Below, piece after piece: positions 1-64,000 of a stretch of 64,000 nt of DNA; position 1 is the first letter of the stretch; every line of letters starts with the position of its first letter. Location of the stretch: assembly GCA_036229005.1 (NCBI GenBank), contig JAZAMN010000024.1, positions 258,364-322,363 on the forward strand. Reading direction: 5' to 3'. The notes under the pieces were generated by a model. That model ran no database searches and was not told the DNA's origin. It worked only from the letters and a program-made list of their open reading frames with translations. The stretch comes from Myxococcota bacterium (lineage in GTDB: Bacteria; Myxococcota_A; UBA796; CAJQPC01). A program made the translations under genes and the position numbers.

Positions 1-645
1 TTCGGACTCTTCGATCACCGCGATCCCACGGTGCGCTTCGCCCGGCGCGGCGCCCTGTACGCGGTCGCGGACGGCGTCGGCAGCACGCGCGACGGCGCCG
101 CGGCGGCCGAGGTGGTGATCCAGCACCTTCAGCAGTTCTTCACCTCAAGCTGGCACCCCTCCGAGAACCTGCTGGTCGACGTGGTCGAGGCCGCCGACGC
201 CGAGGTCCGCATGACCATCGGCAGCGCCAGCACCCTCACCGGGGTCTGGATGGCCGATCGCGTGGTCAGCATCTTCAACGTGGGCGACTCCGCCGTGTTC
301 CTGCACCGCGACGGCCAGCTCCAGCGCATGACCCCGGAGCAGAAGCGCGGCGGCGGCCTCAGCGCCTGGGTGGGCATGGGGCCCAGCATCCGCCACATGC
401 TCTTCATCCGGCGCCTGCCCATCCACGTGGGCGACGAGTACCTGATCTGCAGCGACGGCGTGCTCGAGGCCCTGAGCGTCCAGGAGCTCGGCACCCTGCT
501 CCACGCCCACGGCGATGCGCTTCTCGATCAGGTGCGGGAGCGCCTGGACGACCGGGGCCACGGCGATGACGCCACGATGATCCAGCTCCGCGTGCTGGCC
601 GAAGAGGTCGCGCCCTCCCAGTTGGAGCTCGAACCCCTCCCGTGA
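1..645 (+). CDS. PP2C/PPM-family Ser/Thr protein phosphatase (probably 5'-truncated by the window edge)
   Basis: Motifs AVADGVG, NVGDS, ICSDGV and DDAT; the frame is open from base 1. Confidence 0.9.
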   Translation, partial: FGLFDHRDPTVRFARRGALYAVADGVGSTRDGAAAAEVVIQHLQQFFTSSWHPSENLLVDVVEAADAEVRMTIGSASTLTGVWMADRVVSIFNVGDSAVFLHRDGQLQRMTPEQKRGGGLSAWVGMGPSIRHMLFIRRLPIHVGDEYLICSDGVLEALSVQELGTLLHAHGDALLDQVRERLDDRGHGDDATMIQLRVLAEEVAPSQLELEPLP

Positions 646-2036
646 AGGCGCCCCCCGCTGCGTGGCTGGAGCAGCACCCCTCCGCCGTTGAGGTCGACAG
701 CGGCCTGCCCTCGCCCCGCCGCGCGCGCCGCGATGGGGACACCTGGATCCTCCGCTGCACGCTGGCCGGCCCCCTCGCTCCCCAGGCGGAGCAGGAGTCG
801 GGCTGGGCGCGGGTCCAGGGGCTGGAGCCCGGTCCAGACAGCGCCCTCGCGCCCCTGGCCACGCTGTTGGAGTCGGGCCGACTGACCCCGACCTCGCTGG
901 CGCCCAGGGAGCTGCTGAGCTTGCCGGGCGTCAACCCAGCCCGGGCGTTGCGGGCGCTGCGCATCAAGCGGGTCGATCGCTTCCTCGACCGTCCCCTGGA
1001 GATCGCCCACCGCGTCGGCCCCTCCTACACCCTGAGCCGGGACTTCCTGCGGCGACAGGGGGAGCGGGTGGTCTGCCTGGCCCCCTTTGAACCCCAGGGC
1101 TGGCAGGCGCTGGACGTGGCGCAGGTGGCCCTGGAGGAGGACGCCGACCTCAGCGAGCTGCACGGGGGAGGCGCCGCAGGAGAGACGGCGCTGCTCCTGG
1201 CGACGCTGGCGCTGGCGCTGCAGAGGAGCTGGCGGGACCGGGATCCCGAGAGCGCCGACCGGGTCCGGGAGTGTCTGGAGGCCCTGAGGAGTCCGCCTCC
1301 GGAGCGGGTCCACATCCGGGTCCACGGCCCCGACTGGCTGGACACCCGGCCCTGGAGTGGGGATCGCAGCGCGAGCGAGGCCCGGCGCATCCTCCACAAC
1401 CTCGACGGGCTGCAGGTGGACGGTCAGAGCCTGCGGGTGGACTGCACGCCGCCGCTGCACAAGGGGAAGCGCCCCCTGCTGCGCGAGGACCGGACCGTGC
1501 GCCGCACCCGCCTCTTCTCCCGCTGGGAGCAGGGCATCCAGACCGACGACGAGGGCCTGCTCTCCGCCACCCCCGAGGCCCTGGCCCTGGACTTCGTGCA
1601 GGGGCTCTCCGGGCGCGTGCTGGACGGGACCTGCGGGGTGGGGGCCCTGGCGATCGCGGCGGCCCGCCGAGGCTGCAGCGTGGTGGCCTGTGACCTGAAC
1701 GGACCGCGCCTGGAGATGGCCCGCCACAACGCCCGGATCTACGGGGTGGAGCTGGATCTCCGCTGCGCGGACGTGCTGGACATCCTCCGCAGTGATGGCC
1801 CATTCGACGCCTTGATCCTCGATCCTCCCTGGGGCGGGCGCGACTACGACCGCCAGGGGATGCGCGCCCAGGACCTGCCCTTCCCGCTGCTGGAGGCCCT
1901 GGAGCTGGCCCCCCCGATGGTGCGCCTCAAGCTGCCCCGCTCCTTTCTGACCCAGAGCCTCCCCGGGGACTGGCGCTGGTCTGCGGCGGTGGATGCGCGG
2001 GGCGTCTTCAAGTTCCTGGTGGGGCGGCGCCCGTGA
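642..2036 (+). CDS. Tgs1-like (RNA cap guanine-N2) SAM-dependent methyltransferase with long N-terminal extension
   Basis: RLFSRWEQGIQTDDEGLLSATPE, VLDGTCGVG, ARHNARIYGV, LDPPWGGRDY and KLPRS match recalled Tgs1 signatures; GTGA overlap with the upstream gene. Confidence 0.8.
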   Translation: MKAPPAAWLEQHPSAVEVDSGLPSPRRARRDGDTWILRCTLAGPLAPQAEQESGWARVQGLEPGPDSALAPLATLLESGRLTPTSLAPRELLSLPGVNPARALRALRIKRVDRFLDRPLEIAHRVGPSYTLSRDFLRRQGERVVCLAPFEPQGWQALDVAQVALEEDADLSELHGGGAAGETALLLATLALALQRSWRDRDPESADRVRECLEALRSPPPERVHIRVHGPDWLDTRPWSGDRSASEARRILHNLDGLQVDGQSLRVDCTPPLHKGKRPLLREDRTVRRTRLFSRWEQGIQTDDEGLLSATPEALALDFVQGLSGRVLDGTCGVGALAIAAARRGCSVVACDLNGPRLEMARHNARIYGVELDLRCADVLDILRSDGPFDALILDPPWGGRDYDRQGMRAQDLPFPLLEALELAPPMVRLKLPRSFLTQSLPGDWRWSAAVDARGVFKFLVGRRP

Positions 2037-3172
2037 TCGGCGGCCTGATCCTGGCCTTCCTGCTGGGCGTCGACGCTCTGCGCCGCGTCTACTCGGTGGG
2101 GCGCACCTGGAACGACCACTTCGTCGCGGCCGTGGTGCTGGGCTGCATGGGCTTCTACGCGCTCCACTGGCTGAGCGCTCCCGTGGCCCTCCGGCCGCTC
2201 TGGGGCTTGGGGATCCTTTGGATCTGGGGCCTGTTCTTCGCCCTGGGCGATCAGCGCGGGGACATCGCCCCCAAGTGGGCTCTGTGGGCCTTCGCCTGGC
2301 CCTCCCAGCTCGCCTACGCCTTCGCGCTGTGGGGCGGCCTGACCTGGCTCATCCGCGCGCCGATCGCCTGGGCCCTGGGCGCGGATCCTTGGTGGGCCGG
2401 CCCCTGGCTGCTCATCCCCGCAGTGCTCGCGGTGGCCGGGCAGATCCAGGCAATGCGCCCCCAACCCATCCGCCACCACGCCGTCCAAGGTCTGCCCGCG
2501 CGCATCGTCCAGCTCTCGGACCTGCACGCCAGCCCCGTGATGGCGCAGGAGGCCCTGGACGCCCTGGTGGACCGGGTCAACGCCCTGGAGCCCGCGCTGG
2601 TCTGCATCACCGGCGATCTGGTGATGCCCTTCTCCGAGGCCCGCCACGACTACCTGGTGCGTGCCTTGGCGCGGCTCCAGGCCCCGGTGGTCTGCTGCCC
2701 GGGGAACCACGACCTGCCCGTCCTGGCGCGCCTTCAAGAGGCTCTGGAGGCCGAGGGGATCGCGCTGCTCGCCGATCTGAAGGCCCACCGCGCGGGCTTC
2801 GAGGTCGTGGGCTTCACCTTTCGCTGGGGAGATGCCGCCGACGAGGTCAGGCTGACTGCGCGTGACCTCGCTGGGGCCAAGGAGTCCTTCCGGGTGTGGC
2901 TGGCCCACGATCCGAGGGTGGGTGGGTGGCTGGAGCCCGGGAGCTGCGATCTGCTCCTCTCCGGACACTCCCACGGCGGCCAGGTGGGCCTGAACATGTT
3001 CGGCCTGCGCCCGACGCTCTGGGGGCTCCTGGGGCACCGCGACCAGGGCTGGTGGGAGGCCGGAGGGGCCCCGCACTACGTGCACGCCGGCAACTGGTGG
3101 ATCGGCCTGCCGCCGCGCATGGGCGTCAGCGGGGAGATCGCGGTGTTCGAGCCCTCGGACCGACCGGGCTAG
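2033..3172 (+). CDS. Membrane-anchored calcineurin-like metallophosphoesterase (YkuE/YaeI-like)
   Basis: N-terminal TM helices; SDLH, TGD, GNHD, LAHDP and SGHSHGGQ motifs. Confidence 0.88.
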   Translation: MIGGLILAFLLGVDALRRVYSVGRTWNDHFVAAVVLGCMGFYALHWLSAPVALRPLWGLGILWIWGLFFALGDQRGDIAPKWALWAFAWPSQLAYAFALWGGLTWLIRAPIAWALGADPWWAGPWLLIPAVLAVAGQIQAMRPQPIRHHAVQGLPARIVQLSDLHASPVMAQEALDALVDRVNALEPALVCITGDLVMPFSEARHDYLVRALARLQAPVVCCPGNHDLPVLARLQEALEAEGIALLADLKAHRAGFEVVGFTFRWGDAADEVRLTARDLAGAKESFRVWLAHDPRVGGWLEPGSCDLLLSGHSHGGQVGLNMFGLRPTLWGLLGHRDQGWWEAGGAPHYVHAGNWWIGLPPRMGVSGEIAVFEPSDRPG

Positions 3173-3930
3173 CCGAGCACGAGCTCCACGGGGGCGTGGT
3201 CGGAGGCCTTCTCCTTGCCGCGCTCCAGGCGGTGGATGCGGGAGCCCTGCACGCGGTCCAGCACGGGCTGGCTGACCAGGAAGTGGTCGATGCGGTAGCC
3301 GGCGTCACGCGCGTAGCAGTTCATCCGGTAGTCCCAGAAGGTGAAGCTGCGGGGCGCCAGGTAGGGCTTGGAGGCGTCGGTGAGCCCCCAGTCCAAAAGG
3401 CGCTGGAACTTGTCCTTCTCGACCTGCGTGAAGGAGCAGACGCCCTCCATCTTGACCACGTCATAGACGTCGTCGTCCTGGGGCGCGATGTTCAGGTCGC
3501 CGGTGATCACGACGGGGGTGGCGGGGTCCTGGGTGGCCTCCAGCCAGGTCTGCAGGGCGTCGTAGAAGCGCAGCTTGTAGTCGAACTTCTCGTGCCCGAC
3601 CTTGCGGCCCTGGGGGCAGTAGAGGTTCGTGATGCGGACGCCGTCGATGGTCGCGGCGATCAGGCGGGACTCGCCCTCGTCGCCGTCCGGGAGGCCGCGG
3701 TGGACCTGGGACATGGGCAGCTTGGAGGCGATGGCCACGCCGTTGTAGGTCTTCTGCCCGTGGGTCTCCAGGAAGTAGCCCCGCTCGGCGAAGATCTCGC
3801 GGGGGACCTTGTCGTCCTCGAGCTTGAGCTCCTGCATGCACAGGACGGTGGGGGAGACGCGGTCCAGAAAGTCCGCGACGTGCTCGGCGCGGGCCTTGAG
3901 GCTGTTCACATTGAAGGTGACGATCTTCAT
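3169..3930 (-). CDS. xth: Exodeoxyribonuclease III
   Basis: MKIVTFNVNS, QELK, YNGVAI, GDLNIA, RIDH and SDHAPV. Confidence 0.95.
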   Translation of the reverse strand: MKIVTFNVNSLKARAEHVADFLDRVSPTVLCMQELKLEDDKVPREIFAERGYFLETHGQKTYNGVAIASKLPMSQVHRGLPDGDEGESRLIAATIDGVRITNLYCPQGRKVGHEKFDYKLRFYDALQTWLEATQDPATPVVITGDLNIAPQDDDVYDVVKMEGVCSFTQVEKDKFQRLLDWGLTDASKPYLAPRSFTFWDYRMNCYARDAGYRIDHFLVSQPVLDRVQGSRIHRLERGKEKASDHAPVELVLG

Positions 3931-3997
3931 GCCAACAGCCCTAACCCAGGCCCCTGAACGCAGCGTCGGCTATCCTCTGGGGCCTTAGGAGATCCCC

Positions 3998-6223
3998 TTG
4001 CTGCAGCCTGGTGATGAGATCGACATCTGGGTGGTGGAGCACGCGCTGGGGCAGGGCGGGATGGGCTCGGTCTACCGCTGCCACAACCGCTCCGCCAAGC
4101 GCATCCTGGCCGCGGTCAAGACCCTGGACCCCAGCCTGAACAAGATCGCCACGGCCAAGGCCCGCTTCGTCCGGGAGGCGGAGATCCTCTTCGCCCTGGA
4201 CCACCCCAACATCGTGAAGGTGCGCAACGTCCGCATGGACGCCGAGCTGCCCTACATCGAGATGGAGTTCGTCGAGGGCGTCTCCCTGGACAGCCAGATC
4301 CTGCGCGGCCCGATGGCGGTCGACAAGGCGGTGGCGCTCTTCAAGCAGGCGGCCTCGGCGGTGGCCTACATGCACGAGAGGGGCGTGCGGCACCGCGACA
4401 TCAAGCCCTCGAACATCATCCTCAAGTCCGACGGGCGCCTCAAGCTGGTCGACTTCGGCATCGCCACCGAGCAGGACGGCAAGACCCTCACGGCCCACGG
4501 GCAGACCTTCGGGTCGGTGTCCTACGCGCCGCCGGAGTGGATCGAGCCCGGCTCCCTGGAGGCCGTGCGCTGGGACGTCTACAGCCTGGGCACGGTGTTC
4601 TACGAGATGCTCGTGGGGCGCTTCGCGTTCCCGGTCTCTGGCCTGGGAACAAGCCGCCAGAAGGCGCTGCAGGTGATGATCGCCAAGCAGAAGCACCCGC
4701 CGCTGGACCCGGGCCCCACGCTCCCGGTGGACCTGCGCCGCCTGATCCGCGCGATGACCCGCAGCACCCCCGAGACCCGCCTGGCCACCGCCCAGGAGGT
4801 GCTGGACGCGCTCGAGGCCGCCGACCTGGAGACCGTGGACCCCGACGCCGAGTTCGAGGACACGCCGGTCGAGGCCCCCAGCTCCCACACCTGGTACCCG
4901 GGGATGGACCTGGAGGACATGGTGGACTCCCAGCCGGTGCCGCTGGAGCAGGCCGCCGAGCAGGCCGCGACCCCCCGCCCGCCGGAGACCCGGGAGCCCG
5001 AGCCGGCCCCCACCCTTGAGCCTCCCCGGCCCGAGCCCGCGCCCCAGGACGCCCCCATCCCGCCGGCCGACACGGGCGACGACTCCAACAAGAAGCTGGT
5101 GCTGGTCGGCTTCATTGCGGCCTTGGTCCTGCTCATGGCGGGCCTGGGCTGGCAGGTCTGGCGCAGCGATCCGGGACGCCAGGACCCCATCGTCGAGCCC
5201 CCTGCCGCCGCCCTGGGCCGAGACGTGGACGTCGTGGTCACCGGGCTCGCCCAAGACTCCGACCTCCAACTCCGGCTGGGCGGCGCCCGCTCTCGCAGCA
5301 GCGATGGCTTCGTCCACCACTTCAAGGACATCCCGCTGGGGAGCGTCGAGCTGGTGGCCATCCAGGGCGCGGGCTGTGAGCCGACCACCGACCAGCCCTG
5401 GTGCAAGCGCAGCGTGCAGACCATGGAGCTGGGCGCCGGCGAGGGCGTGCACACCCAGACCCTCAGCCTCTCTCCGCTCCCCGAGCGTCAGATCGAGCTC
5501 CGGGGACTGCGGGGGATGACCCTGCGCCTCGAGGGGGAGGAGGTCGAGGTGGATCGGCGTGGCCGCGCATCGATCTCCACCGCTCCGGGCCGCTATGCCC
5601 TCAGCGCCGAGAAGGGACTCTGCCCCAGCGAGGTCACCGGGTGCTCGGCGGACGACAACTGCCCCGCTGGCTGCAGCTCGTGGGAGGGCAACCTGGACAT
5701 CCCCGTCGACGGCGAGCTTGCCGCCTTCGAGATCCCGCTCCCCGAGCCCTCCAGGCGGGCGGGTGCGGAGGCCCCCGCGACCACACCGAGCAGCGACCCC
5801 ATCCCGGAGCAGGCGCCGCCCGCGTCTTCGGACGCTGCGGCCAAGGCCCAGGTCAGCAACAAGCAGCTCGCCTCCTGGCTGGCCTCCCACCCCGAGTGGC
5901 AGCGCGAAGCCGCCTTGGAGAGCGGCAAGGCCGCCGGCAACTACCTCAAGGGCTGGGAGGGCGCGACGCCCCCCGCCGGGCAGGAGAGCGCCGCCGCCGT
6001 CAACGTGAGTTGGTCGATGGCCAAGGCCTACTGCGCCGGGCGCGGCGGCTTGGCGCCCACGAGCGCGAGCCCCAGCACCTGGGACGAGGGCGGCGCGCTG
6101 GCCTGGCACGAGTACCGGCAGCAGGACGGCGCGCCCGCGTGGGTGCGCAGCGACGGCACGGTGAGCACGGCCGTGAAGAAGAGCGACGCGAAGGCCTTCA
6201 TCGGCTTCCGCTGCAGCCGCTGA
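3998..6223 (+). CDS. Membrane Hanks-type Ser/Thr kinase with C-terminal abbreviated FGE-sulfatase-like domain
   Basis: LGQGGMGSVY, HRDIKPSN, DFG; TM segment LVLVGFIAALVLLMAGLGW; C-terminal VNVSWSMAKAYC...IGFRC; AGGAG SD before the TTG. Confidence 0.88.
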   Translation: MLQPGDEIDIWVVEHALGQGGMGSVYRCHNRSAKRILAAVKTLDPSLNKIATAKARFVREAEILFALDHPNIVKVRNVRMDAELPYIEMEFVEGVSLDSQILRGPMAVDKAVALFKQAASAVAYMHERGVRHRDIKPSNIILKSDGRLKLVDFGIATEQDGKTLTAHGQTFGSVSYAPPEWIEPGSLEAVRWDVYSLGTVFYEMLVGRFAFPVSGLGTSRQKALQVMIAKQKHPPLDPGPTLPVDLRRLIRAMTRSTPETRLATAQEVLDALEAADLETVDPDAEFEDTPVEAPSSHTWYPGMDLEDMVDSQPVPLEQAAEQAATPRPPETREPEPAPTLEPPRPEPAPQDAPIPPADTGDDSNKKLVLVGFIAALVLLMAGLGWQVWRSDPGRQDPIVEPPAAALGRDVDVVVTGLAQDSDLQLRLGGARSRSSDGFVHHFKDIPLGSVELVAIQGAGCEPTTDQPWCKRSVQTMELGAGEGVHTQTLSLSPLPERQIELRGLRGMTLRLEGEEVEVDRRGRASISTAPGRYALSAEKGLCPSEVTGCSADDNCPAGCSSWEGNLDIPVDGELAAFEIPLPEPSRRAGAEAPATTPSSDPIPEQAPPASSDAAAKAQVSNKQLASWLASHPEWQREAALESGKAAGNYLKGWEGATPPAGQESAAAVNVSWSMAKAYCAGRGGLAPTSASPSTWDEGGALAWHEYRQQDGAPAWVRSDGTVSTAVKKSDAKAFIGFRCSR

Positions 6224-7210
6224 TCAGCCCAGGGTGACCTCGCCGGCGAGGTCCAGCCTCCACGCGTCGCGGAAGTCACCCTCCTGGGCCAGGAGGTACA
6301 TCGCGCGGGTGAGGGTGGCCTCCAGCGTCATGTCCCTGGCGCTCAGGGCCCCGGCCTCCTTGGCGGCCTGGCTCCCGGCGTAGCGCCCCAGCTCCACGCG
6401 GCCCTCCAGGCACTGGGAGCCCACGATCACGTGGACGCCGGCCTGGGTGGCCTGGGCGATGGCCTCGGGCCAGTCCTGCAGGGGGAGGTTGCCGGCGCCG
6501 AAGGCCTGCAGGATCACGGCCCGCGCGCCGGAGTCCACCGCCTGCTGGAGGGGGAGGGGGTGCGCGCCCGGGTAGAGCGTGAGCACGGTGACGCGGCGGT
6601 CAAAGCCCTGGCGCAGCCTGAAAGGCCCGCTGGGACGCCTTGAGGGCGTGCCGGGCTTCATGTCGGTGCCCAGCCGCATCAGCGGCGGGAGCTGGGGGCT
6701 CGCGTAGGCCTCGTAGCTGGAGACGCTGACCTTGGTGGTGCGGTTGCCCCGGGTGAGGGCCTCGTTGAAGCAGAGGCTGACCTCCGGCAGGTCCAGGGTG
6801 GCGCAGAGCGCCGCGTGGATCAGGTTCTGCCGGGCGTCGCTGCGGAGCTGGGCGATGGGCCGCTGGCTGCCGGTGAACACCACGGGCTTGGGCAGGTTCT
6901 CCAGCAGGTAGCTGCAGGCCGAGGCCGAGAAGGCCATGGTGTCCGTGCCGTGGAGGACCACGAAGCCGTCGTAGTCGTCCAGGTGCCCGGCGACCTGGCC
7001 CGCGATGGCCTCCCAGTGGCCGGCGGTCATGTCCGAGGAGTCGATGTTCGACACGAACACGCTCTCGATCTCGACCAGCTCCTCCAGGCCCGGGACGAAG
7101 CGCAGCACGTCGTTGGAGTAGGCGCTGGGGGCCAGGGGACCGGGGTCCCCGTCCATGCCAAGGGTGCCGCCGGTGTGGATGAAGAGCAGGCGCTTGCGGG
7201 CCGCGCTCAC
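6224..7210 (-). CDS. ansA: Type I (cytoplasmic) L-asparaginase
   Basis: HTGGTLGM, IDSSDM, HGTDTMA, TGSQRP and GAGN; start placed at GTG 7210, just after the upstream gene's stop. Confidence 0.9.
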   Translation of the reverse strand: MSAARKRLLFIHTGGTLGMDGDPGPLAPSAYSNDVLRFVPGLEELVEIESVFVSNIDSSDMTAGHWEAIAGQVAGHLDDYDGFVVLHGTDTMAFSASACSYLLENLPKPVVFTGSQRPIAQLRSDARQNLIHAALCATLDLPEVSLCFNEALTRGNRTTKVSVSSYEAYASPQLPPLMRLGTDMKPGTPSRRPSGPFRLRQGFDRRVTVLTLYPGAHPLPLQQAVDSGARAVILQAFGAGNLPLQDWPEAIAQATQAGVHVIVGSQCLEGRVELGRYAGSQAAKEAGALSARDMTLEATLTRAMYLLAQEGDFRDAWRLDLAGEVTLG

Positions 7211-7214
7211 CGGC

Positions 7215-7487
7215 TCACCAGGTCCAGAGGGTCTCGTCGTAGCAGACGCCCTCGCTGATCGCATCGCAGCTTGAGTCGCGCACGCAGTTGCGCTGCTCCT
7301 GGAACGCGGCGAGCAGGACCTCGTCCTCCCAGTCCTCTTCGTAGAGGTACTCCTGGGCCAGGCAGGTCTCGCGACATTCGGCCTCGAGCGTGCCGGTCAT
7401 GTCGACCTCGCCGCAGGAGGTGAGCTTCTGACAGCTCTGGCGGCAGGTCGCGTTGCAGGCGGTGAGGACGAGAAGCAGGAAGGTCAT
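7215..7487 (-). CDS. Small Cys-rich lipoprotein
   Basis: Hydrophobic leader with LTAC lipobox; CxxxC motifs; similar to the upstream neighbour. Confidence 0.75.
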   Translation of the reverse strand: MTFLLLVLTACNATCRQSCQKLTSCGEVDMTGTLEAECRETCLAQEYLYEEDWEDEVLLAAFQEQRNCVRDSSCDAISEGVCYDETLWTW

Positions 7488-7505
7488 GGTCCCCACCGCT
7501 AACCC

Positions 7506-7877
7506 CTACCAGATCGGGGCGCAGTAGCCCTCTTCAAGGTTGCCGCAGCTCTTCTCGCCCACACACTCCATCCAGAGGGCGGCCTGGCGCTCGTTTTCCA
7601 GCTCCACGCTGGTCTGTGCGCCCTGCTGCACGATGGGGTTGTAGGAGCCGATCTCACCCGGCGTGTCCAGGGCGTCTTCACACTCCTGCATGCAGGTGTT
7701 GATCAGGTCGGTGCTGGTGCGGCCGGGGCGGGAGATGGCGCAGTCGGCGCCCACGTCCTGGATGCCGTCGCCGTAGATGCGCTGGCAGGTGGACTGGCAG
7801 TTGGGGCCACAGCCCACAAGCACGGTGCTGGCGAGGCCAGAGGCCAGGAGGGCAGCGGTGAGGGCGAACTTGCGCAC
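7506..7877 (-). CDS. Small Cys-rich lipoprotein
   Basis: GTG start after GGAG; LVGC lipobox; CQSTC and CMQEC; strong GC3 bias. Confidence 0.78.
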   Translation of the reverse strand: MRKFALTAALLASGLASTVLVGCGPNCQSTCQRIYGDGIQDVGADCAISRPGRTSTDLINTCMQECEDALDTPGEIGSYNPIVQQGAQTSVELENERQAALWMECVGEKSCGNLEEGYCAPIW

Positions 7878-8011
7878 GGAGGCTCCAGAGTTGCGTGGGA
7901 CGCTCGGTGCGTGAGGGTATTCGGTGTGCGGGTCGGGCGTCAATGCGCCGGAGGTCAGGGGCGCGTCAGGGGCCGCAGACGCGATACCCTTGGCGCCCAC
8001 AAGGAGCCCGC

Positions 8012-9157
8012 GTGCAGGTCCTGCATGTGACCCCAACCTTCCCGCCCACCTGGGCCTACGGCGGAATCCCCCGCATCGTGCACGGCCTGGGCCGCTCCCA
8101 GGCGCGCCTGGGCTTGGGTGTCAGCGTGTGGACCACGGACGCCTGCGACGCCCGCCGTGCCCAGGTGCCCCCCCGCCGCGAGCTCGACGGGATGCAGGTG
8201 CTCACGACGCCCAACCTGAGCAACCGCCTGGCCTACAGCCACCAGCTCTTCCTGCCCCGGACCAGCCCCCTGGACGCCCTGGGCCCCATCGACCTGGTGC
8301 ACCTGCACGGCCACCGCCACCTGCTCAACAACGCCGCCATGGCCTTCGCCCGCGCGCGCGGGATCCCCTATGTGATGACTCCCAACGGCACCCTGCCGCG
8401 TCTGGAGCGCAAGGTCGCGTTCAAGGCGCTGTGGGACCTGCTGATCTCCGGCCGCGTCCCCAAGCACGCCGCCCGCCTGATCGCCGTCTCCCAGGCCGAG
8501 GCCGGGCACTTTGTGCAGGCTGGCTTCTCCCCCGAGCGCATCGCCACCATCCCGAACGGCCTGATGCTCGACGAGTTCGACGCCCTGCCCCCCGCCGGCT
8601 CCTTCCGGCAGCGCTGGGGGATCGAGGGGCCGATAGTCGCCTATCTGGGGCAGCTCTCACCGCGAAAAGGGGTGGAGCACCTGGTCGCTGCCTTTGGACC
8701 CGGCGGCATCGACGAGGCCACCCTGGTGATCGGCGGCAACGACATGGGGGCCGAGTCCATGGCCCGGGAGAACGCCGACGCCAAGGTGATCTTCACGGGC
8801 CTGCTCGAGGGCCCCGAGCGCCTGGCCCTGCTCCAGGACGCGGACGTGCTGGTCTACCCCTCCACCGCCGAGGTCTTTGGGCTGGTTCCCTTCGAGGGGC
8901 TGATGTGCGGCACCCCCGTGGTGGTGGGCGGCGATTGTGGTTGCGGTGAGCTCGTGCGCAAGGCGGGGGCCGGCCTGCTGGTCCAACACGGGGACGTGCA
9001 GGGCCTCCGAGCCCGGATCCGCACCCTGCTGCGAGACCACGAGGCCGCCCAGGCCATGGTGAGCCGGGGGCGCCGCTACATCCAGGCCGAGCTGGACTTC
9101 GACCGGGTCGCCGAGCGGCACATCGCGCTGTACCGACAGGTGGTGGATGGAGCGTGA
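8012..9157 (+). CDS. GT4-family glycosyltransferase
   Basis: AAGGAG SD plus GTG; YGG, IPNG, KGVEHL and EVFGLVPFEGLMCGTPVV. Confidence 0.9.
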   Translation: MQVLHVTPTFPPTWAYGGIPRIVHGLGRSQARLGLGVSVWTTDACDARRAQVPPRRELDGMQVLTTPNLSNRLAYSHQLFLPRTSPLDALGPIDLVHLHGHRHLLNNAAMAFARARGIPYVMTPNGTLPRLERKVAFKALWDLLISGRVPKHAARLIAVSQAEAGHFVQAGFSPERIATIPNGLMLDEFDALPPAGSFRQRWGIEGPIVAYLGQLSPRKGVEHLVAAFGPGGIDEATLVIGGNDMGAESMARENADAKVIFTGLLEGPERLALLQDADVLVYPSTAEVFGLVPFEGLMCGTPVVVGGDCGCGELVRKAGAGLLVQHGDVQGLRARIRTLLRDHEAAQAMVSRGRRYIQAELDFDRVAERHIALYRQVVDGA

Positions 9158-10808
9158 GGGCCGACTCTGGTGGGTCTGGGGCCTGCTCTGCGTGGGCATC
9201 CTGGTGGCCTGGCTGCCCGCGCTCCAGGGCCCCTTTGTCTACGACGACCGCCTGGAGGTCGTGGGCAACGGAACCATCCAGGACCTCTCCCAGTGGCAGC
9301 TGATCCTGGGCTACAACTGGTCCCGGCCCTTGACCATCGCGAGCTACGCGCTCAACCACGCGGTGCACGGACCGCAGGTGCTGGGCTACCACCTGGTGGA
9401 CCTGGTCCTGCACATGGTCAGCGCCGGACTGGCCCTGCTCACCCTCCGGGAGGTCTCCCGGATCCTGGAGCTTGAACGCCCGCTCTGGTTCAGCGCGATC
9501 GGCGCATCCATGTGGGCACTCCATCCGCTGCAGACCGAGTCGGTGAGCTACATCGCCGGCCGCTCCGAGCAGCTCGCCGCCCTGCTGGTGCTCCTGGGTC
9601 TGTGGTCCTGGCTGCGATTCCTGCAGGCGCCAGGATCCCGCCGCGAGCAGCAGTTCCTCGCCTGGGCCGCGGTGTCTCTTGCGGTGTTCGCGAAGGAGAC
9701 CGGCGTCGTGTTGGTCCCACTCATGGCGGCTGCCGACTGGCTCCTCCTCAACCGAGGGCAGCTCCGGCGGGTCCTCTGGCTTCGCTATGTCCCCGGTGTC
9801 GTGGGAATCGTGGCCTTCTTTGGGTTGCGGCTCTGGCTCTACGGCTCCCTGCTGTCTCCCGCAGAGCCCCTGCGGCCACTCTCCGAGCAGCTCCCCACCC
9901 AGAGCCTGGCCTGGACGCGCTACCTGCGGCTCTCGCTGCTCCCCTACGGCCAGAGCCTCTTCCACGACCTGCCGGTCCACGGGCTGGACGGGATGACCGG
10001 GCTCGCCATGGCCGCCTGGCTGGGGGCGCTGATCGCGGCGCTTGGGCTCTCTGGGCGCTTCCCCGCCTTGAGCTTTGCCCTGATCGCGTGGGCGCTGTGC
10101 CTGGCCCCCAGCTCCAGCATCGTGGCGCTCAAGGAGACCATGGCCGAGCACCGGGTGCACCTGGCCCTGCTGGCCCCCATGTCCGTGCTCTCCGGCGCGC
10201 TGTTCTCGGGGAGGGAGAGGAGCGGCTGGGTCCGCTGGGTCGCTCTGGGGCTCACCGCCGGGCTGCTGGTCCTGTCCTTCAACCGCAACACCCTCTGGTC
10301 CAGCGAGGTCACCCTGTGGCAGGACGCCGTGGCCAAGAACCCCGAGTCGGCGGAGGCCCGCTACGCCTTGGGCGACGCCCGGCGGCTGGCAGGAGACCCT
10401 GAGGGCGCGCGCAAGGCCTACAAGGCAGCCACCCGCCTGGACCCGACCTACGCCGCCGCTTTCAACAACCTGGGGCTGCTGGAGCTCCAGATCGGGGGAC
10501 AGGGCGCCGCCGAGCAGGCCTGGAAGCAGGCGCTGGTGGCCAATCCCCGCTACTGCCCAGCGCACAACAACCTGGGCCAGCTCTACATGCAGCAGCGCAA
10601 GCCGCGGCAGGCGATGCTGGAGCTGAACACCACCCTGAGCAAGTGCCCACAGGACTGCATGGCGCACCGCCTGCTGGGCGCGCTCTACGAGGAGCACGTC
10701 CCGGACCGGGCGCTCGCCATCCGCCACTACGAGGCCGCGCTGGAGATCTGCCCCGCGGCGAGCTGGAGCCCGGACGTGCGGGAGCGCCTCACGCGGCTGA
10801 CCTGGTAG
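9147..10808 (+). CDS. TMTC-like GT-C glycosyltransferase with C-terminal TPR repeats
   Basis: FVYDD, RPL, YHLVDLVLH, HPLQTESVSYIAGRSE, KETG, AEHRVHL and RNTLWSSEVTLW, followed by TPRs (AFNNLG, AHNNLG). Confidence 0.85.
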   Translation: MEREGRLWWVWGLLCVGILVAWLPALQGPFVYDDRLEVVGNGTIQDLSQWQLILGYNWSRPLTIASYALNHAVHGPQVLGYHLVDLVLHMVSAGLALLTLREVSRILELERPLWFSAIGASMWALHPLQTESVSYIAGRSEQLAALLVLLGLWSWLRFLQAPGSRREQQFLAWAAVSLAVFAKETGVVLVPLMAAADWLLLNRGQLRRVLWLRYVPGVVGIVAFFGLRLWLYGSLLSPAEPLRPLSEQLPTQSLAWTRYLRLSLLPYGQSLFHDLPVHGLDGMTGLAMAAWLGALIAALGLSGRFPALSFALIAWALCLAPSSSIVALKETMAEHRVHLALLAPMSVLSGALFSGRERSGWVRWVALGLTAGLLVLSFNRNTLWSSEVTLWQDAVAKNPESAEARYALGDARRLAGDPEGARKAYKAATRLDPTYAAAFNNLGLLELQIGGQGAAEQAWKQALVANPRYCPAHNNLGQLYMQQRKPRQAMLELNTTLSKCPQDCMAHRLLGALYEEHVPDRALAIRHYEAALEICPAASWSPDVRERLTRLTW

Positions 10809-10846
10809 CCCCTGGGGGCCTGATGTCGCTGGGTGATGGCGCACGA

Positions 10847-11194
10847 TCACACCCGGAAGCGGTGGCCCGGGGTGTCCGGCTCCAGCAGCCCCAGCTTGAC
10901 CAGACGGGCCGTGACGGCGCCGCGCGAACGCCCCAGCTCCTTGGACAGCTCGGCGCGGGACCTGCCCGCCTCATGCCCGTCTCTGAGGCGCTGCTCTTCG
11001 TCCTCGGACCAGGGCGCCCCGGCCCGCACAGCGGGGGTCTTGGGGTTTCGCTCCAGCTCCTTTGCCGCGAGCACCAGGGCCCGGACGACATCGACCTCGT
11101 GGCACACCGAGTGGTCGGGCAGCGCGCCGCCAAAGATTGGGTGCTGGCCCTGGGCCAGGCACGAGAGCACACGCCTTGCTTCTGCACGTTCCAT
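10847..11194 (-). CDS. Small conserved protein with C-terminal Myb/HTH-like motif
   Basis: AGAPWSEDEEQRL...ELSKELGRSRGAVTARLVKLGL; G-rich SD. Confidence 0.8.
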   Translation of the reverse strand: MERAEARRVLSCLAQGQHPIFGGALPDHSVCHEVDVVRALVLAAKELERNPKTPAVRAGAPWSEDEEQRLRDGHEAGRSRAELSKELGRSRGAVTARLVKLGLLEPDTPGHRFRV

Positions 11195-11224
11195 GATTCC
11201 CCCCCTGAGGGACTTGGGTTGACA

Positions 11225-11240
11225 CTGAACAACTATACAG
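11225..11240 (-). promoter_or_regulatory. Putative LexA (SOS) box overlapping a sigma70-like promoter
   Basis: Minus strand CTGTATAGTTGTTCAG (CTG-N10-CAG) inside the palindrome GACACTG-N10-CAGTGTC (11221-11244); TTGACG at 11258-11253. Confidence 0.7.
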
Positions 11241-11274
11241 TGTCTCTCAAATCGTCAAGCGAGGGGATCCTGGG

Positions 11275-12669
11275 TCAGACGCCGCCTTCCGCTCGACTGG
11301 GCTGGTAGGGGGAGCCAGCCAGGGACCAGCGGGCCATCGCGCCCCCCAGCCGCAAGGCTTCGCGCCAGGCGCCGCTGGCCAGCGCGTCCCTGGAGAGGCG
11401 GATCAGCGGCCTGGGGCGAAGGTAGAAGCCGCGCCAGGCCTCGCGCATCAGGGAGGCCAGCTCCTGCGGAGGGAGGTCGCTCACCGTCTGGCGATCCGCG
11501 TCTCCGTCCACCGGGTTCTGGACGTCGCCGCCCGCCTGGTGGCCGTGGGTCGCGAACAGCGGGGTGCCGGGCAGGGCGACCAGCGAGCTGAACTGGACGT
11601 AGTCGGCCTGCAGCTCGCGAACGAAGCGCAGGGTCTGTCGGACGGCGTTGGCGTCCTCTCCAGGGGCCCCGAGGATGATGTAGGCCACGCTGCGCAGGCC
11701 CGCCTCGCGGGTCCAGGAGAAGGCTCGGCGCACCTGCTCCAGCCGCAGGTCCTTCCGGAGGAGCGCCAGGGTCTCGGGGTTGGCGGACTCCACGCCGTAG
11801 GCCACCACGCGGCAGCCTGCGCGGCGCATCAGGCGCAGCAGCTCCAGGTCCACGCCGTCGGCGCGTCCCTCCGCCTTCCACTCGATGCGGAGCCCGCGGC
11901 GCAGGATCTCCTCGCAGATCTCCACGACCCGCCGCCTGTGCAGGGTGAAGTTGTCGTCGTAGAAGTTGACGAAGCCCACCCCAGAGCGCTCCAGAGCCTC
12001 CAACTCGTCGACGACATCCTTGGCCCCCCGGGCGCGCCAGCGGCTCCCGCTGACGCTCTTGTCGCAGAACGAGCAGGCAAAGGGGCACCCGCGGGAGGTC
12101 AACATCGTCGCAAAGCCCGGCTGCGTCGCCATGAGGTAGCGATAGGCCCCCTGGGGCAGCAGGTCCCGGGCCGGCCAGGGGATGGACTCGATCTCCGCGC
12201 TGGGCTGGTGGGCCCGGTAGGGGTGGCCGGGGGCTTGGATCCCGGCGGGGGGAGGGCCCTCCGCGCCTGCGCCCACCCAGTCCAGGTAGGGGAGCCAGGT
12301 CTCTTCGGCCTCCCCGATCGCCAGGTGATCCACCGCATCGCAGTCGGCGAACACCTGCTCCCGCAGCGCGGTGGGGTGGGGGCCCCCCAGGATGATGTTC
12401 CGCGCATGCGGACGCGCCAACTCTGCGGCCCGGTAGGCCACGTCGGCTACAGGCGTCATGGCACCCAGGCCGAGCACGTCGGGCTTGAGGCGCGCCAGCT
12501 CGGCCTCGAAGCGCTGCCAGCTCCAGCCCAGCGCGTAGGCGTCCAACAAGGTGATGTCCCGGCCGGCCTGTCGGCTGACGGCTGCCAGGTAGCTCAGCCC
12601 CAGGGGGGGGACGGGCAGCCCGGCGTCCCGGGCGTCGCGTCGCGGGGGGCGGGCCAAGACGGTGCGCAT
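11275..12669 (-). CDS. Cobalamin-binding radical SAM protein
   Basis: PPLGLSYLAA, GGPHPT, GEAE, TSRGCPFACSFC, DDNF and GVES. Confidence 0.92.
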   Translation of the reverse strand: MRTVLARPPRRDARDAGLPVPPLGLSYLAAVSRQAGRDITLLDAYALGWSWQRFEAELARLKPDVLGLGAMTPVADVAYRAAELARPHARNIILGGPHPTALREQVFADCDAVDHLAIGEAEETWLPYLDWVGAGAEGPPPAGIQAPGHPYRAHQPSAEIESIPWPARDLLPQGAYRYLMATQPGFATMLTSRGCPFACSFCDKSVSGSRWRARGAKDVVDELEALERSGVGFVNFYDDNFTLHRRRVVEICEEILRRGLRIEWKAEGRADGVDLELLRLMRRAGCRVVAYGVESANPETLALLRKDLRLEQVRRAFSWTREAGLRSVAYIILGAPGEDANAVRQTLRFVRELQADYVQFSSLVALPGTPLFATHGHQAGGDVQNPVDGDADRQTVSDLPPQELASLMREAWRGFYLRPRPLIRLSRDALASGAWREALRLGGAMARWSLAGSPYQPSRAEGGV

Positions 12670-12698
12670 GGCCCGAGTCTACCGCGTCCTGGGCGAGA

Positions 12699-13424
12699 TC
12701 AGCCGGCGACCAGTCGTCCCGCGGTCACGGCGAAGTTCATGGGCGGGTTGGCCTCGACCGCGGCGGCGTGCTCCCCCAGGTCCCAGCTTCGGGCTGCGGC
12801 GACCTCGGCGATGCGGTGTCGGATGCGGTTGCTCTCCTCGGTCTCCGAGGGCAGGCGGCCGATCAAGGAGGCGCGGGTCTGCTCGGTCTCGTCCTGGGCG
12901 ATCAGAACCTCGACGGCGTTGTAGCGACAGCCCTCGTCGAAGTCATCCAGGAACTTCGTGGCGCAGGTCACCACCGCGGGACCCTTGAAGTCGGCGAGCT
13001 TGACCAGCAGATCCCGCTTCTTCTGAGGCTTGAGGCCGGACTTCTTGTACTCGGCGTCCAGCAGCTCGAGCACCACGGCCTGGGTGCGATCGGCGCTCGT
13101 GAGCTTCTCGAAGAGGTTGAGGGGGCGGGAGAAGCTGTTCGCGGAGCGCAGGAAGGTCTCCAGGGGCCCGACGGCGTTCTGACCCAGGCCCAGGACCAGG
13201 TTGGAGACCTGCTCCTTCTCGGCTGCGTCCTTCATGCCGTGCTCATAGGTCATCTCGAAGCGCCCCAGCAGGCCCAGGATGGCCTCCTCGCTGCCCTCTT
13301 CAGCCAGCCAGAGCGCGATGCTCTCGCGCTCCTCCAGGGGGGTGTCCTTGTTGCGGAGCTTCTTGCTGTACTTCTTGATCTTGCTCTCGCCAGATCCACC
13401 CTTGAACCAGTCCAGGAGGCCCAT
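12699..13424 (-). CDS. HEAT-repeat-like conserved protein
   Basis: MGLLDWF start; helical repeats; strong codon bias. Confidence 0.7.
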   Translation of the reverse strand: MGLLDWFKGGSGESKIKKYSKKLRNKDTPLEERESIALWLAEEGSEEAILGLLGRFEMTYEHGMKDAAEKEQVSNLVLGLGQNAVGPLETFLRSANSFSRPLNLFEKLTSADRTQAVVLELLDAEYKKSGLKPQKKRDLLVKLADFKGPAVVTCATKFLDDFDEGCRYNAVEVLIAQDETEQTRASLIGRLPSETEESNRIRHRIAEVAAARSWDLGEHAAAVEANPPMNFAVTAGRLVAG

Positions 13425-13455
13425 CTCTACGCTCCGTTCATTGTCGGGCGGGCAT

Positions 13456-14211
13456 CTAAACCCCATCACCCGGGGGGACAAGCCCCAGCCAGAGCCCAGC
13501 CTGCCAATCGGGGGCCGCAGGTGTGAGCCCGAAGCCTCCTGTTGCGCCCACCTGAACGGGCCCGCGCAGCGGCAGAGCCCAGCCGACCCGAACGCTGGCG
13601 TCGTGCGGATTGCGGGGGGACTGCACCCGCCAGTCCGTCGCCACCAGGGCCTCGCCTGGGCCCGCAGGCACGTAGACGCGGGCTCGGAGCAGCAGTGCGT
13701 CGTCCTGGGCGTTGAGCTGGTGGGGGTGTCCGGCGATCCACAGGAAGGCCCCAAGGTCCCAGCGGAGCCGCTCCCGCTCTGTCCGGGACCACAGCCCCAA
13801 GGCGGTGTCGGTCTCGTCCGTGCCCAGCGGGGGCTCCGCGTTCGGGAGCTTGAGCTCCCAGTGGATCCAGAGCGCGGAGGCCTGAGAGGGGAGCGTCCAG
13901 AGTCGCGCCTGCGTCGTGAGTTGCAGATCGCCTGGACCGGTGATCCGGGTCCCCGCGGCGTCGCGTGCTGAAAGAACGCGCCAGCTCGCCGAGAGCTGCA
14001 CGGGATCGGCCGGTCGCCATGTCAACTCTCCTGACACGGCGCTCAGATCGCGCTCGCTGAGAGTGAATGGCGCGACGGTGCCTTGGTCGTGACGGAGCGT
14101 GAACGCGCCTGTGATGGGGGCCTGCACCACCTGAGCGGTCTCCGGCCACAGCACGGGCTGGGACGCATATGCCGCGAAGGAGGCGAGGGTTGCAGGGGAA
14201 AAAGGTCTCAT
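13456..14211 (-). CDS. Putative outer-membrane beta-barrel protein
   Basis: Alternating aromatic/hydrophobic strands; KLPNA...GTDETD; terminal GLTPAAPDWQAGLWL. Confidence 0.55.
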   Translation of the reverse strand: MRPFSPATLASFAAYASQPVLWPETAQVVQAPITGAFTLRHDQGTVAPFTLSERDLSAVSGELTWRPADPVQLSASWRVLSARDAAGTRITGPGDLQLTTQARLWTLPSQASALWIHWELKLPNAEPPLGTDETDTALGLWSRTERERLRWDLGAFLWIAGHPHQLNAQDDALLLRARVYVPAGPGEALVATDWRVQSPRNPHDASVRVGWALPLRGPVQVGATGGFGLTPAAPDWQAGLWLGLVPPGDGV

Positions 14212-14227
14212 CCAGGTCAGCTTTCTG

Positions 14228-14257
14228 TTGACGATTGGCCAAAGGCATGCGTAGTTT
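14228..14257 (+). promoter_or_regulatory. Putative promoter of the PKD-lipoprotein operon
   Basis: TTGACG-N18-TAGTTT; also contains a sigma54-like TGGC-N7-ATGC (GG-N10-GC). Confidence 0.4.
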
Positions 14258-14340
14258 AGGCCGAAGCCTGATCCAGACGAGCCCTGTCGCCTGAATTCAC
14301 CTTCGTTCTCACGGTACCCCCTTCCGCGGAGCAGAGTCCG

Positions 14341-15738
14341 ATGCTCAAGACCAGCCGGATCGCCCTCACCACCCTCGCCATCGGTTCACTGACCCTCCTT
14401 GCGGCTTGCAAGGACGGTGAGGACACCGGGCCCCAGTACTGCCCGCCCTTCGCGGACGCTGGGGAAGACCAGGACGCCATCCTGGAGGACGTCGTCACCC
14501 TCGACGCGAGCCTCTCCGGTTGGGCCGACCCCGACGATCCGGACCTGTCCTGCCAGGGGGATCACGCCCTCAGCTACACCTGGACCTTCCAGTCGGTGCC
14601 TGTGGGCTCCGCGGTGGACGACGGTGTGCTCTCGGACAACAACAGCCCCACGGCCGTGAGCGCGACCTTCCAGCCCGACATCATCGGCACCTACGTGGTC
14701 AGCCTCAGCGTCGAGGACGAGATCACCGGCGTCGCGGACCAGAACGACCTGGTGATCATCACCGTCACCTCCTCGGATGGTGTCCCTGTCGCTGACGCCG
14801 GTGACGACGTCACCGCGCAGGTCGGCACCCGCATCGAGCTCGACGGCTCGGGCTCCGAGGACCCCGAGGGCTTGGAGCTCGACTTCTCCTGGTCCATCTC
14901 CTCCGCCCCGGAGTGTTCCGGCCTGGAGAGCGGCGACCTCTACAACGCGAACACCGCCTCTCCCTCGATGATCTGCGACTGCGCCGGGACCTACCTGGTG
15001 GAGCTGGTGGTCAGCGACGGGGTGCAGTGGTCCCCGGTCGACAGCGCGACCGTGACCTGCACCGACGGCAACCAGCCCCCTGTCGCGGACGCTGGTGACT
15101 CCGGCGCCATGGAGCCCTGCACCGACAGCACCGTCGAGCTGGACGGCTTCGGCTCCTACGACCCCGAGGGCGAGGCCCTGACCTACCAGTGGAACCTGCT
15201 GGAGGTCCCTGCGGAGTCGACCCTGACCGAGGCCGACCTGAGCGACCTGAGCATCGCAAACCCGATGTTCACCTGGGATGTGGCGGGTGACTACACCTTC
15301 CAGCTTCAGGTCTACGATGGTGAGAACTGGTCGGCTCCCGACGTCGTCACCATGACCTTCCTGGATCCCGCGGTCGACAACACCTCCCCCGTGGCCAACG
15401 CGGGCGAGAACCAGTCGGTTGACCTCGAGGCCGCCTGCACCACCTCCTCCTACGTCTGGACCTGTGACGCCTGCGAGGTCCAGGAGTTCGAGGTCGACGG
15501 CTCCGGCTCCTTCGACCCCGACGGTGACGACATCACCTACCAGTGGACGACCGAGGAGAGCGACGTCACGATCGACTCCCCTTACGCCTTCAAGAGCACC
15601 ATCTGGGTGGGCGAGACCGAGGCCACCTACGGCAGCAGCACGGCCTACAACTTCGACATCCAGCTCGAGACGGCCGACTGCACCCAGTCGGACACTGATA
15701 CTGTCCGCCTGACCGTCAACTGCGAAGGCACCAACTGA
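14341..15738 (+). CDS. Acidic PKD/REJ-like repeat lipoprotein
   Basis: LAAC lipobox; four units of P-x-A-D/N-AG...LDGS.S.DP.G..L.Y.W. Confidence 0.85.
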   Translation: MLKTSRIALTTLAIGSLTLLAACKDGEDTGPQYCPPFADAGEDQDAILEDVVTLDASLSGWADPDDPDLSCQGDHALSYTWTFQSVPVGSAVDDGVLSDNNSPTAVSATFQPDIIGTYVVSLSVEDEITGVADQNDLVIITVTSSDGVPVADAGDDVTAQVGTRIELDGSGSEDPEGLELDFSWSISSAPECSGLESGDLYNANTASPSMICDCAGTYLVELVVSDGVQWSPVDSATVTCTDGNQPPVADAGDSGAMEPCTDSTVELDGFGSYDPEGEALTYQWNLLEVPAESTLTEADLSDLSIANPMFTWDVAGDYTFQLQVYDGENWSAPDVVTMTFLDPAVDNTSPVANAGENQSVDLEAACTTSSYVWTCDACEVQEFEVDGSGSFDPDGDDITYQWTTEESDVTIDSPYAFKSTIWVGETEATYGSSTAYNFDIQLETADCTQSDTDTVRLTVNCEGTN

Positions 15739-15752
15739 GCGAGGCTCCGCAC

Positions 15753-17165
15753 ATGACCAGCTTTACCCGCGCATTCTCTGCCCTTGGTCTCGTCGCGCTG
15801 GCGAGCCTTGTGGCCTGCAACAAGGACTCCGAGGACTCCGCTCCGGTCGACACCAACGAGGCGCCCACCGCGGACGCCGGTGAGGACCAGGTGGTGAACT
15901 TCGGGACCGTCAGCCTCAACGCCTCCGGCTCCTTCGATCCGGACGGTGACTCCCTCTACTACGAGTGGGCCTTTGAGCATGTGCCTGACGGCTCCACCCT
16001 CGCCGAGGAGGAGGACGCGTTCCTCCACAACGGCAACGCGGCCGCCATCAGCACCAGCTTCAACCCCGACCGCCCCGGCACCTACGTGCTGGCGCTGCGT
16101 GTGCACGACGGCTTCCTCTACTCCGGCACCGACTACACCGTGGTCCAGGTGGAGATGGAGGACGACGCGCGCCCCGTCGCGGACGCTGGCGTCGACATCA
16201 CCGTCGAGGTCGGCACGGCGGTCACCCTGGACGGCTCCAAGTCCTATGACCCGACGGGTCTGGCGCTGAGCTACGGCTGGGCCTTCAACTCCCTGCCCGA
16301 CAAGTCTTCTCTGGACGGCAGCAGCCTCTCCGGTTCGGACACCGAGACCGCCAGCTTCACCCCAGACGCTCGCGGCGTGTACGAGCTGACCCTCATCGTG
16401 GACAACGGCATCCAGAGCTCCCTGAGCGACCTGGTCCGGGTGACCGTCACCGGTGACGACAGCGCCCCCGTCGCGAACGCCGGCGCCGACATCGCTGGTG
16501 AGGACTGCACCTACGTCAGCCTGGACGGTGCCAGCTCCGTGGACCCCGACGACGATGCGCTCCAGTACTACTGGGAGGTCCAGTCGGTCCCCTCCGGGTC
16601 TGCAGTGACCAACGCCGATCTGTCGGACCGCAGCGCCGAGTCCCCCACCATCTGGACGGATATCGCGGGCACCTACGTGCTGTCCCTGACCGTGTTCGAC
16701 GGCACCAACTGGTCCACCCCGGACCTGGTGACCCTCGAGCTCGGTGAGCGTAGCTACAACACACCTCCCGCCGTGAGCATCACCGCTCCCAGCGCGCTGT
16801 CGGCTGGCTACACCTGCTGCGAGGAGTCCGGCTACAGCTACGACTGTGACGACTGCCCCGACCAGGACTTCGAGATGCTGACCGACTACATCAGCATCGC
16901 GGACGCCGACGCAGATCCCTTCACCTACACCTGGTCCATCGTGAGCGGGTCGGGCGAGATCTCCGACGCAGCGAGCGTGCCCACGACCATCACCCTGGAA
17001 GACGTCACCGCGACGGAGCCCAGCGTGTGTGACACCACCAGCTACACCATCGCCCTGACGGTCACCGACTGCACCGGCGAGAGCACCTACACCGAGACCA
17101 CGATCGATGTGGAGTGCTGTGGCAGCGACGGCAGCGACAGCGCCGCCTCGGGTGTCTGCGACTGA
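15753..17165 (+). CDS. Acidic PKD/REJ-like repeat lipoprotein (tandem paralog)
   Basis: LVAC lipobox; the same repeat units; Cys-rich last domain. Confidence 0.85.
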   Translation: MTSFTRAFSALGLVALASLVACNKDSEDSAPVDTNEAPTADAGEDQVVNFGTVSLNASGSFDPDGDSLYYEWAFEHVPDGSTLAEEEDAFLHNGNAAAISTSFNPDRPGTYVLALRVHDGFLYSGTDYTVVQVEMEDDARPVADAGVDITVEVGTAVTLDGSKSYDPTGLALSYGWAFNSLPDKSSLDGSSLSGSDTETASFTPDARGVYELTLIVDNGIQSSLSDLVRVTVTGDDSAPVANAGADIAGEDCTYVSLDGASSVDPDDDALQYYWEVQSVPSGSAVTNADLSDRSAESPTIWTDIAGTYVLSLTVFDGTNWSTPDLVTLELGERSYNTPPAVSITAPSALSAGYTCCEESGYSYDCDDCPDQDFEMLTDYISIADADADPFTYTWSIVSGSGEISDAASVPTTITLEDVTATEPSVCDTTSYTIALTVTDCTGESTYTETTIDVECCGSDGSDSAASGVCD

Positions 17166-17182
17166 GCAGGCCGCGTCGTGAT

Positions 17183-17218
17183 AGAGCGGGCGGAGTCCTT
17201 CGGGGCTTCGCCCGTTTT
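17183..17218 (+). terminator. Rho-independent terminator
   Basis: CGGGCGGAGTCC-TTCG-GGGCTTCGCCCG-TTTT directly after the 15753-17165 stop. Confidence 0.8.
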
Positions 17219-17236
17219 GCTCTGAGGAGTCCTGGC

Positions 17237-18589
17237 TTGCTGGTGGTCTTTGCGCTCATGGCCTGCAGTCCCCCGGCCCAGGTATCCGAGCCCGCGCTGG
17301 GCGTACCGGCTGGACAGGAGCTGGTCACTGAGCGCCTGCGTGCGGGCTTGGGGCAGTGGATCCGCTTGGACCTGGCCTACGACGGCCCCTGGCCGGCGAA
17401 CCTGGCCTGGGAGGGGGTGGACCGCAGCGAGGGCAGCACGGCCTGGATCCAGGTGACCTCGCTGGGGGACAGGGTTGTGCGGGTTGAGGGGCTGGAGCGG
17501 GTGGTGACGGTGGACCCGGGAGCGAACCGACCCTCCCGATCCCCACTCCCCCTGGACAAGCGGCCGCTGACTGAGAGCCGCGGCACTTGCTTCGATCCGC
17601 GCTTCCCCACCCTGACGGGGAGTTGGGTGCTGGGCTGCGAGAATGGCCTGGTGGCGCAGGCCTGGAACGTCGAGAGCGGCGCGGTGCAGACGCTGGAGCC
17701 CGCGCAGCGCAGCCCGGGAGTGGGCTCTGGGGTGGCGTTCTGGCCAGGGGTGGGGGTGTGGCGCCTGGATGAGGGGGGCTTTGTGGCCTCCAAGCCCCAC
17801 CAGGTCAGCCCCATCGGGCCTGTGGTCGGGGACGGGGAGGGCTTCGTGCTCACCACGGAGGATGCGGTGATGTGGGGTGGCCTCACCGATGGGCAGCGCT
17901 TTAGGGAGCCCGCTGAGCCGGCGAGCTGGTATGCGCCGGCGCTGGCGGATGACGGCCCGGTGTGGGTGGACCGCAGGGAGGCTCCGCTCACCGGGTTGGA
18001 CCTCTACAGGCTGGTGGATGGGCAGGTCCGGGTGCTGGTGCGGGCGCCGGGGGACCAGCGCCATGTGGCGGCCAGCGGCCCTTGGATCGCGTGGATCGAG
18101 GACGGGTACGTGGTCGTGCAGGACACCCGCGTCGGGGAGCGCAGGCGCTACGCAGCGGACGCCCACACCGCCAGCGGCCTCAGCCTCTGGGGACCGGTCG
18201 CGTGCTGGGAGCAGTGGAACGGCGAGGACATCGACGCCGTGTGCAGCGACGGTCTGGTGGCCGGGGGAGCGGGACACCAGCGGCGCCCCGCGCGCTCCGG
18301 ACCCTGGCTCTTCTACGTGGACGAGGGGCGGCCCATGCTGGCCACTGCGCGCGAGCTCGTATGGGACGATGACGACCCCTTGGCGACCCCTCAGGGGCCG
18401 CGGGAGAACCTGCCCGGCGCCTACAGGGGGGCCGCTGTGCCCGCTGGAGTCCGCTACGCCCTGCCGGAGCTGCCGGGCCAGTGGCGCGTGGATGTCTGGG
18501 AGGACGGGGCCTGGGTGGCTCGCGGGGACTACACTGCCGGGGAGATGCTCACTGCCCAAGACGCCGTGCGCCTGGTGCGCGTCCCGTGA
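17237..18589 (+). CDS. Putative lipoprotein with beta-propeller-like repeats (start uncertain)
   Basis: GAGGAG before TTG; LMAC lipobox-like; repeated P-x-x-S-G-x-W-x-x-W blades. Confidence 0.55.
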   Translation: MLVVFALMACSPPAQVSEPALGVPAGQELVTERLRAGLGQWIRLDLAYDGPWPANLAWEGVDRSEGSTAWIQVTSLGDRVVRVEGLERVVTVDPGANRPSRSPLPLDKRPLTESRGTCFDPRFPTLTGSWVLGCENGLVAQAWNVESGAVQTLEPAQRSPGVGSGVAFWPGVGVWRLDEGGFVASKPHQVSPIGPVVGDGEGFVLTTEDAVMWGGLTDGQRFREPAEPASWYAPALADDGPVWVDRREAPLTGLDLYRLVDGQVRVLVRAPGDQRHVAASGPWIAWIEDGYVVVQDTRVGERRRYAADAHTASGLSLWGPVACWEQWNGEDIDAVCSDGLVAGGAGHQRRPARSGPWLFYVDEGRPMLATARELVWDDDDPLATPQGPRENLPGAYRGAAVPAGVRYALPELPGQWRVDVWEDGAWVARGDYTAGEMLTAQDAVRLVRVP

Positions 18590-20412
18590 AGGCCTGGCCG
18601 GCCCAGCTCGCCTCCGGGGCGGTGGTGCTCCTGCTGGGAGCGGTGCTCGTCTTCGCCCAGCCTCTGGGAGAGGGAGGGGAGCTGGCGCGGGCCTGCGCGG
18701 CGGTGCTCATCTGGGGCCTCTCAGCGATGGGGCTCGGCGGGGGCATCCTGGGGCGGGCGCGCGCTGGTGAGGCGCTGGCGCTGGGGATCGGGATCCTGGG
18801 GCTCGTGCTGCTCCTGTTCGCCGGCTTGGGGCTGCTCTCGCCCTTCATGATCGCGGGGGTCGCGGTCGCGGGAGCCGCGGGGTGGATCCTGCGCCCCGAG
18901 CTGGAGGTGGACCTGGACCCTCGGGTGGGTGTCCTGCTGCTGCCGCTGCTCGCGATGGGGGGCATCCAGGCGCTCGCGCCGCCCATCGACACCGACGAGA
19001 TCTACCAGCACCTGGCGCTGCCCAAGATGATGCTGCACACCGGCGGGCTCGTGGGCGGGATGTTCACCCCCGACGGCTCCCGTCCGATGGGGCTGCACCT
19101 GAACTATGCGGCGCTGCTCAGCTTCGGGGGAGCGCCCGCGGTCAAGGGCTTCCACCTGCTCCTGGCCCTGCTCCTGCTCGCCGAGGTGCAGCGCCTGGGC
19201 GAGAAGCTGGCCCCCATGGCGGGCTGGGCGGGCGCGATGGCGCTGGCGGGCTCCTTCACCTTCCTGCGGGAGCTTGGCCTCGCCGACAACAACCTGCCCA
19301 CCGCGCTGATGGGCCTCTACGGGCTCCGGGCGGTGATCCAGGATCGTCCGGGCCGCCTCGCGCTCTTCTCCGGCCTGGCCCTGTCCTTCAAGTACACCGC
19401 CGCGCCGCTGGTCTTTGGCCTCTACCTGGGCGACCTGGTGTGGCGCCGGGACCTCAAGCGCAGCGCCTGGACCACCGCGGCCGCCCTGGGCATGGTCGCG
19501 CCCTGGTGGATCCGCAACCTGCTGGGGGGGCTGCACCCGCTCTTCCCCTACGCCGGGTGGCCGGCGGGCGACCGCTTCGTGTTCGCCTACGTCGAGCGCT
19601 ACGGGATGGGCCGCGACCTGCTCTCCCTGCTGATGCTGCCCTGGAACGCCACCCTCCACGGCGATCCCACCCGCTACGAGGGCTTCCTGGGGCGCATCTC
19701 CCCCCTGGGCCTGGCCGCTCTACCCGGGGGCCTCTACGCGTGCTGGCGGGCCTCCTCCGAGCGCAAGCCGGCCTGGGCGGTGGTGTTGGGGAGCGCCGCG
19801 GTCTGCCTGCTGGGCTGGGCGCTGGGGGCCCACTGGCTGCGCTACCTGCTGCCGGCCGCGCCTGCGATCGCCCTCGCCATCGGGTTGGGGGTCGCGGTCC
19901 TGCCGCGCTGGGGCTGGGTAGCCGCCGGTCTGGTGTGGGTGGCTGGTCTGCCCTCGAACCTCAAGCCCCACCTCCAGGGTCTGGCGCCCCTCGCGCAGGT
20001 CTTGGGGGGGGAGCGCACCCGCGAGGCGCTGCTGGAGGAGAAGGTCCCCGGCTACGCCGCAATCCGCTGGGTGAACAACGAGGCGCCCCCCACAGCCCGG
20101 ATCGCCATGGCGTTCACCTGGGGCGGCTACCATCTGGACCGGCCCTACGTCCTGGGCTCCGTCGAGGACCACGTCCCCATGCGCCACCTGCTCTACCTGC
20201 ACGGCGACCAGACCCTCCCCCTGCTGCGCGAGCTGGGGGTCACCCACGTGGTCACCGGGCGGGTGCACTTCATCCACAAGACCTACCCCTTCCTGGACGA
20301 CGCCACCTTCAACGAGCAGTTCACCCAGCCCGAGGAGCAGTGGGAGGAGATGCTCCTGGAGCAGGGGACCCTGGTGTTCGAGCAGGGCCGCAGCAGCGTG
20401 TGGCGCCTGTGA
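18586..20412 (+). CDS. GT-C (ArnT/PMT-like) membrane glycosyltransferase
   Basis: Many TM helices; PPIDTDEIYQHLALPK, KYT and PWWIRN..G.HPLFP; GTGA overlap with the previous gene. Confidence 0.75.
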   Translation: MKAWPAQLASGAVVLLLGAVLVFAQPLGEGGELARACAAVLIWGLSAMGLGGGILGRARAGEALALGIGILGLVLLLFAGLGLLSPFMIAGVAVAGAAGWILRPELEVDLDPRVGVLLLPLLAMGGIQALAPPIDTDEIYQHLALPKMMLHTGGLVGGMFTPDGSRPMGLHLNYAALLSFGGAPAVKGFHLLLALLLLAEVQRLGEKLAPMAGWAGAMALAGSFTFLRELGLADNNLPTALMGLYGLRAVIQDRPGRLALFSGLALSFKYTAAPLVFGLYLGDLVWRRDLKRSAWTTAAALGMVAPWWIRNLLGGLHPLFPYAGWPAGDRFVFAYVERYGMGRDLLSLLMLPWNATLHGDPTRYEGFLGRISPLGLAALPGGLYACWRASSERKPAWAVVLGSAAVCLLGWALGAHWLRYLLPAAPAIALAIGLGVAVLPRWGWVAAGLVWVAGLPSNLKPHLQGLAPLAQVLGGERTREALLEEKVPGYAAIRWVNNEAPPTARIAMAFTWGGYHLDRPYVLGSVEDHVPMRHLLYLHGDQTLPLLRELGVTHVVTGRVHFIHKTYPFLDDATFNEQFTQPEEQWEEMLLEQGTLVFEQGRSSVWRL

Positions 20413-22187
20413 GCGAGCTGCCTGCCGAGCCTTCGGTCGAGACCACTGCCGCTGGTGAGGAGGGGCTTGGGTCCCCTTCAGAGCGCCCGCCCCAACCGCC
20501 CTGGCTCAAGTGGCTCTCACGCGCAGCCGGCCTGGGAATCGACCTCCTGGCCATCTCCCTGGTGCTGTGGCTGCGCTTGCTGGTCTGGCCCCGGGGCCTG
20601 CCCGAGGACACACTGGCCCAGCTCCCCGACGCGGACTCCCCGCTGTGGGCCTGGGTGGGCAGCGGGGACTTCATGCTCTTCGGGCCCGACGCCGGCCAGT
20701 GGGCCGAGAGCGCGCAGAACTGGCTGAGCGGGGCCCGCCTGGATCCCCACCGCATGCCCGTCTACACCGCGCTCACGGCCTGGCTGTCCCCCGGCGGCGA
20801 GGTCATCGTGGGGGGCCACCTGGTCAACCACCTGGCGGGTCTGCTCACCGCGGTGCTGGTCTACGTGGCGGGCTCGCTGAGCTCCGGGCGCGGGGTGGGG
20901 CTGGGCGCTGCGCTCTGGGTGGCCGCGCTGCCGGCCCTGATCTCCTCGCAGATGGTCTATGGCGTCGACCCGAGCTTTGCGCTGATGTTCATGTTGGCGG
21001 TGAGCGCGACGGTGGCGACCGCCCGGTGGTGGTTCCTCTTCCCCTTGGCGGGCATCGCGTCGGGGCTGCTGGCCGGCACGCACTACCTGGGGCTGGCCTT
21101 CCCGGTGGTGTTCGCGCTCTTCGCCGCCACGACGGAGGGCCGCTGGTGGGCCAAGCTGCTGGCCTTCGTGGGCACCCTGACGATCGCCGCGGGCGTGCTG
21201 CACTGGCTGCTCTCGGTGTTCCCGGGCTTCGGCATCGGCGACATCGTGGGCACCTACCAGGAGGGCATCTCCAACCCCACGGGCGGCGCGGACCAGGTGA
21301 CCGAGCCCCTGCGGGAGCGCCTGATCACGGCCCCCCGGCTGGCGGTGCAGCGCGGCTTGATGCCCCTGCTCCAGACCGACCTGCCGTGGACGCTGCTGGT
21401 GGTCCTGATGTGGGTGGGGGTGGTGGGCTTCCAACTCCCTGGCCGCAAGGACAAGCCCTGGGACTGGCGCATGGGCCTGGGCCTGCTGATCCTGTGCGGG
21501 CCGCTGATGCTCCTGGAGGCCACCCGCGCGCCCGAGCGCTACCGCGACTTCCTGCGGCCCGTGGTGATCCTGCTGGTGATGCGCGGCGTCGGTGGGCTGG
21601 GCGCGGCGGCCGAGTGGGGGATCGGGCGCAAGCTCTGGCCGCAGCGTTGGCCGGCGATCCCCCGGGGCTGGCTGCCGGTCCTGCTCTGCGGCGGGGTCGG
21701 CTGGTTCGGGCTCAATGGGCTGATGGGCCACTGGCCAGGGCCCCAGGCGGGCGCGGCTCCCGGGGGCACCCATCAGCCGCACGGCCAGCACTCCCAGGGC
21801 GGTCCGGGCGCCTACGAGCAGGCCGTCGGTCAGGCGGTCAAGCGCCTGTTCCCGGAGGCGCCGAACCTGATGGTCACCCGCCAGGTGGTCGCCTTCCACT
21901 CCGGCATGGACGCCTGCCCGGCCAACCCCTGCGGGAACCGCGCCGGGACCCTGCACTCCTGCCGCGTCAAGGTCGACATGCAGTGCAAGGGCGAGGTGAT
22001 CCCGGTGGTGGTCGAGATCGTGGACGGGCAGGTCACCCCCGACGCGCTCAACGGCGTGTTCGATGAGTGGGTGTGGCAGAGCTTCGAGCCCATCGAGACC
22101 CTGGCGGACCCCGAGTCGGGCTCCAAGAGCCTGATCTACGCCCTGCCCCGCGAAGAGATCAGGCCAGCACAGACCCAAGGCTTCTGA
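20409..22187 (+). CDS. Polytopic membrane protein, probable GT-C glycosyltransferase
   Basis: GTGA overlap; GPDAGQW...HRMPVY early loop; about 10 TM helices; periplasmic C-terminus. Confidence 0.6.
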   Translation: MSELPAEPSVETTAAGEEGLGSPSERPPQPPWLKWLSRAAGLGIDLLAISLVLWLRLLVWPRGLPEDTLAQLPDADSPLWAWVGSGDFMLFGPDAGQWAESAQNWLSGARLDPHRMPVYTALTAWLSPGGEVIVGGHLVNHLAGLLTAVLVYVAGSLSSGRGVGLGAALWVAALPALISSQMVYGVDPSFALMFMLAVSATVATARWWFLFPLAGIASGLLAGTHYLGLAFPVVFALFAATTEGRWWAKLLAFVGTLTIAAGVLHWLLSVFPGFGIGDIVGTYQEGISNPTGGADQVTEPLRERLITAPRLAVQRGLMPLLQTDLPWTLLVVLMWVGVVGFQLPGRKDKPWDWRMGLGLLILCGPLMLLEATRAPERYRDFLRPVVILLVMRGVGGLGAAAEWGIGRKLWPQRWPAIPRGWLPVLLCGGVGWFGLNGLMGHWPGPQAGAAPGGTHQPHGQHSQGGPGAYEQAVGQAVKRLFPEAPNLMVTRQVVAFHSGMDACPANPCGNRAGTLHSCRVKVDMQCKGEVIPVVVEIVDGQVTPDALNGVFDEWVWQSFEPIETLADPESGSKSLIYALPREEIRPAQTQGF

Positions 22188-23307
22188 GCCCCGCCGCCCC
22201 CGGGAACACGCGCTCGTCCGTGGGGGCGCCCAGGTGCTCGAGGGCCGCCTTGAAGAGGGCGCGCAGATCGGTGGTGGGGCGCAGGTCCCGGTCCTCGTGG
22301 AGCTGCGCGAGCCCCGGCCAGTCCCCGAGCACCACGCCGCCCGCCGCCGCCCCGCCCGCGTAGAGCGCCGCCGAGCCCGTGCCGTGGTCGCTCCCGGCGG
22401 TCCCGTTGCCCCGCACGGTGCGCCCGAACTCCGTGACCGCCAGGACCAGCGTGTCCTCCCAGCGCGGGCCCAGGCCCTTCTTGAGGGCAGCGAGGCCGTC
22501 CGCGAGGCGCCCCAGGTTGGCGTCCAGGCGCCGCTGCTGGTTGTTGTGGGTGTCCCAGCCGCCCATCTGGACCACGGCCACCTGGGGACCGTCCGCCGGC
22601 GCCATGAGCCTGCCGAGCTGCCGCGCCAGCCCCGGGTTCAGGCCCAGGTCCTTGCGCGTGGTGCGGGCCATCGTCTGCCCGTCCTCGGCGAGCTCCATGC
22701 GCAGCGCGAGGCCCTGCGTGTAGGCCGGGCCCAGCAGCGCGTCCCGCTGGTAGAGCGTCTGCATCGCGCTCAGGAAGGCTGCGTCCGAGTGCATCTCCCG
22801 GCTCAGGTCCACCGAGTCCACCGGGGCCTCACCGCGCAGCACCAGCGGGAGCTGGTCCCCCACCGCCAGGGCGCTGCCTCCGCTGGCCAGCAGGGCCCGG
22901 TTCAGCCAGCCCGTGCGGCTCCCCTGGGGGCGCTCCGTGCCGTTCTCCAGCAGGTCCAGGGCGTCAAAGTGCGAGCGCCCGGTGTAGGGGAGGGCGATCG
23001 CGTGGACCAGGCCCAGCTCTCCGGTGGCGAACCACGGATGGATCGGGGCCATCGCCGGGTGCAGGCCAAAGAAGCCGTCCAGCTCCAGCACGCCCTGGGG
23101 GTGCTCGGGGCCGTCCAGGGCCAGGTGACCTCGCCGGCGCCGATAGTCCGGATCCATGGTGGGCGCGCAGAGGGCCAGGCCGTCCAGCGCGCCGTTCAAG
23201 AGCACCAGGATCAGCCTCTTCTCCTGGGCCTGGGCGAAGGCCAGCCCGGGCAGGAGCGCGACGCCTGCGGCTGCGAGGCTCAGGGAGAGGAGCTGGCGGC
23301 GTCTCAT
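22159..23307 (-). CDS. DUF1501 family protein with Tat-like signal
   Basis: MRRRQLL; LNGALDGL, FGLHP, RSHFDA, GWDTH, TEFGRT and GSDHG. Confidence 0.9.
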   Translation of the reverse strand: MRRRQLLSLSLAAAGVALLPGLAFAQAQEKRLILVLLNGALDGLALCAPTMDPDYRRRRGHLALDGPEHPQGVLELDGFFGLHPAMAPIHPWFATGELGLVHAIALPYTGRSHFDALDLLENGTERPQGSRTGWLNRALLASGGSALAVGDQLPLVLRGEAPVDSVDLSREMHSDAAFLSAMQTLYQRDALLGPAYTQGLALRMELAEDGQTMARTTRKDLGLNPGLARQLGRLMAPADGPQVAVVQMGGWDTHNNQQRRLDANLGRLADGLAALKKGLGPRWEDTLVLAVTEFGRTVRGNGTAGSDHGTGSAALYAGGAAAGGVVLGDWPGLAQLHEDRDLRPTTDLRALFKAALEHLGAPTDERVFPGAAGLRSLGSVLA

Positions 23308-24614
23308 GAGACCACTCCGGCCCGCCACTGGAACTCTGGGCTGCCCAACAACACCGACAGCTGATCCGCCGGCGAGGACAGGCTGAGCATCACCTTGCGC
23401 GTGCGCTCGGACAGGAAGGGCCCCAGCAGGCGCTCGGCGAGCTGGGGGACGCTGCGGTCCAGGGACACCTTGGCGGCCACCCGGCGGGCCAGGTCCACGC
23501 GCGCGACGACGGCGTCCGGTCCGGCCCAGTCCTCGGCGCGGTCCGACCACCCCTGGGGCGATGGCGCGGCGAATGGGAGCTGTCCCAGGGTGCGCCGGGC
23601 CTGGACGAGCAGCTCCCCGTCGCCCTCGTAGCCGACCCCCCGAGCGATGGCGCACACCAGGTCTGCGGGGGTGCGCAGCTTGCGCTGGCTGGGGTCCCAG
23701 GCGCTCTCCAGGTGGATCAGGGCGCGGTGCACGGTGGGAAGGTGGCCCTCGCTGTGCAGGAAGGTGTCGGCGATGGTCTGGACGTCCTCTTTGGTGGGGG
23801 CGTCGGAGACAAAGTGGCGCACCAGCTTCTCGGCAATGTGGCGTGCGGTGGCCGGGTGATTCGCGAGCAGGTCCAGCGCCTCTTGGCCCTCCTCTTCGCC
23901 GCCGGTGCGGATGGTGGTGCCCAGGAGCTGCTTGTCGCCGGGCTGGTGGCGGCGCGGCTCGAAGTGGAAGGGATCCTGGCGCACGCCGGGCTCCAGCCCC
24001 CAGCCGGTGAGGATCTCGGCCAGCGCGCGCACGTCGTCCTGGTTGTAGCCGCCGTTGACCCCCAGGGTGTGCAGCTCCATGAGCTCGCGGGCCAGGTTCT
24101 CGTTCAGGCCGCGGCCGCGCTTGAGGCCGGCCTGGGACTGGGGGCCGACGCTGCGCACCTGGTCCAGGTAGAGCAGCATGGCGGGGTGGTGGGTGACGGC
24201 GCCCAGCAGGCCGCGGAAGCTGCCGCCCAGGTAGGGGCGGATGGCCTGGCGCTCGTAGTTGCCGACCAGCCCCACGCAACGGATCTGGGTGATGGACACG
24301 GCGAAGTGGTTGGACCAGAAGCGCACCAGCCGCTCCTGGAAGGGGCTGCGCGTGGTGGCGGCGTAGCGCTCGCGCAGGGCGACCTCGTGGTCGTAGATGC
24401 TGCGGGAGATGTCGCGGCGCTCCTTGCCGGAGCGCTTGTCGGCGCGGTGCAGGCGCCAGGTCAGCGACTCGACGCGCTCCAGGCCCGCGGGGCCGGAGGT
24501 GGGGGAGAGTTGGGCCTCCAACCAGCCGCGGGGGTCGGTGGCGATGCGCGCGAGCTCGCCGGGGCGGGCGCCCAGGCCGAAGCGGTTGGCGGCGATGGCG
24601 GCGGCGGTGGACAT
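23304..24614 (-). CDS. DUF1800 family protein
   Basis: RFGLG, ERLVRFWSNHF, PAMLLYLD, NENLARELMELHTLG and SPEFQ; usual partner of DUF1501. Confidence 0.92.
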   Translation of the reverse strand: MSTAAAIAANRFGLGARPGELARIATDPRGWLEAQLSPTSGPAGLERVESLTWRLHRADKRSGKERRDISRSIYDHEVALRERYAATTRSPFQERLVRFWSNHFAVSITQIRCVGLVGNYERQAIRPYLGGSFRGLLGAVTHHPAMLLYLDQVRSVGPQSQAGLKRGRGLNENLARELMELHTLGVNGGYNQDDVRALAEILTGWGLEPGVRQDPFHFEPRRHQPGDKQLLGTTIRTGGEEEGQEALDLLANHPATARHIAEKLVRHFVSDAPTKEDVQTIADTFLHSEGHLPTVHRALIHLESAWDPSQRKLRTPADLVCAIARGVGYEGDGELLVQARRTLGQLPFAAPSPQGWSDRAEDWAGPDAVVARVDLARRVAAKVSLDRSVPQLAERLLGPFLSERTRKVMLSLSSPADQLSVLLGSPEFQWRAGVVS

Positions 24615-24657
24615 GTGGCCTTGGGACGTGGCGGAGGCCAGAGTATTCGCCGGCGGC

Positions 24658-24978
24658 TCAGCCCTGAAGCGACAGCACCGCGTGGATCCGCCGCAGAAGG
24701 CGACCGCGGTAGCCCGGACTGGCCACCGAGGCGGCGATGACGGCCACCCCCACGGGGCTGCTCAGGAGCAGGGGGAGGGACCAGCTCGCGTAGCCGCTGG
24801 CGCTCAGGCAGGCGGAGATGGCCGTGAAGATCAGCAGCCAGTAGAGGGCGAGGGGGCGGGGGATGCGCAGGACACGGAAGGCCACAACGTGCAGGCCAGC
24901 GACCGCGATCCACGGTCCGGGGCCCTGGGCGCCAGCGAGGACAACGCTGGTGAAGGCGAGCAGGGCGACGCGCAGCAT
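24658..24978 (-). CDS. Small hypothetical membrane protein
   Basis: GGAG SD; 3-4 hydrophobic helices. Confidence 0.55.
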   Translation of the reverse strand: MLRVALLAFTSVVLAGAQGPGPWIAVAGLHVVAFRVLRIPRPLALYWLLIFTAISACLSASGYASWSLPLLLSSPVGVAVIAASVASPGYRGRLLRRIHAVLSLQG

Positions 24979-25011
24979 GGCGCACTCCGGGCGGGGCGGT
25001 TCCGAGAGGGG

Positions 25012-25140
25012 AGAACCTGGTGCTCCGGCACGGTCTGCCGAGTTTTGGAGACAGTCGTCACGCCCGAGAGAAGCGTTTTCATCTCACCGAGGTCCCATGC
25101 TCCCCGGTGGATTCGCTGACTGTGCCGGAGCACCTGGTCT
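25012..25140 (+). ncRNA. Candidate structured RNA or palindromic element (long rod-like hairpin)
   Basis: GGTGCTCCGGCACGGTC (25019-25035) pairs with GACTGTGCCGGAGCACC (25118-25134); pairing continues inward with G-U pairs. Confidence 0.4.
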
Positions 25141-25401
25141 GCTGGGAGGTGTTGCAGGACCCGTGCCAGGCCGCAGAGGGCGAAAACAGGGGCAGCATGA
25201 CCTCGCTTGCGACGGGGTGTCGGTGCGGGTGCGCGGGGGGCCCAGGGGCTGGACAGGGTGTCAGTCGTTGTGAAAAACAGACGGCTCTCTACTTCCTGTT
25301 GCAGGCCGCTCCGAGGGGATGGGGGTGCGACAATGCGCCCGCTGGTGCAACCAGGCGCATGCGGCGGTGTCTCTGCTCCACCTTGTGGATAGAGTGCTGC
25401 C

Positions 25402-25938
25402 ATGTCTGACGATGATGCCTTGATTGAAGCCGACGCACCCAAGCCCCGCTCCGGAGGCTGGCTGCGCTACGTGAAGGACTGGGGTCTGTCGATCCTGGTC
25501 GCCCTGCTCGTGTACTGGGGGATCGGCTGGCTGCGCGCCCCGGACCTGCCGGACGAGGCGCCGGACTTTGCGCTGCAGACGCTGGAGGGGGAGACGGTGC
25601 GCCTGAGCGACTACCGCGGTCAGACCGTGGTGGTGAACTTCTGGGCGACCTGGTGTGGGCCCTGCATGCAGGAGATCCCCACCTTCAACGAGTTCGCGGT
25701 GGAGAACCCGGACATCCCCATCCTGGGCATCGCCACGGACTCCAACCCGGCCAAGATCAAGGTCACCGCCAAGAAGAAGGACATGCAGTACCCGGTGCTG
25801 CTGGGCACCTCCGAGGTGCAGGCGCTCTACGGGGTGACCACCCTGCCGACCACGGTGATCGTGGGCCCGGACGGTCAGGTCGAGGACGTGCACGTGGGCA
25901 TCATGCTCAAGCCCCAGCTCGCCCTGGCGACACGCTGA
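25402..25938 (+). CDS. TlpA/ResA-like membrane-anchored thiol-disulfide oxidoreductase
   Basis: TM helix, APDFAL, NFWATWCGPC and cis-Pro LPTT. Confidence 0.92.
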   Translation: MSDDDALIEADAPKPRSGGWLRYVKDWGLSILVALLVYWGIGWLRAPDLPDEAPDFALQTLEGETVRLSDYRGQTVVVNFWATWCGPCMQEIPTFNEFAVENPDIPILGIATDSNPAKIKVTAKKKDMQYPVLLGTSEVQALYGVTTLPTTVIVGPDGQVEDVHVGIMLKPQLALATR

Positions 25939-26025
25939 CGCGTCCATCTGGGGGGGGAGTTGCCCGACGCTCCTTGACCGTCCACGCCTGTTCGGCCTAT
26001 TCCGGCGGGGTAGCGGAGGTGTGCT

Positions 26026-26793
26026 GTGAGTGAAGGGCTGTCCACGGGGGCCAAGGTCGCGATCGGAATCGGGGCGCTGTGTGTGCTCTGCTGTGGTGGC
26101 CCCGCCGCGGTGCTGGGGATCCAGGAAGCCACGATGACCCCCGAGGAGAAGGCCGCTCGGGCCGCCGCCAAGGAGGCGGAGATCCAGGCGGGCAAGGACG
26201 TCGAGGCCGGGCTGATCAAGCTCGCGGGCATGCAGGCGGAGTTCGACCCCCTGACCTGGGACGACGACAAGGCCTGTGATGCCGCAGACCTGAGCGCGCG
26301 CAAGGGCGACGACCGGCTGCTGCTCACGGACTTCACCGAGCTGGAGGTGCTGGCCAAGCGGGCCGGCGGCGACGGGGACGCCAACGACGCGGCCTACTAC
26401 TGGGAGTTCCGGCGCTCCGAGATGCCCGGGAACTTCACCGGGGGCCTGGGCTATGGGCCGACGGACTACAGCTACCAGGAGCTGGGCGAGCACCCGCTGG
26501 TGGGGCTCTACGTGGACCTGGAGGTCTACGAGCCCGAGACCTACGACGACGAGAGCTTCGAGGGCGGGTACTACGACGGCTACCTGGTGGTCGTGGACGC
26601 GCGCACCCAGGAGCGGCTGTGCTGGCACCGCTTCGTGGCGGAGAACTCCGAGGTCGTGGAGTTCGAGGAGGGCTTCTCCGAGGACTACTCGATGAAGAAG
26701 GCCATCAACAAGGACTTCCAGAAGAACTTCAAGGCCGCCGTGAAGGCCCTGGACTTTGGGCCGGTCAAGGCGGTGATCGGCGTGTTCGGGTAG
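26026..26793 (+). CDS. Hypothetical membrane-anchored protein
   Basis: GGAGG SD; N-terminal TM with LCCGG; strong GC3 bias. Confidence 0.75.
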   Translation: MSEGLSTGAKVAIGIGALCVLCCGGPAAVLGIQEATMTPEEKAARAAAKEAEIQAGKDVEAGLIKLAGMQAEFDPLTWDDDKACDAADLSARKGDDRLLLTDFTELEVLAKRAGGDGDANDAAYYWEFRRSEMPGNFTGGLGYGPTDYSYQELGEHPLVGLYVDLEVYEPETYDDESFEGGYYDGYLVVVDARTQERLCWHRFVAENSEVVEFEEGFSEDYSMKKAINKDFQKNFKAAVKALDFGPVKAVIGVFG

Positions 26794-26858
26794 CCGAATG
26801 CCCGAGCGGGTGCCGACGCTCGGCGGGAGGGTGTCCTCGCCGGCGCCGGGAGCTGGAC

Positions 26859-27992
26859 TCAGTCCTGGGGGGGCTGGAATCCAGGGAGGTTGATCGAGGG
26901 GGTCTGGGCGACCTCCCCGTTCTTCTCCATCCGCTGGATGACCCCCTGCACGAGCAGAGGCCAGACCAGCGTGGCGTCGGCGTAGACCTCGGCGAAGCGG
27001 CCGCCCTCGGCGGGGGGGACGAACTTGCCCCAGGACACGCCCTCGCTGTAGGTGCAGCCGCTCAGGCCGCCCCAGTGGGTGGGCTCCGGGCAGATGCGCA
27101 CGGCGTAGCGGAAGCGGTTGAGCTGCTCGTTGCGGCCCAGGGGCTTGTTCATGTAGTCCACAAAGGGGCTGGCCTGCTGGGCCCAGTTGCGGGGCACGCC
27201 GCCGCCGATGGTGAAGATGCCCAGGCGGTCGCTGTTGAGGACGAAGCGGGTGTAGTGCGCCAGATCCAGGAAGGGGTCGTACTTGGAGCGCAGCTTGCCC
27301 AGGCCGTCGGAGACGGAGGTCTCGCTGTCGCCGCGCAGCATCTGCTCCATGTAGAAGGTCGCCAGGTCCAGCCCGAACTCGGAGTCGGTGAGGGCGGGGA
27401 TGAACACCGGGACGCCCTTGCGGTAGCAGGCGCTCAGGATGCCGCGGGTGCCGGGCGAGGCCAGGTACTTGCCGACCTGCTGGGTCAGGTGCCAGGAGCT
27501 GTAGACGTCCAGCTCGGCGTCGATGTGCTTGAAGATGCCGCGCAGCTTGGAGCCCAGGGAGTTCAGGGACTCTTCGAGCTCGTAGGTGTCGTAGACGCGG
27601 TTGTAGCCCTTGTCGAAGAGCTCGGCGTCGTTGAGGTCGGGGCGCGCCTTGTAGTGGGACATGCCCGCCAGCTCGACCATGCCGTGGGTCATCAGGGCGC
27701 CGGTGGACACGATGGCCTGCACCCAGCCGCGCTCGACCATCTCGGTGATGACCAGGCCCATCTTGGCGACCGTCATGGCGCCGGAGAGGGTCATGACGAC
27801 CCCGCAGCGGGGATCGGTGACCATGGCGTGGAGGGCCTCAGCGGCCTCGCCCAGGTTGCGCCCGCCGAACGCGGTGCTGCCCATGGCGGCCAGGAGCTGG
27901 TCGGCGTCGCCGATCTTGCCCAGGTCCAGGGTCTCCAGGGCCTCCAGCCCGCTGCCGTCTGCCAGCTCGCGCCGGGTGGTGTCCTTGCTCAT
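26859..27992 (-). CDS. Deoxyhypusine synthase-like protein (likely polyamine/homospermidine synthesis)
   Basis: STGA, IPALTDSE, IGGGVPRNW, GGLSGCTYSEGVSWGK and ADATL. Confidence 0.9.
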   Translation of the reverse strand: MSKDTTRRELADGSGLEALETLDLGKIGDADQLLAAMGSTAFGGRNLGEAAEALHAMVTDPRCGVVMTLSGAMTVAKMGLVITEMVERGWVQAIVSTGALMTHGMVELAGMSHYKARPDLNDAELFDKGYNRVYDTYELEESLNSLGSKLRGIFKHIDAELDVYSSWHLTQQVGKYLASPGTRGILSACYRKGVPVFIPALTDSEFGLDLATFYMEQMLRGDSETSVSDGLGKLRSKYDPFLDLAHYTRFVLNSDRLGIFTIGGGVPRNWAQQASPFVDYMNKPLGRNEQLNRFRYAVRICPEPTHWGGLSGCTYSEGVSWGKFVPPAEGGRFAEVYADATLVWPLLVQGVIQRMEKNGEVAQTPSINLPGFQPPQD

Positions 27993-28010
27993 TGTCCGCT
28001 CCGTCAGGGC

Positions 28011-29567
28011 TCAGCCCAGGGTCTTGTCCAGGAGGCCGCGGTTGCCCTGAACGGCGACGCGACGCATGTAGAACTCCAGGCCGCGCAGGCCGCCCAGCTC
28101 GGCGCCTCCGCCAGCCCGCCCGGGGCCGCCGTGGTTCAGGTTGGGGAGCACCATGCCGTGGGGGGTGGCCTGGTCCGCGACCTTGCCGTCCACCCACATG
28201 ACCCGCCCGTTCCAGGCGGCCAGCTCCATGGTGAGCGCGGACCCGAACTTGCGGTCCGAGGTGGCCAGGGTGCTGGCCAGCATGCCCTGCCCCTTGGCGA
28301 CGATGGCCGCAGCCTGCTCCACGCTGCCGTCGTAGACGCACAGGGTGCTCACGGGGCCGAAGACCTCGCGGGCGTGGATGGCGCTGGCCTCCAGGGGGGC
28401 CTCACAGCGCAGCAGGATGGGGCTGGCGAAGGCGCCCACGCCGGGCTCCACGCCCTTGGCGTCGACGGACTCGGGGTCGCCGTAGACGATGCTGGCCTCT
28501 GCGGCGAGCTCGGCCACACCCTTGCGGTAGTCAGCCTGCTGAGCCCGGTCATTGAGGGGGCCCATGCGCACGCCTTCACTGCTGGGGTCACCGATGGTGA
28601 TCCGGGAGAGCTCATCGCCCAGGTCCTCGATCAGGGCATCGGCGAGGTCAACCGGGACCACGACGCGGCGGATGGCCGTGCACTTCTGGCCGGCCTTCTG
28701 GGTCATCTCCAGCACGATGCTGTTGCGCACCCAGTGCCACAGCCCGGAGCCGCGCTCGACGTCCGGGCCGATGACCAGGGCGTTGAGGCTGTCGGCCTCC
28801 ACGTTGATGGGGGTGGAGCCGGCCACGCAGGGGGCCATCGCGCGCAGCTTGGCGCCGGTGTCCGCGGAGCCGGTGAAGGCCACGACGTCCTGGGGACCGA
28901 GCTTCTCCATCAGGTCACCGGGGCTGCCGGCGATGAACTGGAAGACCCCGGGGGGGATGAGCTGGGCCTCGACCAGGACCTTGACCATCTCGTAGGTGAC
29001 CCAGGCGGTGCTGGTGGCGGGCTTGGTGACCACGGGCACGCCGGCCAGGATGGACACGGCGGCCTTCTCGAAGGTGCCCCAGGCGGGGAAGTTGAAGGCG
29101 CCGATGTGCACGGCGGCCCCGCGGGTGGGCACGCGGATGTGCTTGCCGTGGAAGCGGGCCGAGTTGCGGGTGAGCTGCTCGGACTCGCCGTCCACCAGGA
29201 TCTTGGCGTCGCCGAGCTGCTTGCCCAGGTTGGCGTAGTAGCTCAGTGTGCCGGTGGCCCCGTCCACGTCGAACTTGGCGTCGCCGCGGGTGGACCCGCA
29301 GTTGATCATGGCCACGTCCAGCAGGTGCTCGCGGGCCTCGTACAGGGCCTTGGACCACGACTTGAGCAGGGCGCCGCGCTCCGCGAAGGTCAGCGCGCGC
29401 AGGGCCGGGCCACCGATGCTGCGGGCGTGGTCCAGCACGGCCTGCATGTCCATGCCGTTGGAGGAGGTCTCCGCGACGGTCTCGTCGGTGGCGGGGTTCA
29501 CCAGCGCGCGGAAGGGGGCCTGGCCCTCGAACCACTGGTCGAGGACAAAGGAAGAGAGTCGGTTCAC
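28011..29567 (-). CDS. PaaZ-N/BoxD-type CoA-semialdehyde dehydrogenase (ALDH without MaoC domain)
   Basis: AFNFPAWG, FTGSA, EADSLN, GQKCTAIRR, EVFGPV and HGGPGRAGGG.ELGG. Confidence 0.88.
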   Translation of the reverse strand: MNRLSSFVLDQWFEGQAPFRALVNPATDETVAETSSNGMDMQAVLDHARSIGGPALRALTFAERGALLKSWSKALYEAREHLLDVAMINCGSTRGDAKFDVDGATGTLSYYANLGKQLGDAKILVDGESEQLTRNSARFHGKHIRVPTRGAAVHIGAFNFPAWGTFEKAAVSILAGVPVVTKPATSTAWVTYEMVKVLVEAQLIPPGVFQFIAGSPGDLMEKLGPQDVVAFTGSADTGAKLRAMAPCVAGSTPINVEADSLNALVIGPDVERGSGLWHWVRNSIVLEMTQKAGQKCTAIRRVVVPVDLADALIEDLGDELSRITIGDPSSEGVRMGPLNDRAQQADYRKGVAELAAEASIVYGDPESVDAKGVEPGVGAFASPILLRCEAPLEASAIHAREVFGPVSTLCVYDGSVEQAAAIVAKGQGMLASTLATSDRKFGSALTMELAAWNGRVMWVDGKVADQATPHGMVLPNLNHGGPGRAGGGAELGGLRGLEFYMRRVAVQGNRGLLDKTLG

Positions 29568-29583
29568 GGTCGTCTCCAGTCGG

Positions 29584-30990
29584 TCAGTCCTTGAGGACCA
29601 GGTAGCCAGCCACCAGCATCAGCGGGATGGGGAAGAGGTAGAGCTGCAGGAAGGGGTTCCCGGTGGGCCACCACCGCGTGTAGCGGGCCGAGAAGCTCAG
29701 GGGCATGGGGTAGGGGGCGCCCGTGGCGTCGGGCTCCACGCGCAGGCCGCGCACGCTCTCTTCGAAGGCGTCCAGCATGGCGGTCTCGCCGACGGGTGCG
29801 ATGGCCATGCAGGTCAGCCCGACGTCGGCGTAGGCCGTGTAGAAGATCGAGGCCTCGTAGGGCTCGGCGTAGACGTCCCCCGGTACGCGCCAGAGGTAGG
29901 CGTCGCGCTTGGGCTCCAGCTCGAAGAAGGCCAGCTCGCCTTCTCCGGTGGCGTGGAAGGCCTTGTCGTAGTCGTCGGAGAAGTCGTAGGTCTTCTCCTC
30001 GCCGTGGGCGGTGATCTTGGCCTGACCGGCGCTGGAGAAGGCCCGGGCCCAGGTCTTGAAGTTCTCCCCGTTCTCGGGGGACTTGGCGGGATCCAGGATC
30101 TCCAGGGGGCCACCAGACTCGGCGCGGCACTTGAAGGCGTCCACCTCGTAGAGGCGGTCGGTGCGCACGACGTTCAGGCGGCTGAGCTTGCCGCTGAACT
30201 CGCCCCCCGCGATGCGGCCGCTGGCGACCAGGGAGCGCTCGCCCTCGGACAGGGTGCGCAGGCCCTCCGGCAGGGTCAGGGTGTAGCCGGCGTCGGTGGT
30301 GACGGTTCCGGTGAGGCCCTGCTCTGCGGGGTCGAAGGGGGGCTCGGTGACCATCAGCATGTCCAGGACCTCGCCGGAGATCTCGTGGACGCGCTCCAGG
30401 CTCTCGGAGGACTCGACCTCCATCACCACCACGTGGTCCTGGATGGCGAAGATCACCAGCCCGTAGGCCAGATCCCGCTCCAGGAAGCCGTCCCAGACGT
30501 GGAAGTTCAGGAACTGGACGGGGCCGACCTTGGGGTGCTCGACCAGCTCCCACTCACCCAGGGTGAAGTCCAGCTCGGCCTGCTCGTCGTCCTTGAGCTC
30601 CAGGACCTCGCTGAGCTGCTCGCCGTCCAGGGCGCGGATGTCCGACTGGAAGTTGGTCGCCCGGAAGCGCACGTTGGTGTACGCCTCCGATGCGCGCATG
30701 CTCAAGCGCACCACGCTGGTGGAGTCCTTGGCGGTCCAGCGCCAGCGGGGGGGCTCTCCGACCGGGGGCTGCGGGACCGCGACGTCCAGCATCAGACCGG
30801 GGATGTTGACCAGGGAGGGAGGAGGAGGTGGCTCGGCGTCCGGGCTGGGCTCCTCCACCTCTTGGGGCTGGTCCGGCTCTTCAGCTTGGGTCCAAGCTGG
30901 CAGCGCAGCGAGGTCAGGGACGTTGGGCTGAGGGGCTTCTTCCTGCGCGAGGGCAGGCTGGGCCAGGGACAACAGGAAGGTAAGCAGCAT
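29584..30990 (-). CDS. Hypothetical exported protein with C-terminal membrane anchor
   Basis: Signal peptide (AQPALA), Pro/Glu linker, C-terminal TM; strong codon bias. Confidence 0.75.
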   Translation of the reverse strand: MLLTFLLSLAQPALAQEEAPQPNVPDLAALPAWTQAEEPDQPQEVEEPSPDAEPPPPPSLVNIPGLMLDVAVPQPPVGEPPRWRWTAKDSTSVVRLSMRASEAYTNVRFRATNFQSDIRALDGEQLSEVLELKDDEQAELDFTLGEWELVEHPKVGPVQFLNFHVWDGFLERDLAYGLVIFAIQDHVVVMEVESSESLERVHEISGEVLDMLMVTEPPFDPAEQGLTGTVTTDAGYTLTLPEGLRTLSEGERSLVASGRIAGGEFSGKLSRLNVVRTDRLYEVDAFKCRAESGGPLEILDPAKSPENGENFKTWARAFSSAGQAKITAHGEEKTYDFSDDYDKAFHATGEGELAFFELEPKRDAYLWRVPGDVYAEPYEASIFYTAYADVGLTCMAIAPVGETAMLDAFEESVRGLRVEPDATGAPYPMPLSFSARYTRWWPTGNPFLQLYLFPIPLMLVAGYLVLKD

Positions 30991-31216
30991 GAGGATCCGC
31001 GTGGATTCTTGGCACAGGTCGGGCAGCCTAACCTGATCCGGCAAGGATCTGGGGCGGATCACCCCCTCAAGGCTTTGTCAGCCTTTCGACCTGCTTGGAA
31101 AGTCCGCTTTCAGCCGGAATTAACGCTGTTGTGTCTGAGAAGGGTCAGCCTGTCCTCGTTTGTGGATAGAGGCCAGTGATAGCGTTTGACCAGGACGATC
31201 TGGATTGGAGTGCCCC

Positions 31217-32749
31217 ATGACCTTCCGACACCTCGCAGCCCTCTCCCTCCCCCTGCTCCTGGCGGCCTGTGCCACCGAGACGGCAGATGGGTCGCTGGTT
31301 CTGGAGGACGGTGAGCTCTACCTCCCCCTGGGCGAGGACGCCTCCCTGCAGTGGGACGATCCGAGCTACCGGCCGGACGTGGATCGCTGGGCGCCCAACG
31401 GCACGCCTGTGAGCATCCCCCTGGGCTCCACCAACGCCTTCAACGTCACCGACGCCACCTGGAAGGGCGAGTCCGACAACGACCAGCTTGGGATCAGCGT
31501 GGCCGCCGTGGGAGACCTGAACGCAGACGGGCTGGAGGACATGGCGATGGGGTCGCTGTGGGCCTCGGGCACGGCGGAGGGCGACGGCGCCGCCTACATG
31601 AACCGGGCCTCCTACAAGGACGGCAACTACCGCGCGGACGCCTCCAAGGGCCGCTGGTACGGCGAGAGCGGCTCCGCGGCGGGTGAGCAGGTCGCGGGCG
31701 GCGGCGACGTCGACGGTGACGGCCAGGACGACTTCCTGATCGGCGCCAAGACCCACGAGCACGCGACGGACGCCTGGAAGACCAAGGCGGGCGCGGCCTG
31801 GCTCGTGTTCGGCTTCGACCGCGGCAAGAACACCCTGCCCAGCGGCGCGACCATGCTCGAGGGCACCAAGGCCTACGAGTTCGCCGGCGTCGGCGTGGAC
31901 ATCGCAGGAGACCTGAACGGGGACGGCTACGCGGACATCCTCGTGGGCGCCTCTGGAGCGGACACCAACGGCGCGGAGTCGGGCTGCGTCTACATCATCA
32001 ACGGCCCGGTCACCGCGGACATGAGCCTGGCGGACGCGGACGGGGAGGTCGGCGGTGAGAACGCCGGTGATGGCATCGGCTCCCGCGTCGTCGGCCTGGG
32101 GGACATCGACGGGGACGGCATCGACGACTTCGCGGTGGGCGCCCGAAACGAGGGCAGCAACGGCGAGAACGCGGGCGCGGTCTACGTGATCACCTCGGGG
32201 ACCCTGCCGGCCACCGTCGCTGACGCCGACATCATCCTGCGCGGCAACAAGGAGGACTCCAACGGAGGCTCCGCCCTCTCCGAGGCGGGCGACCTGGATG
32301 GCGACGGCACCGCCGACTACCTGGTCGGCGCCCTGGGCCACAACGGCTTCGGTGCGGCCTACGTCATGCAGGGCAGCGTCACCAGCGGCAAGCTGGGTGA
32401 GGTCGCCTACGCGCGCTTCACGGGGCAGCTCGCCGGGGACCAGTTCGGCTCCTCCCTCACCTCGGGCGATGTGGACGGCGACGGCAACGAGGACGTGGTG
32501 GTCGGCGCCAACCGCCAGGGCACCAACGACCGCGGGGCCGTCTACGTGTTCGCGGGGCCGGTCTCCGGCTCGGTCCAGGCCTACGAGGCGGCGTCCAAGA
32601 TCAGCGGGGTCGCGGCCAGCGACTACTTCGGCTCCAGCGTGGACTTCGCCGAGAACACCCGCGTGGACGGCAAGGACAGCCTGATCGTCGGGGCCAGCGC
32701 CCGCGGCACCACGGACAAGGGCGCGGTCTACTTCTTCCTGGTCCCCTGA
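31217..32749 (+). CDS. FG-GAP (integrin-alpha-like) beta-propeller lipoprotein
   Basis: LAAC lipobox; repeated GDxxGDGxxDxxxGA...GAxY. Confidence 0.9.
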   Translation: MTFRHLAALSLPLLLAACATETADGSLVLEDGELYLPLGEDASLQWDDPSYRPDVDRWAPNGTPVSIPLGSTNAFNVTDATWKGESDNDQLGISVAAVGDLNADGLEDMAMGSLWASGTAEGDGAAYMNRASYKDGNYRADASKGRWYGESGSAAGEQVAGGGDVDGDGQDDFLIGAKTHEHATDAWKTKAGAAWLVFGFDRGKNTLPSGATMLEGTKAYEFAGVGVDIAGDLNGDGYADILVGASGADTNGAESGCVYIINGPVTADMSLADADGEVGGENAGDGIGSRVVGLGDIDGDGIDDFAVGARNEGSNGENAGAVYVITSGTLPATVADADIILRGNKEDSNGGSALSEAGDLDGDGTADYLVGALGHNGFGAAYVMQGSVTSGKLGEVAYARFTGQLAGDQFGSSLTSGDVDGDGNEDVVVGANRQGTNDRGAVYVFAGPVSGSVQAYEAASKISGVAASDYFGSSVDFAENTRVDGKDSLIVGASARGTTDKGAVYFFLVP

Positions 32750-33058
32750 TCGCCGCGGGCCGGATCCCCAGAGGGATCGGGGGAGTACAACGGCGCTGAT
32801 CGGGCCCCCGATCCGGGGGGCCTGGGTGCCCGTGGGGGGCGCCTATCAGTGATGTGAAAGGATTACGCGGATCCTGACTGGATCGGCATCGACGGGCCCC
32901 CGTGTCACCTTGGGGTTGACACGCCTATTGCGGGCCCAATGGACATCAGGTCAACCTGGAATCAGCGCCCGGGACGACCAAGCGTCTCAAGTCTGGGTGC
33001 CCCAGTGCCGTCCTGCCTGTTGAAGGCCTGCGCGGCCACATCCTCTCGGAGATCCCCC

Positions 33059-34630
33059 ATGTCCAAGTTCTCTCTGCCCCTGCTCTTCGGCGGTCTCGGC
33101 CTGCTCTCCGCCTGCGCGGTGGAGCCCATGGAGCTGGATGCTCCCGGCCAGGCCATCGCCGACGATGAGGCCATCGAGCCCTTGACCTCGGAGGACCTCA
33201 GCACCGCCTGGGACGACCCCGACTACCGCAGCGATGTGGATCGGTGGGCCCCGAACGGCACGCCCATCGCGATCCCTCTCGGGACCAACGTCGGCGCGAA
33301 CCTGGCCCGGACCTCCTGGCAGGGAGAGGGCGCCTCGTGGAACCTGGGCATGAGCGTCGCCGCGATCGGTGACCTGAACGGCGACCTCCGCTCCGAGGTG
33401 GCCGCGGGTGCGAACGCCAGCGGGAACGGCGCGGCCTACTTCGACAAGGGCCGCTTCACCGCAGGCTCCTTCCGCGTGGACGGCGTCAAGGGGCGCTGGT
33501 ACGGCGAGAGCGGCGCGGTGTCCCAGCAGGTCGCTGGCTACGCCTACCGCCGGGAGATGACGCTCCAGGAGGACGGGGACCTGAACGGCACGGCAGGGAA
33601 CGAGTTCCTGATCGGCGCGCGGAGCTGGGACCACGACACCGACACCTGGAAGGTGAACGCCGGCGCGGCCTACATCGCGACCTGGGCCGACCGGGGCAAC
33701 AACACCCTCCCCGCTGCGGCCATCCGCATCGCAGGCGCCACCGCCAACGACTTCGCGGGCGCGGGCCTGGACATCGTGGGTGACATCGACGGCGACGGCA
33801 ACGCGGACGTCCTGGTTGGCGCCCCCGGTGCGGATGAGAACGGCACCGACTCCGGCACCGTCTACCTGCTCAGCGGCCCCATCACGGCGGACATGGATCT
33901 GGCCGATGCCACCGACTACGTCGGCGGTGAGGTCGCGGGCGATGGACTCGGCGCGCGGGTAGCCGGCATCGGCGACTTTGACGGCGACGGCCTGGCCGAC
34001 ATCGCCCTGGGCGCTCGAAACCAGGATCACGACGGAAAGACCGACAACGGCTCCGTCTACATCGTCACGCAGACCGACCTCCCGGCCAGCCTGGACAACG
34101 CCGACATCACCCTGCGCGGCAACCTGGACGCCAGCGAGGCCGGCAACCAGCTCGCGGAGACCGGCGACTTCAACGGCGACGGCTACGACGACTTCCTGGC
34201 CGGCGCCTTGGGGCACGGCGGACGCGGCGCCGCCTACCTGATCCTGGGCAACAACACGACCACCGGCGCCATCGGCGCGCAGGCGGACATCAAGTTCAGC
34301 GGGCAGCTCGTCGGTGACCAGTTCGGCGCGGGCCTGGCGGCCGGTGACGTAGACCGCGATGGCACCCCCGACATCATCGTCTCCGCCAACCGCCAGGGGA
34401 GCAACGATCGCGGCGCGGTCTACGTGTTCCTCGCGCCCACCTCGGGCAGCAGCTACAGCGCGGCGACCGACGCGGACATCAAGATGGTGGGCTCAGCCTC
34501 TGACGACCGCTACGGAAGCTGGATCGACGTCGTCGAGAACGAGGACACCCTCTTCCGCGATGTCCTGGTCGTCGGCGCCAGCCGCCGCGGCAGCAACAAC
34601 AAGGGCAGCGTCTACCTCTACGAGTTCTGA
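33059..34630 (+). CDS. FG-GAP beta-propeller lipoprotein (tandem paralog)
   Basis: LSAC lipobox; colinear with the previous gene. Confidence 0.9.
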   Translation: MSKFSLPLLFGGLGLLSACAVEPMELDAPGQAIADDEAIEPLTSEDLSTAWDDPDYRSDVDRWAPNGTPIAIPLGTNVGANLARTSWQGEGASWNLGMSVAAIGDLNGDLRSEVAAGANASGNGAAYFDKGRFTAGSFRVDGVKGRWYGESGAVSQQVAGYAYRREMTLQEDGDLNGTAGNEFLIGARSWDHDTDTWKVNAGAAYIATWADRGNNTLPAAAIRIAGATANDFAGAGLDIVGDIDGDGNADVLVGAPGADENGTDSGTVYLLSGPITADMDLADATDYVGGEVAGDGLGARVAGIGDFDGDGLADIALGARNQDHDGKTDNGSVYIVTQTDLPASLDNADITLRGNLDASEAGNQLAETGDFNGDGYDDFLAGALGHGGRGAAYLILGNNTTTGAIGAQADIKFSGQLVGDQFGAGLAAGDVDRDGTPDIIVSANRQGSNDRGAVYVFLAPTSGSSYSAATDADIKMVGSASDDRYGSWIDVVENEDTLFRDVLVVGASRRGSNNKGSVYLYEF

Positions 34631-35265
34631 TCCGGAGGGTCCTGCTCCGGCGCGTCCTGCTCCGGCTGGATCCCCGCGTAGAACAAGCCCGCGAGCTCAA
34701 GCACGGCCCCCGTCCTCTCCAGGCGGGGGTCGTCCTGCATCCAGGCCCAGAGCATGCGCTCGCTGGCCCCCACGATCGCCAGCGCCGAGGCCACGCTGCT
34801 GTGCCGCCGCACCAGCCCGCGCTCCTGGGCCATCTCCAGGATCCCCACGGTCTGCGCCTCGATCTGGTGGGTCCAGCGCGCCGACTCCTGGCCCGGGAAC
34901 CCTGCGGCTCGGGAGCAGGAGAAGTGCAAGGGGAGGAAGGGGCGGGCCCGCTCCAGGACACCGGCCAGCTCAACGCTCATCACCACAAAGCGCTCTCGCA
35001 GCTCTGGTCGGCTCTGGGCGCCAGCGAGGACCTGCGCCTGATGACGGAGCGCCTCCACCAGCGGGCCGTAGAGGGCCTCCAGCAGCGCCCGCAGCAGGGC
35101 CTGCTTGTCGTCGAAGTACAGGTAGAAGGTGCCGCGGGCGATGCCGCAGGCGGCGGCGATCTTCTCGACGGAGCAGCGCTCGTAGCCCTGCTCCAGCATG
35201 AGCGTCCGTCCCGCCTCCAGGATGGCGGCCCGGCGCGCAGCGCGCTTTTCCTCACGGAGTCCCAT
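34618..35265 (-). CDS. TetR/AcrR family regulator
   Basis: ILEAG...GYERCSVEKIAAACGIARGTFYLYFDDK. Confidence 0.93.
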   Translation of the reverse strand: MGLREEKRAARRAAILEAGRTLMLEQGYERCSVEKIAAACGIARGTFYLYFDDKQALLRALLEALYGPLVEALRHQAQVLAGAQSRPELRERFVVMSVELAGVLERARPFLPLHFSCSRAAGFPGQESARWTHQIEAQTVGILEMAQERGLVRRHSSVASALAIVGASERMLWAWMQDDPRLERTGAVLELAGLFYAGIQPEQDAPEQDPPDQNS

Positions 35266-35274
35266 GCCGGTCGC

Positions 35275-35291
35275 CTAACCCACCCGGTTAG
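35275..35291. promoter_or_regulatory. Putative TetR operator
   Basis: Inverted repeat CTAACC-N5-GGTTAG in the 35-bp gap between divergent genes. Confidence 0.5.
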
Positions 35292-35300
35292 CCCCAGTCT

Positions 35301-36048
35301 GTGAGTTCCACCCACCAGCGCCTGCGCACCCTCGGCTACCTGCTCGATAGACACGACCAGTGGGTGCTCCCCCACCTGGGCCTGCGCCTGGAGGACCCCG
35401 AGCTGCTGCTGTCGGTGTCGGAGTCCGAGCTGGAGGCCTTCCACGACCCGGAGACCTGGCTGCAGCTCCCCGGAGAGCCAGCACCCAGCCTGGAGCCGGA
35501 GCTGAGCCGCACCCTGCGGAGCCTGGAGCTGCGCTGGGACTCCCACCTGGCCGCCTACGACAACGGCAGCGGTGCCTGGCTGCGCGAGGACCAGGTGCGC
35601 TCGCTGGGGAGCGCCGGTCTCACGGAGCTGGTGGAGCGGGGGCGCGCCTGGGAGCGCAAACACCTGCGCCGCAAGCAGGTCGGCTGCCTGGGCCTGGTCC
35701 TGATGGTCCTCTGGCTGATCGCCGGCTGGATCGCCGGGCTGGAGGCCTGGCTGGGCGGCATGATGCTGATCGCCGGCGTCGCCCTGGCCATGCGCCCCCG
35801 CAGCGCCCCCGAGGGCCTCTGGGACCCGGCGGACACCGAGCTGCTGGCCCACGCGCTGGACGCCAGCGAGTCCGGAGTGGGCGGAGCTCATCTCCCCGCT
35901 CGGGGCGATCCCCGCCGGGCCGGACGCACTCTACCTGCTGTCCATCGAACGCGGAGTCCGCATCGACGCGCTGCAGGAGCGCTTCTCCCCGCAGGGCCTG
36001 AGCGCCATCCTGGACTGCCTCTCCGCCATCGACCCGGAGATGGAATAG
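35301..36048 (+). pseudogene. Hypothetical membrane protein gene interrupted by a frameshift near 35870
   Basis: Coding-like GC3 bias switches to the +1 frame (PEWAELISPLG...DPEME, stop 36046-36048), which has no start codon of its own. Confidence 0.6.
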
Positions 36049-36085
36049 CCTTGCGCCCACCCACGAATCCCCCCTTGGAGGCCCC

Positions 36086-36544
36086 ATGCGCAGCATCATG
36101 AAGCAGATGGTCCAGATCGATCAGGCCGTCGGCCACGCCCTCGTCCACGCCATGCGGGAGGTCGCCCAGTCCGACGGCGAGCACCCGCGTGAGATGATGC
36201 TCATCGCCTCCTTCGAGGAGGAGCTCTCCGGCGACGCCCACGAGGGCCCCGTGGACCTGAGCGTGGTGAACACCCCCGCCCTCAAGGAGGCCTTCGTCAA
36301 GTCCCTGGTCCTGGTGGCCTTCGCGGACATGAGCCTGGGCGAAGAGGAGATGGAGGTCGTGCGCCGCTACGCCATGCAGCTCGGCATGGGCGAGCGTGAG
36401 GTCTCCCGCGCCATCAGCGATGTCGCCGCCGCCCTGCTCTCCAACCTGGCTGGGGTCAAGCAGAGCCGCGCGCAGGTCGAGGCCCTGGGCCGCGCCATGG
36501 GCCTGGATCAGTTCACGATCGACGAGGTCCTGGGCGCCCAGTGA
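36086..36544 (+). CDS. TerB-like helical protein
   Basis: VAQSDG and VAFADMSLGEEE...YAMQLG TerB-type repeats; GGAGG SD. Confidence 0.7.
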   Translation: MRSIMKQMVQIDQAVGHALVHAMREVAQSDGEHPREMMLIASFEEELSGDAHEGPVDLSVVNTPALKEAFVKSLVLVAFADMSLGEEEMEVVRRYAMQLGMGEREVSRAISDVAAALLSNLAGVKQSRAQVEALGRAMGLDQFTIDEVLGAQ

Positions 36545-37209
36545 AGGACCTGCTGGACCGCATCCAGGACAGCGCCCGGCAGGCCTACGCCGAGGGCATG
36601 CCCATCGACACCCCGGTCTACGAAGAGGCCGCGCTGGACCCCACCACCCCCGTGCTTCTGGGCACGGGCACGCTCAGCGCCCGCATCGGCGTGTTCGGCC
36701 GGGACCCCGGGCGCAACGAGGTGCTGGAGCGCGAGCCCTTCATCGGCAAGGGCGGCCAGCTCATCCGGGCGGGCCTGCACCGGGCCCAGTTCGGCCGGGA
36801 GCCCGAGAGCGCCGAGGACTTCCTGCGCGCCGGGCAGTCCGTGTTCTGGGGCAACACCGTCCCCTACAAGCCCACCGGCAACAAGGCCTGGTCGGTCAAG
36901 ATCAAGCGCCGCTTCCTGCCCCACATCCAGGAGCTCCTGGTGGAGCGCTGGGAGGGCGCGGACCTGCTCACCTGCGGTAACGTCGCGTTCGAGTGGTTCG
37001 GCCTGGCCGACAAGTCCCTCAAGCCGGCGCTCAAGGAGTTCTGGGGCCGCCCGGATCGCTACGAGTCCGTGCTGGAGCTGAAGCTCGCCGGCAAGGCCTT
37101 CCGTTTGCATCCGCTGCCGCACCCCAGCCCCCTGAACGCCACCTGGTACAAGCGCTTCCCCGAGCTGCTCGACAAGCGCCTCCAGGCCCTGGACTGGACC
37201 GGCGCTTGA
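36541..37209 (+). CDS. Uracil-DNA glycosylase superfamily protein
   Basis: GRDPGRNE...PFIGKGG, NTVPYKP and HPSPLN. Confidence 0.85.
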   Translation: MKDLLDRIQDSARQAYAEGMPIDTPVYEEAALDPTTPVLLGTGTLSARIGVFGRDPGRNEVLEREPFIGKGGQLIRAGLHRAQFGREPESAEDFLRAGQSVFWGNTVPYKPTGNKAWSVKIKRRFLPHIQELLVERWEGADLLTCGNVAFEWFGLADKSLKPALKEFWGRPDRYESVLELKLAGKAFRLHPLPHPSPLNATWYKRFPELLDKRLQALDWTGA

Positions 37210-37865
37210 CCCGCATCGGCCCCATCCTCCAGGCCTGCGTGCGCATCGTCCAGGCGCACTGGCAGGCCCTGCTCAGGCCCACTCTGGTGCTCGCCGGGGT
37301 CGTCCTGGTGATGGGCATGCTCATCGGCACCGCCGTGATCCTGGGCGTGCTCTCCGGCGCCGATGTGCTCCAGGGCCCCGGCTTCTGGCCGGTCGCCGCT
37401 GGGCTCTTCTTCGTGGGCCGCATCATCTCCGCCCCCTTCGAGATCTGGTGGCTGAGGCACCTGCAGGCCGCCATGTCCGGCAACGACCGCGCCCTGGTCC
37501 AGATCAGCGGCCGCGAGTTCATCGAGTCCCTGCTGCTCGAGGCCATCCGCGCCCCCGTGGTGACCGCGGGCTTCCTGATGTGCATCCTCCCCGGCCTCTT
37601 CCTGCGCCCGATGCTCTTCCTGCCTGAGAGCGCACTGGCCCGGGGACACGGCCTGCGGGAGTCCTTCCAGCGCGCCTTCGACCTGATGCGCACCCGCTTC
37701 CAGGACGTGGTCATCACCGACTTTCTGCTGGTGCTGAGCTGCGCGGCCCTCCAGCTCATCCCGGTCATCGGCTACCTGCTGATCCTCCCCGCTCTGCTCC
37801 TGGGCCGCTACGTGCTCTACCTGGACCTCAGCGGCGAGATCCCGGCCGAGGAGCTGGCTGCCTGA
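37206..37865 (+). CDS. Hypothetical polytopic membrane protein
   Basis: TTGA overlap; TM helices, GFLMCILPG and IPVIG. Confidence 0.7.
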   Translation: MTRIGPILQACVRIVQAHWQALLRPTLVLAGVVLVMGMLIGTAVILGVLSGADVLQGPGFWPVAAGLFFVGRIISAPFEIWWLRHLQAAMSGNDRALVQISGREFIESLLLEAIRAPVVTAGFLMCILPGLFLRPMLFLPESALARGHGLRESFQRAFDLMRTRFQDVVITDFLLVLSCAALQLIPVIGYLLILPALLLGRYVLYLDLSGEIPAEELAA

Positions 37866-39138
37866 GCGTGACCTCGTCGCAGGCCCCGGTGCCGACCAGG
37901 GTGAGCGGCGAGCCTGCGAGCTGGCGGGCGCACCCAGCGAGCGTGAGCGGTGCACCCCGGAGCTGGAGCGTGACCTGCACCCCCTCCTCCCAGGGCCCCT
38001 GGATCCGCAGGGCCGCGTCGTCGCCGGAGACGGAGAACCCGGGCGTCAGGACCAGCTCCGGTCCTTGAGTGGGGAGGAGAGGAAGGGGGGCGTGGCCGGG
38101 GGGATTCAGGACCACCTCTCCGGCCTGGACCCGCGCCAGCACAGAGTCATAGGCCTCGGCATAGTCGAGGTCACCGGTAGGCTGAGCGACCCCGTGGACG
38201 CCGGACCTGGCGGGCGGGAGCTCGGGCACGGGCAGGGCGCTGACCACGCGCAGGGCGCTCAGGAGCACGCAGCCGCCGACGCTCAGACCCAGGCTCAGGC
38301 GCTCGGCCCAGAGGGGCACGCGCTCGGCGTTCAGAGCCAGGTGGAAGCCGGCCAGCAGGGGCAGCCCCCAGAGCACCCGCTCCAGCTGACGGAGGGGGCC
38401 CAGCGCAGGGATCAGGGCCAGTGCGAGCAGGGCCGCGCCCCCCAGGAGCACCCCGCGCGTCGGGAGCCGGCGGGTGGCGAGCAAGGCGGGGAGCAGGGCG
38501 AGCAGGTTGCCCTCGGCGTGGCGGCCGAAGCTGGCGAAGGGGAGCAGGATGCCCAGGAGCTTGGGGCCGGGACCGGGGCTCCAGCGCGCGGCCTGGGAGG
38601 CGGTGTAGGCGGCGCGCTCGGTGCTGGGGAGGACCTCCAGGAGCTCGCGCCAGAGGCCCACGTGCAGGGCGATCGCGGGCAGGGGCGCCAGAGCGGCGGC
38701 GGCGAGCAGGCGGGTCGGCCGGGGGTGACGTCGCAGGCCCACGAGCAGGCCCCCCAGGACCACCGGGAGGCCGTAGACCGGCGCCTGCAGGTGGCTGGAG
38801 CTGAGCAGGGCGAGGCTCCCAAGACCCAGGAGTGCGGCCAGCTTTGGCAGGCTGTGTCGGGCGCTCTGGGCCAACAACCAGGCCAGCACCACGCACCAGG
38901 TCAGGCCCCCCCAGGGCAGGTGCCCGTCGATGACGTGCCGGGCCATCCACAGGCCCATCCACGCGCCCACCGCGCCCAGGGTCGCGCCGCGCTCGCTGGC
39001 CCCCTCCTGGCGCATCCACCGATGCAGCACCGCCCCGCCCAGGCTGAGCTGCAGCCAGAGCCAGCCCAGGCCGGCCAGCTTGGGGCCCAGCGCGAGGCTC
39101 GCGAACACCGCGGGCGACCAGGGGGGCTGCTCGGCCAT
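37828..39138 (-). CDS. Polytopic membrane protein, YfhO/GT-C-like; true start probably further upstream (frame open to ~39375)
   Basis: Many TM helices; the in-frame upstream segment encodes another TM and WSFLWGGGSAL. Confidence 0.55.
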   Translation of the reverse strand: MAEQPPWSPAVFASLALGPKLAGLGWLWLQLSLGGAVLHRWMRQEGASERGATLGAVGAWMGLWMARHVIDGHLPWGGLTWCVVLAWLLAQSARHSLPKLAALLGLGSLALLSSSHLQAPVYGLPVVLGGLLVGLRRHPRPTRLLAAAALAPLPAIALHVGLWRELLEVLPSTERAAYTASQAARWSPGPGPKLLGILLPFASFGRHAEGNLLALLPALLATRRLPTRGVLLGGAALLALALIPALGPLRQLERVLWGLPLLAGFHLALNAERVPLWAERLSLGLSVGGCVLLSALRVVSALPVPELPPARSGVHGVAQPTGDLDYAEAYDSVLARVQAGEVVLNPPGHAPLPLLPTQGPELVLTPGFSVSGDDAALRIQGPWEEGVQVTLQLRGAPLTLAGCARQLAGSPLTLVGTGACDEVTLRQPAPRPGSRR

Positions 39139-39358
39139 CGCGTTCAGGGCGCTGCCGCCGCCCCACAGAAAGCTCCACGTCGCCGGGCGGGCCTGCTCCC
39201 AGCCCTGGGCCTGCAGGTGGATCAGCGCCAGGTTGGGGTCCAGGTCGGCCTGCGGCGCGGTCAGGCCCAGGGGCAGGATGCAGAGCCCCCAGAGCAGCCC
39301 GAACAGCGCCAGGCTGCGCCAGGACTCGGCGGGGGTGGGGGACTCCGACGTGGCGGCC

Positions 39359-40156
39359 TCAGCGCTTGTCGAACACTACCGCGAGCTGGGTGCTCAGGGC
39401 CGCGAGCTGCCCGTCAGGCGCGTAGAGCTGGCCGGTGATGCTGTGGACCCCCGCCTGGGCGTGGTCGGTGTCGTAGTCCATGCGCCACCAGCCCGTCCCG
39501 GGGTCCTGGGGCAGGTGCAGGAACTGGAGGTTCCAGGTCACCGAGCTGGCGGGGATCGGGCGCTTGGCCAGTGCCAGGGTGGGCGCGGGCCATGCGTCGG
39601 CCAGCCCCACGATGTGCTGGGCGCTGTCGGGCACGGGGGCCTTGTGGCGGCACCAGCCCTTGAAGCGCGCGTCCTTGGACCCGGAGAAGGGGAACCCGCC
39701 GTCGGCCCAGCGGTACTCGTAGTGCTGAGTGAAGTTGGGGGTGACCCCGGGCAGGAAGGGCAGGGCCATGCAGGCCTCGGGCTCCTTGATGGGCGCCGGC
39801 GCGCTGGGCAGGACCACGATGTCGGAGTCTCTGTCCGCGCCGAAGGCCCCGGACGCGGTGAGCAGCACGCGGTCCCCCTGGAACAGGGTCGCCTGGGCCA
39901 GGGTCATGGAGCGGCCGGCGCGAAGGACCGTCGCCTGAGCGGTGATGGGGCCTTGGTCCAGAGGCGCCACGAACACCACCTGCAGCGCCCGGGTGGGGCG
40001 GTCCGGCGCGACCTTGGCCTGCATCGCCTTGAGCGCCTGCGCGGCCACCAGCCCTCCGTAGGCTGCGCGACCTTGGCGCCAGTCCTCCTGGATCTCGCCA
40101 AAGCTCTCGCCCTCGCTCAAGGGGGTGCTGGACAGGGCTTGCTGGAAGCTGGGCAT
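39359..40156 (-). CDS. TesB-like acyl-CoA thioesterase (double hot-dog)
   Basis: WRQGRAAYGG, LRAGRS, DAWP and SSVTW; AAAGGAG SD. Confidence 0.88.
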   Translation of the reverse strand: MPSFQQALSSTPLSEGESFGEIQEDWRQGRAAYGGLVAAQALKAMQAKVAPDRPTRALQVVFVAPLDQGPITAQATVLRAGRSMTLAQATLFQGDRVLLTASGAFGADRDSDIVVLPSAPAPIKEPEACMALPFLPGVTPNFTQHYEYRWADGGFPFSGSKDARFKGWCRHKAPVPDSAQHIVGLADAWPAPTLALAKRPIPASSVTWNLQFLHLPQDPGTGWWRMDYDTDHAQAGVHSITGQLYAPDGQLAALSTQLAVVFDKR

Positions 40157-40279
40157 GGGGGCTCCTTTGGGGAGCGCCTCTATCGCGCCCGGGCGGCCCA
40201 AGCGAACGACCGTTCGGGAAACTGCGGACCCGCCCTCCGCCGGCTTCCCTGGGGCCTTGGGCCGTGCGAGGATGCCCCC

Positions 40280-41134
40280 ATGCGCATCCTGGACGGTCCC
40301 ATCGGCACCCAGCTCATCGCGCGGGGGATCCCGGCGCCCCCGCCGCTGTGGAGCGCCACCGCCCTGCAGACCGCCCCCCAGGCCGTGGGAGCCTTGCACC
40401 GGGAGTACGCCCAGGCCGGCGCCTGCCTGCACACCACCAACACCTTCCGCACCCAGCCGCGGCACACCCAGAACTGGGAGGTGCTGGCCCGAAAGGCGGT
40501 CCACCTGGCGCGGCAGGCGGGCGGCCGGGTGGTCGGGAGCCTCGCGCCCCTGGAGGACTGCTATCGCCCGGACCTCAGCCCCCCGGAGCCATTCCCCGAG
40601 CACCTGCAGCTCGCCCGGGTCCTGGTGGAGGAGGGCGTGGATCTGCTGCTCTGCGAGACCTTCGCCAACCCCCTGGAGCTGGTGGAGGCCGTGCACGCCG
40701 CAAGGACCGCTGGCGCCAGCGAGGTGTGGGCCAGCCTGACCCCCGGCTATCGCTGCGAGCTGCTCACCCCGGCGGAGCTCGCGGCGGGGGCCCAGGCTGC
40801 GATCGACGCCGGCGCGGATCTGGTGCTCGCCAACTGCATGCCGGCCCTGCGGGCGCTGCCCTACGCCCAGGCCCTGGCCGCGCTGGACCACCCCTTTGGG
40901 ATCTACGCCAACGCCGGGGACCCCCTGGACCAGCTCGGCTGGGAGCTCCCCAGCCCCGACGCCGCCGAGCGCTACGCCGATCTGGCCGAGCGCTGGGCGG
41001 CGCTGGGGGCCCAGGTCATCGGGGGCTGCTGCGGGACCGGGCCAGAGCACATCCGCGCGCTCCACGAGCGCCTGCTGCCTCAGTCCAGCCGCTCCATCAC
41101 CCAGGCCATCGACTCCGAGCGCGCCAGCTCCTGA
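40280..41134 (+). CDS. Homocysteine S-methyltransferase family protein
   Basis: ILDGPIGT, TNTF, CET, ANC, YANAG and IGGCCGTGPEHI. Confidence 0.9.
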   Translation: MRILDGPIGTQLIARGIPAPPPLWSATALQTAPQAVGALHREYAQAGACLHTTNTFRTQPRHTQNWEVLARKAVHLARQAGGRVVGSLAPLEDCYRPDLSPPEPFPEHLQLARVLVEEGVDLLLCETFANPLELVEAVHAARTAGASEVWASLTPGYRCELLTPAELAAGAQAAIDAGADLVLANCMPALRALPYAQALAALDHPFGIYANAGDPLDQLGWELPSPDAAERYADLAERWAALGAQVIGGCCGTGPEHIRALHERLLPQSSRSITQAIDSERASS

Positions 41135-42387
41135 CTGCCCAGGAAGCCGTAGGCCGTGGTGGTGTGCGTGCCGCCCTCGACCTCGAAGAGCTCCACCTGC
41201 ACGCCGCCCGCGCGCAGGTCCGTGACCAGCTCCCGCGTGCCCGAGAGGGGGATGACCGCGTCCAGGGTGCCCTGGAAGATCGCCAGGTCCGCGGTCTGGG
41301 TCTCGCCCTCCGCCAGCCAGGGGCGGATGCGGTTGTCCTCGAATCCCTGGTGGATGTGCGCGAACTGCGACCAGCTCCCGCTGCTGTACTCGCTCAGGTA
41401 GGCCGCCGAGAACACTTGCGTCGAGACCACCGGGAAGCCGTCGGTCAGCAGCGGCGCGCTCCCAAAGTCGGGGTTCCACAGGCAGCGCCCCTCCATCCGG
41501 GCGTCCACGATGTCGGCCACCGCGCTGCCCCAGATCGCCGCGTCGTCCACCCCCGCCCCCTGGGAGAAGGACCAGGCCAGCAGGGCGTGGTAGACCATGT
41601 GGCCGCCGTTCACGGCGACCCCCGAGCGCCAGTGCTCCTCGTAGAGGCTCGCCGGCCCCGAGGCCGCGAAGGCCCGGATGTCCAGCTCCGGCGCGTAGTC
41701 CGCGTGGATCGCCGCCGCCGACAGGGTGGCGTGTCCGCCCTGGGAGAGCCCCACCATCGCGTAGCGGTCGCTGGTCGGCACCTCCTGCCAGTGGGCGAGC
41801 TGGGCGGCCGCCCGCAGGGCATCCAGGGCGCTGGTCGCCTCCTCTCGGGCGTTCAGGTACAAGTGCGGCGCCGAGGTCCCCAGGCCCGGGTAGTCCGGCG
41901 CGACCCCGATGCTCCCGTAGGCGCCAAAGAGGGCCGCCAACGCCAGACCTCCCTCGGTGCCCGAGAGCGCGCAGAGGTCCGAGACGCCGATGGTCCCGTG
42001 GTTGTTGGCCACGATGGGGAAGCCCGCCGCGGGCGCCGCTTCGCGCAGATCCTGGGGCAGGGTCACGGTCGCCAGTGCCTCGCCGGCCTCCGTCAGGTAG
42101 GCGATGGTCCAGGCCTGGTAGCCGTTGTCCAAGGTGGTCCCAGGAGCGAGGACGGCTTCGATCTGCTCCCTCGTGAAGGAGCCCACCACCTCCGCACTCC
42201 GGAGGCACCCCAGCTCTGTGCACTCTGCGTCCGGCCCGAGGTCAGGCTGGCCCGTGTCCACCGGAGAGTCGACGGGCGAGTCTCCTGGAGAGTCCGCCGG
42301 GCTGTCAGGAGGTGAGTCCGCGGGGCTGTCGCTGCGGGTGTCGGTCGCGCCCAGTCGGCAGGCCAGGGCCAGCATCCACAGGGGCAT
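41080..42387 (-). CDS. Secreted lipase-like alpha/beta hydrolase lipoprotein
   Basis: ALAC lipobox; HGTIG, PDYPGLG, GLSQGG, QGTLD and terminal H. Confidence 0.85.
   Translation of the reverse strand: MPLWMLALACRLGATDTRSDSPADSPPDSPADSPGDSPVDSPVDTGQPDLGPDAECTELGCLRSAEVVGSFTREQIEAVLAPGTTLDNGYQAWTIAYLTEAGEALATVTLPQDLREAAPAAGFPIVANNHGTIGVSDLCALSGTEGGLALAALFGAYGSIGVAPDYPGLGTSAPHLYLNAREEATSALDALRAAAQLAHWQEVPTSDRYAMVGLSQGGHATLSAAAIHADYAPELDIRAFAASGPASLYEEHWRSGVAVNGGHMVYHALLAWSFSQGAGVDDAAIWGSAVADIVDARMEGRCLWNPDFGSAPLLTDGFPVVSTQVFSAAYLSEYSSGSWSQFAHIHQGFEDNRIRPWLAEGETQTADLAIFQGTLDAVIPLSGTRELVTDLRAGGVQVELFEVEGGTHTTTAYGFLGSQELARSESMAWVMERLD
42253..42330 (-). repeat. (DSPx)6 tandem peptide repeat in the lipase linker
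   Basis: DSPA DSPP DSPA DSPG DSPV DSPV DT. Confidence 0.85.
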
Positions 42388-42388
42388 C

Positions 42389-42925
42389 TCAGAGCTCCGG
42401 CAGGGTGGTGAGGTTCTCCCAGGGGGTGATCCCGACCACGGCGATGTAGATCGCGGTGCCGATCAGCGCGCCCGCGGTGGTCCCGGCCAGCGCGCCTACC
42501 CCCGCATACAGCCCGCGGCGCTTGCGCACCTGCAGGTTGTAGGCGACCTCGTAGCCAACCATGTAGTCGGGCCCTTGCTGCAGCTCGAGCTCCTCCAGGC
42601 GCTGGGCGTCCACGCTGGGCTGGCGGGCGAAGGCCACGGCGGGGGGCGCGAGCACGGCGGTGGGGAGCAGGCAGGCGGGCCCCACGCAGGGGGTGATGCA
42701 GCCGGACAGGCCCAGGCAGGCGCCGGCGCCGGCCCCCAGGACCATGGGCCTCAGCATCGGGGTGTCCAGGCGGGCGTCGATGGCTGCGTCCGCGGCGCCG
42801 CGCTGGGCCTCGGCCTGGATGTCGCTCTGGCGCTTGGGGGCGCGCTGCTCAGCGGGCGCGGGCTCCCCTGGGGGCGGTGTCTCCTGGCCCCAGGCGGCGG
42901 TCAGGAGCAGCAGCCCCAGGTGCAT
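42389..42925 (-). CDS. Hypothetical exported/membrane protein with Gly-zipper helices
   Basis: Signal peptide; similar to the C-terminal half of the upstream gene; TGATG overlap. Confidence 0.7.
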   Translation of the reverse strand: MHLGLLLLTAAWGQETPPPGEPAPAEQRAPKRQSDIQAEAQRGAADAAIDARLDTPMLRPMVLGAGAGACLGLSGCITPCVGPACLLPTAVLAPPAVAFARQPSVDAQRLEELELQQGPDYMVGYEVAYNLQVRKRRGLYAGVGALAGTTAGALIGTAIYIAVVGITPWENLTTLPEL

Positions 42926-43722
42926 CAGTTGGTCGGGTTGGGGAGGGTGGAGGTCCCGACCGCGTTCCACACCACCAGCGCGGTGGTGCCGCCGATGGCG
43001 ACGCCCGCGGCCGCTCCGACGCCGCTCCAGATCATCCGGCGCTTCTTGAGCTCCGAGGCGTAGGCCTGGTTGTAGGCGTGGATGTAGGTGTCCGAGCCGT
43101 CGACCATCTGGTGTTCGGGGGGCAGGGCCGCGTAGAGCACGGTGGTGCCCGCCGCGCCCAGGCAGGGGAACCAGCAGCAGCTTGTGCCGACGAAGCCGGC
43201 GCCCACGCCACACCCCAGGCCCGCGGCCGTGGGCAGCACCATGCTCTCCTGCTGCGCGGCGCTGCGGCCGTCGACCTCGCCGTTGACGGCGTCCTGGGCT
43301 TGGGAGGGGGCGTCCTCCTTGACCGCGGGGCTGGGGGGCTCCGCAGGCGCCGGAGTGGGCTCGGGGGGAGCCTGCTCCGCGGGGCGCCGCTCGGAGCTGC
43401 CCACGGTGACCTCGTCTGCGCCGGGATCTTCATCGGTGGACGAGCCACCAGGGCGCCGGTCGGTGGACCCCACAGCGAGGCTCTTGGCCGTCGCCACCTC
43501 GGCCTTCCCCACCGTGACCACGCTGCCGTCGGCCCGCTCGATGCGGATGGTGTCGCCGTCGGCGTCCAGCAGGGTGCCGCGGATCTCCTTGCCCTGGGGG
43601 TTGGTCAGCAGCACGGGCTGGCCCTCGAGCTGGGCCCAGGTGTCCTCACTCACCTCGGCCATCGCCACCGGGGAGACCATCAGCGCTGCGGCAAACATCA
43701 GGGGAGCAAGGATCTTTCGCAC
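42925..43722 (-). CDS. Hypothetical exported protein: Sm-like domain, Pro/Glu linker, Gly-zipper helices
   Basis: GGAGG SD plus GTG; AMA signal; LEGQPVLL...GKEIRGTLLDAD. Confidence 0.7.
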   Translation of the reverse strand: MRKILAPLMFAAALMVSPVAMAEVSEDTWAQLEGQPVLLTNPQGKEIRGTLLDADGDTIRIERADGSVVTVGKAEVATAKSLAVGSTDRRPGGSSTDEDPGADEVTVGSSERRPAEQAPPEPTPAPAEPPSPAVKEDAPSQAQDAVNGEVDGRSAAQQESMVLPTAAGLGCGVGAGFVGTSCCWFPCLGAAGTTVLYAALPPEHQMVDGSDTYIHAYNQAYASELKKRRMIWSGVGAAAGVAIGGTTALVVWNAVGTSTLPNPTN

Positions 43723-43790
43723 GGGTCCTCCACGGCTCAACGGTAGCCCGGCGTGCGGGCACTGTCAGCGCGTGCGCCCCCAAGAGGGGC

Positions 43791-44114
43791 TCAGTCCAGC
43801 TCCAGGCTTACGGAGATCTGAAGCTTGTCGGTGAACAGCTTGGACAGCAGCGGGAGCATGGGCTCCTGGCTGTCGCGCTCCACCCACTGGTCGTCGACGA
43901 TCTTGAAGTGCCACGCCGTGGCGTTCGCGCTGAGCCAGAGCTCCTGGACGGGCACCTGCTGGCTGAGGACGAAGGTGCCGCCCTCCTCGAAGTCCACCTT
44001 GAGCACACCAGCGGACAGGCGGGGGTCGATGTCATCGGTCTCCAGGAGATCGATCTGGTCGAAGAGCTGGTCCAGGACCTCGCTCACCAGCCTGCGGAAC
44101 TCTGCTTCGGTCAT
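43791..44114 (-). CDS. cyaY: Iron donor protein CyaY (frataxin)
   Basis: MTEAEF...GVLKVDF...SQQVPVQELWLS...WHF. Confidence 0.88.
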   Translation of the reverse strand: MTEAEFRRLVSEVLDQLFDQIDLLETDDIDPRLSAGVLKVDFEEGGTFVLSQQVPVQELWLSANATAWHFKIVDDQWVERDSQEPMLPLLSKLFTDKLQISVSLELD

Positions 44115-44187
44115 GTGACCTCCAGTTAGGGGCGCGGTCCCCGATAGGACAACGGGTTAGCCAGTGTTGCCCTTAGGAGCGAATGAC

Positions 44188-46986
44188 GTGTCCCTGGAGT
44201 CCCTGCTCACCGGCGAGAACGCCCCTTACATCGACGCCCTCTACCAGTCCTGGCTTCAGGACCCCGGCAGCGTGGACCCCGAGTGGGCCACCCTGTTCGA
44301 GGCTGAGGAGCGCCCTGCTGGGCCCAGCGCTCGCCCGAATTTCGCCAGCCCGTCCATCTTTTCTGGGGGCCTGGCGTCCCCGGGTGCAGGGGGCGCGGTG
44401 GATCACGCTGCGGCCGACCTGCAGGCCAAGGTCGCGCAGCTCATCAACAGCTACCGCGTGCGCGGCCACGTGGTCGCGGACATCGACCCCCTGGGGCGCT
44501 TGAACCGCGAGGAGCACCCCGAGCTCTCGCTGCGCTACTACGGCCTGACCGAGGCGGACCTCGACAAGACCGTGGCCACCGCGCCGCTCTACGGGATCGC
44601 CCCCCACGCCACCGTGCGGGAGATCGTCGATCACTGCCGGCAGGCCTACTGCTCGAGCTTCGGCGTCGAGTACATGAACATCCCCCACCTGGAGCAGAAG
44701 CTCTGGCTGGCCCAGCGTCTGGAGACCCTGCGGCACGACCAGATCCTGGACGCCGAGGGGCAGGAGCGGGTGCTCACCAAGCTCTCGGAGGCTGAGGCCT
44801 TCGAGAACATGCTCCACACCAAGTTCCCCGGCACCAAGCGCTTCTCGCTGGAGGGCGGCGAGACCCTGATCCCGCTGATGGACAACCTGGTCGAGTACGC
44901 CGCCGAGCTGGGCATGCGCGAGGTCATCGTCGGCATGGCCCACCGCGGCCGCCTGAACACCCTGGTCAACATCTTCGGCAAGCCCCCCGCCATGGTCGTG
45001 CAGGAGTTCCAGGGCAAGGACGACAAGGGCGGCTTCGAGGGCTCCGGCGACGTCAAGTACCACCTGGGCTACAGCACCGACCGCACCCTGTCCGGTGGCA
45101 AGTCCATCCACCTGAACATGGCCTTCAACCCCAGCCACCTGGAGATCGTGAACCCGGTGGTCGTCGGGCGCGTGCGGGCCAAGCAGGATCGCCACCGCTA
45201 CGACAACGGCGACGATCCCCAGGCCGTCAAGCTCTGCATGGGCCTGCTGCTCCACGGCGACGCCGCATTCGCGGGCCAGGGTGTCGTGGCCGAGACCCTG
45301 AACCTGTCGGACCTGTCCGGCTACCGCACCGGCGGCACCGTCCACGTGGTCGTGAACAACCAGATCGGCTTCACCACCTCCCCCAAGGACGCGCGCTCCA
45401 CCCCCTACGCGACCGACGTCGCGCGCATGCTGGGTGTGCCCATCTTCCACGTCAACGGCGAGGACCCCGAGGCCGTCGCCGCGGTCACCAAGATCGCGGT
45501 CGAGTGGCGTCAGCGCTACCACCGCGACGTCGTGATCGACATGCTGTGCTTCCGCAAGTACGGCCACAACGAGGGCGACGAGCCCAGCTTCACCCAGCCC
45601 CTGGAGTACAAGGACATCAAGGCCCACGCCACCGCGCGTCAGGCCTACGCCCGCAAGCTCGTGGCCACCGGCAAGATGACCCAGGCCCGCGCGGACGAGA
45701 TCCACAACCTGGCCAAGGAGCGGATGAACGACGAGTCCACCGAGGGCGCGCAGGACTCCTACACCGGCAACGTCAACTCCAAGATGGGCCAGCTCTGGAA
45801 GGAGTACAAGCAGCCGGACGCCCCCGAGCCCGACACCGGCTACCCGCTGGAGCAGCTCCGCGAGCTGCTGGTCAAGGCCAACACCCTGCCCGACGACTTC
45901 AACGCCCACCGCAAGGTCCAGCGCCTGCTGAGCGAGCGCATGAAGGTCATCGACGGCGAGCGCCCCATGAACTGGGACATCGGTGAGCAGGCCGCCTACG
46001 CGACCCTGTGCGCCGAGGGAATCCGCGTGCGCCTCTCCGGCCAGGACTCCGGCCGCGGCACCTTCTCGCACCGCCACGCCAACATCACCGACGTGAAGAC
46101 CGGCGAGTCCTACTTCCCCCTGGACCACGTCAAGGCCGGCCAGGCCCGCTTCCAGGTCATGGACTCCCTGCTCTCCGAGGCCGCCGTGCTCGGCTTCGAG
46201 TTCGGCTACAGCCTGGACTACCCCGACGCGCTGGTCCTGTGGGAGGCTCAGTTCGGCGACTTCGCCAACGGCGCCCAGGTCGTGGTCGACCAGTTCATCG
46301 CCGCCACCGAGCAGAAGTGGAACCGCTGCACCGGCGTCGTCATGCTCCTGCCCCACGGCTTCGAGCACCAGGGCCCCGAGCACAGCTCCGCCCGCATCGA
46401 GCGCTACATGCTGCTCGTGGCCGAAGACAACATGACCTTGGCCAACTGCACCACGCCGGCCAACTTCTTCCACCTGCTGCGCCGCCAGGCCCTCCGGAAG
46501 ATCCGCAAGCCCCTGGTGGTCTTCACCCCCAAGCAGGGCCTCCGTCACCCCCTGGCCGTCTCCAGCCTGGAGGAGCTCTCCTCGGGCGCCTTCCAGCCCC
46601 TCATCCCCGAGCAGGACAAGCTGGCCTCCAAGGTGCGCCGCCTCATCCTCTGCTCCGGCAAGGTCTACTTCGACCTGCTGGAGGCCCGGCGGGAGAAGGG
46701 CATCGACGACATCGCCATCGTGCGCGTGGAGGAGCTCTACCCCTTCCCCGACGCCCTGCTGCAGGCCGAGTACGCCCGCTACCCGGACGCCGAGGTCTGC
46801 TGGGTCCAGGAGGAGCCCCGGAACATGGGCGCCTGGCCGGTCTACTGCGACTGGCTGCGCGAGCAGCTCCCCACCGACCGTCAGCCCCGCTACATCGGCC
46901 GGCCTCCTGCCGCGTCGCCCGCGCCCGGCTACAAGAAGATCAGTCAGGCCGCCGAGCTTCGCTTCCTCACCGAAGCCCTCGCCTAG
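44188..46986 (+). CDS. sucA: 2-oxoglutarate dehydrogenase E1
   Basis: KRFSLEG, GMAHRGRLN, GDVKYH, HGDAAFAGQG, NNQIGFTT, WEAQFGDF and GPEHSS. Confidence 0.97.
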   Translation: MSLESLLTGENAPYIDALYQSWLQDPGSVDPEWATLFEAEERPAGPSARPNFASPSIFSGGLASPGAGGAVDHAAADLQAKVAQLINSYRVRGHVVADIDPLGRLNREEHPELSLRYYGLTEADLDKTVATAPLYGIAPHATVREIVDHCRQAYCSSFGVEYMNIPHLEQKLWLAQRLETLRHDQILDAEGQERVLTKLSEAEAFENMLHTKFPGTKRFSLEGGETLIPLMDNLVEYAAELGMREVIVGMAHRGRLNTLVNIFGKPPAMVVQEFQGKDDKGGFEGSGDVKYHLGYSTDRTLSGGKSIHLNMAFNPSHLEIVNPVVVGRVRAKQDRHRYDNGDDPQAVKLCMGLLLHGDAAFAGQGVVAETLNLSDLSGYRTGGTVHVVVNNQIGFTTSPKDARSTPYATDVARMLGVPIFHVNGEDPEAVAAVTKIAVEWRQRYHRDVVIDMLCFRKYGHNEGDEPSFTQPLEYKDIKAHATARQAYARKLVATGKMTQARADEIHNLAKERMNDESTEGAQDSYTGNVNSKMGQLWKEYKQPDAPEPDTGYPLEQLRELLVKANTLPDDFNAHRKVQRLLSERMKVIDGERPMNWDIGEQAAYATLCAEGIRVRLSGQDSGRGTFSHRHANITDVKTGESYFPLDHVKAGQARFQVMDSLLSEAAVLGFEFGYSLDYPDALVLWEAQFGDFANGAQVVVDQFIAATEQKWNRCTGVVMLLPHGFEHQGPEHSSARIERYMLLVAEDNMTLANCTTPANFFHLLRRQALRKIRKPLVVFTPKQGLRHPLAVSSLEELSSGAFQPLIPEQDKLASKVRRLILCSGKVYFDLLEARREKGIDDIAIVRVEELYPFPDALLQAEYARYPDAEVCWVQEEPRNMGAWPVYCDWLREQLPTDRQPRYIGRPPAASPAPGYKKISQAAELRFLTEALA

Positions 46987-47046
46987 AGCCAACTCCCGAT
47001 AGAATCGGCGCCACGCCCCCCACCCAAAACCACGGGTTTTCACTTC

Positions 47047-48258
47047 ATGGCCACTGAACTGCAGATCCCCCAGGTCGGCGAGTCCATCCCTTCGGTGTTC
47101 ATCGCCGGCTGGTCCGTCAAGGTCGGCGACTTCGTCAACGCCGGCGACCCTGTCCTGGAGATCGACTCCGACAAGGCCTCCATGGACGTCCCCAGCCCCA
47201 TCTCCGGCAAGATCCTCGAGCTCCGGGGAGAGGAGGGGGATGAGATCGAGATCGGCGCCGTCGTCGCCATCATCGACGAGACCGCAACGCAGGGCGATTC
47301 GTCTGCTCCCAGCACCCCGGCACCTGCGGCCGCAAGCGAGGACAAGCCGGAGCAGGCTGCAGCCTCCAGCGCCGCCCCCGGTGGCCCCGCCGGCCCCGCC
47401 GCGCGCGCCGCCGCCAACCAGAAGGGCGTGGACCTCTCCACCGTCGCTGGCTCCGGCAAGCGCGGTCGCATCCACTCCTCCGACGTCCAGTCCGCTCCGG
47501 CCCAGGCCGCGGCCGTGGCCCAGGGTGGCGTCAGCCAGCCCGCCCCCGCCGCCTCCGAGCAGCTCGTCGAGCGCGTCAAGATGACCCCCCTGCGCCGCAC
47601 CATCGCCCGCCGCCTGGTGCAGGCCCAGCAGGAGGCCGCGATGCTCACCACCTTCAACGAGGTGGACATGACGGGCATCCTGGACATCCGCAAGCGCTAC
47701 CAGGACTTCTTCGTCAAGAAGTACGGCTACAAGCTGGGCTTCATGCCCTTCTTTGTGAAGGCCGTGGTCGAGGCGCTCAAGGAGTTCCCCGCGGTCAACG
47801 CCGAGATCGACGGCAACGAGATCGTCTACAAGCGCTACTACAACATCGGCGTCGCCGTCTCCGGCCCCAAGGGCCTGACCGTGCCGGTGCTGCGGGACGC
47901 CGACCGGCTGTCCATGGCGCAGACCGAGGGCGGCATCCGTGAGCTCGCCACCCGCGCCCGCGACAACAAGCTGGGCCTGGACGACTTCAAGGACGGCACC
48001 TTCACCATCTCCAACGGTGGCGTGTTCGGCTCCCTGATGAGCACCCCCATCATCAACCCGCCCCAGGTGGGCATCCTGGGCATGCACGCCATGGTCAACC
48101 GCCCCGTCGCGGTCAACGGCCAGGTCGAGATCCGCCCCATGATGTACCTGGCCCTGTCCTACGACCACCGCATCATCGACGGCCGCGAGGCCGTGAGCTT
48201 CCTGGTCAAGGTCAAGCAGTTGGTCGAGAACCCCGAGCGCATCCTCATCGAGGTGTGA
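47047..48258 (+). CDS. sucB: Dihydrolipoamide succinyltransferase E2
   Basis: Lipoyl motif EIDSDKA, E3-binding [17 protein letters not shown] and YDHRIIDG. Confidence 0.97.
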
Positions 48259-48869
48259 TCGGGCTCGCGCTCGCGCTGACAGCCCTCCCCGCGAAGGCCG
48301 CGTCCCCAGTCTTGGGTGACGAGCCCCGCGGCGGAGGGCTGTTCGGCTCTGTGGAGCTGCCCGCCGACCCCTGGGTGCAGGGCGGGTTCTACGGCGCGCG
48401 GCGGGACAGCGCGTGGTGGGGCGGGTCCGCTTGGATCCGCGGCGGCTGGACCACCCCCTCCGGCGTCCGCCTGGGCCTGGAGGCCGACTGGGGCTGGCCG
48501 CGCGACCTCCAGGCCCTCGGGGGAGAGCGCTACATGCAGCCCGTGGACACCCTGGCCAGCGCCTCCTGGGCCGCCGGCGGCGACTGGAGCCCCCTGCTGG
48601 GGACCCTGCTGGGCTGCAGCTTCCGGCGCTACGCCGACACCCAGGGCGTGCTCCAGTGGAACAGCACCCCCGTCGTCGGCTTCGAGACCGGCGTGGCCAT
48701 CTCCGTCTGGGGCGACCGCATCGCCGTGGTCCCCAACCTGCGGGTCATGGCCGACCTGCGCCGCACGGAGCTCCAGGTCGGCGGTGAGCCCCGCTCCCAG
48801 CTCGCTGCCGTCGAGCTCCAGGGAGGCCTCTCCCTGCTCGTCCCACCCCCGGATCGGAGCCGCCCATGA
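48255..48869 (+). CDS. Putative small outer-membrane beta-barrel protein
   Basis: Signal peptide; amphipathic Gly/Trp-rich strands; GTGA overlap. Confidence 0.55.
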
Positions 48870-49672
48870 GCGCGCGATTGTCGGCTCTCGCTGCCCAGCT
48901 CGGCGTCGCCCAGGAGCCGGTTGATGCACTGGTGACCTCGCTGGCGGGCGGCCGTCCTCCAGAGCTGTCGGTGTCCCTGCAGTCCAAGGGGTTGGGGGCG
49001 ATGTTCCGGGGCGAAGATCCTGCCTTCTCCCAGAGAGCGCTGCAGCTCGCGGAGGCCTGGGGGTTCTCCGACGCAGCCCGGGCCACCCTCTCCCAGGACG
49101 CGGCGCGCTTTGAGCACCGGCGGGCCTTCTTCAAGGTCGACTTCGGGGAGGATGGGGTGCGGGAGCTGTCCATGTACTGGCGGCGCAGACCGCCCATGGA
49201 TCGGGTGCTCTCCTGGCTCTGTGAGATCGGCTCCACCCCCGAGGACATCCTGCGCGTGACCCAGGCCGCGCAGCTCCTGACCAGCCCGAACCTGCACTTC
49301 TGGGCGCGCTCCTACGGCAAGGACGGCCAGGCGCGCATCAAGCTCTACTGGACTCAGCGCGGAGAGCCTCGGCTGTGGCCTGGGGTGGAGCGGCTGTTGA
49401 CCCTGCAGGGCGTCGATCCCGCCTGCCTGTCCGCGGTGGACCGCAGCCTGGACCGCTTCCTCTCGCTGGAGCTGGACGCCCAGGGCCACGTGCTGCCGGG
49501 AGCCAAGCTGGACCTGCACGGGGCCTCCGTCGAGCTCGCTGGCAGCTTCGGGGCGGGAGTCGGCGGTCAGGAGCGCGCGCTGGCTCTGCTGCGCACGGGG
49601 CCGCTGGACTACGTCGGGCTCAGATTGGGCGCCGGGGTGGAGCAGGTCAAGCTATACTCGACGCGGACCTGA
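48866..49672 (+). CDS. Hypothetical protein, possible ABBA/PT-barrel prenyltransferase-like fold
   Basis: Repeated helix-helix-hairpin units ending SMYW, KLYW, KLDL and KLY. Confidence 0.55.
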   Translation: MSARLSALAAQLGVAQEPVDALVTSLAGGRPPELSVSLQSKGLGAMFRGEDPAFSQRALQLAEAWGFSDAARATLSQDAARFEHRRAFFKVDFGEDGVRELSMYWRRRPPMDRVLSWLCEIGSTPEDILRVTQAAQLLTSPNLHFWARSYGKDGQARIKLYWTQRGEPRLWPGVERLLTLQGVDPACLSAVDRSLDRFLSLELDAQGHVLPGAKLDLHGASVELAGSFGAGVGGQERALALLRTGPLDYVGLRLGAGVEQVKLYSTRT

Positions 49673-49690
49673 CCAGCCCCCGGGGGACCC

Positions 49691-51319
49691 ATGACCACGG
49701 CAAGACTCTCCTCCATCCTCTTCTTTGGGGCGCTCACCGCGTGCGCAACCGAAGAACAGGAGCCCGACAACAGCTTGCCCGGCAGCGGCGGAGACTGCGG
49801 GCTCGTCCTCGAGCCCAGCGCGCTGGACTTCGGTGAGCAGCAGGTCGATGGCGTGGGCCAGACCCAGACGCTGGTGCTCCAGAACGACGGGGACGCCGCC
49901 TGCCGCATCGACGGGATCGCGCCCCAGGACCCGGACGGCGTGTTCAGCGTCGAGGGCTTCACCCCCCTCTCCCTCTCCGCCGGTGCCCAGACCCAGGTCC
50001 AGGTGAGCTACCTGCCGGTCACCGCATCGGACGACAGCCAGGTGCTGGAGGTGCTGCTGGACTCCGGGGTGCTGCAGGTGCCGCTCAGTGGTCAGGGGCT
50101 GGCCCCCGCGATCGCCGTGAGTCCGCAGGCGCTGGAGCTGGGCGGCGTCGCGATGGGGTGCGCGCAGGAGCAGCTCCTGAGCGTGCAGAACGTCGGCAAC
50201 CAGGACCTGGTCATCGACGCGCTGGCCTTCAACACCGAGAGCGACGAGCTGCGCTTCATCCAGGATCAGGGAGACATCAACGGGCCGCTGCCCTGGACCC
50301 TGGCCCCAGGGAGCAGCCTCCCGGTCTGGGTGGAATACCAGCCGCTGGACAGCGTCGCGGACGCCTCCGAGCTGGTGATCTCCAGCAACGACCCCCTGAC
50401 CCCTGAGCTCACCGCCACGCAGCAGGGGAGCGGGGACGACGCGTGGACCGTCCAGGACGAGTTCACCCTGGACCTGCAGCCCAAGGCGGACATCCTGATC
50501 GCGCTGGACCACTCCTGCAGCACGCCCACGGAGCGGGAGATGCTCTGGGACAGCTTCCCGGATCTCTTGGAGTCGCTGGAGGACCAGCAGGTCGACTTCC
50601 AGCTCGCGGTCCTGGTGCAGGACGACGGCTGTGTGATCGGCTCGGAGCCCTTCGCCCACGCGGGGCAGAGCCGCGCCGAGCAGCTCGCGGTGCTCTCCAA
50701 GCAGATGTGCCTGGAGGAGGACGCGAGCTTCTGCCCCTACGTCGGCCACAACACCGAGCGGGCTTTCACCCTCTTCGAGGGCGCGCTCGCCGAGGCCCAC
50801 CTCAAGGCCGGCGGCTGCAACCAAGGCCTGATGCGCGATGGGGCCAGCCTGGAGCTGCTCTCCATGTCCACGGAGGCCGAGCAGAGCGCCGAGAGCCATG
50901 AGGCCTATGTCTCGCGCCTCCAGGCCCTCAAGCCGGATCCCCAGGACCTGCGGATCCACGGCATTGGGGGCGACTACCCCGCCGGCTGCGAGCAGAGCAG
51001 CGACGTCTCGGCCGACTTCTACGAGGGCCTCTACGAGGCGACCGGGCTGACCGGGGGCTTCTTCTGGTCGAGCTGCGCGGAGAGCTACTCCAGCTACATG
51101 CAGACCCTCGCCCAGGCGGTGGGCCCCAGCCGCAGCAGCTTCCTGTTGAGCCGGCCGGCGCTCCCGGAGACCGTCTCCGTCCAGGTCGACGGCGACGGCA
51201 TCACCCAGGGGTGGACCCACGACCCGGACAGCAACCGCGTGCTCTTCGCCGACGATTCGCTGCCTGCCCGCGGGAGCCAGGTCACCGTGTCCTACGCCGA
51301 CGGAGAGTGCCCCGAGTGA
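49691..51319 (+). CDS. Lipoprotein with two Ig-like (ASH/choice-of-anchor D) domains and a vWA-like domain
   Basis: LTAC lipobox; PSALDFG/PQALELG..N.G; DILIALDHSCS MIDAS-like motif. Confidence 0.8.
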   Translation: MTTARLSSILFFGALTACATEEQEPDNSLPGSGGDCGLVLEPSALDFGEQQVDGVGQTQTLVLQNDGDAACRIDGIAPQDPDGVFSVEGFTPLSLSAGAQTQVQVSYLPVTASDDSQVLEVLLDSGVLQVPLSGQGLAPAIAVSPQALELGGVAMGCAQEQLLSVQNVGNQDLVIDALAFNTESDELRFIQDQGDINGPLPWTLAPGSSLPVWVEYQPLDSVADASELVISSNDPLTPELTATQQGSGDDAWTVQDEFTLDLQPKADILIALDHSCSTPTEREMLWDSFPDLLESLEDQQVDFQLAVLVQDDGCVIGSEPFAHAGQSRAEQLAVLSKQMCLEEDASFCPYVGHNTERAFTLFEGALAEAHLKAGGCNQGLMRDGASLELLSMSTEAEQSAESHEAYVSRLQALKPDPQDLRIHGIGGDYPAGCEQSSDVSADFYEGLYEATGLTGGFFWSSCAESYSSYMQTLAQAVGPSRSSFLLSRPALPETVSVQVDGDGITQGWTHDPDSNRVLFADDSLPARGSQVTVSYADGECPE

Positions 51320-51337
51320 GCCCCCCAGGCGCGGCGC

Positions 51338-53068
51338 TCAGAGCCCCAGCCTCTGGACCCGCTCCTCCGCCCGCAGCTCCGGGTGTTCGGCCACAAAGGC
51401 CCGCGCCCGCTGCCGCTCTCCGGCCTTCCACAGCAGCTCGACGTGTCGCGCGCAGATGATGGCGGGCGCGTCTGGAAGGGCACACCCGGCGCCCGCGTGC
51501 TCGGCGGCCAGCAGGTACTCGCCCTGGCGCCCGTACTCCTTCTGGAGCTGCTTCCGGGTCTCAAAGTAGTCGGGGAACAGCGCCGCGCTGCGCTCCAGGG
51601 CTTCGATCGCGCCCCGGCTGTCCTTCTGCCGGAGCCGGGCCTGCGCCAGCCAGAACCAATGTCCCGCGTTGGCGGGCTCGGCGCGGGCGGCCTCCAGGTA
51701 GTGCGCCTCGGCCTCCGCGTACTGCCGCTGCTCGATGGCCAGGTTCCCTTCCCGGTGTGCGCACCAGCCCGGCTGCTTGGCCGTGATGTGGTCGATGGGC
51801 CAGAGGGCTGCGATCCACAGCCCCACCCCCGCGGCCCACCACCGGGGCACCTGGCGCGCGCGCACCGCGTCACGGAGCTCCCCAAGCGAGGTCACCGTCA
51901 GCAGCACCAACACCGGCCACAGCACCACCCGATAGCGCTCCGCCGGCAAGAAGAGCAGCAGCGGCAGCCAGCCTCCCAGCAGCGCCGCGGGCAGCAGCCA
52001 CCGCCTTGACCTCGCCTGCGCCACGCAGCCCAGCAGAGCGAAGGGCACCAGCCAGGCCACGCGGTTGGGCATCCAGGCGAGCCAGGCCAGGGACCCCTCC
52101 GTCCTGCAGCGCCAGTCCTCGTTGCGGGGGATGGGGCGGGCGTGGATGGACCACCAGGCCTTCTCCACCAGCGCAGGCAGCGCCCAGCTCAGCGACCACT
52201 CGTCCCGGGTGCGCGCCCGCCAGTAGGCGTTCCGGGCCTGCAGGTCCCGGCGGTGGGGCTCCGCGTCGAGCACGAGCTGGCGGAAGGGCAGGCCCGGCCT
52301 CAAGAACGCCGTCTCCTTCCACTCCGGGTTGTTGAACAGGTACAGATTCAGGCCGCCGTTCTCGGAGATCAGCGCCCCGCTCTCGTGCTGTGTGCGGTTC
52401 TCCCAGGCGATCGGCGCGATGGGCAGCGCCAGACCCACCAGCAGCAGGACGCCGTGCAGCCGCTGTCGGACCAGCAGCACCGCGCCAATGAACACCCAGG
52501 CCAGCAGCGTCGTGGGGTGGAGCAGCGCCGCCGCGCCCGAGACCAGCCCCGCCCCCAGGGCCCAGAGGGGGTGACGGTCCGTGGGCAGCAGCAGGTTCAG
52601 GCCCACCACCATGGCCAGCAGGCTGGCCGCCGGCGTGAGCAGGTCCAGCTCGTAGCGCAGCGGGGCCCCGGCGAGGACAAAGAGGCCCATCGCCACCGCG
52701 CCACCCCACTTCCAGCCGCTCACAACCCGCCCCAGGCGCCCAAGACCCAGAGTGCTCAGGACCCCAAAGAGCAGGTTGAACGCCCGGGAGATGCGGGGAT
52801 CGGGTGCCTCGCTCAGGCCCTGCTCCCAGGCCATCAACCAGGGGTAGCCGGGGGGCTGGTAGTAGCCGCCGGAGAAGGGCTGCTCCCCCGCCAGGAGCTG
52901 CAGGGTCTGCTGCCAGTAGGTGTAGGCGTCCACGCGGGGGTGGGTGGCGTCCCAGGTGCCCTCGATGCTCTGCCACGCCGCCAGCCGCAGCAGGACCGCG
53001 AGCAGCACAAAGCCCCCCTCGATCCAGAGAGGACGGCGGTCGACAGTGGGCGCGGGCTGGGTCGTCAT
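51338..53068 (-). CDS. GT-C (ArnT-like) glycosyltransferase with C-terminal TPRs
   Basis: VDAYTY, YYQPPGYP, NGGLNLY..NNP and ERYR; TPR helices. Confidence 0.8.
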   Translation of the reverse strand: MTTQPAPTVDRRPLWIEGGFVLLAVLLRLAAWQSIEGTWDATHPRVDAYTYWQQTLQLLAGEQPFSGGYYQPPGYPWLMAWEQGLSEAPDPRISRAFNLLFGVLSTLGLGRLGRVVSGWKWGGAVAMGLFVLAGAPLRYELDLLTPAASLLAMVVGLNLLLPTDRHPLWALGAGLVSGAAALLHPTTLLAWVFIGAVLLVRQRLHGVLLLVGLALPIAPIAWENRTQHESGALISENGGLNLYLFNNPEWKETAFLRPGLPFRQLVLDAEPHRRDLQARNAYWRARTRDEWSLSWALPALVEKAWWSIHARPIPRNEDWRCRTEGSLAWLAWMPNRVAWLVPFALLGCVAQARSRRWLLPAALLGGWLPLLLFLPAERYRVVLWPVLVLLTVTSLGELRDAVRARQVPRWWAAGVGLWIAALWPIDHITAKQPGWCAHREGNLAIEQRQYAEAEAHYLEAARAEPANAGHWFWLAQARLRQKDSRGAIEALERSAALFPDYFETRKQLQKEYGRQGEYLLAAEHAGAGCALPDAPAIICARHVELLWKAGERQRARAFVAEHPELRAEERVQRLGL

Positions 53069-53081
53069 GCTAGGGGTCTGT

Positions 53082-54518
53082 ATGCCTACCACGTCCCGAC
53101 TCCAGTACCGCTCCGACTCCCTCCCCAGCGACTACGGCACCCTCGTGGTCGTCGGTCGCAAGGAGCGCCTGCTCAGCGATCAGATCCGGGCCAAGGTGCC
53201 CGTCCCGCAGGAGACCTGGACCGCCATGCTCCAGCGCGTCGAGGGCGGCGATTGGGGCGCCAGCGTCAGCACCTACGTCGGCAGCATCAAGGTCGTCGCC
53301 GGCGTGCTCCCCGAGCGCTGCAGCCGCCACTCCCCGCCCGCGCGCACCTGGGCCATCCCCAAGCTGGCCGCCGCCGCCGCCGGGAAGGCCCCTGCCAACC
53401 TCATCCTCGCCGTGGACGGACCCGAGCACGCCTTCGCCGCCTGCGTCGCCGCCGCCAAGGCCTTCCCCCTCTACAGCCAGCGCTCCGGCACCCAGTCCGA
53501 GCAGCTCGTGAGCGTCCAGGCCCTCGCGCCGGGTGGCGCCGTCTTCGCCCCCAAGGCCCAGGCCGCCATGGAGGGGGTGCAGATGGCCGCGGAGCTGGTC
53601 GACATGCCGACCTCAACGCTGGACACCGATGCGTTCGTGGCCCGCGCGCGGGCCGTCGCCGAAGAGCTGGACTGCCGCGTCGAGGTCATCCGTGGCGAGG
53701 CCGCCCTCAAGGAGGCCGGGCTCGGCGGGATCTGGGGCGTCGGCAAGGCCGCCGAGAAGCCCCCCGCGCTGGTCGCTCTGGTCCACAACCCCGACAGCGC
53801 CGAGCGCACCATCGCCTGGGTCGGCAAGGGCATCGTCTACGACACCGGCGGCCTGAGCATCAAGTCCAAGACCGGCATGCCCGGCATGAAGGGCGACATG
53901 GGGGGCGCTGCCGCCGTGCTCGCTGCCTTCCGCGCGGCCGTCAAGACCGGCTTCGACCAGAAGCTGGTCGCCGTCCTCTGCCTCGCCGACAACGCCGTCG
54001 GCCCCAAGTCCGTGCGCCCCGACGACATCCTGGCCATGCACTCCGGCCGCAGCGTCGAGGTCAACAACACCGACGCCGAGGGCCGCCTGGTCCTGGCCGA
54101 CGGCGTGAGCTGGGTCAGCCGCAAGCACCGCCCCGAGCTCATCGTCGACCTGGCCACCCTCACCGGCGCCGCGCTGATGACCACCGGCAAGATCCACGCT
54201 GGCATCTACGCCAACGACCTGGACCTGGAGACCCGCGCCCGCAAGGCCGGCATGACCAGCGGCGAGCCCGTCTACCCCTTCCTCTACGCGCCCGAGCTGC
54301 TCCGCAAGGAGTTCAAGTCCTCCATCGCCGACCTCAAGAACTCGGTGAAGGACCGCATGAACGCCCAGGCGAGCTGCGCCGCCCTCTTCATCGAGAGCCA
54401 CCTGCCCACCAAGGACACCCCCCGGTTCCTTCACGTGGACATCGCCGGCCCCGCCTGGAGCGGTGGCCGCGGCACCGGCTACGGCGTCGGTCTGCTCATG
54501 GCTCTCGGCGACCAGTAG
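53082..54518 (+). CDS. M17 leucyl aminopeptidase, NPEPL1-like
   Basis: VGKGIVYDTGGLSIK, MKGDMGG, NTDAEGRL, ATLTGA and HVDIAG. Confidence 0.92.
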   Translation: MPTTSRLQYRSDSLPSDYGTLVVVGRKERLLSDQIRAKVPVPQETWTAMLQRVEGGDWGASVSTYVGSIKVVAGVLPERCSRHSPPARTWAIPKLAAAAAGKAPANLILAVDGPEHAFAACVAAAKAFPLYSQRSGTQSEQLVSVQALAPGGAVFAPKAQAAMEGVQMAAELVDMPTSTLDTDAFVARARAVAEELDCRVEVIRGEAALKEAGLGGIWGVGKAAEKPPALVALVHNPDSAERTIAWVGKGIVYDTGGLSIKSKTGMPGMKGDMGGAAAVLAAFRAAVKTGFDQKLVAVLCLADNAVGPKSVRPDDILAMHSGRSVEVNNTDAEGRLVLADGVSWVSRKHRPELIVDLATLTGAALMTTGKIHAGIYANDLDLETRARKAGMTSGEPVYPFLYAPELLRKEFKSSIADLKNSVKDRMNAQASCAALFIESHLPTKDTPRFLHVDIAGPAWSGGRGTGYGVGLLMALGDQ

Positions 54519-54548
54519 CCCCGAAATCCCCCCAACCTGGAGGCCCCC

Positions 54549-54992
54549 ATGGCCCGCGGTACCTACTTCTCCGAGTTCGAGGTCGGCCAGAGCTTTGTCT
54601 CCGGCGGCCGCACCGTCACCGAAGCCGACGTCGTCAACTTCGCCGGCATCAGCGGGGACTACAACCCCCTGCACATCGACCAGAGCTTCGCCGAGACCAC
54701 CCCCTTCGGCCAGCGCATCGCCCACGGCATGCTCAGCGCGTCGATCTCCACCGGTCTGGCCCAGACCCTGGGCATCTTCGAGGGCACCACCATCGGCCTG
54801 ATGGGGCAGACCTTCCAGTACAAGGCCCCGGTGTTCTTCGGCGACACCATCCGCATCTCCCTGACCGTCGAGTCCGTCAAGGCCAGCTCCAAGGGCGGCA
54901 AGGGCGTGGTGGTCTTCCGCAGCGACATCCTCAAGCAGGACGACACGGTCGCCGTGACCGGCTCCTGGACGGTGATGTTCCGCGACAAGTGA
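54549..54992 (+). CDS. MaoC-family (R)-hydratase/dehydratase
   Basis: RTVTEAD..FA.ISGDYNPLH.D...IAHG; PVFFGDT. Confidence 0.92.
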   Translation: MARGTYFSEFEVGQSFVSGGRTVTEADVVNFAGISGDYNPLHIDQSFAETTPFGQRIAHGMLSASISTGLAQTLGIFEGTTIGLMGQTFQYKAPVFFGDTIRISLTVESVKASSKGGKGVVVFRSDILKQDDTVAVTGSWTVMFRDK

Positions 54993-55052
54993 GCCTTCGG
55001 GCGCGCTCTTCGGGCTCGGCCTCGTGCCGGGCCCGCTGTGCTCTGGAGCCGC

Positions 55053-56732
55053 CTACTTGCAGACCGCGAAGGCCTCGACACAGTTCAGGCTCACCGAGCC
55101 GCCCGCAGGCACCGTCGTCGCGCCGGCCGGACTGGGCTTCCCGTCCTTGAAGGCCGCGGAGATGCTGTACCTGCCCGCCGGGACCTCTCCGGGGACCACG
55201 TGGCGGGTGCCGTCCGCGCCCACCAGCACCACGCGCAGAGCATCGCCCTTCACGTACACCGCGCCGGTCTTCGCGGGCGTCGGCTCCTTGGCCGCAGGCT
55301 CCTCCACCTTGGCGTCCTCCACCTTCGGCCCCACGACCGCGGGCTCCTCCACCTTCGGCTCCACGACCCTCGGCTCGGGCGCGGGCTCCGTCTGCCGACC
55401 GGTGAACGCCGGCTTGTCCGCTGGGCGGGTCGCGGGTTGCTCCACGGGCGCCACTTCCGGGACCTCGGGGAGCTCCGTGGGCTCGACCTCCGGGGGCGTC
55501 GGCAGCTCGGGCGCGGTCAGCGTGTCCTCGCTTGCGGGCGGGGTCTCAACGGCTGTCGGTACGGGATCGGGCTCAGGCGGTGAGGCGGGATCCTGGTCCA
55601 GCAACATCCAGCCCCCACCTCCCAGGACCAGCAGCAGCGCGAGCCCCCCAAGGATCTTCGGCATCGGCGAGGACACCGGCAGGATCTCCTCGTCCTCGAA
55701 CTCCGTCAGCCCCGAGCCCTCGCTGTCGGTAGGCAGAGCCGGGGAGGGGGGCAGCGGGGCCTCTTCCAGGGCCTCCAGATCCAGCGCCATCGTCGGGTTG
55801 GACACCGGGCCCAGCGCGTCCGGGATCATCGTGGCGCTCGAGGGCTGCGCGGGCGGCGGGGTGTGCGCTGGGGGCATGCCCTTGGGGATCCCGCTGGCCA
55901 GCGTGGCGCTCTCGGGGTCCTCCGGCAGGGCGTCCATCGCAGCACGGAGGGCGGTGGCCATCTCCTCCGCGCTCGCGTAGCGGGCCTCCTTGTCGTAGTC
56001 GCAGGCGCGCTCGATCACCCGCATGACCGACTCGGGGATCCCCTCCTTCTGGTGCTCGGCCTTGCCCATGCCCAGCAGGAACAGGTCCACCGGCTGCGTG
56101 TTGCGCAGCAGGCTCCACAGGGTCGCGCCCACCGCGTAGATGTCCGAGGTCAGGTCTACGTCCCGCGCCGAGACCCGCTGCTCGGGGGCCATGTAGCCCA
56201 GGGTCCCCATCGCGCTGCCCGTGCGGGTCAGGCTGGGGGCGTCCGACTGCACCTGGGCGATGCCAAAGTCCGTGACCTTGGTCTGGCCGCTGCGGGTGAT
56301 CAGGATGTTCTGGGGCTTGATGTCGCGGTGGACCACCCCGGCCTCGTGGGCCACGCTCAGCGCGGCGAGCATGTCCAGCACGCACTGGCAAGCCATCTTG
56401 GGGGGCATCGCGCCGTGGCGGCCGCACCAATCGCTGAGGCTCCCGCCCTCGACCAGCTCCATCACCATGTAGGGGCTCTGGGGATCCTCGACGATGTCGT
56501 GCACCCCGACGATGTTGGGGTGGTGCATTCGCGCCATCGTCCGCGCCTCGGTCAGGAAGCGCTCGCGGATCGCGCTGCTGCCCGCCAGGTTGGCGTTGAG
56601 CACCTTGATCGCCCGGTGCACCTGCAGCCGCTCGTCCCAGGTCCGGTAGACCTTGGCCATGCCGCCGGACCCCAGGATCTCGACGACGCGGTAGCGGCCC
56701 TCGGCCAGGGAGCTGGGGGCCTCAGTCGTCAC
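55053..56732 (-). CDS. Membrane Hanks-type Ser/Thr kinase
   Basis: LGSGGMAKVY, HRDIKPQN, DFG and GTLGYMAPE; TM; Pro/Glu/Lys-rich extracytoplasmic stalk. Confidence 0.92.
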   Translation of the reverse strand: MTTEAPSSLAEGRYRVVEILGSGGMAKVYRTWDERLQVHRAIKVLNANLAGSSAIRERFLTEARTMARMHHPNIVGVHDIVEDPQSPYMVMELVEGGSLSDWCGRHGAMPPKMACQCVLDMLAALSVAHEAGVVHRDIKPQNILITRSGQTKVTDFGIAQVQSDAPSLTRTGSAMGTLGYMAPEQRVSARDVDLTSDIYAVGATLWSLLRNTQPVDLFLLGMGKAEHQKEGIPESVMRVIERACDYDKEARYASAEEMATALRAAMDALPEDPESATLASGIPKGMPPAHTPPPAQPSSATMIPDALGPVSNPTMALDLEALEEAPLPPSPALPTDSEGSGLTEFEDEEILPVSSPMPKILGGLALLLVLGGGGWMLLDQDPASPPEPDPVPTAVETPPASEDTLTAPELPTPPEVEPTELPEVPEVAPVEQPATRPADKPAFTGRQTEPAPEPRVVEPKVEEPAVVGPKVEDAKVEEPAAKEPTPAKTGAVYVKGDALRVVLVGADGTRHVVPGEVPAGRYSISAAFKDGKPSPAGATTVPAGGSVSLNCVEAFAVCK

Positions 56733-57543
56733 TGTGCTCGGCCTTCCAGCCGCTGTAGGCCCAGACGCCCAGCGCGATGGCGCCCCCACCGGTGGCTGCG
56801 GCCCCGACCACGCTCCCGCGGTTGACCCGGTACCAGGTGGTCATCGGCGTCTGCTCGCTGGCCTGATCGAACCTCTGTCCGGCCATCGCGGCGCTCCCGA
56901 CCAGCAGACCGCTGGCCAGCGCGGCGCCTCCAGCGGTCACGGCCCGGCGGCGCCAGGTGCTCACGGGCGCGGCGGGCGGAGGGCCCCAGGCGGGCATCTG
57001 CTGACCAGGGGGGATGTAGCGGGTCTCGACCCAACTCCCGTCGGCCTCGTAGACCTGGACGATGGTGGGGCGGGCGATCTTGCGCTGCCCGTCCCGCACG
57101 CCGGCGACCACGACCCAGCCACCCTCGGGAGGCACCGGGGTCTCCGCCTCGCCGCCGTCCAGGTTGATGGACTCCGCGTAGGCCGCCTGCAGGGGGTGCC
57201 CGGCGGGGGCCAGGCTCTCGGGCATCGTGTAGCCGGGCTCCGAGACGCGGGCGGCGGAGAACTCGTAGATCACCCGCTCCCGCTCCTGGTTCGCGAACGC
57301 CGACATGCCCATCAGGCGGTGGTACGCGGCGGCCGTCTCCAGGCTCAGGGGATCCTGGACGCAGGGGAGCAGCGCCTCGGCCCGGGTCGCGGCGACGTTG
57401 AGGCCGTCGAGATCCAGGTTGGAGAAGGCCTCTTCGGCCTCGGCTGCGGCGGCATCCAGGTCCGCGGGGGTCGCGGGGGCCGCGCAGTCCTGCGCTGTCG
57501 CAGGTGCAGAGAGCAGGAGCAACAGCAAATTGGGTCCAGTCAT
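56722..57543 (-). CDS. Hypothetical exported/membrane protein (TPR/PEGA-like) upstream of the kinase
   Basis: Signal peptide, helical domain, C-terminal Gly-rich TM helices; overlaps the kinase start. Confidence 0.7.
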   Translation of the reverse strand: MTGPNLLLLLLSAPATAQDCAAPATPADLDAAAAEAEEAFSNLDLDGLNVAATRAEALLPCVQDPLSLETAAAYHRLMGMSAFANQERERVIYEFSAARVSEPGYTMPESLAPAGHPLQAAYAESINLDGGEAETPVPPEGGWVVVAGVRDGQRKIARPTIVQVYEADGSWVETRYIPPGQQMPAWGPPPAAPVSTWRRRAVTAGGAALASGLLVGSAAMAGQRFDQASEQTPMTTWYRVNRGSVVGAAATGGGAIALGVWAYSGWKAEHSDD

Positions 57544-57550
57544 GGCCCCC

Positions 57551-57579
57551 AGAGTACGAAGAGGGGGGTGGCCCGTCAA
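57551..57579 (-). promoter_or_regulatory. Sigma70-type promoter, probably giving a leaderless mRNA
   Basis: TTGACG-N17-TACTCT-N7-ATG. Confidence 0.65.
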
Positions 57580-57602
57580 CGCGTCCGCCAGAGTGAAGAG
57601 GC

Positions 57603-58352
57603 ATGCAGGAACATTGGGAGCACTACCGCTGCAGCTTGAGCGGTCAGCCGGCCACGATTCTGGTCGACCTGAGCGCGATGGATCTCGCGCCCGACCGTCT
57701 ACGTCCACTCCTCGTCACAGTGCGGGTCCGGCTCAAGCGTCCGCAGAAGAATGGCTTGAACTCCCCCTCCGAGAGCGCCGCCTTGCAGCGCCTGGAGGAG
57801 CTGCTTGTGGAGCGCCTGGAGCGGGCTGAAGGACGCATGGTCGGCCGCGTGACCCACGGCCGCGCCCGTGAGTTCAACTTCTACGTCTCCCAGCCCCAGG
57901 GCGTGGCCCGCCTCACCCAGGCCGCCCTGGACGAGGCCGGCTACCGCGGCAGCCTGGTGTCCCGCGAAGACCCGGAGTGGCAGCACTACCGCCGCTTCCT
58001 CTGGCCCGAGCGCGCCGAGATGCAGGCCATCGTGGATCGCCGCATGGTCCAGGCGCTGCGGCGCAAGGGCGATGTGCTCCGCGCCTCCCGCCCCGTCGAA
58101 CACTGGGTCGCCTTCGAGTCCGTCGAGTCCCGGGACGCCATGCTCCTGCTGTTGGACGAGGAGTGGGAAGCTCATGTGCGCACGGGGCTTGAGAAGTCCC
58201 ACCCCGTCGGCCTCTGCCTCACCCGCCATCACCAGGTTGACCTCGACAGCGTACGCGAGGTCACCAGTGAGCTGACCCAACTCAGCGAGGTGTTGGGCGG
58301 TCGCTATGAGGCGTGGCGGACCGCTCTGGTCCGCCAGGCTGTGTACGCCTGA
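57603..58352 (+). CDS. DUF695 plus RraB-like domain protein
   Basis: W..Y...PATILVD, REFNFY, EDPEW.HY, LRRKGD...RPVEHW and GGRYEAW. Confidence 0.8.
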   Translation: MQEHWEHYRCSLSGQPATILVDLSAMDLAPDRLRPLLVTVRVRLKRPQKNGLNSPSESAALQRLEELLVERLERAEGRMVGRVTHGRAREFNFYVSQPQGVARLTQAALDEAGYRGSLVSREDPEWQHYRRFLWPERAEMQAIVDRRMVQALRRKGDVLRASRPVEHWVAFESVESRDAMLLLLDEEWEAHVRTGLEKSHPVGLCLTRHHQVDLDSVREVTSELTQLSEVLGGRYEAWRTALVRQAVYA

Positions 58353-58364
58353 CAGCCTCTTCCT

Positions 58365-59093
58365 CTACCGGGCCTTCTTGGCGGGCTTCCTGGTGCTGGG
58401 CTTCTTGGCGCTGGGCTTCTTGCGCTTGTTGCGGAGCTCCGCGTTGCGCTGGGCCTCCTCCTGCATGCGCTTCTTGGTCGCCGCCCACGAGCAGATCGGG
58501 CAGGTGCTCAGGTCGTGGTGCAGCGCCGGGCAGTAGTCCCGCCCGAACCAGATGATCTGCAGGTGCAGGTCGTTCCAGATCTCCTTGGGGAAGAGCTTCT
58601 TGAGGTCCCGCTCGGTCGTCGCGACGTTCTTTCCGGAGCTCAGCCCCCAGCGGGCGGCCAGCCGGTGAATGTGCGTGTCCACCGGGAATGCGGGGATCCC
58701 AAAGGCCTGGGAGATGACCACCTGCGCCGTCTTGTGGCCCACCCCGGGCAGCGCCTCCAGCTCCTCCAGGGTCTGGGGGACCTCGCCGTCGTGACGCTCC
58801 ATCATCAGACCACCCAGCTTTGCCAGGTTCCTGGCCTTGGTGGGCGCGAGCCCGAGCTGGCGGATCAAGGGGAGGATGCGATCGGGGCCCAGCGCGTGCA
58901 TCTCGGCGGGACCGGGGGCCGCGGCGAACAGGGCGGGAGTGACCTCGTTGACCTTCTTGTCGGTGGTCTGAGCGGACAACAGGACCGCGACAAGGAGCTC
59001 GAATGGGTTGCGGTGATCCAGGGGGACGGGCAACTCAGGATAGAGCTCTTCGAGCATCCCGCTGATCCGGTCGGCTTTCTCTTGTCGTCGCAT
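58365..59093 (-). CDS. nth: Endonuclease III
   Basis: LLSAQTTD, HhH LPGVGHKTA, FPVDTH. Confidence 0.93.
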   Translation of the reverse strand: MRRQEKADRISGMLEELYPELPVPLDHRNPFELLVAVLLSAQTTDKKVNEVTPALFAAAPGPAEMHALGPDRILPLIRQLGLAPTKARNLAKLGGLMMERHDGEVPQTLEELEALPGVGHKTAQVVISQAFGIPAFPVDTHIHRLAARWGLSSGKNVATTERDLKKLFPKEIWNDLHLQIIWFGRDYCPALHHDLSTCPICSWAATKKRMQEEAQRNAELRNKRKKPSAKKPSTRKPAKKAR

Positions 59094-59130
59094 CGGTGGT
59101 TGGCGCCCTCAGTGATGTGAGTAGCTTCCT

Positions 59131-59499
59131 ATGAGCAAGCAACGGACCCGGCACACCTTGAGCCTCACCCCCTTCGCCAGCACCCAGGATCCCCGCGATC
59201 CCTCCCGTCGTGGAGGGACGCAGGTCCTGGAGCGGACCAAGGTCAAGAAGCCCAAGATGTACAAGGTGCTTCTCCACAACGACCACTACACGACGATGGA
59301 GTTCGTCGTGTGGATCCTGGAATCCGTCTTCCGCCGCAACGAGGCGGAGGCCACGGAGATCATGCTCCACATCCACCAGAACGGTGTGGGCGTGGCCGGG
59401 ATCTACAGCAAGGAAGTGGCCGAGACCAAGGCGGAGAAGACCCTCACCCTGGCCCAGAAGAACAACTTCCCGCTCCAGTGCACCTATGAGGAGGCCTGA
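59131..59499 (+). CDS. clpS: Clp protease adaptor ClpS
   Basis: PKMYKVLLHNDHYTTMEFV, IMLHIH, EVAETK and FPLQC. Confidence 0.95.
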   Translation: MSKQRTRHTLSLTPFASTQDPRDPSRRGGTQVLERTKVKKPKMYKVLLHNDHYTTMEFVVWILESVFRRNEAEATEIMLHIHQNGVGVAGIYSKEVAETKAEKTLTLAQKNNFPLQCTYEEA

Positions 59500-61803
59500 G
59501 TGATCTCACGTGAGCTCCAAGTCACGCTGAACCTGGCGGTCAACGAAGCCCGCCGCCGCCGCCACGAGTTCCTCACCCTGGAACACGTGCTCTTCGCCCT
59601 GCTCCACGACAACCGGGGGCGGGAGATCCTCCAGGCCTGCGGGGGCGACCGCAAGCGCATCCTGCGCGGCCTCGAGGAGTACTTCGAGTCCAGCATGGAG
59701 ACCCTCCCCGACGAGGGCGACGACATGCCGGAGCAGACCCTGGCCTTCCAGCGCACCTTCCAGCGGGCCGCCTACCAGGTGCAGTCCAGCGGTCAGAAGG
59801 AGATGGACGCCGGCAACATCCTGGCCTCCATGTTCCGCGAGTCGGACAGCCACGCGGTCTACCTGCTCCAGGAAGAGGGCATCGCCCGCCTGGACATCCT
59901 CAACTACATCTCCCACGGCATCCGCAAGGACGGCCGCACCCCCCTCAAGCGCAAGGCCAGCGCCGGCAGCAGCGGCCAGTCCGCCCCCGAAGAGGAGGGA
60001 CAGGAGACCCCCGAGAACCCGCTGGAGGCCTGGTGCACCGAGCTGGTGGAGGAAGCCCGCGAAGGCCGGCTGGACCCGCTGATCGGCCGCACGAACGAGC
60101 TGGAGCGCACCATCCACATCCTGGCCCGCCGGCGCAAGAACAACCCCCTGTTCATCGGCGAGCCCGGGGTGGGCAAGACCGCGCTGGTCGAAGGCCTCGC
60201 GCAGCGCATCGCGTCCGGGGACGTCCCCCCGCTGCTCAAGGATGCCAAGGTCTACTCCCTGGACATGGGCTCCCTGCTCGCCGGCACCCGCTTCCGCGGT
60301 GACTTCGAGGAGCGCTTCAAGTCCGTGATGAGCGTGCTCGAGCTCGATGAGAAGGCCATCCTCTTCATCGACGAGATCCACACCGTCGTGGGCGCCGGCG
60401 CGACCTCGGGCGGCAACATGGACGCCTCCAACATGCTCAAGCCCGCCCTGGCCAAGGGCAAGCTGCGCTGCATGGGCTCCACCACCTTCAAGGAGTTCCG
60501 CAAGAGCATCGAGAACGACCGGGCCCTGGCTCGGCGCTTCCAGCCTGTGAACATCGACGAGCCCTCGCTGGAGGAGACCGTCGAGATCCTCAAGGGCCTC
60601 AAGCCCGGCTACGAGGAGCACCACGGCGTCACCTACACCGACGACGCCCTCCAGGCCGCCGCCAAGCTCTCCGACAAGCACCTCCGCGACCGCTTCCTGC
60701 CGGACAAGGCCGTGGACGTCATGGACGAGGCCGGCGCCACCATCCAGCTCAAGCCCAACGAGAAGCTGGTCGACGTCGACGTGGTCGAGGCCACGGTCGC
60801 CCGCATGGCCAAGATCCCGGCCAAGTCCGTCTCCATGGACGAGCAGAAGCAGCTCGAGAACCTCGAAGAGCGCCTCAAGGCGGTCATCTACGGCCAGGAC
60901 CTGGCCTGCGAGAAGGTGGCGGCCACGATCCGCCTGAGCCGCGCAGGACTGGGGCACACCGACAAGCCGATCGGCTCCTTCCTCTTCGCTGGCCCCACCG
61001 GCGTCGGGAAGACGGAGCTGGCAAAGCAGCTCGCATTCAACCTGGGCGTGGAGTTCCAGCGCTTCGACATGTCCGAGTACATGGAGTCCCACAGCGTGTC
61101 CCGGCTCCTTGGAGCGCCTCCAGGCTACGTCGGCTACGACGAGGGCGGCCAGCTCACCGACGCCGTCAAGAAGCACCCCCACAGCGTGGTGCTGCTGGAC
61201 GAGATCGAGAAGGCCCACCCGCGCGTCTACAACGTGCTCCTGCAGATCATGGACCACGGCACGCTCACCGACGCCCAGGGCAAGAAGACCGACTTCCGCA
61301 ACGTCATCATCATCATGACGACCAACGCTGGCGCGTCGGAGATGTCCAAGGGTTCGGTCGGCTTCGTCGAGGGCACCGCCCAGAGTCGCGGCGAGTCCGC
61401 GCTCAACCAGGTCTTCACGCCGGAGTTCCGCAACCGCCTGGACGGCGTCGTCTGGTTCGACAAGCTGCCCAAGAAGGCCATCTACCGCGTGGTCGACAAG
61501 TTCATCATCGAGCTGGAGGAGCAGCTCGGCGACCGCGAGGTCAGCTTCCGCCTCTCCCCCGCAGCCCGAGAGTGGCTCGCCGACAAGGGCTACGACCCCG
61601 CGATGGGCGCCCGTCCCATGGCCCGCGTCATCCACAAGCACATCAAGGAGCCGCTCGCCGACGAGATCCTCTTCGGCAAGCTCACCCGCGGCGGCCTGGT
61701 CAAGGTGGACCTCAACGCGGAGAAGGATGGCCTGGCCTTCGAGTTCCCCCCAAAGGAGCTGGAGGGGAAGGAGAGACCGGCGCTGACCGGCCCCACAAGC
61801 TGA
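59500..61803 (+). CDS. clpA: Clp protease ATP-binding subunit ClpA
   Basis: Two AAA+ modules ([16 protein letters not shown]), no ClpB M-domain, VGF loop; follows clpS. Confidence 0.96.
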
Positions 61804-61819
61804 GCCCACCGACTCAATC

Positions 61820-61849
61820 AAAAGCCCCTGTCACACGGCAGGGGCTTTT
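61820..61849 (+). terminator. Rho-independent (bidirectional) terminator
   Basis: AAAAGCCCCTG-N8-CAGGGGCTTTT. Confidence 0.88.
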
Positions 61850-61924
61850 GTCGTATCAGCGAGGTGAGGGTGATTGACACCCCCCTGCTGTCGGACCTAC
61901 TCTCTGGTCTCTGAGGAGTACCCA

Positions 61925-62347
61925 ATGATCCTGGCCCTGGCGGCGTTTCTTGCTTGTGAGCCTCAAGGCGGCCCGAGCACCAAAGACACCGAAGACACCG
62001 CCCCCGAGCTCGACGACCTGGATGGCCCCGCCATCTCCCACGAGCAGGTGGAGAGCCCTCAAGCGGTCGGCAGTGACATCACCATCTCGGTCAACATCAC
62101 CGACGACACCCAGGTCCTGGTCGCCTCCCTCAAGTTCCGCAGGCAGACGGCCCCGGAGTGGGAGAACGCCGGGCTGGTGCTCACGGACCCCGAGACCGGC
62201 CTCTACGAGGGCAAGATCTCGGCGGAGGACCTCGGGTCTGGCGGGATGCACTACTACTTCGAGGCTGTAGACACCCTGCAGAACACCTCGGTCTGGCCAG
62301 AAGCGGCCCCCGACGAATACTTCAAGTTCGATCTCTACGAGGAATAG
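61925..62347 (+). CDS. Small Ig-like lipoprotein
   Basis: GAGGAG SD; FLAC lipobox; GPAISH...YYFEAVD. Confidence 0.78.
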   Translation: MILALAAFLACEPQGGPSTKDTEDTAPELDDLDGPAISHEQVESPQAVGSDITISVNITDDTQVLVASLKFRRQTAPEWENAGLVLTDPETGLYEGKISAEDLGSGGMHYYFEAVDTLQNTSVWPEAAPDEYFKFDLYEE

Positions 62348-62350
62348 TCC

Positions 62351-63412
62351 ATGCTCGCACTCGCTCTGAACCTCCTCGGCTGCGCACCTGAGCAGGAGAT
62401 CATCAACCGCAACGATCCCCCCGCTGTGGTCCCGGCCTACGCCGACCTCACGGGCCGCGTCTGCGACCCCACCGGCTACACCTGGCTCGAGGGGGCGCTG
62501 GTCTACGCCAACCTCTTCGAGACCGACGGCACCATCGTCGGGATGGTCCAGACCACCACCGATGCGGATGGCTACTGGACCCTGACGGATGTCCCCGCCC
62601 ACTACACGGTCGATGTCTACGTGCAGAAGGGCGCCACCATCATCGAGCAGCACACGCTCGACCTGGTCGCCGACCGGCTCAACGAGATCGAGCCCCCCGC
62701 GTGCCTGGATCCCAGCACGCTGGACATCGTGGTCGTCAGCGGCAACTACGACGACTTCGACCGCGTCCTCGAGAAGATGAGCATCAGCGACTACGACCTG
62801 ATCAACGGGCGAGACGAGGATGAGCTCCGGGACTTCCTGCTCTCACCGGACGCACTGGCTGAGTACGATCTCATCTTCTTCAACGGTGGCCACATCGAGG
62901 ACGGGATCATCTACGACACCGTCAACCCCGGCAACCCGGACATCGCGGACGTCCACGCCAACCTCAAGGCCTTCGTCGCCGAGGGCGGCAACGTCTATGC
63001 ATCCGACTGGGCCTACGACGTCGTCGCCCAGGTCTGGCCGGGCAAGGTGGATTTCCTCGGCCCTGACGAGACCCCGGATGCTGCCCAGAAGGGCACCTCC
63101 CAGTCTGTGAACGCAGCGGTGAACAACAACTCGCTGCTCAACTTCATGGAGATCGAGGGGTCGTACACCCCCATCGTCTACGACCTGCCCGTCTGGCCTC
63201 CCGTCGTCGCCACCTCTTCGACGGTCTCCCAGCACCTGGTCGCGAACGTCGAGTACCGCGAGGGTGAGCTCATCCAGACGGTGACCAACAGCCCCTTGCT
63301 CATCTCCTTCAACGGGGGCGGCGGCCGTGTGGTCTACAGCTCCTTCCGTCTGGTCAGCAATGACGACGACGAGATGATCAAGGCCATGAAGTACGTCATG
63401 TTCGCCCTCTGA
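62351..63412 (+). CDS. Lipoprotein with carboxypeptidase-regulatory-like domain and GATase-like domain
   Basis: LLGC lipobox; TTTDADGYWTL; YDLIFFN and FVAEGGNVYASDWAY. Confidence 0.75.
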   Translation: MLALALNLLGCAPEQEIINRNDPPAVVPAYADLTGRVCDPTGYTWLEGALVYANLFETDGTIVGMVQTTTDADGYWTLTDVPAHYTVDVYVQKGATIIEQHTLDLVADRLNEIEPPACLDPSTLDIVVVSGNYDDFDRVLEKMSISDYDLINGRDEDELRDFLLSPDALAEYDLIFFNGGHIEDGIIYDTVNPGNPDIADVHANLKAFVAEGGNVYASDWAYDVVAQVWPGKVDFLGPDETPDAAQKGTSQSVNAAVNNNSLLNFMEIEGSYTPIVYDLPVWPPVVATSSTVSQHLVANVEYREGELIQTVTNSPLLISFNGGGGRVVYSSFRLVSNDDDEMIKAMKYVMFAL

Positions 63413-63524
63413 GGCGCCAAGCGGAACAGCGCTCCGTCCTTTGAAAGGGGGCTTTCGAGACGCAAGCCGGGCTGAACTCAGTCTGGAGGCGGATCGGGAG
63501 CCCCTCTTTCTTTGCGCGTCGCGG

Positions 63525-63552
63525 TTGACGCGACCTGTGGTCCCGTTAGAAG
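63525..63552 (+). promoter_or_regulatory. rrn promoter P1 (putative)
   Basis: TTGACG-N16-TAGAAG. Confidence 0.55.
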
Positions 63553-63626
63553 CGCTGGGCTCGATGGGGATGACCCGAACGAGCGCAGCCGCGAGAGCGG
63601 CACTCCTCGAGAGAGGATCACCCGCC

Positions 63627-63655
63627 TTGACGCACTCAACGAGAGTCGATAGAAG
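63627..63655 (+). promoter_or_regulatory. rrn promoter P2 (putative)
   Basis: TTGACG-N17-TAGAAG followed by GC-rich discriminator GCGGGGCGCC. Confidence 0.7.
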
Positions 63656-63720
63656 GCGGGGCGCCAACGAGGCGCTGCTGAAACGCTCTTCGGAGCCGGC
63701 CAGCGAAAACAAAAATCGCC

Positions 63721-63749
63721 TTGACACTCAACGCGAGGGTCGATAACAG
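63721..63749 (+). promoter_or_regulatory. rrn promoter P3 (putative)
   Basis: A-tract UP element, TTGACA-N17-TAACAG, discriminator GCGGGGGCGCC. Confidence 0.7.
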
Positions 63750-63845
63750 GCGGGGGCGCCGAAAACGCGCCGACTCGGAAACGAACTGGAAACAGTCCCG
63801 AGTCACCCTGGCAACCAACTCTCCGGAGTTCGCTGCCAGGAACCA

Positions 63846-63872
63846 ACGGGAACGCCCGTCGGTCTTTGAAAA
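63846..63872 (+). promoter_or_regulatory. rrn antitermination boxB-boxA
   Basis: Hairpin ACGGG-AACG-CCCGT followed by GGTCTTTGAAAA. Confidence 0.75.
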
Positions 63873-63936
63873 ATAGGTAACAGCTCTGTTGATTCTTATA
63901 GAGTAAGTAAGCTGGAATCTAAACCAGCCAGTTTTT

Positions 63937-64000
<64 letters not shown>

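Follow-up and report, generated by a model that had tools for sequence, protein, structure and literature searches.

In animals and fungi, RNA caps receive additional methyl groups from enzymes of the TGS1 type. Giant viruses carrying Tgs homologues cap their own mRNA, and the mimivirus Tgs presumably acts in a single round. To our knowledge, the usual capping machinery is absent from bacteria. The Tgs enzymes so far characterised are described as requiring prior N7-methylation (PMC4615557, PMC2588526), and Giardia Tgs2 and Trichomonas TvTgs as single-round N2 methylases (PMC1865056). The family has been called apparently exclusive to eukaryotes (PMC2588526); the same report cites Mouaikel 2003 for an uncharacterised similar family in archaea and Gram-positive bacteria, through which the prokaryotic Tgs-like proteins have possibly been noticed before. 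Full-text literature searches, with most subscription papers outside their scope, returned no study of bacterial Tgs proteins, which databases label automatically as "trimethylguanosine synthase". Bacterial m7G is described within tRNA and rRNA, among free turnover nucleotides and in an m7Gp4Gm cap reported in E. coli (PMC3899018, PMC7044304). Methylation of this cap blocks RppH; the report gives its methylases as not known, and states that caps reported by a concurrent study were not detected (PMC7044304).

The window (the whole 64,000-nucleotide stretch of Myxococcota DNA that was analysed) exhibits near its beginning an ORF of 464 aa, of which the C-terminal part resembles these enzymes. 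Its features and neighbours are as follows.

1..645, + strand: PP2C-family phosphatase, upstream, with its 5' end beyond the window; linked in 14 of 58 loci, close kin only
642..2036, + strand: the whole gene, GTG start, 464 aa; kinase-fold domain, half-RRM module and Tgs-family methyltransferase
666..1292, + strand: aminoglycoside-phosphotransferase/choline-kinase (APH/ChoK) fold, putative pseudokinase, aa 9-217; GPS at the HGD-loop position
1293..1466, + strand: truncated RRM/ferredoxin-like module, aa 218-275; helix2-beta4 at 1371-1442
1479..2033, + strand: Tgs-type N-terminal extension and class I SAM methyltransferase core, aa 280-464; aligns to human TGS1 643-843
1821..1847, + strand: catalytic/guanine-stacking motif DPPWGGRDY; D394, W397 and Y402 correspond to human S763, W766 and Y771
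1929..1943, + strand: KLPRS; K430, P432, R433 and S434 correspond to human F804, P806, R807 and N808
2033..3172, + strand: membrane metallophosphoesterase, downstream; linked in 10 of 58 loci, close kin only
3169..3930, - strand: exonuclease III (XthA-like); linked in 11 of 58 loci

The ORF overlaps both the upstream and the downstream gene by 4 bases, and the motifs quoted in the first-pass annotation, which had described a Tgs1-like methyltransferase with an RRM-like module, are all present in its (+) translation. Its GC content by codon position (about 0.77/0.52/0.92) is found in all three parts of the protein and resembles that of the neighbouring genes. The gene is under purifying selection: a comparison of four genomes of the genus gives dN/dS values of 0.08-0.55, below 1 for each part of the protein, and of 0.08-0.29 for the methyltransferase, these values being rough with synonymous sites near saturation. 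Contamination or a recent gain from a eukaryote was rejected, given the codon composition and the orthologues found in 36 of 40 relatives at E<1e-13. A mobile-element origin was likewise rejected, the phage and plasmid collections being without a match. A helix-hairpin-helix match (E = 0.047) was discarded as it occurs in one of 31 family members. An Rfam search gave no match near the gene, and the only RNA contig at the locus covers the upstream gene alone.

In the Pfam search the best match is PF09445, at E = 6.5e-12 and with 45.8 bits where the cut-off is 22. For NCBIfam, of whose 35 matches 25 were listed, no model among those listed exceeded its own cut-off. A sequence search of the PDB places human TGS1 first (3gdh, E = 1.5e-18; 3egi, 6e-18), the next entry following at 2.7e-7, and a profile of 22 core sequences scores 151 bits against human TGS1 and 46 bits against the next match. 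The 33-residue lead-in (aa 284-316), when searched alone at E<=10 against 177,635 PDB sequences, matches only 3gdh and 3egi, in agreement with the earlier view that this segment is specific to Tgs1. The AlphaFold2 model of the full-length protein (pLDDT 93.4, pTM 0.80, from an alignment of 41 sequences) superimposes on 3gdh, the active form of human TGS1, with Z 24.9 and an rmsd of 2.4 over 183 residues (28% identity), and the match takes in the extension required for cap binding (human 643-843). The structural runners-up are the next chain (Z 16.8), aTrm11 (16.5), TrmN (16.2), PrmA (15.0) and an RsmD-like protein (14.9), and the first six ranks in Foldseek are all TGS1 chains. By profile and by modelled fold, the C-terminal 185 residues are thus a member of the Tgs (cap guanine-N2 methyltransferase) family. 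The THUMP m2G enzymes (TrmN, Trm14, aTrm11), RsmD, RsmC and PrmA share with our protein the class I fold, the (N/D/S)PP(W/F/Y) motif and a small RNA-binding domain ahead of the catalytic domain, but their structural scores (Z 14.9-16.5) are far below that of TGS1 and none of them matches the lead-in. A placement with RsmD, PrmA, Trm11/Trm14 or THUMP-type methyltransferases, the alternative named in the first-pass annotation, was obtained neither by profile nor by fold.

Homologues number 136 among 8000 candidates scored; their labels point mostly to Myxococcota and Sandaracinaceae, Sandaracinus amylolyticus among them, and the automatic name trimethylguanosine synthase is borne by several. In a sample of the phylum, PF09445 is present in 51 of 301 genomes and always as a single copy: in the host, in 37 of the 43 other genomes of its order, in 5 of 14 in the rest of the class and in 8 of 243 elsewhere. 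Identity in the core is 24-46% across families. Besides these Myxococcota-type proteins, a standalone Tgs of about 205 aa is found in Methylocystis, Actinomycetota, Patescibacteria, two DPANN archaea, Bdellovibrionota and others, with 435 proteins at E<=1e-20 among 3324 candidates, so that the prokaryotic Tgs radiation is broader than first noted. The standalone form retains the KYW extension, scores E = 2e-61 against human TGS1, being nearer to it than the 464-aa protein, and has no characterisation in the literature searched. It resembles our protein in the DPPWGG motif and in having no conserved neighbour, and differs from it in the kept KYW extension, the lack of extra domains and the sporadic occurrence. 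It is rare within its groups: other genomes around the carriers, incomplete ones included, yielded 0/250, 0/200 and 0/120 in three groups. Among viral stretches there were 188 matches, many labelled as giant-virus MAGs. The archaeal controls Methanocaldococcus jannaschii and Methanosarcina acetivorans also exhibit PF09445 above the cut-off. A structurally complete Tgs domain is accordingly almost fixed within a single bacterial order and occurs here and there in other prokaryotes; with its new three-part architecture, it represents a prokaryotic branch, on which the searches found no earlier study, of an enzyme family already known.

Residue equivalences were established from HMM alignments and rodent TGS1, with roles, those of the DPPWGGRDY residues included, taken from PMC2709555 and PMC1865056. 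The likeness to human TGS1 (3gdh; PF09445) embraces the fold and N-terminal extension, the guanine-stacking Trp, the facing Ser and the Tyr/Arg phosphate contacts. Equivalents of human F655, E667, S671, T673, D696, D719, N731, W766, G767, G768, Y771, P806 and R807 are all kept. These residues are described as mattering in human TGS1 or Giardia Tgs2 (PMC2709555, PMC1865056), and F655, E667, S671, T673 and N731 as lying in or contacting the extension that completes the cap pocket (PMC2709555). The extension of our protein exhibits an Arg-rich helix, F292, E304, S308 and T310, and the stacking-Trp motif (S/D)PPWGGxxY is present as DPPWGGRDY at 394-402; DPPW-type motifs occur in HemK-like enzymes too. 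Unlike the human enzyme, our protein has DPPW for SPPW (S763->D), T for F698, K for F804, S for N808 and L for N704, and D283-R284-T285, within the Arg-rich helix, in place of K646-Y647-W648. At the phosphate contacts, Y402 and R433 are kept (Y771, R807) and K646 is replaced by D283, with R284, R287 and R288 nearby as possible substitutes. The human S763D mutant is reported to retain 97% activity, DPPW is the form of Giardia and mimivirus (PMC2709555, PMC1865056), and the change at F698 corresponds to the Giardia DGT (PMC1865056). Giardia Tgs2, compared through the motifs quoted in PMC1865056 and, like Trichomonas TvTgs, outside our tree and alignments, shares with our protein both DGT at motif I and DPPWGGxDY; of its residues given there as essential, F18, T40, D68, E91, N103, D140 and W143 have equivalents and D76 has none (L336).

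Conservation was counted in 252 family proteins among 373 classified, the "short" class including fragments. W397 and D394 are conserved in 251 of them, P432 in 250 and K430 in 246. The position of F804, where the strict two-round trimethylguanosine synthases have an aromatic residue, is thus a lysine here; it is F or Y in 37 of 41 eukaryote-type rows, K in 28 of the 30 viral loci tabulated (all 30 with DPPWGG) and K or R in 88 of 120 standalone proteins, which keep DPPWGG. An F804 pocket cradling the first methyl for a second methylation is put forward in PMC2709555 as a proposal only, and the choice of D or S at the start of the PPW motif is described as not fixing the number of rounds (PMC2709555, PMC1865056). 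Since F804 is replaced by K430, a single round of methylation is weakly suggested. The Asn/Asp position after motif I (human N704, Giardia D76), whose Ala mutant is reported to leave 5% activity in the human enzyme (PMC2709555), holds L, I or M in nearly all long forms (117 of 119). Short forms have N or D there in 55 of 68 cases and a second type of long form in all 13, and S is found in 62 of 120 standalone proteins. Judging by this pattern of residues, the loss at L336 is a lineage change within the Tgs family rather than an exclusion from it. Short forms are often without equivalents of F655, Y771 and R807 (the R807 position is P in 30 of 68) and keep W397 and K430, which suggests that family-wide selection acts more on the guanine site than on the phosphate site.

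The first-pass annotation, right about the family of the methyltransferase, had overlooked the domain at aa 9-217. Sequence tools gave no significant profile match for this segment, nor did the Atlas give a usable one, and kinase ancestry by sequence profile is not significant (2.9% and 0.7% probability). Folded alone, however, aa 9-217 reach pLDDT 96, and a fold search matches them to choline, fructosamine and aminoglycoside kinases (187 of 209 residues aligned at Z 9.9 and an rmsd of 3.7 in the best match; 187-201 of 209 in the top rows), all 50 of the 50 matches listed being of the kinase fold; the best Foldseek E-value is 1.4e-3. The bilobed kinase-like fold of the APH/choline-kinase superfamily (PF01636) is therefore present, and it is common to two divergent long-form groups (hhalign 96.6%). 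In a register taken from weak, low-probability profile alignments, the HGD loop reads GPS/GPxLGG here, and the catalytic HxD and the metal-binding Asp are not kept; the second long-form group exhibits HGAL at this loop, and HGDL occurs once, in a distant relative (P0189). The domain is probably a pseudokinase that has lost its catalytic aspartates. It is accessory, because many relatives are without it.

Between the two domains, the stretch resembling an RRM lies at 1371-1442. A profile of the module against the PDB ranks RRM proteins first (SRSF3, E = 5e-4, then Raver-1, RBM19 and SRSF7), although the best-matching stretches span helix2-beta4 only. In the model the module has strands 222-228, 240-243 and 265-269 and one helix, and the RNP aromatics are absent; a complete beta-alpha-beta-beta-alpha-beta RRM (PF00076) with RNP1/RNP2 aromatics is not present in the protein. 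Pfam detects no RRM in any of 30 members, and hhalign of the module against two RRMs of the same genome gives 6% only. The module is found in 221 of 252 family proteins (98/119 long type-1, 12/13 long type-2, 52/52 mid and 59/68 short); 21 of the 119 long-form relatives and all 120 standalone proteins gave no match to the profile, which was built from the family. In short forms (264-293 aa) the whole small fold is apparently complete, as judged by eye. The resemblance to helix2-beta4 proposed earlier is thereby upheld, but the reading as an RNA-binding RRM is weakened, the module being half a domain here and missing from some relatives; RNA binding by it is plausible.

Our protein also differs from human TGS1 in its fusion to these two modules, and in a host for which no capping enzyme was found: the genome (94% complete) exhibits neither an mRNA guanylyltransferase nor a cap N7-methyltransferase above cut-off, and no capping gene lies beside the Tgs gene in 22 standalone and 20 Myxococcota-type loci. 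The initial statement that no m7G caps are known thus holds for this lineage, though not for E. coli, where m7Gp4Gm is reported (PMC7044304). The host has RsmD, RsmG, one THUMP methyltransferase and two divergent TrmB-family genes (G000:C6:25498-26313 and G000:C71:77453-78214). Among carriers, 11 of 51 have at least two copies of TrmB, a higher share than the 13 of 250 non-carriers, in a hand count in which kin are not independent; a second TrmB as a necessary N7 partner was set aside, extra copies being limited to those 11 carriers. That the protein stands in for an absent RsmD or RlmL-type enzyme was rejected, both RsmD and a THUMP methyltransferase being encoded by the host. Searches for RsmJ and for the N-domain of RsmC gave no match in the host, nor in most controls.

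A functional operon was rejected as well: links to the PP2C (14/58), phosphoesterase (10/58) and xthA (11/58) genes are infrequent, some of these loci being close kin, and no neighbour is conserved beyond kin except for a partial link to xthA. Exonuclease III directly adjoins the Tgs-like gene in four short-form loci of another family (L013, L015, L018, L025), and in L013, L018 and L025 is co-oriented with it and abutting. Standalone loci exhibit no recurring partner among ORFs picked by a heuristic that may miss genes. In two actinomycete loci (L089:4705-6336 and L093:4691-6322, both - strand), a 544-aa protein without a Pfam match converges on the Tgs gene. A Bdellovibrionota-labelled contig (L104) carries two standalone paralogues in tandem (3875-4567 and 4610-5329, +), preceded upstream by a different methyltransferase and by a 496-aa protein without a Pfam match.

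As to the substrate, we tentatively favour, as possible rather than probable, a guanine-N2 monomethylase acting on an m7G-polyphosphate RNA end, because the long form retains Tyr and Arg on the phosphate side and has additional parts that are basic and of RNA-binding-like character. From sequence and model we infer an activity on RNA that depends on N7-methylation and runs for one round, not two. The SAM-dependent enzyme would work in the manner of Giardia Tgs2: an N7-methylated guanine would stack on W397, faced by S308, the carbonyls of D394 and P395 would activate N2, and N2 would accept a single methyl from SAM, the 5' polyphosphate being held by R433, Y402 and the Arg-rich helix (R284-R290). 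The likeliest substrate would be an end such as an m7Gp4N-type cap, converted to m2,7G, with the half-RRM and the presumably dead kinase-fold domain as accessory, lineage-specific binding modules. In favour of it are the TGS1-like fold and profile, the conserved pocket residues, the need of characterised Tgs enzymes for N7-methylation, the cap reported in E. coli, purifying selection and the near-fixed single copy. Several findings speak against this reading. No capping gene was found in the host genome or beside the loci scanned; PF09445 is unmatched in the E. coli control, so the m7Gp4Gm cap exists there without a Tgs-type enzyme; K646/Y647/W648 are not kept, the N704 equivalent is lost in all but two of the long forms, N808 is S, and short forms often drop the equivalents of F655, Y771 and R807. 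If the protein is active on m7G, carrier cells must hold an m7G-polyphosphate substrate, and bacterial methylated caps would gain a first named enzyme, or else a new modified nucleoside would come to light.

Somewhat unlikely, though kept close behind, is N2 methylation of an internal flipped-out guanine in structured RNA, or of m7G46 in tRNA or m7G527 in 16S rRNA; the RRM-like module and the Arg-rich helix would then do the job of THUMP in TrmN/Trm11. It is retained because the phosphate-binding residues decay in short forms (they vary in standalone forms too) and the near-fixed single copy has a housekeeping-like distribution. The frequency of the module and its apparent completeness, by eye, in short forms point the same way, as do the DPP-aromatic motif common to Trm11 and RsmC (PMC1865056, PMC2709555) and the host's capacity to make internal m7G with two TrmB and one RsmG. 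Against this stand a fold and extension that are TGS1-like rather than Trm11-, TrmN- or RsmD-like, a host already equipped with RsmD and a THUMP methyltransferase, and 120 standalone proteins without an RNA-binding module.

It is distinctly unlikely that the protein tags free m7GDP or m7GTP from RNA turnover or digestion of prey RNA, a house-cleaning role with no bacterial cap. Characterised Tgs enzymes are reported to accept both nucleotides (PMC2588526, PMC2709555), bacteria have m7GTP-specific pyrophosphatases (YceF, PMC3899018), and the standalone form occurs sporadically, as an accessory gene with no partner; yet m7GTP and m7GMP are given as below detection in E. coli extracts in PMC3899018, hydrolysis would be a simpler route, and the RRM-like module would be superfluous. 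A Tgs-derived enzyme that has shifted to a different acceptor (an amine on a small molecule or a protein), or a long-form relic of weak activity, has equally little probability: the loss of the N704 and K646 equivalents, the fusion to a small-molecule-kinase fold, the rapid divergence between families and the motif shared with HemK-like enzymes speak for it, and the persistence of the TGS1-specific extension and of the S671/T673/N731/W766/Y771/R807 equivalents, and the low dN/dS of the methyltransferase, speak against it.

The finding bears on the origin of TMG capping. For the phylogenetic analysis, loci that were duplicates or fragments were excluded, as were 50 of the 80 viral ones, and 164 rows were reduced to 124 (80% identity and gap filter) and then by random sub-sampling to 96 rows of 159 columns, the eukaryotic rows coming from proteins >405 aa only, mostly animals. 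The tree exhibits clades of eukaryotes (99/97), of 15 of 16 viral rows (100/100) and of the long form (100/97); long and short forms join with three further rows of the Myxococcota type at 86/93. The long form, being its own clade outside the eukaryotic one, again contradicts a recent gain from a eukaryote. Giant-virus homologues, alike in DPPWGG and the lysine at F804, are set apart as a long-branch clade. Eukaryotes adjoin eight standalone proteins (89/86), with the root and backbone open and the outgroup not on one side of a branch. AU tests (51 rows) reject neither a single Myxococcota-type clade (p = 0.79) nor the long form together with eukaryotes (p = 0.27), and the direction of transfer is not settled by these tests. 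That this bacterial order caps its own RNA with m2,7G by means of a resident Tgs, and that Tgs arose in prokaryotes with eukaryotic Tgs1 derived from this radiation, as the position of the standalone proteins may hint, is on present evidence unlikely.

The protein of a viral contig (L120:4001-4660) groups with the prokaryotic standalone form and not with the giant-virus homologues. At the far end of the window, a 16S rRNA gene begins (63937-64000, +).
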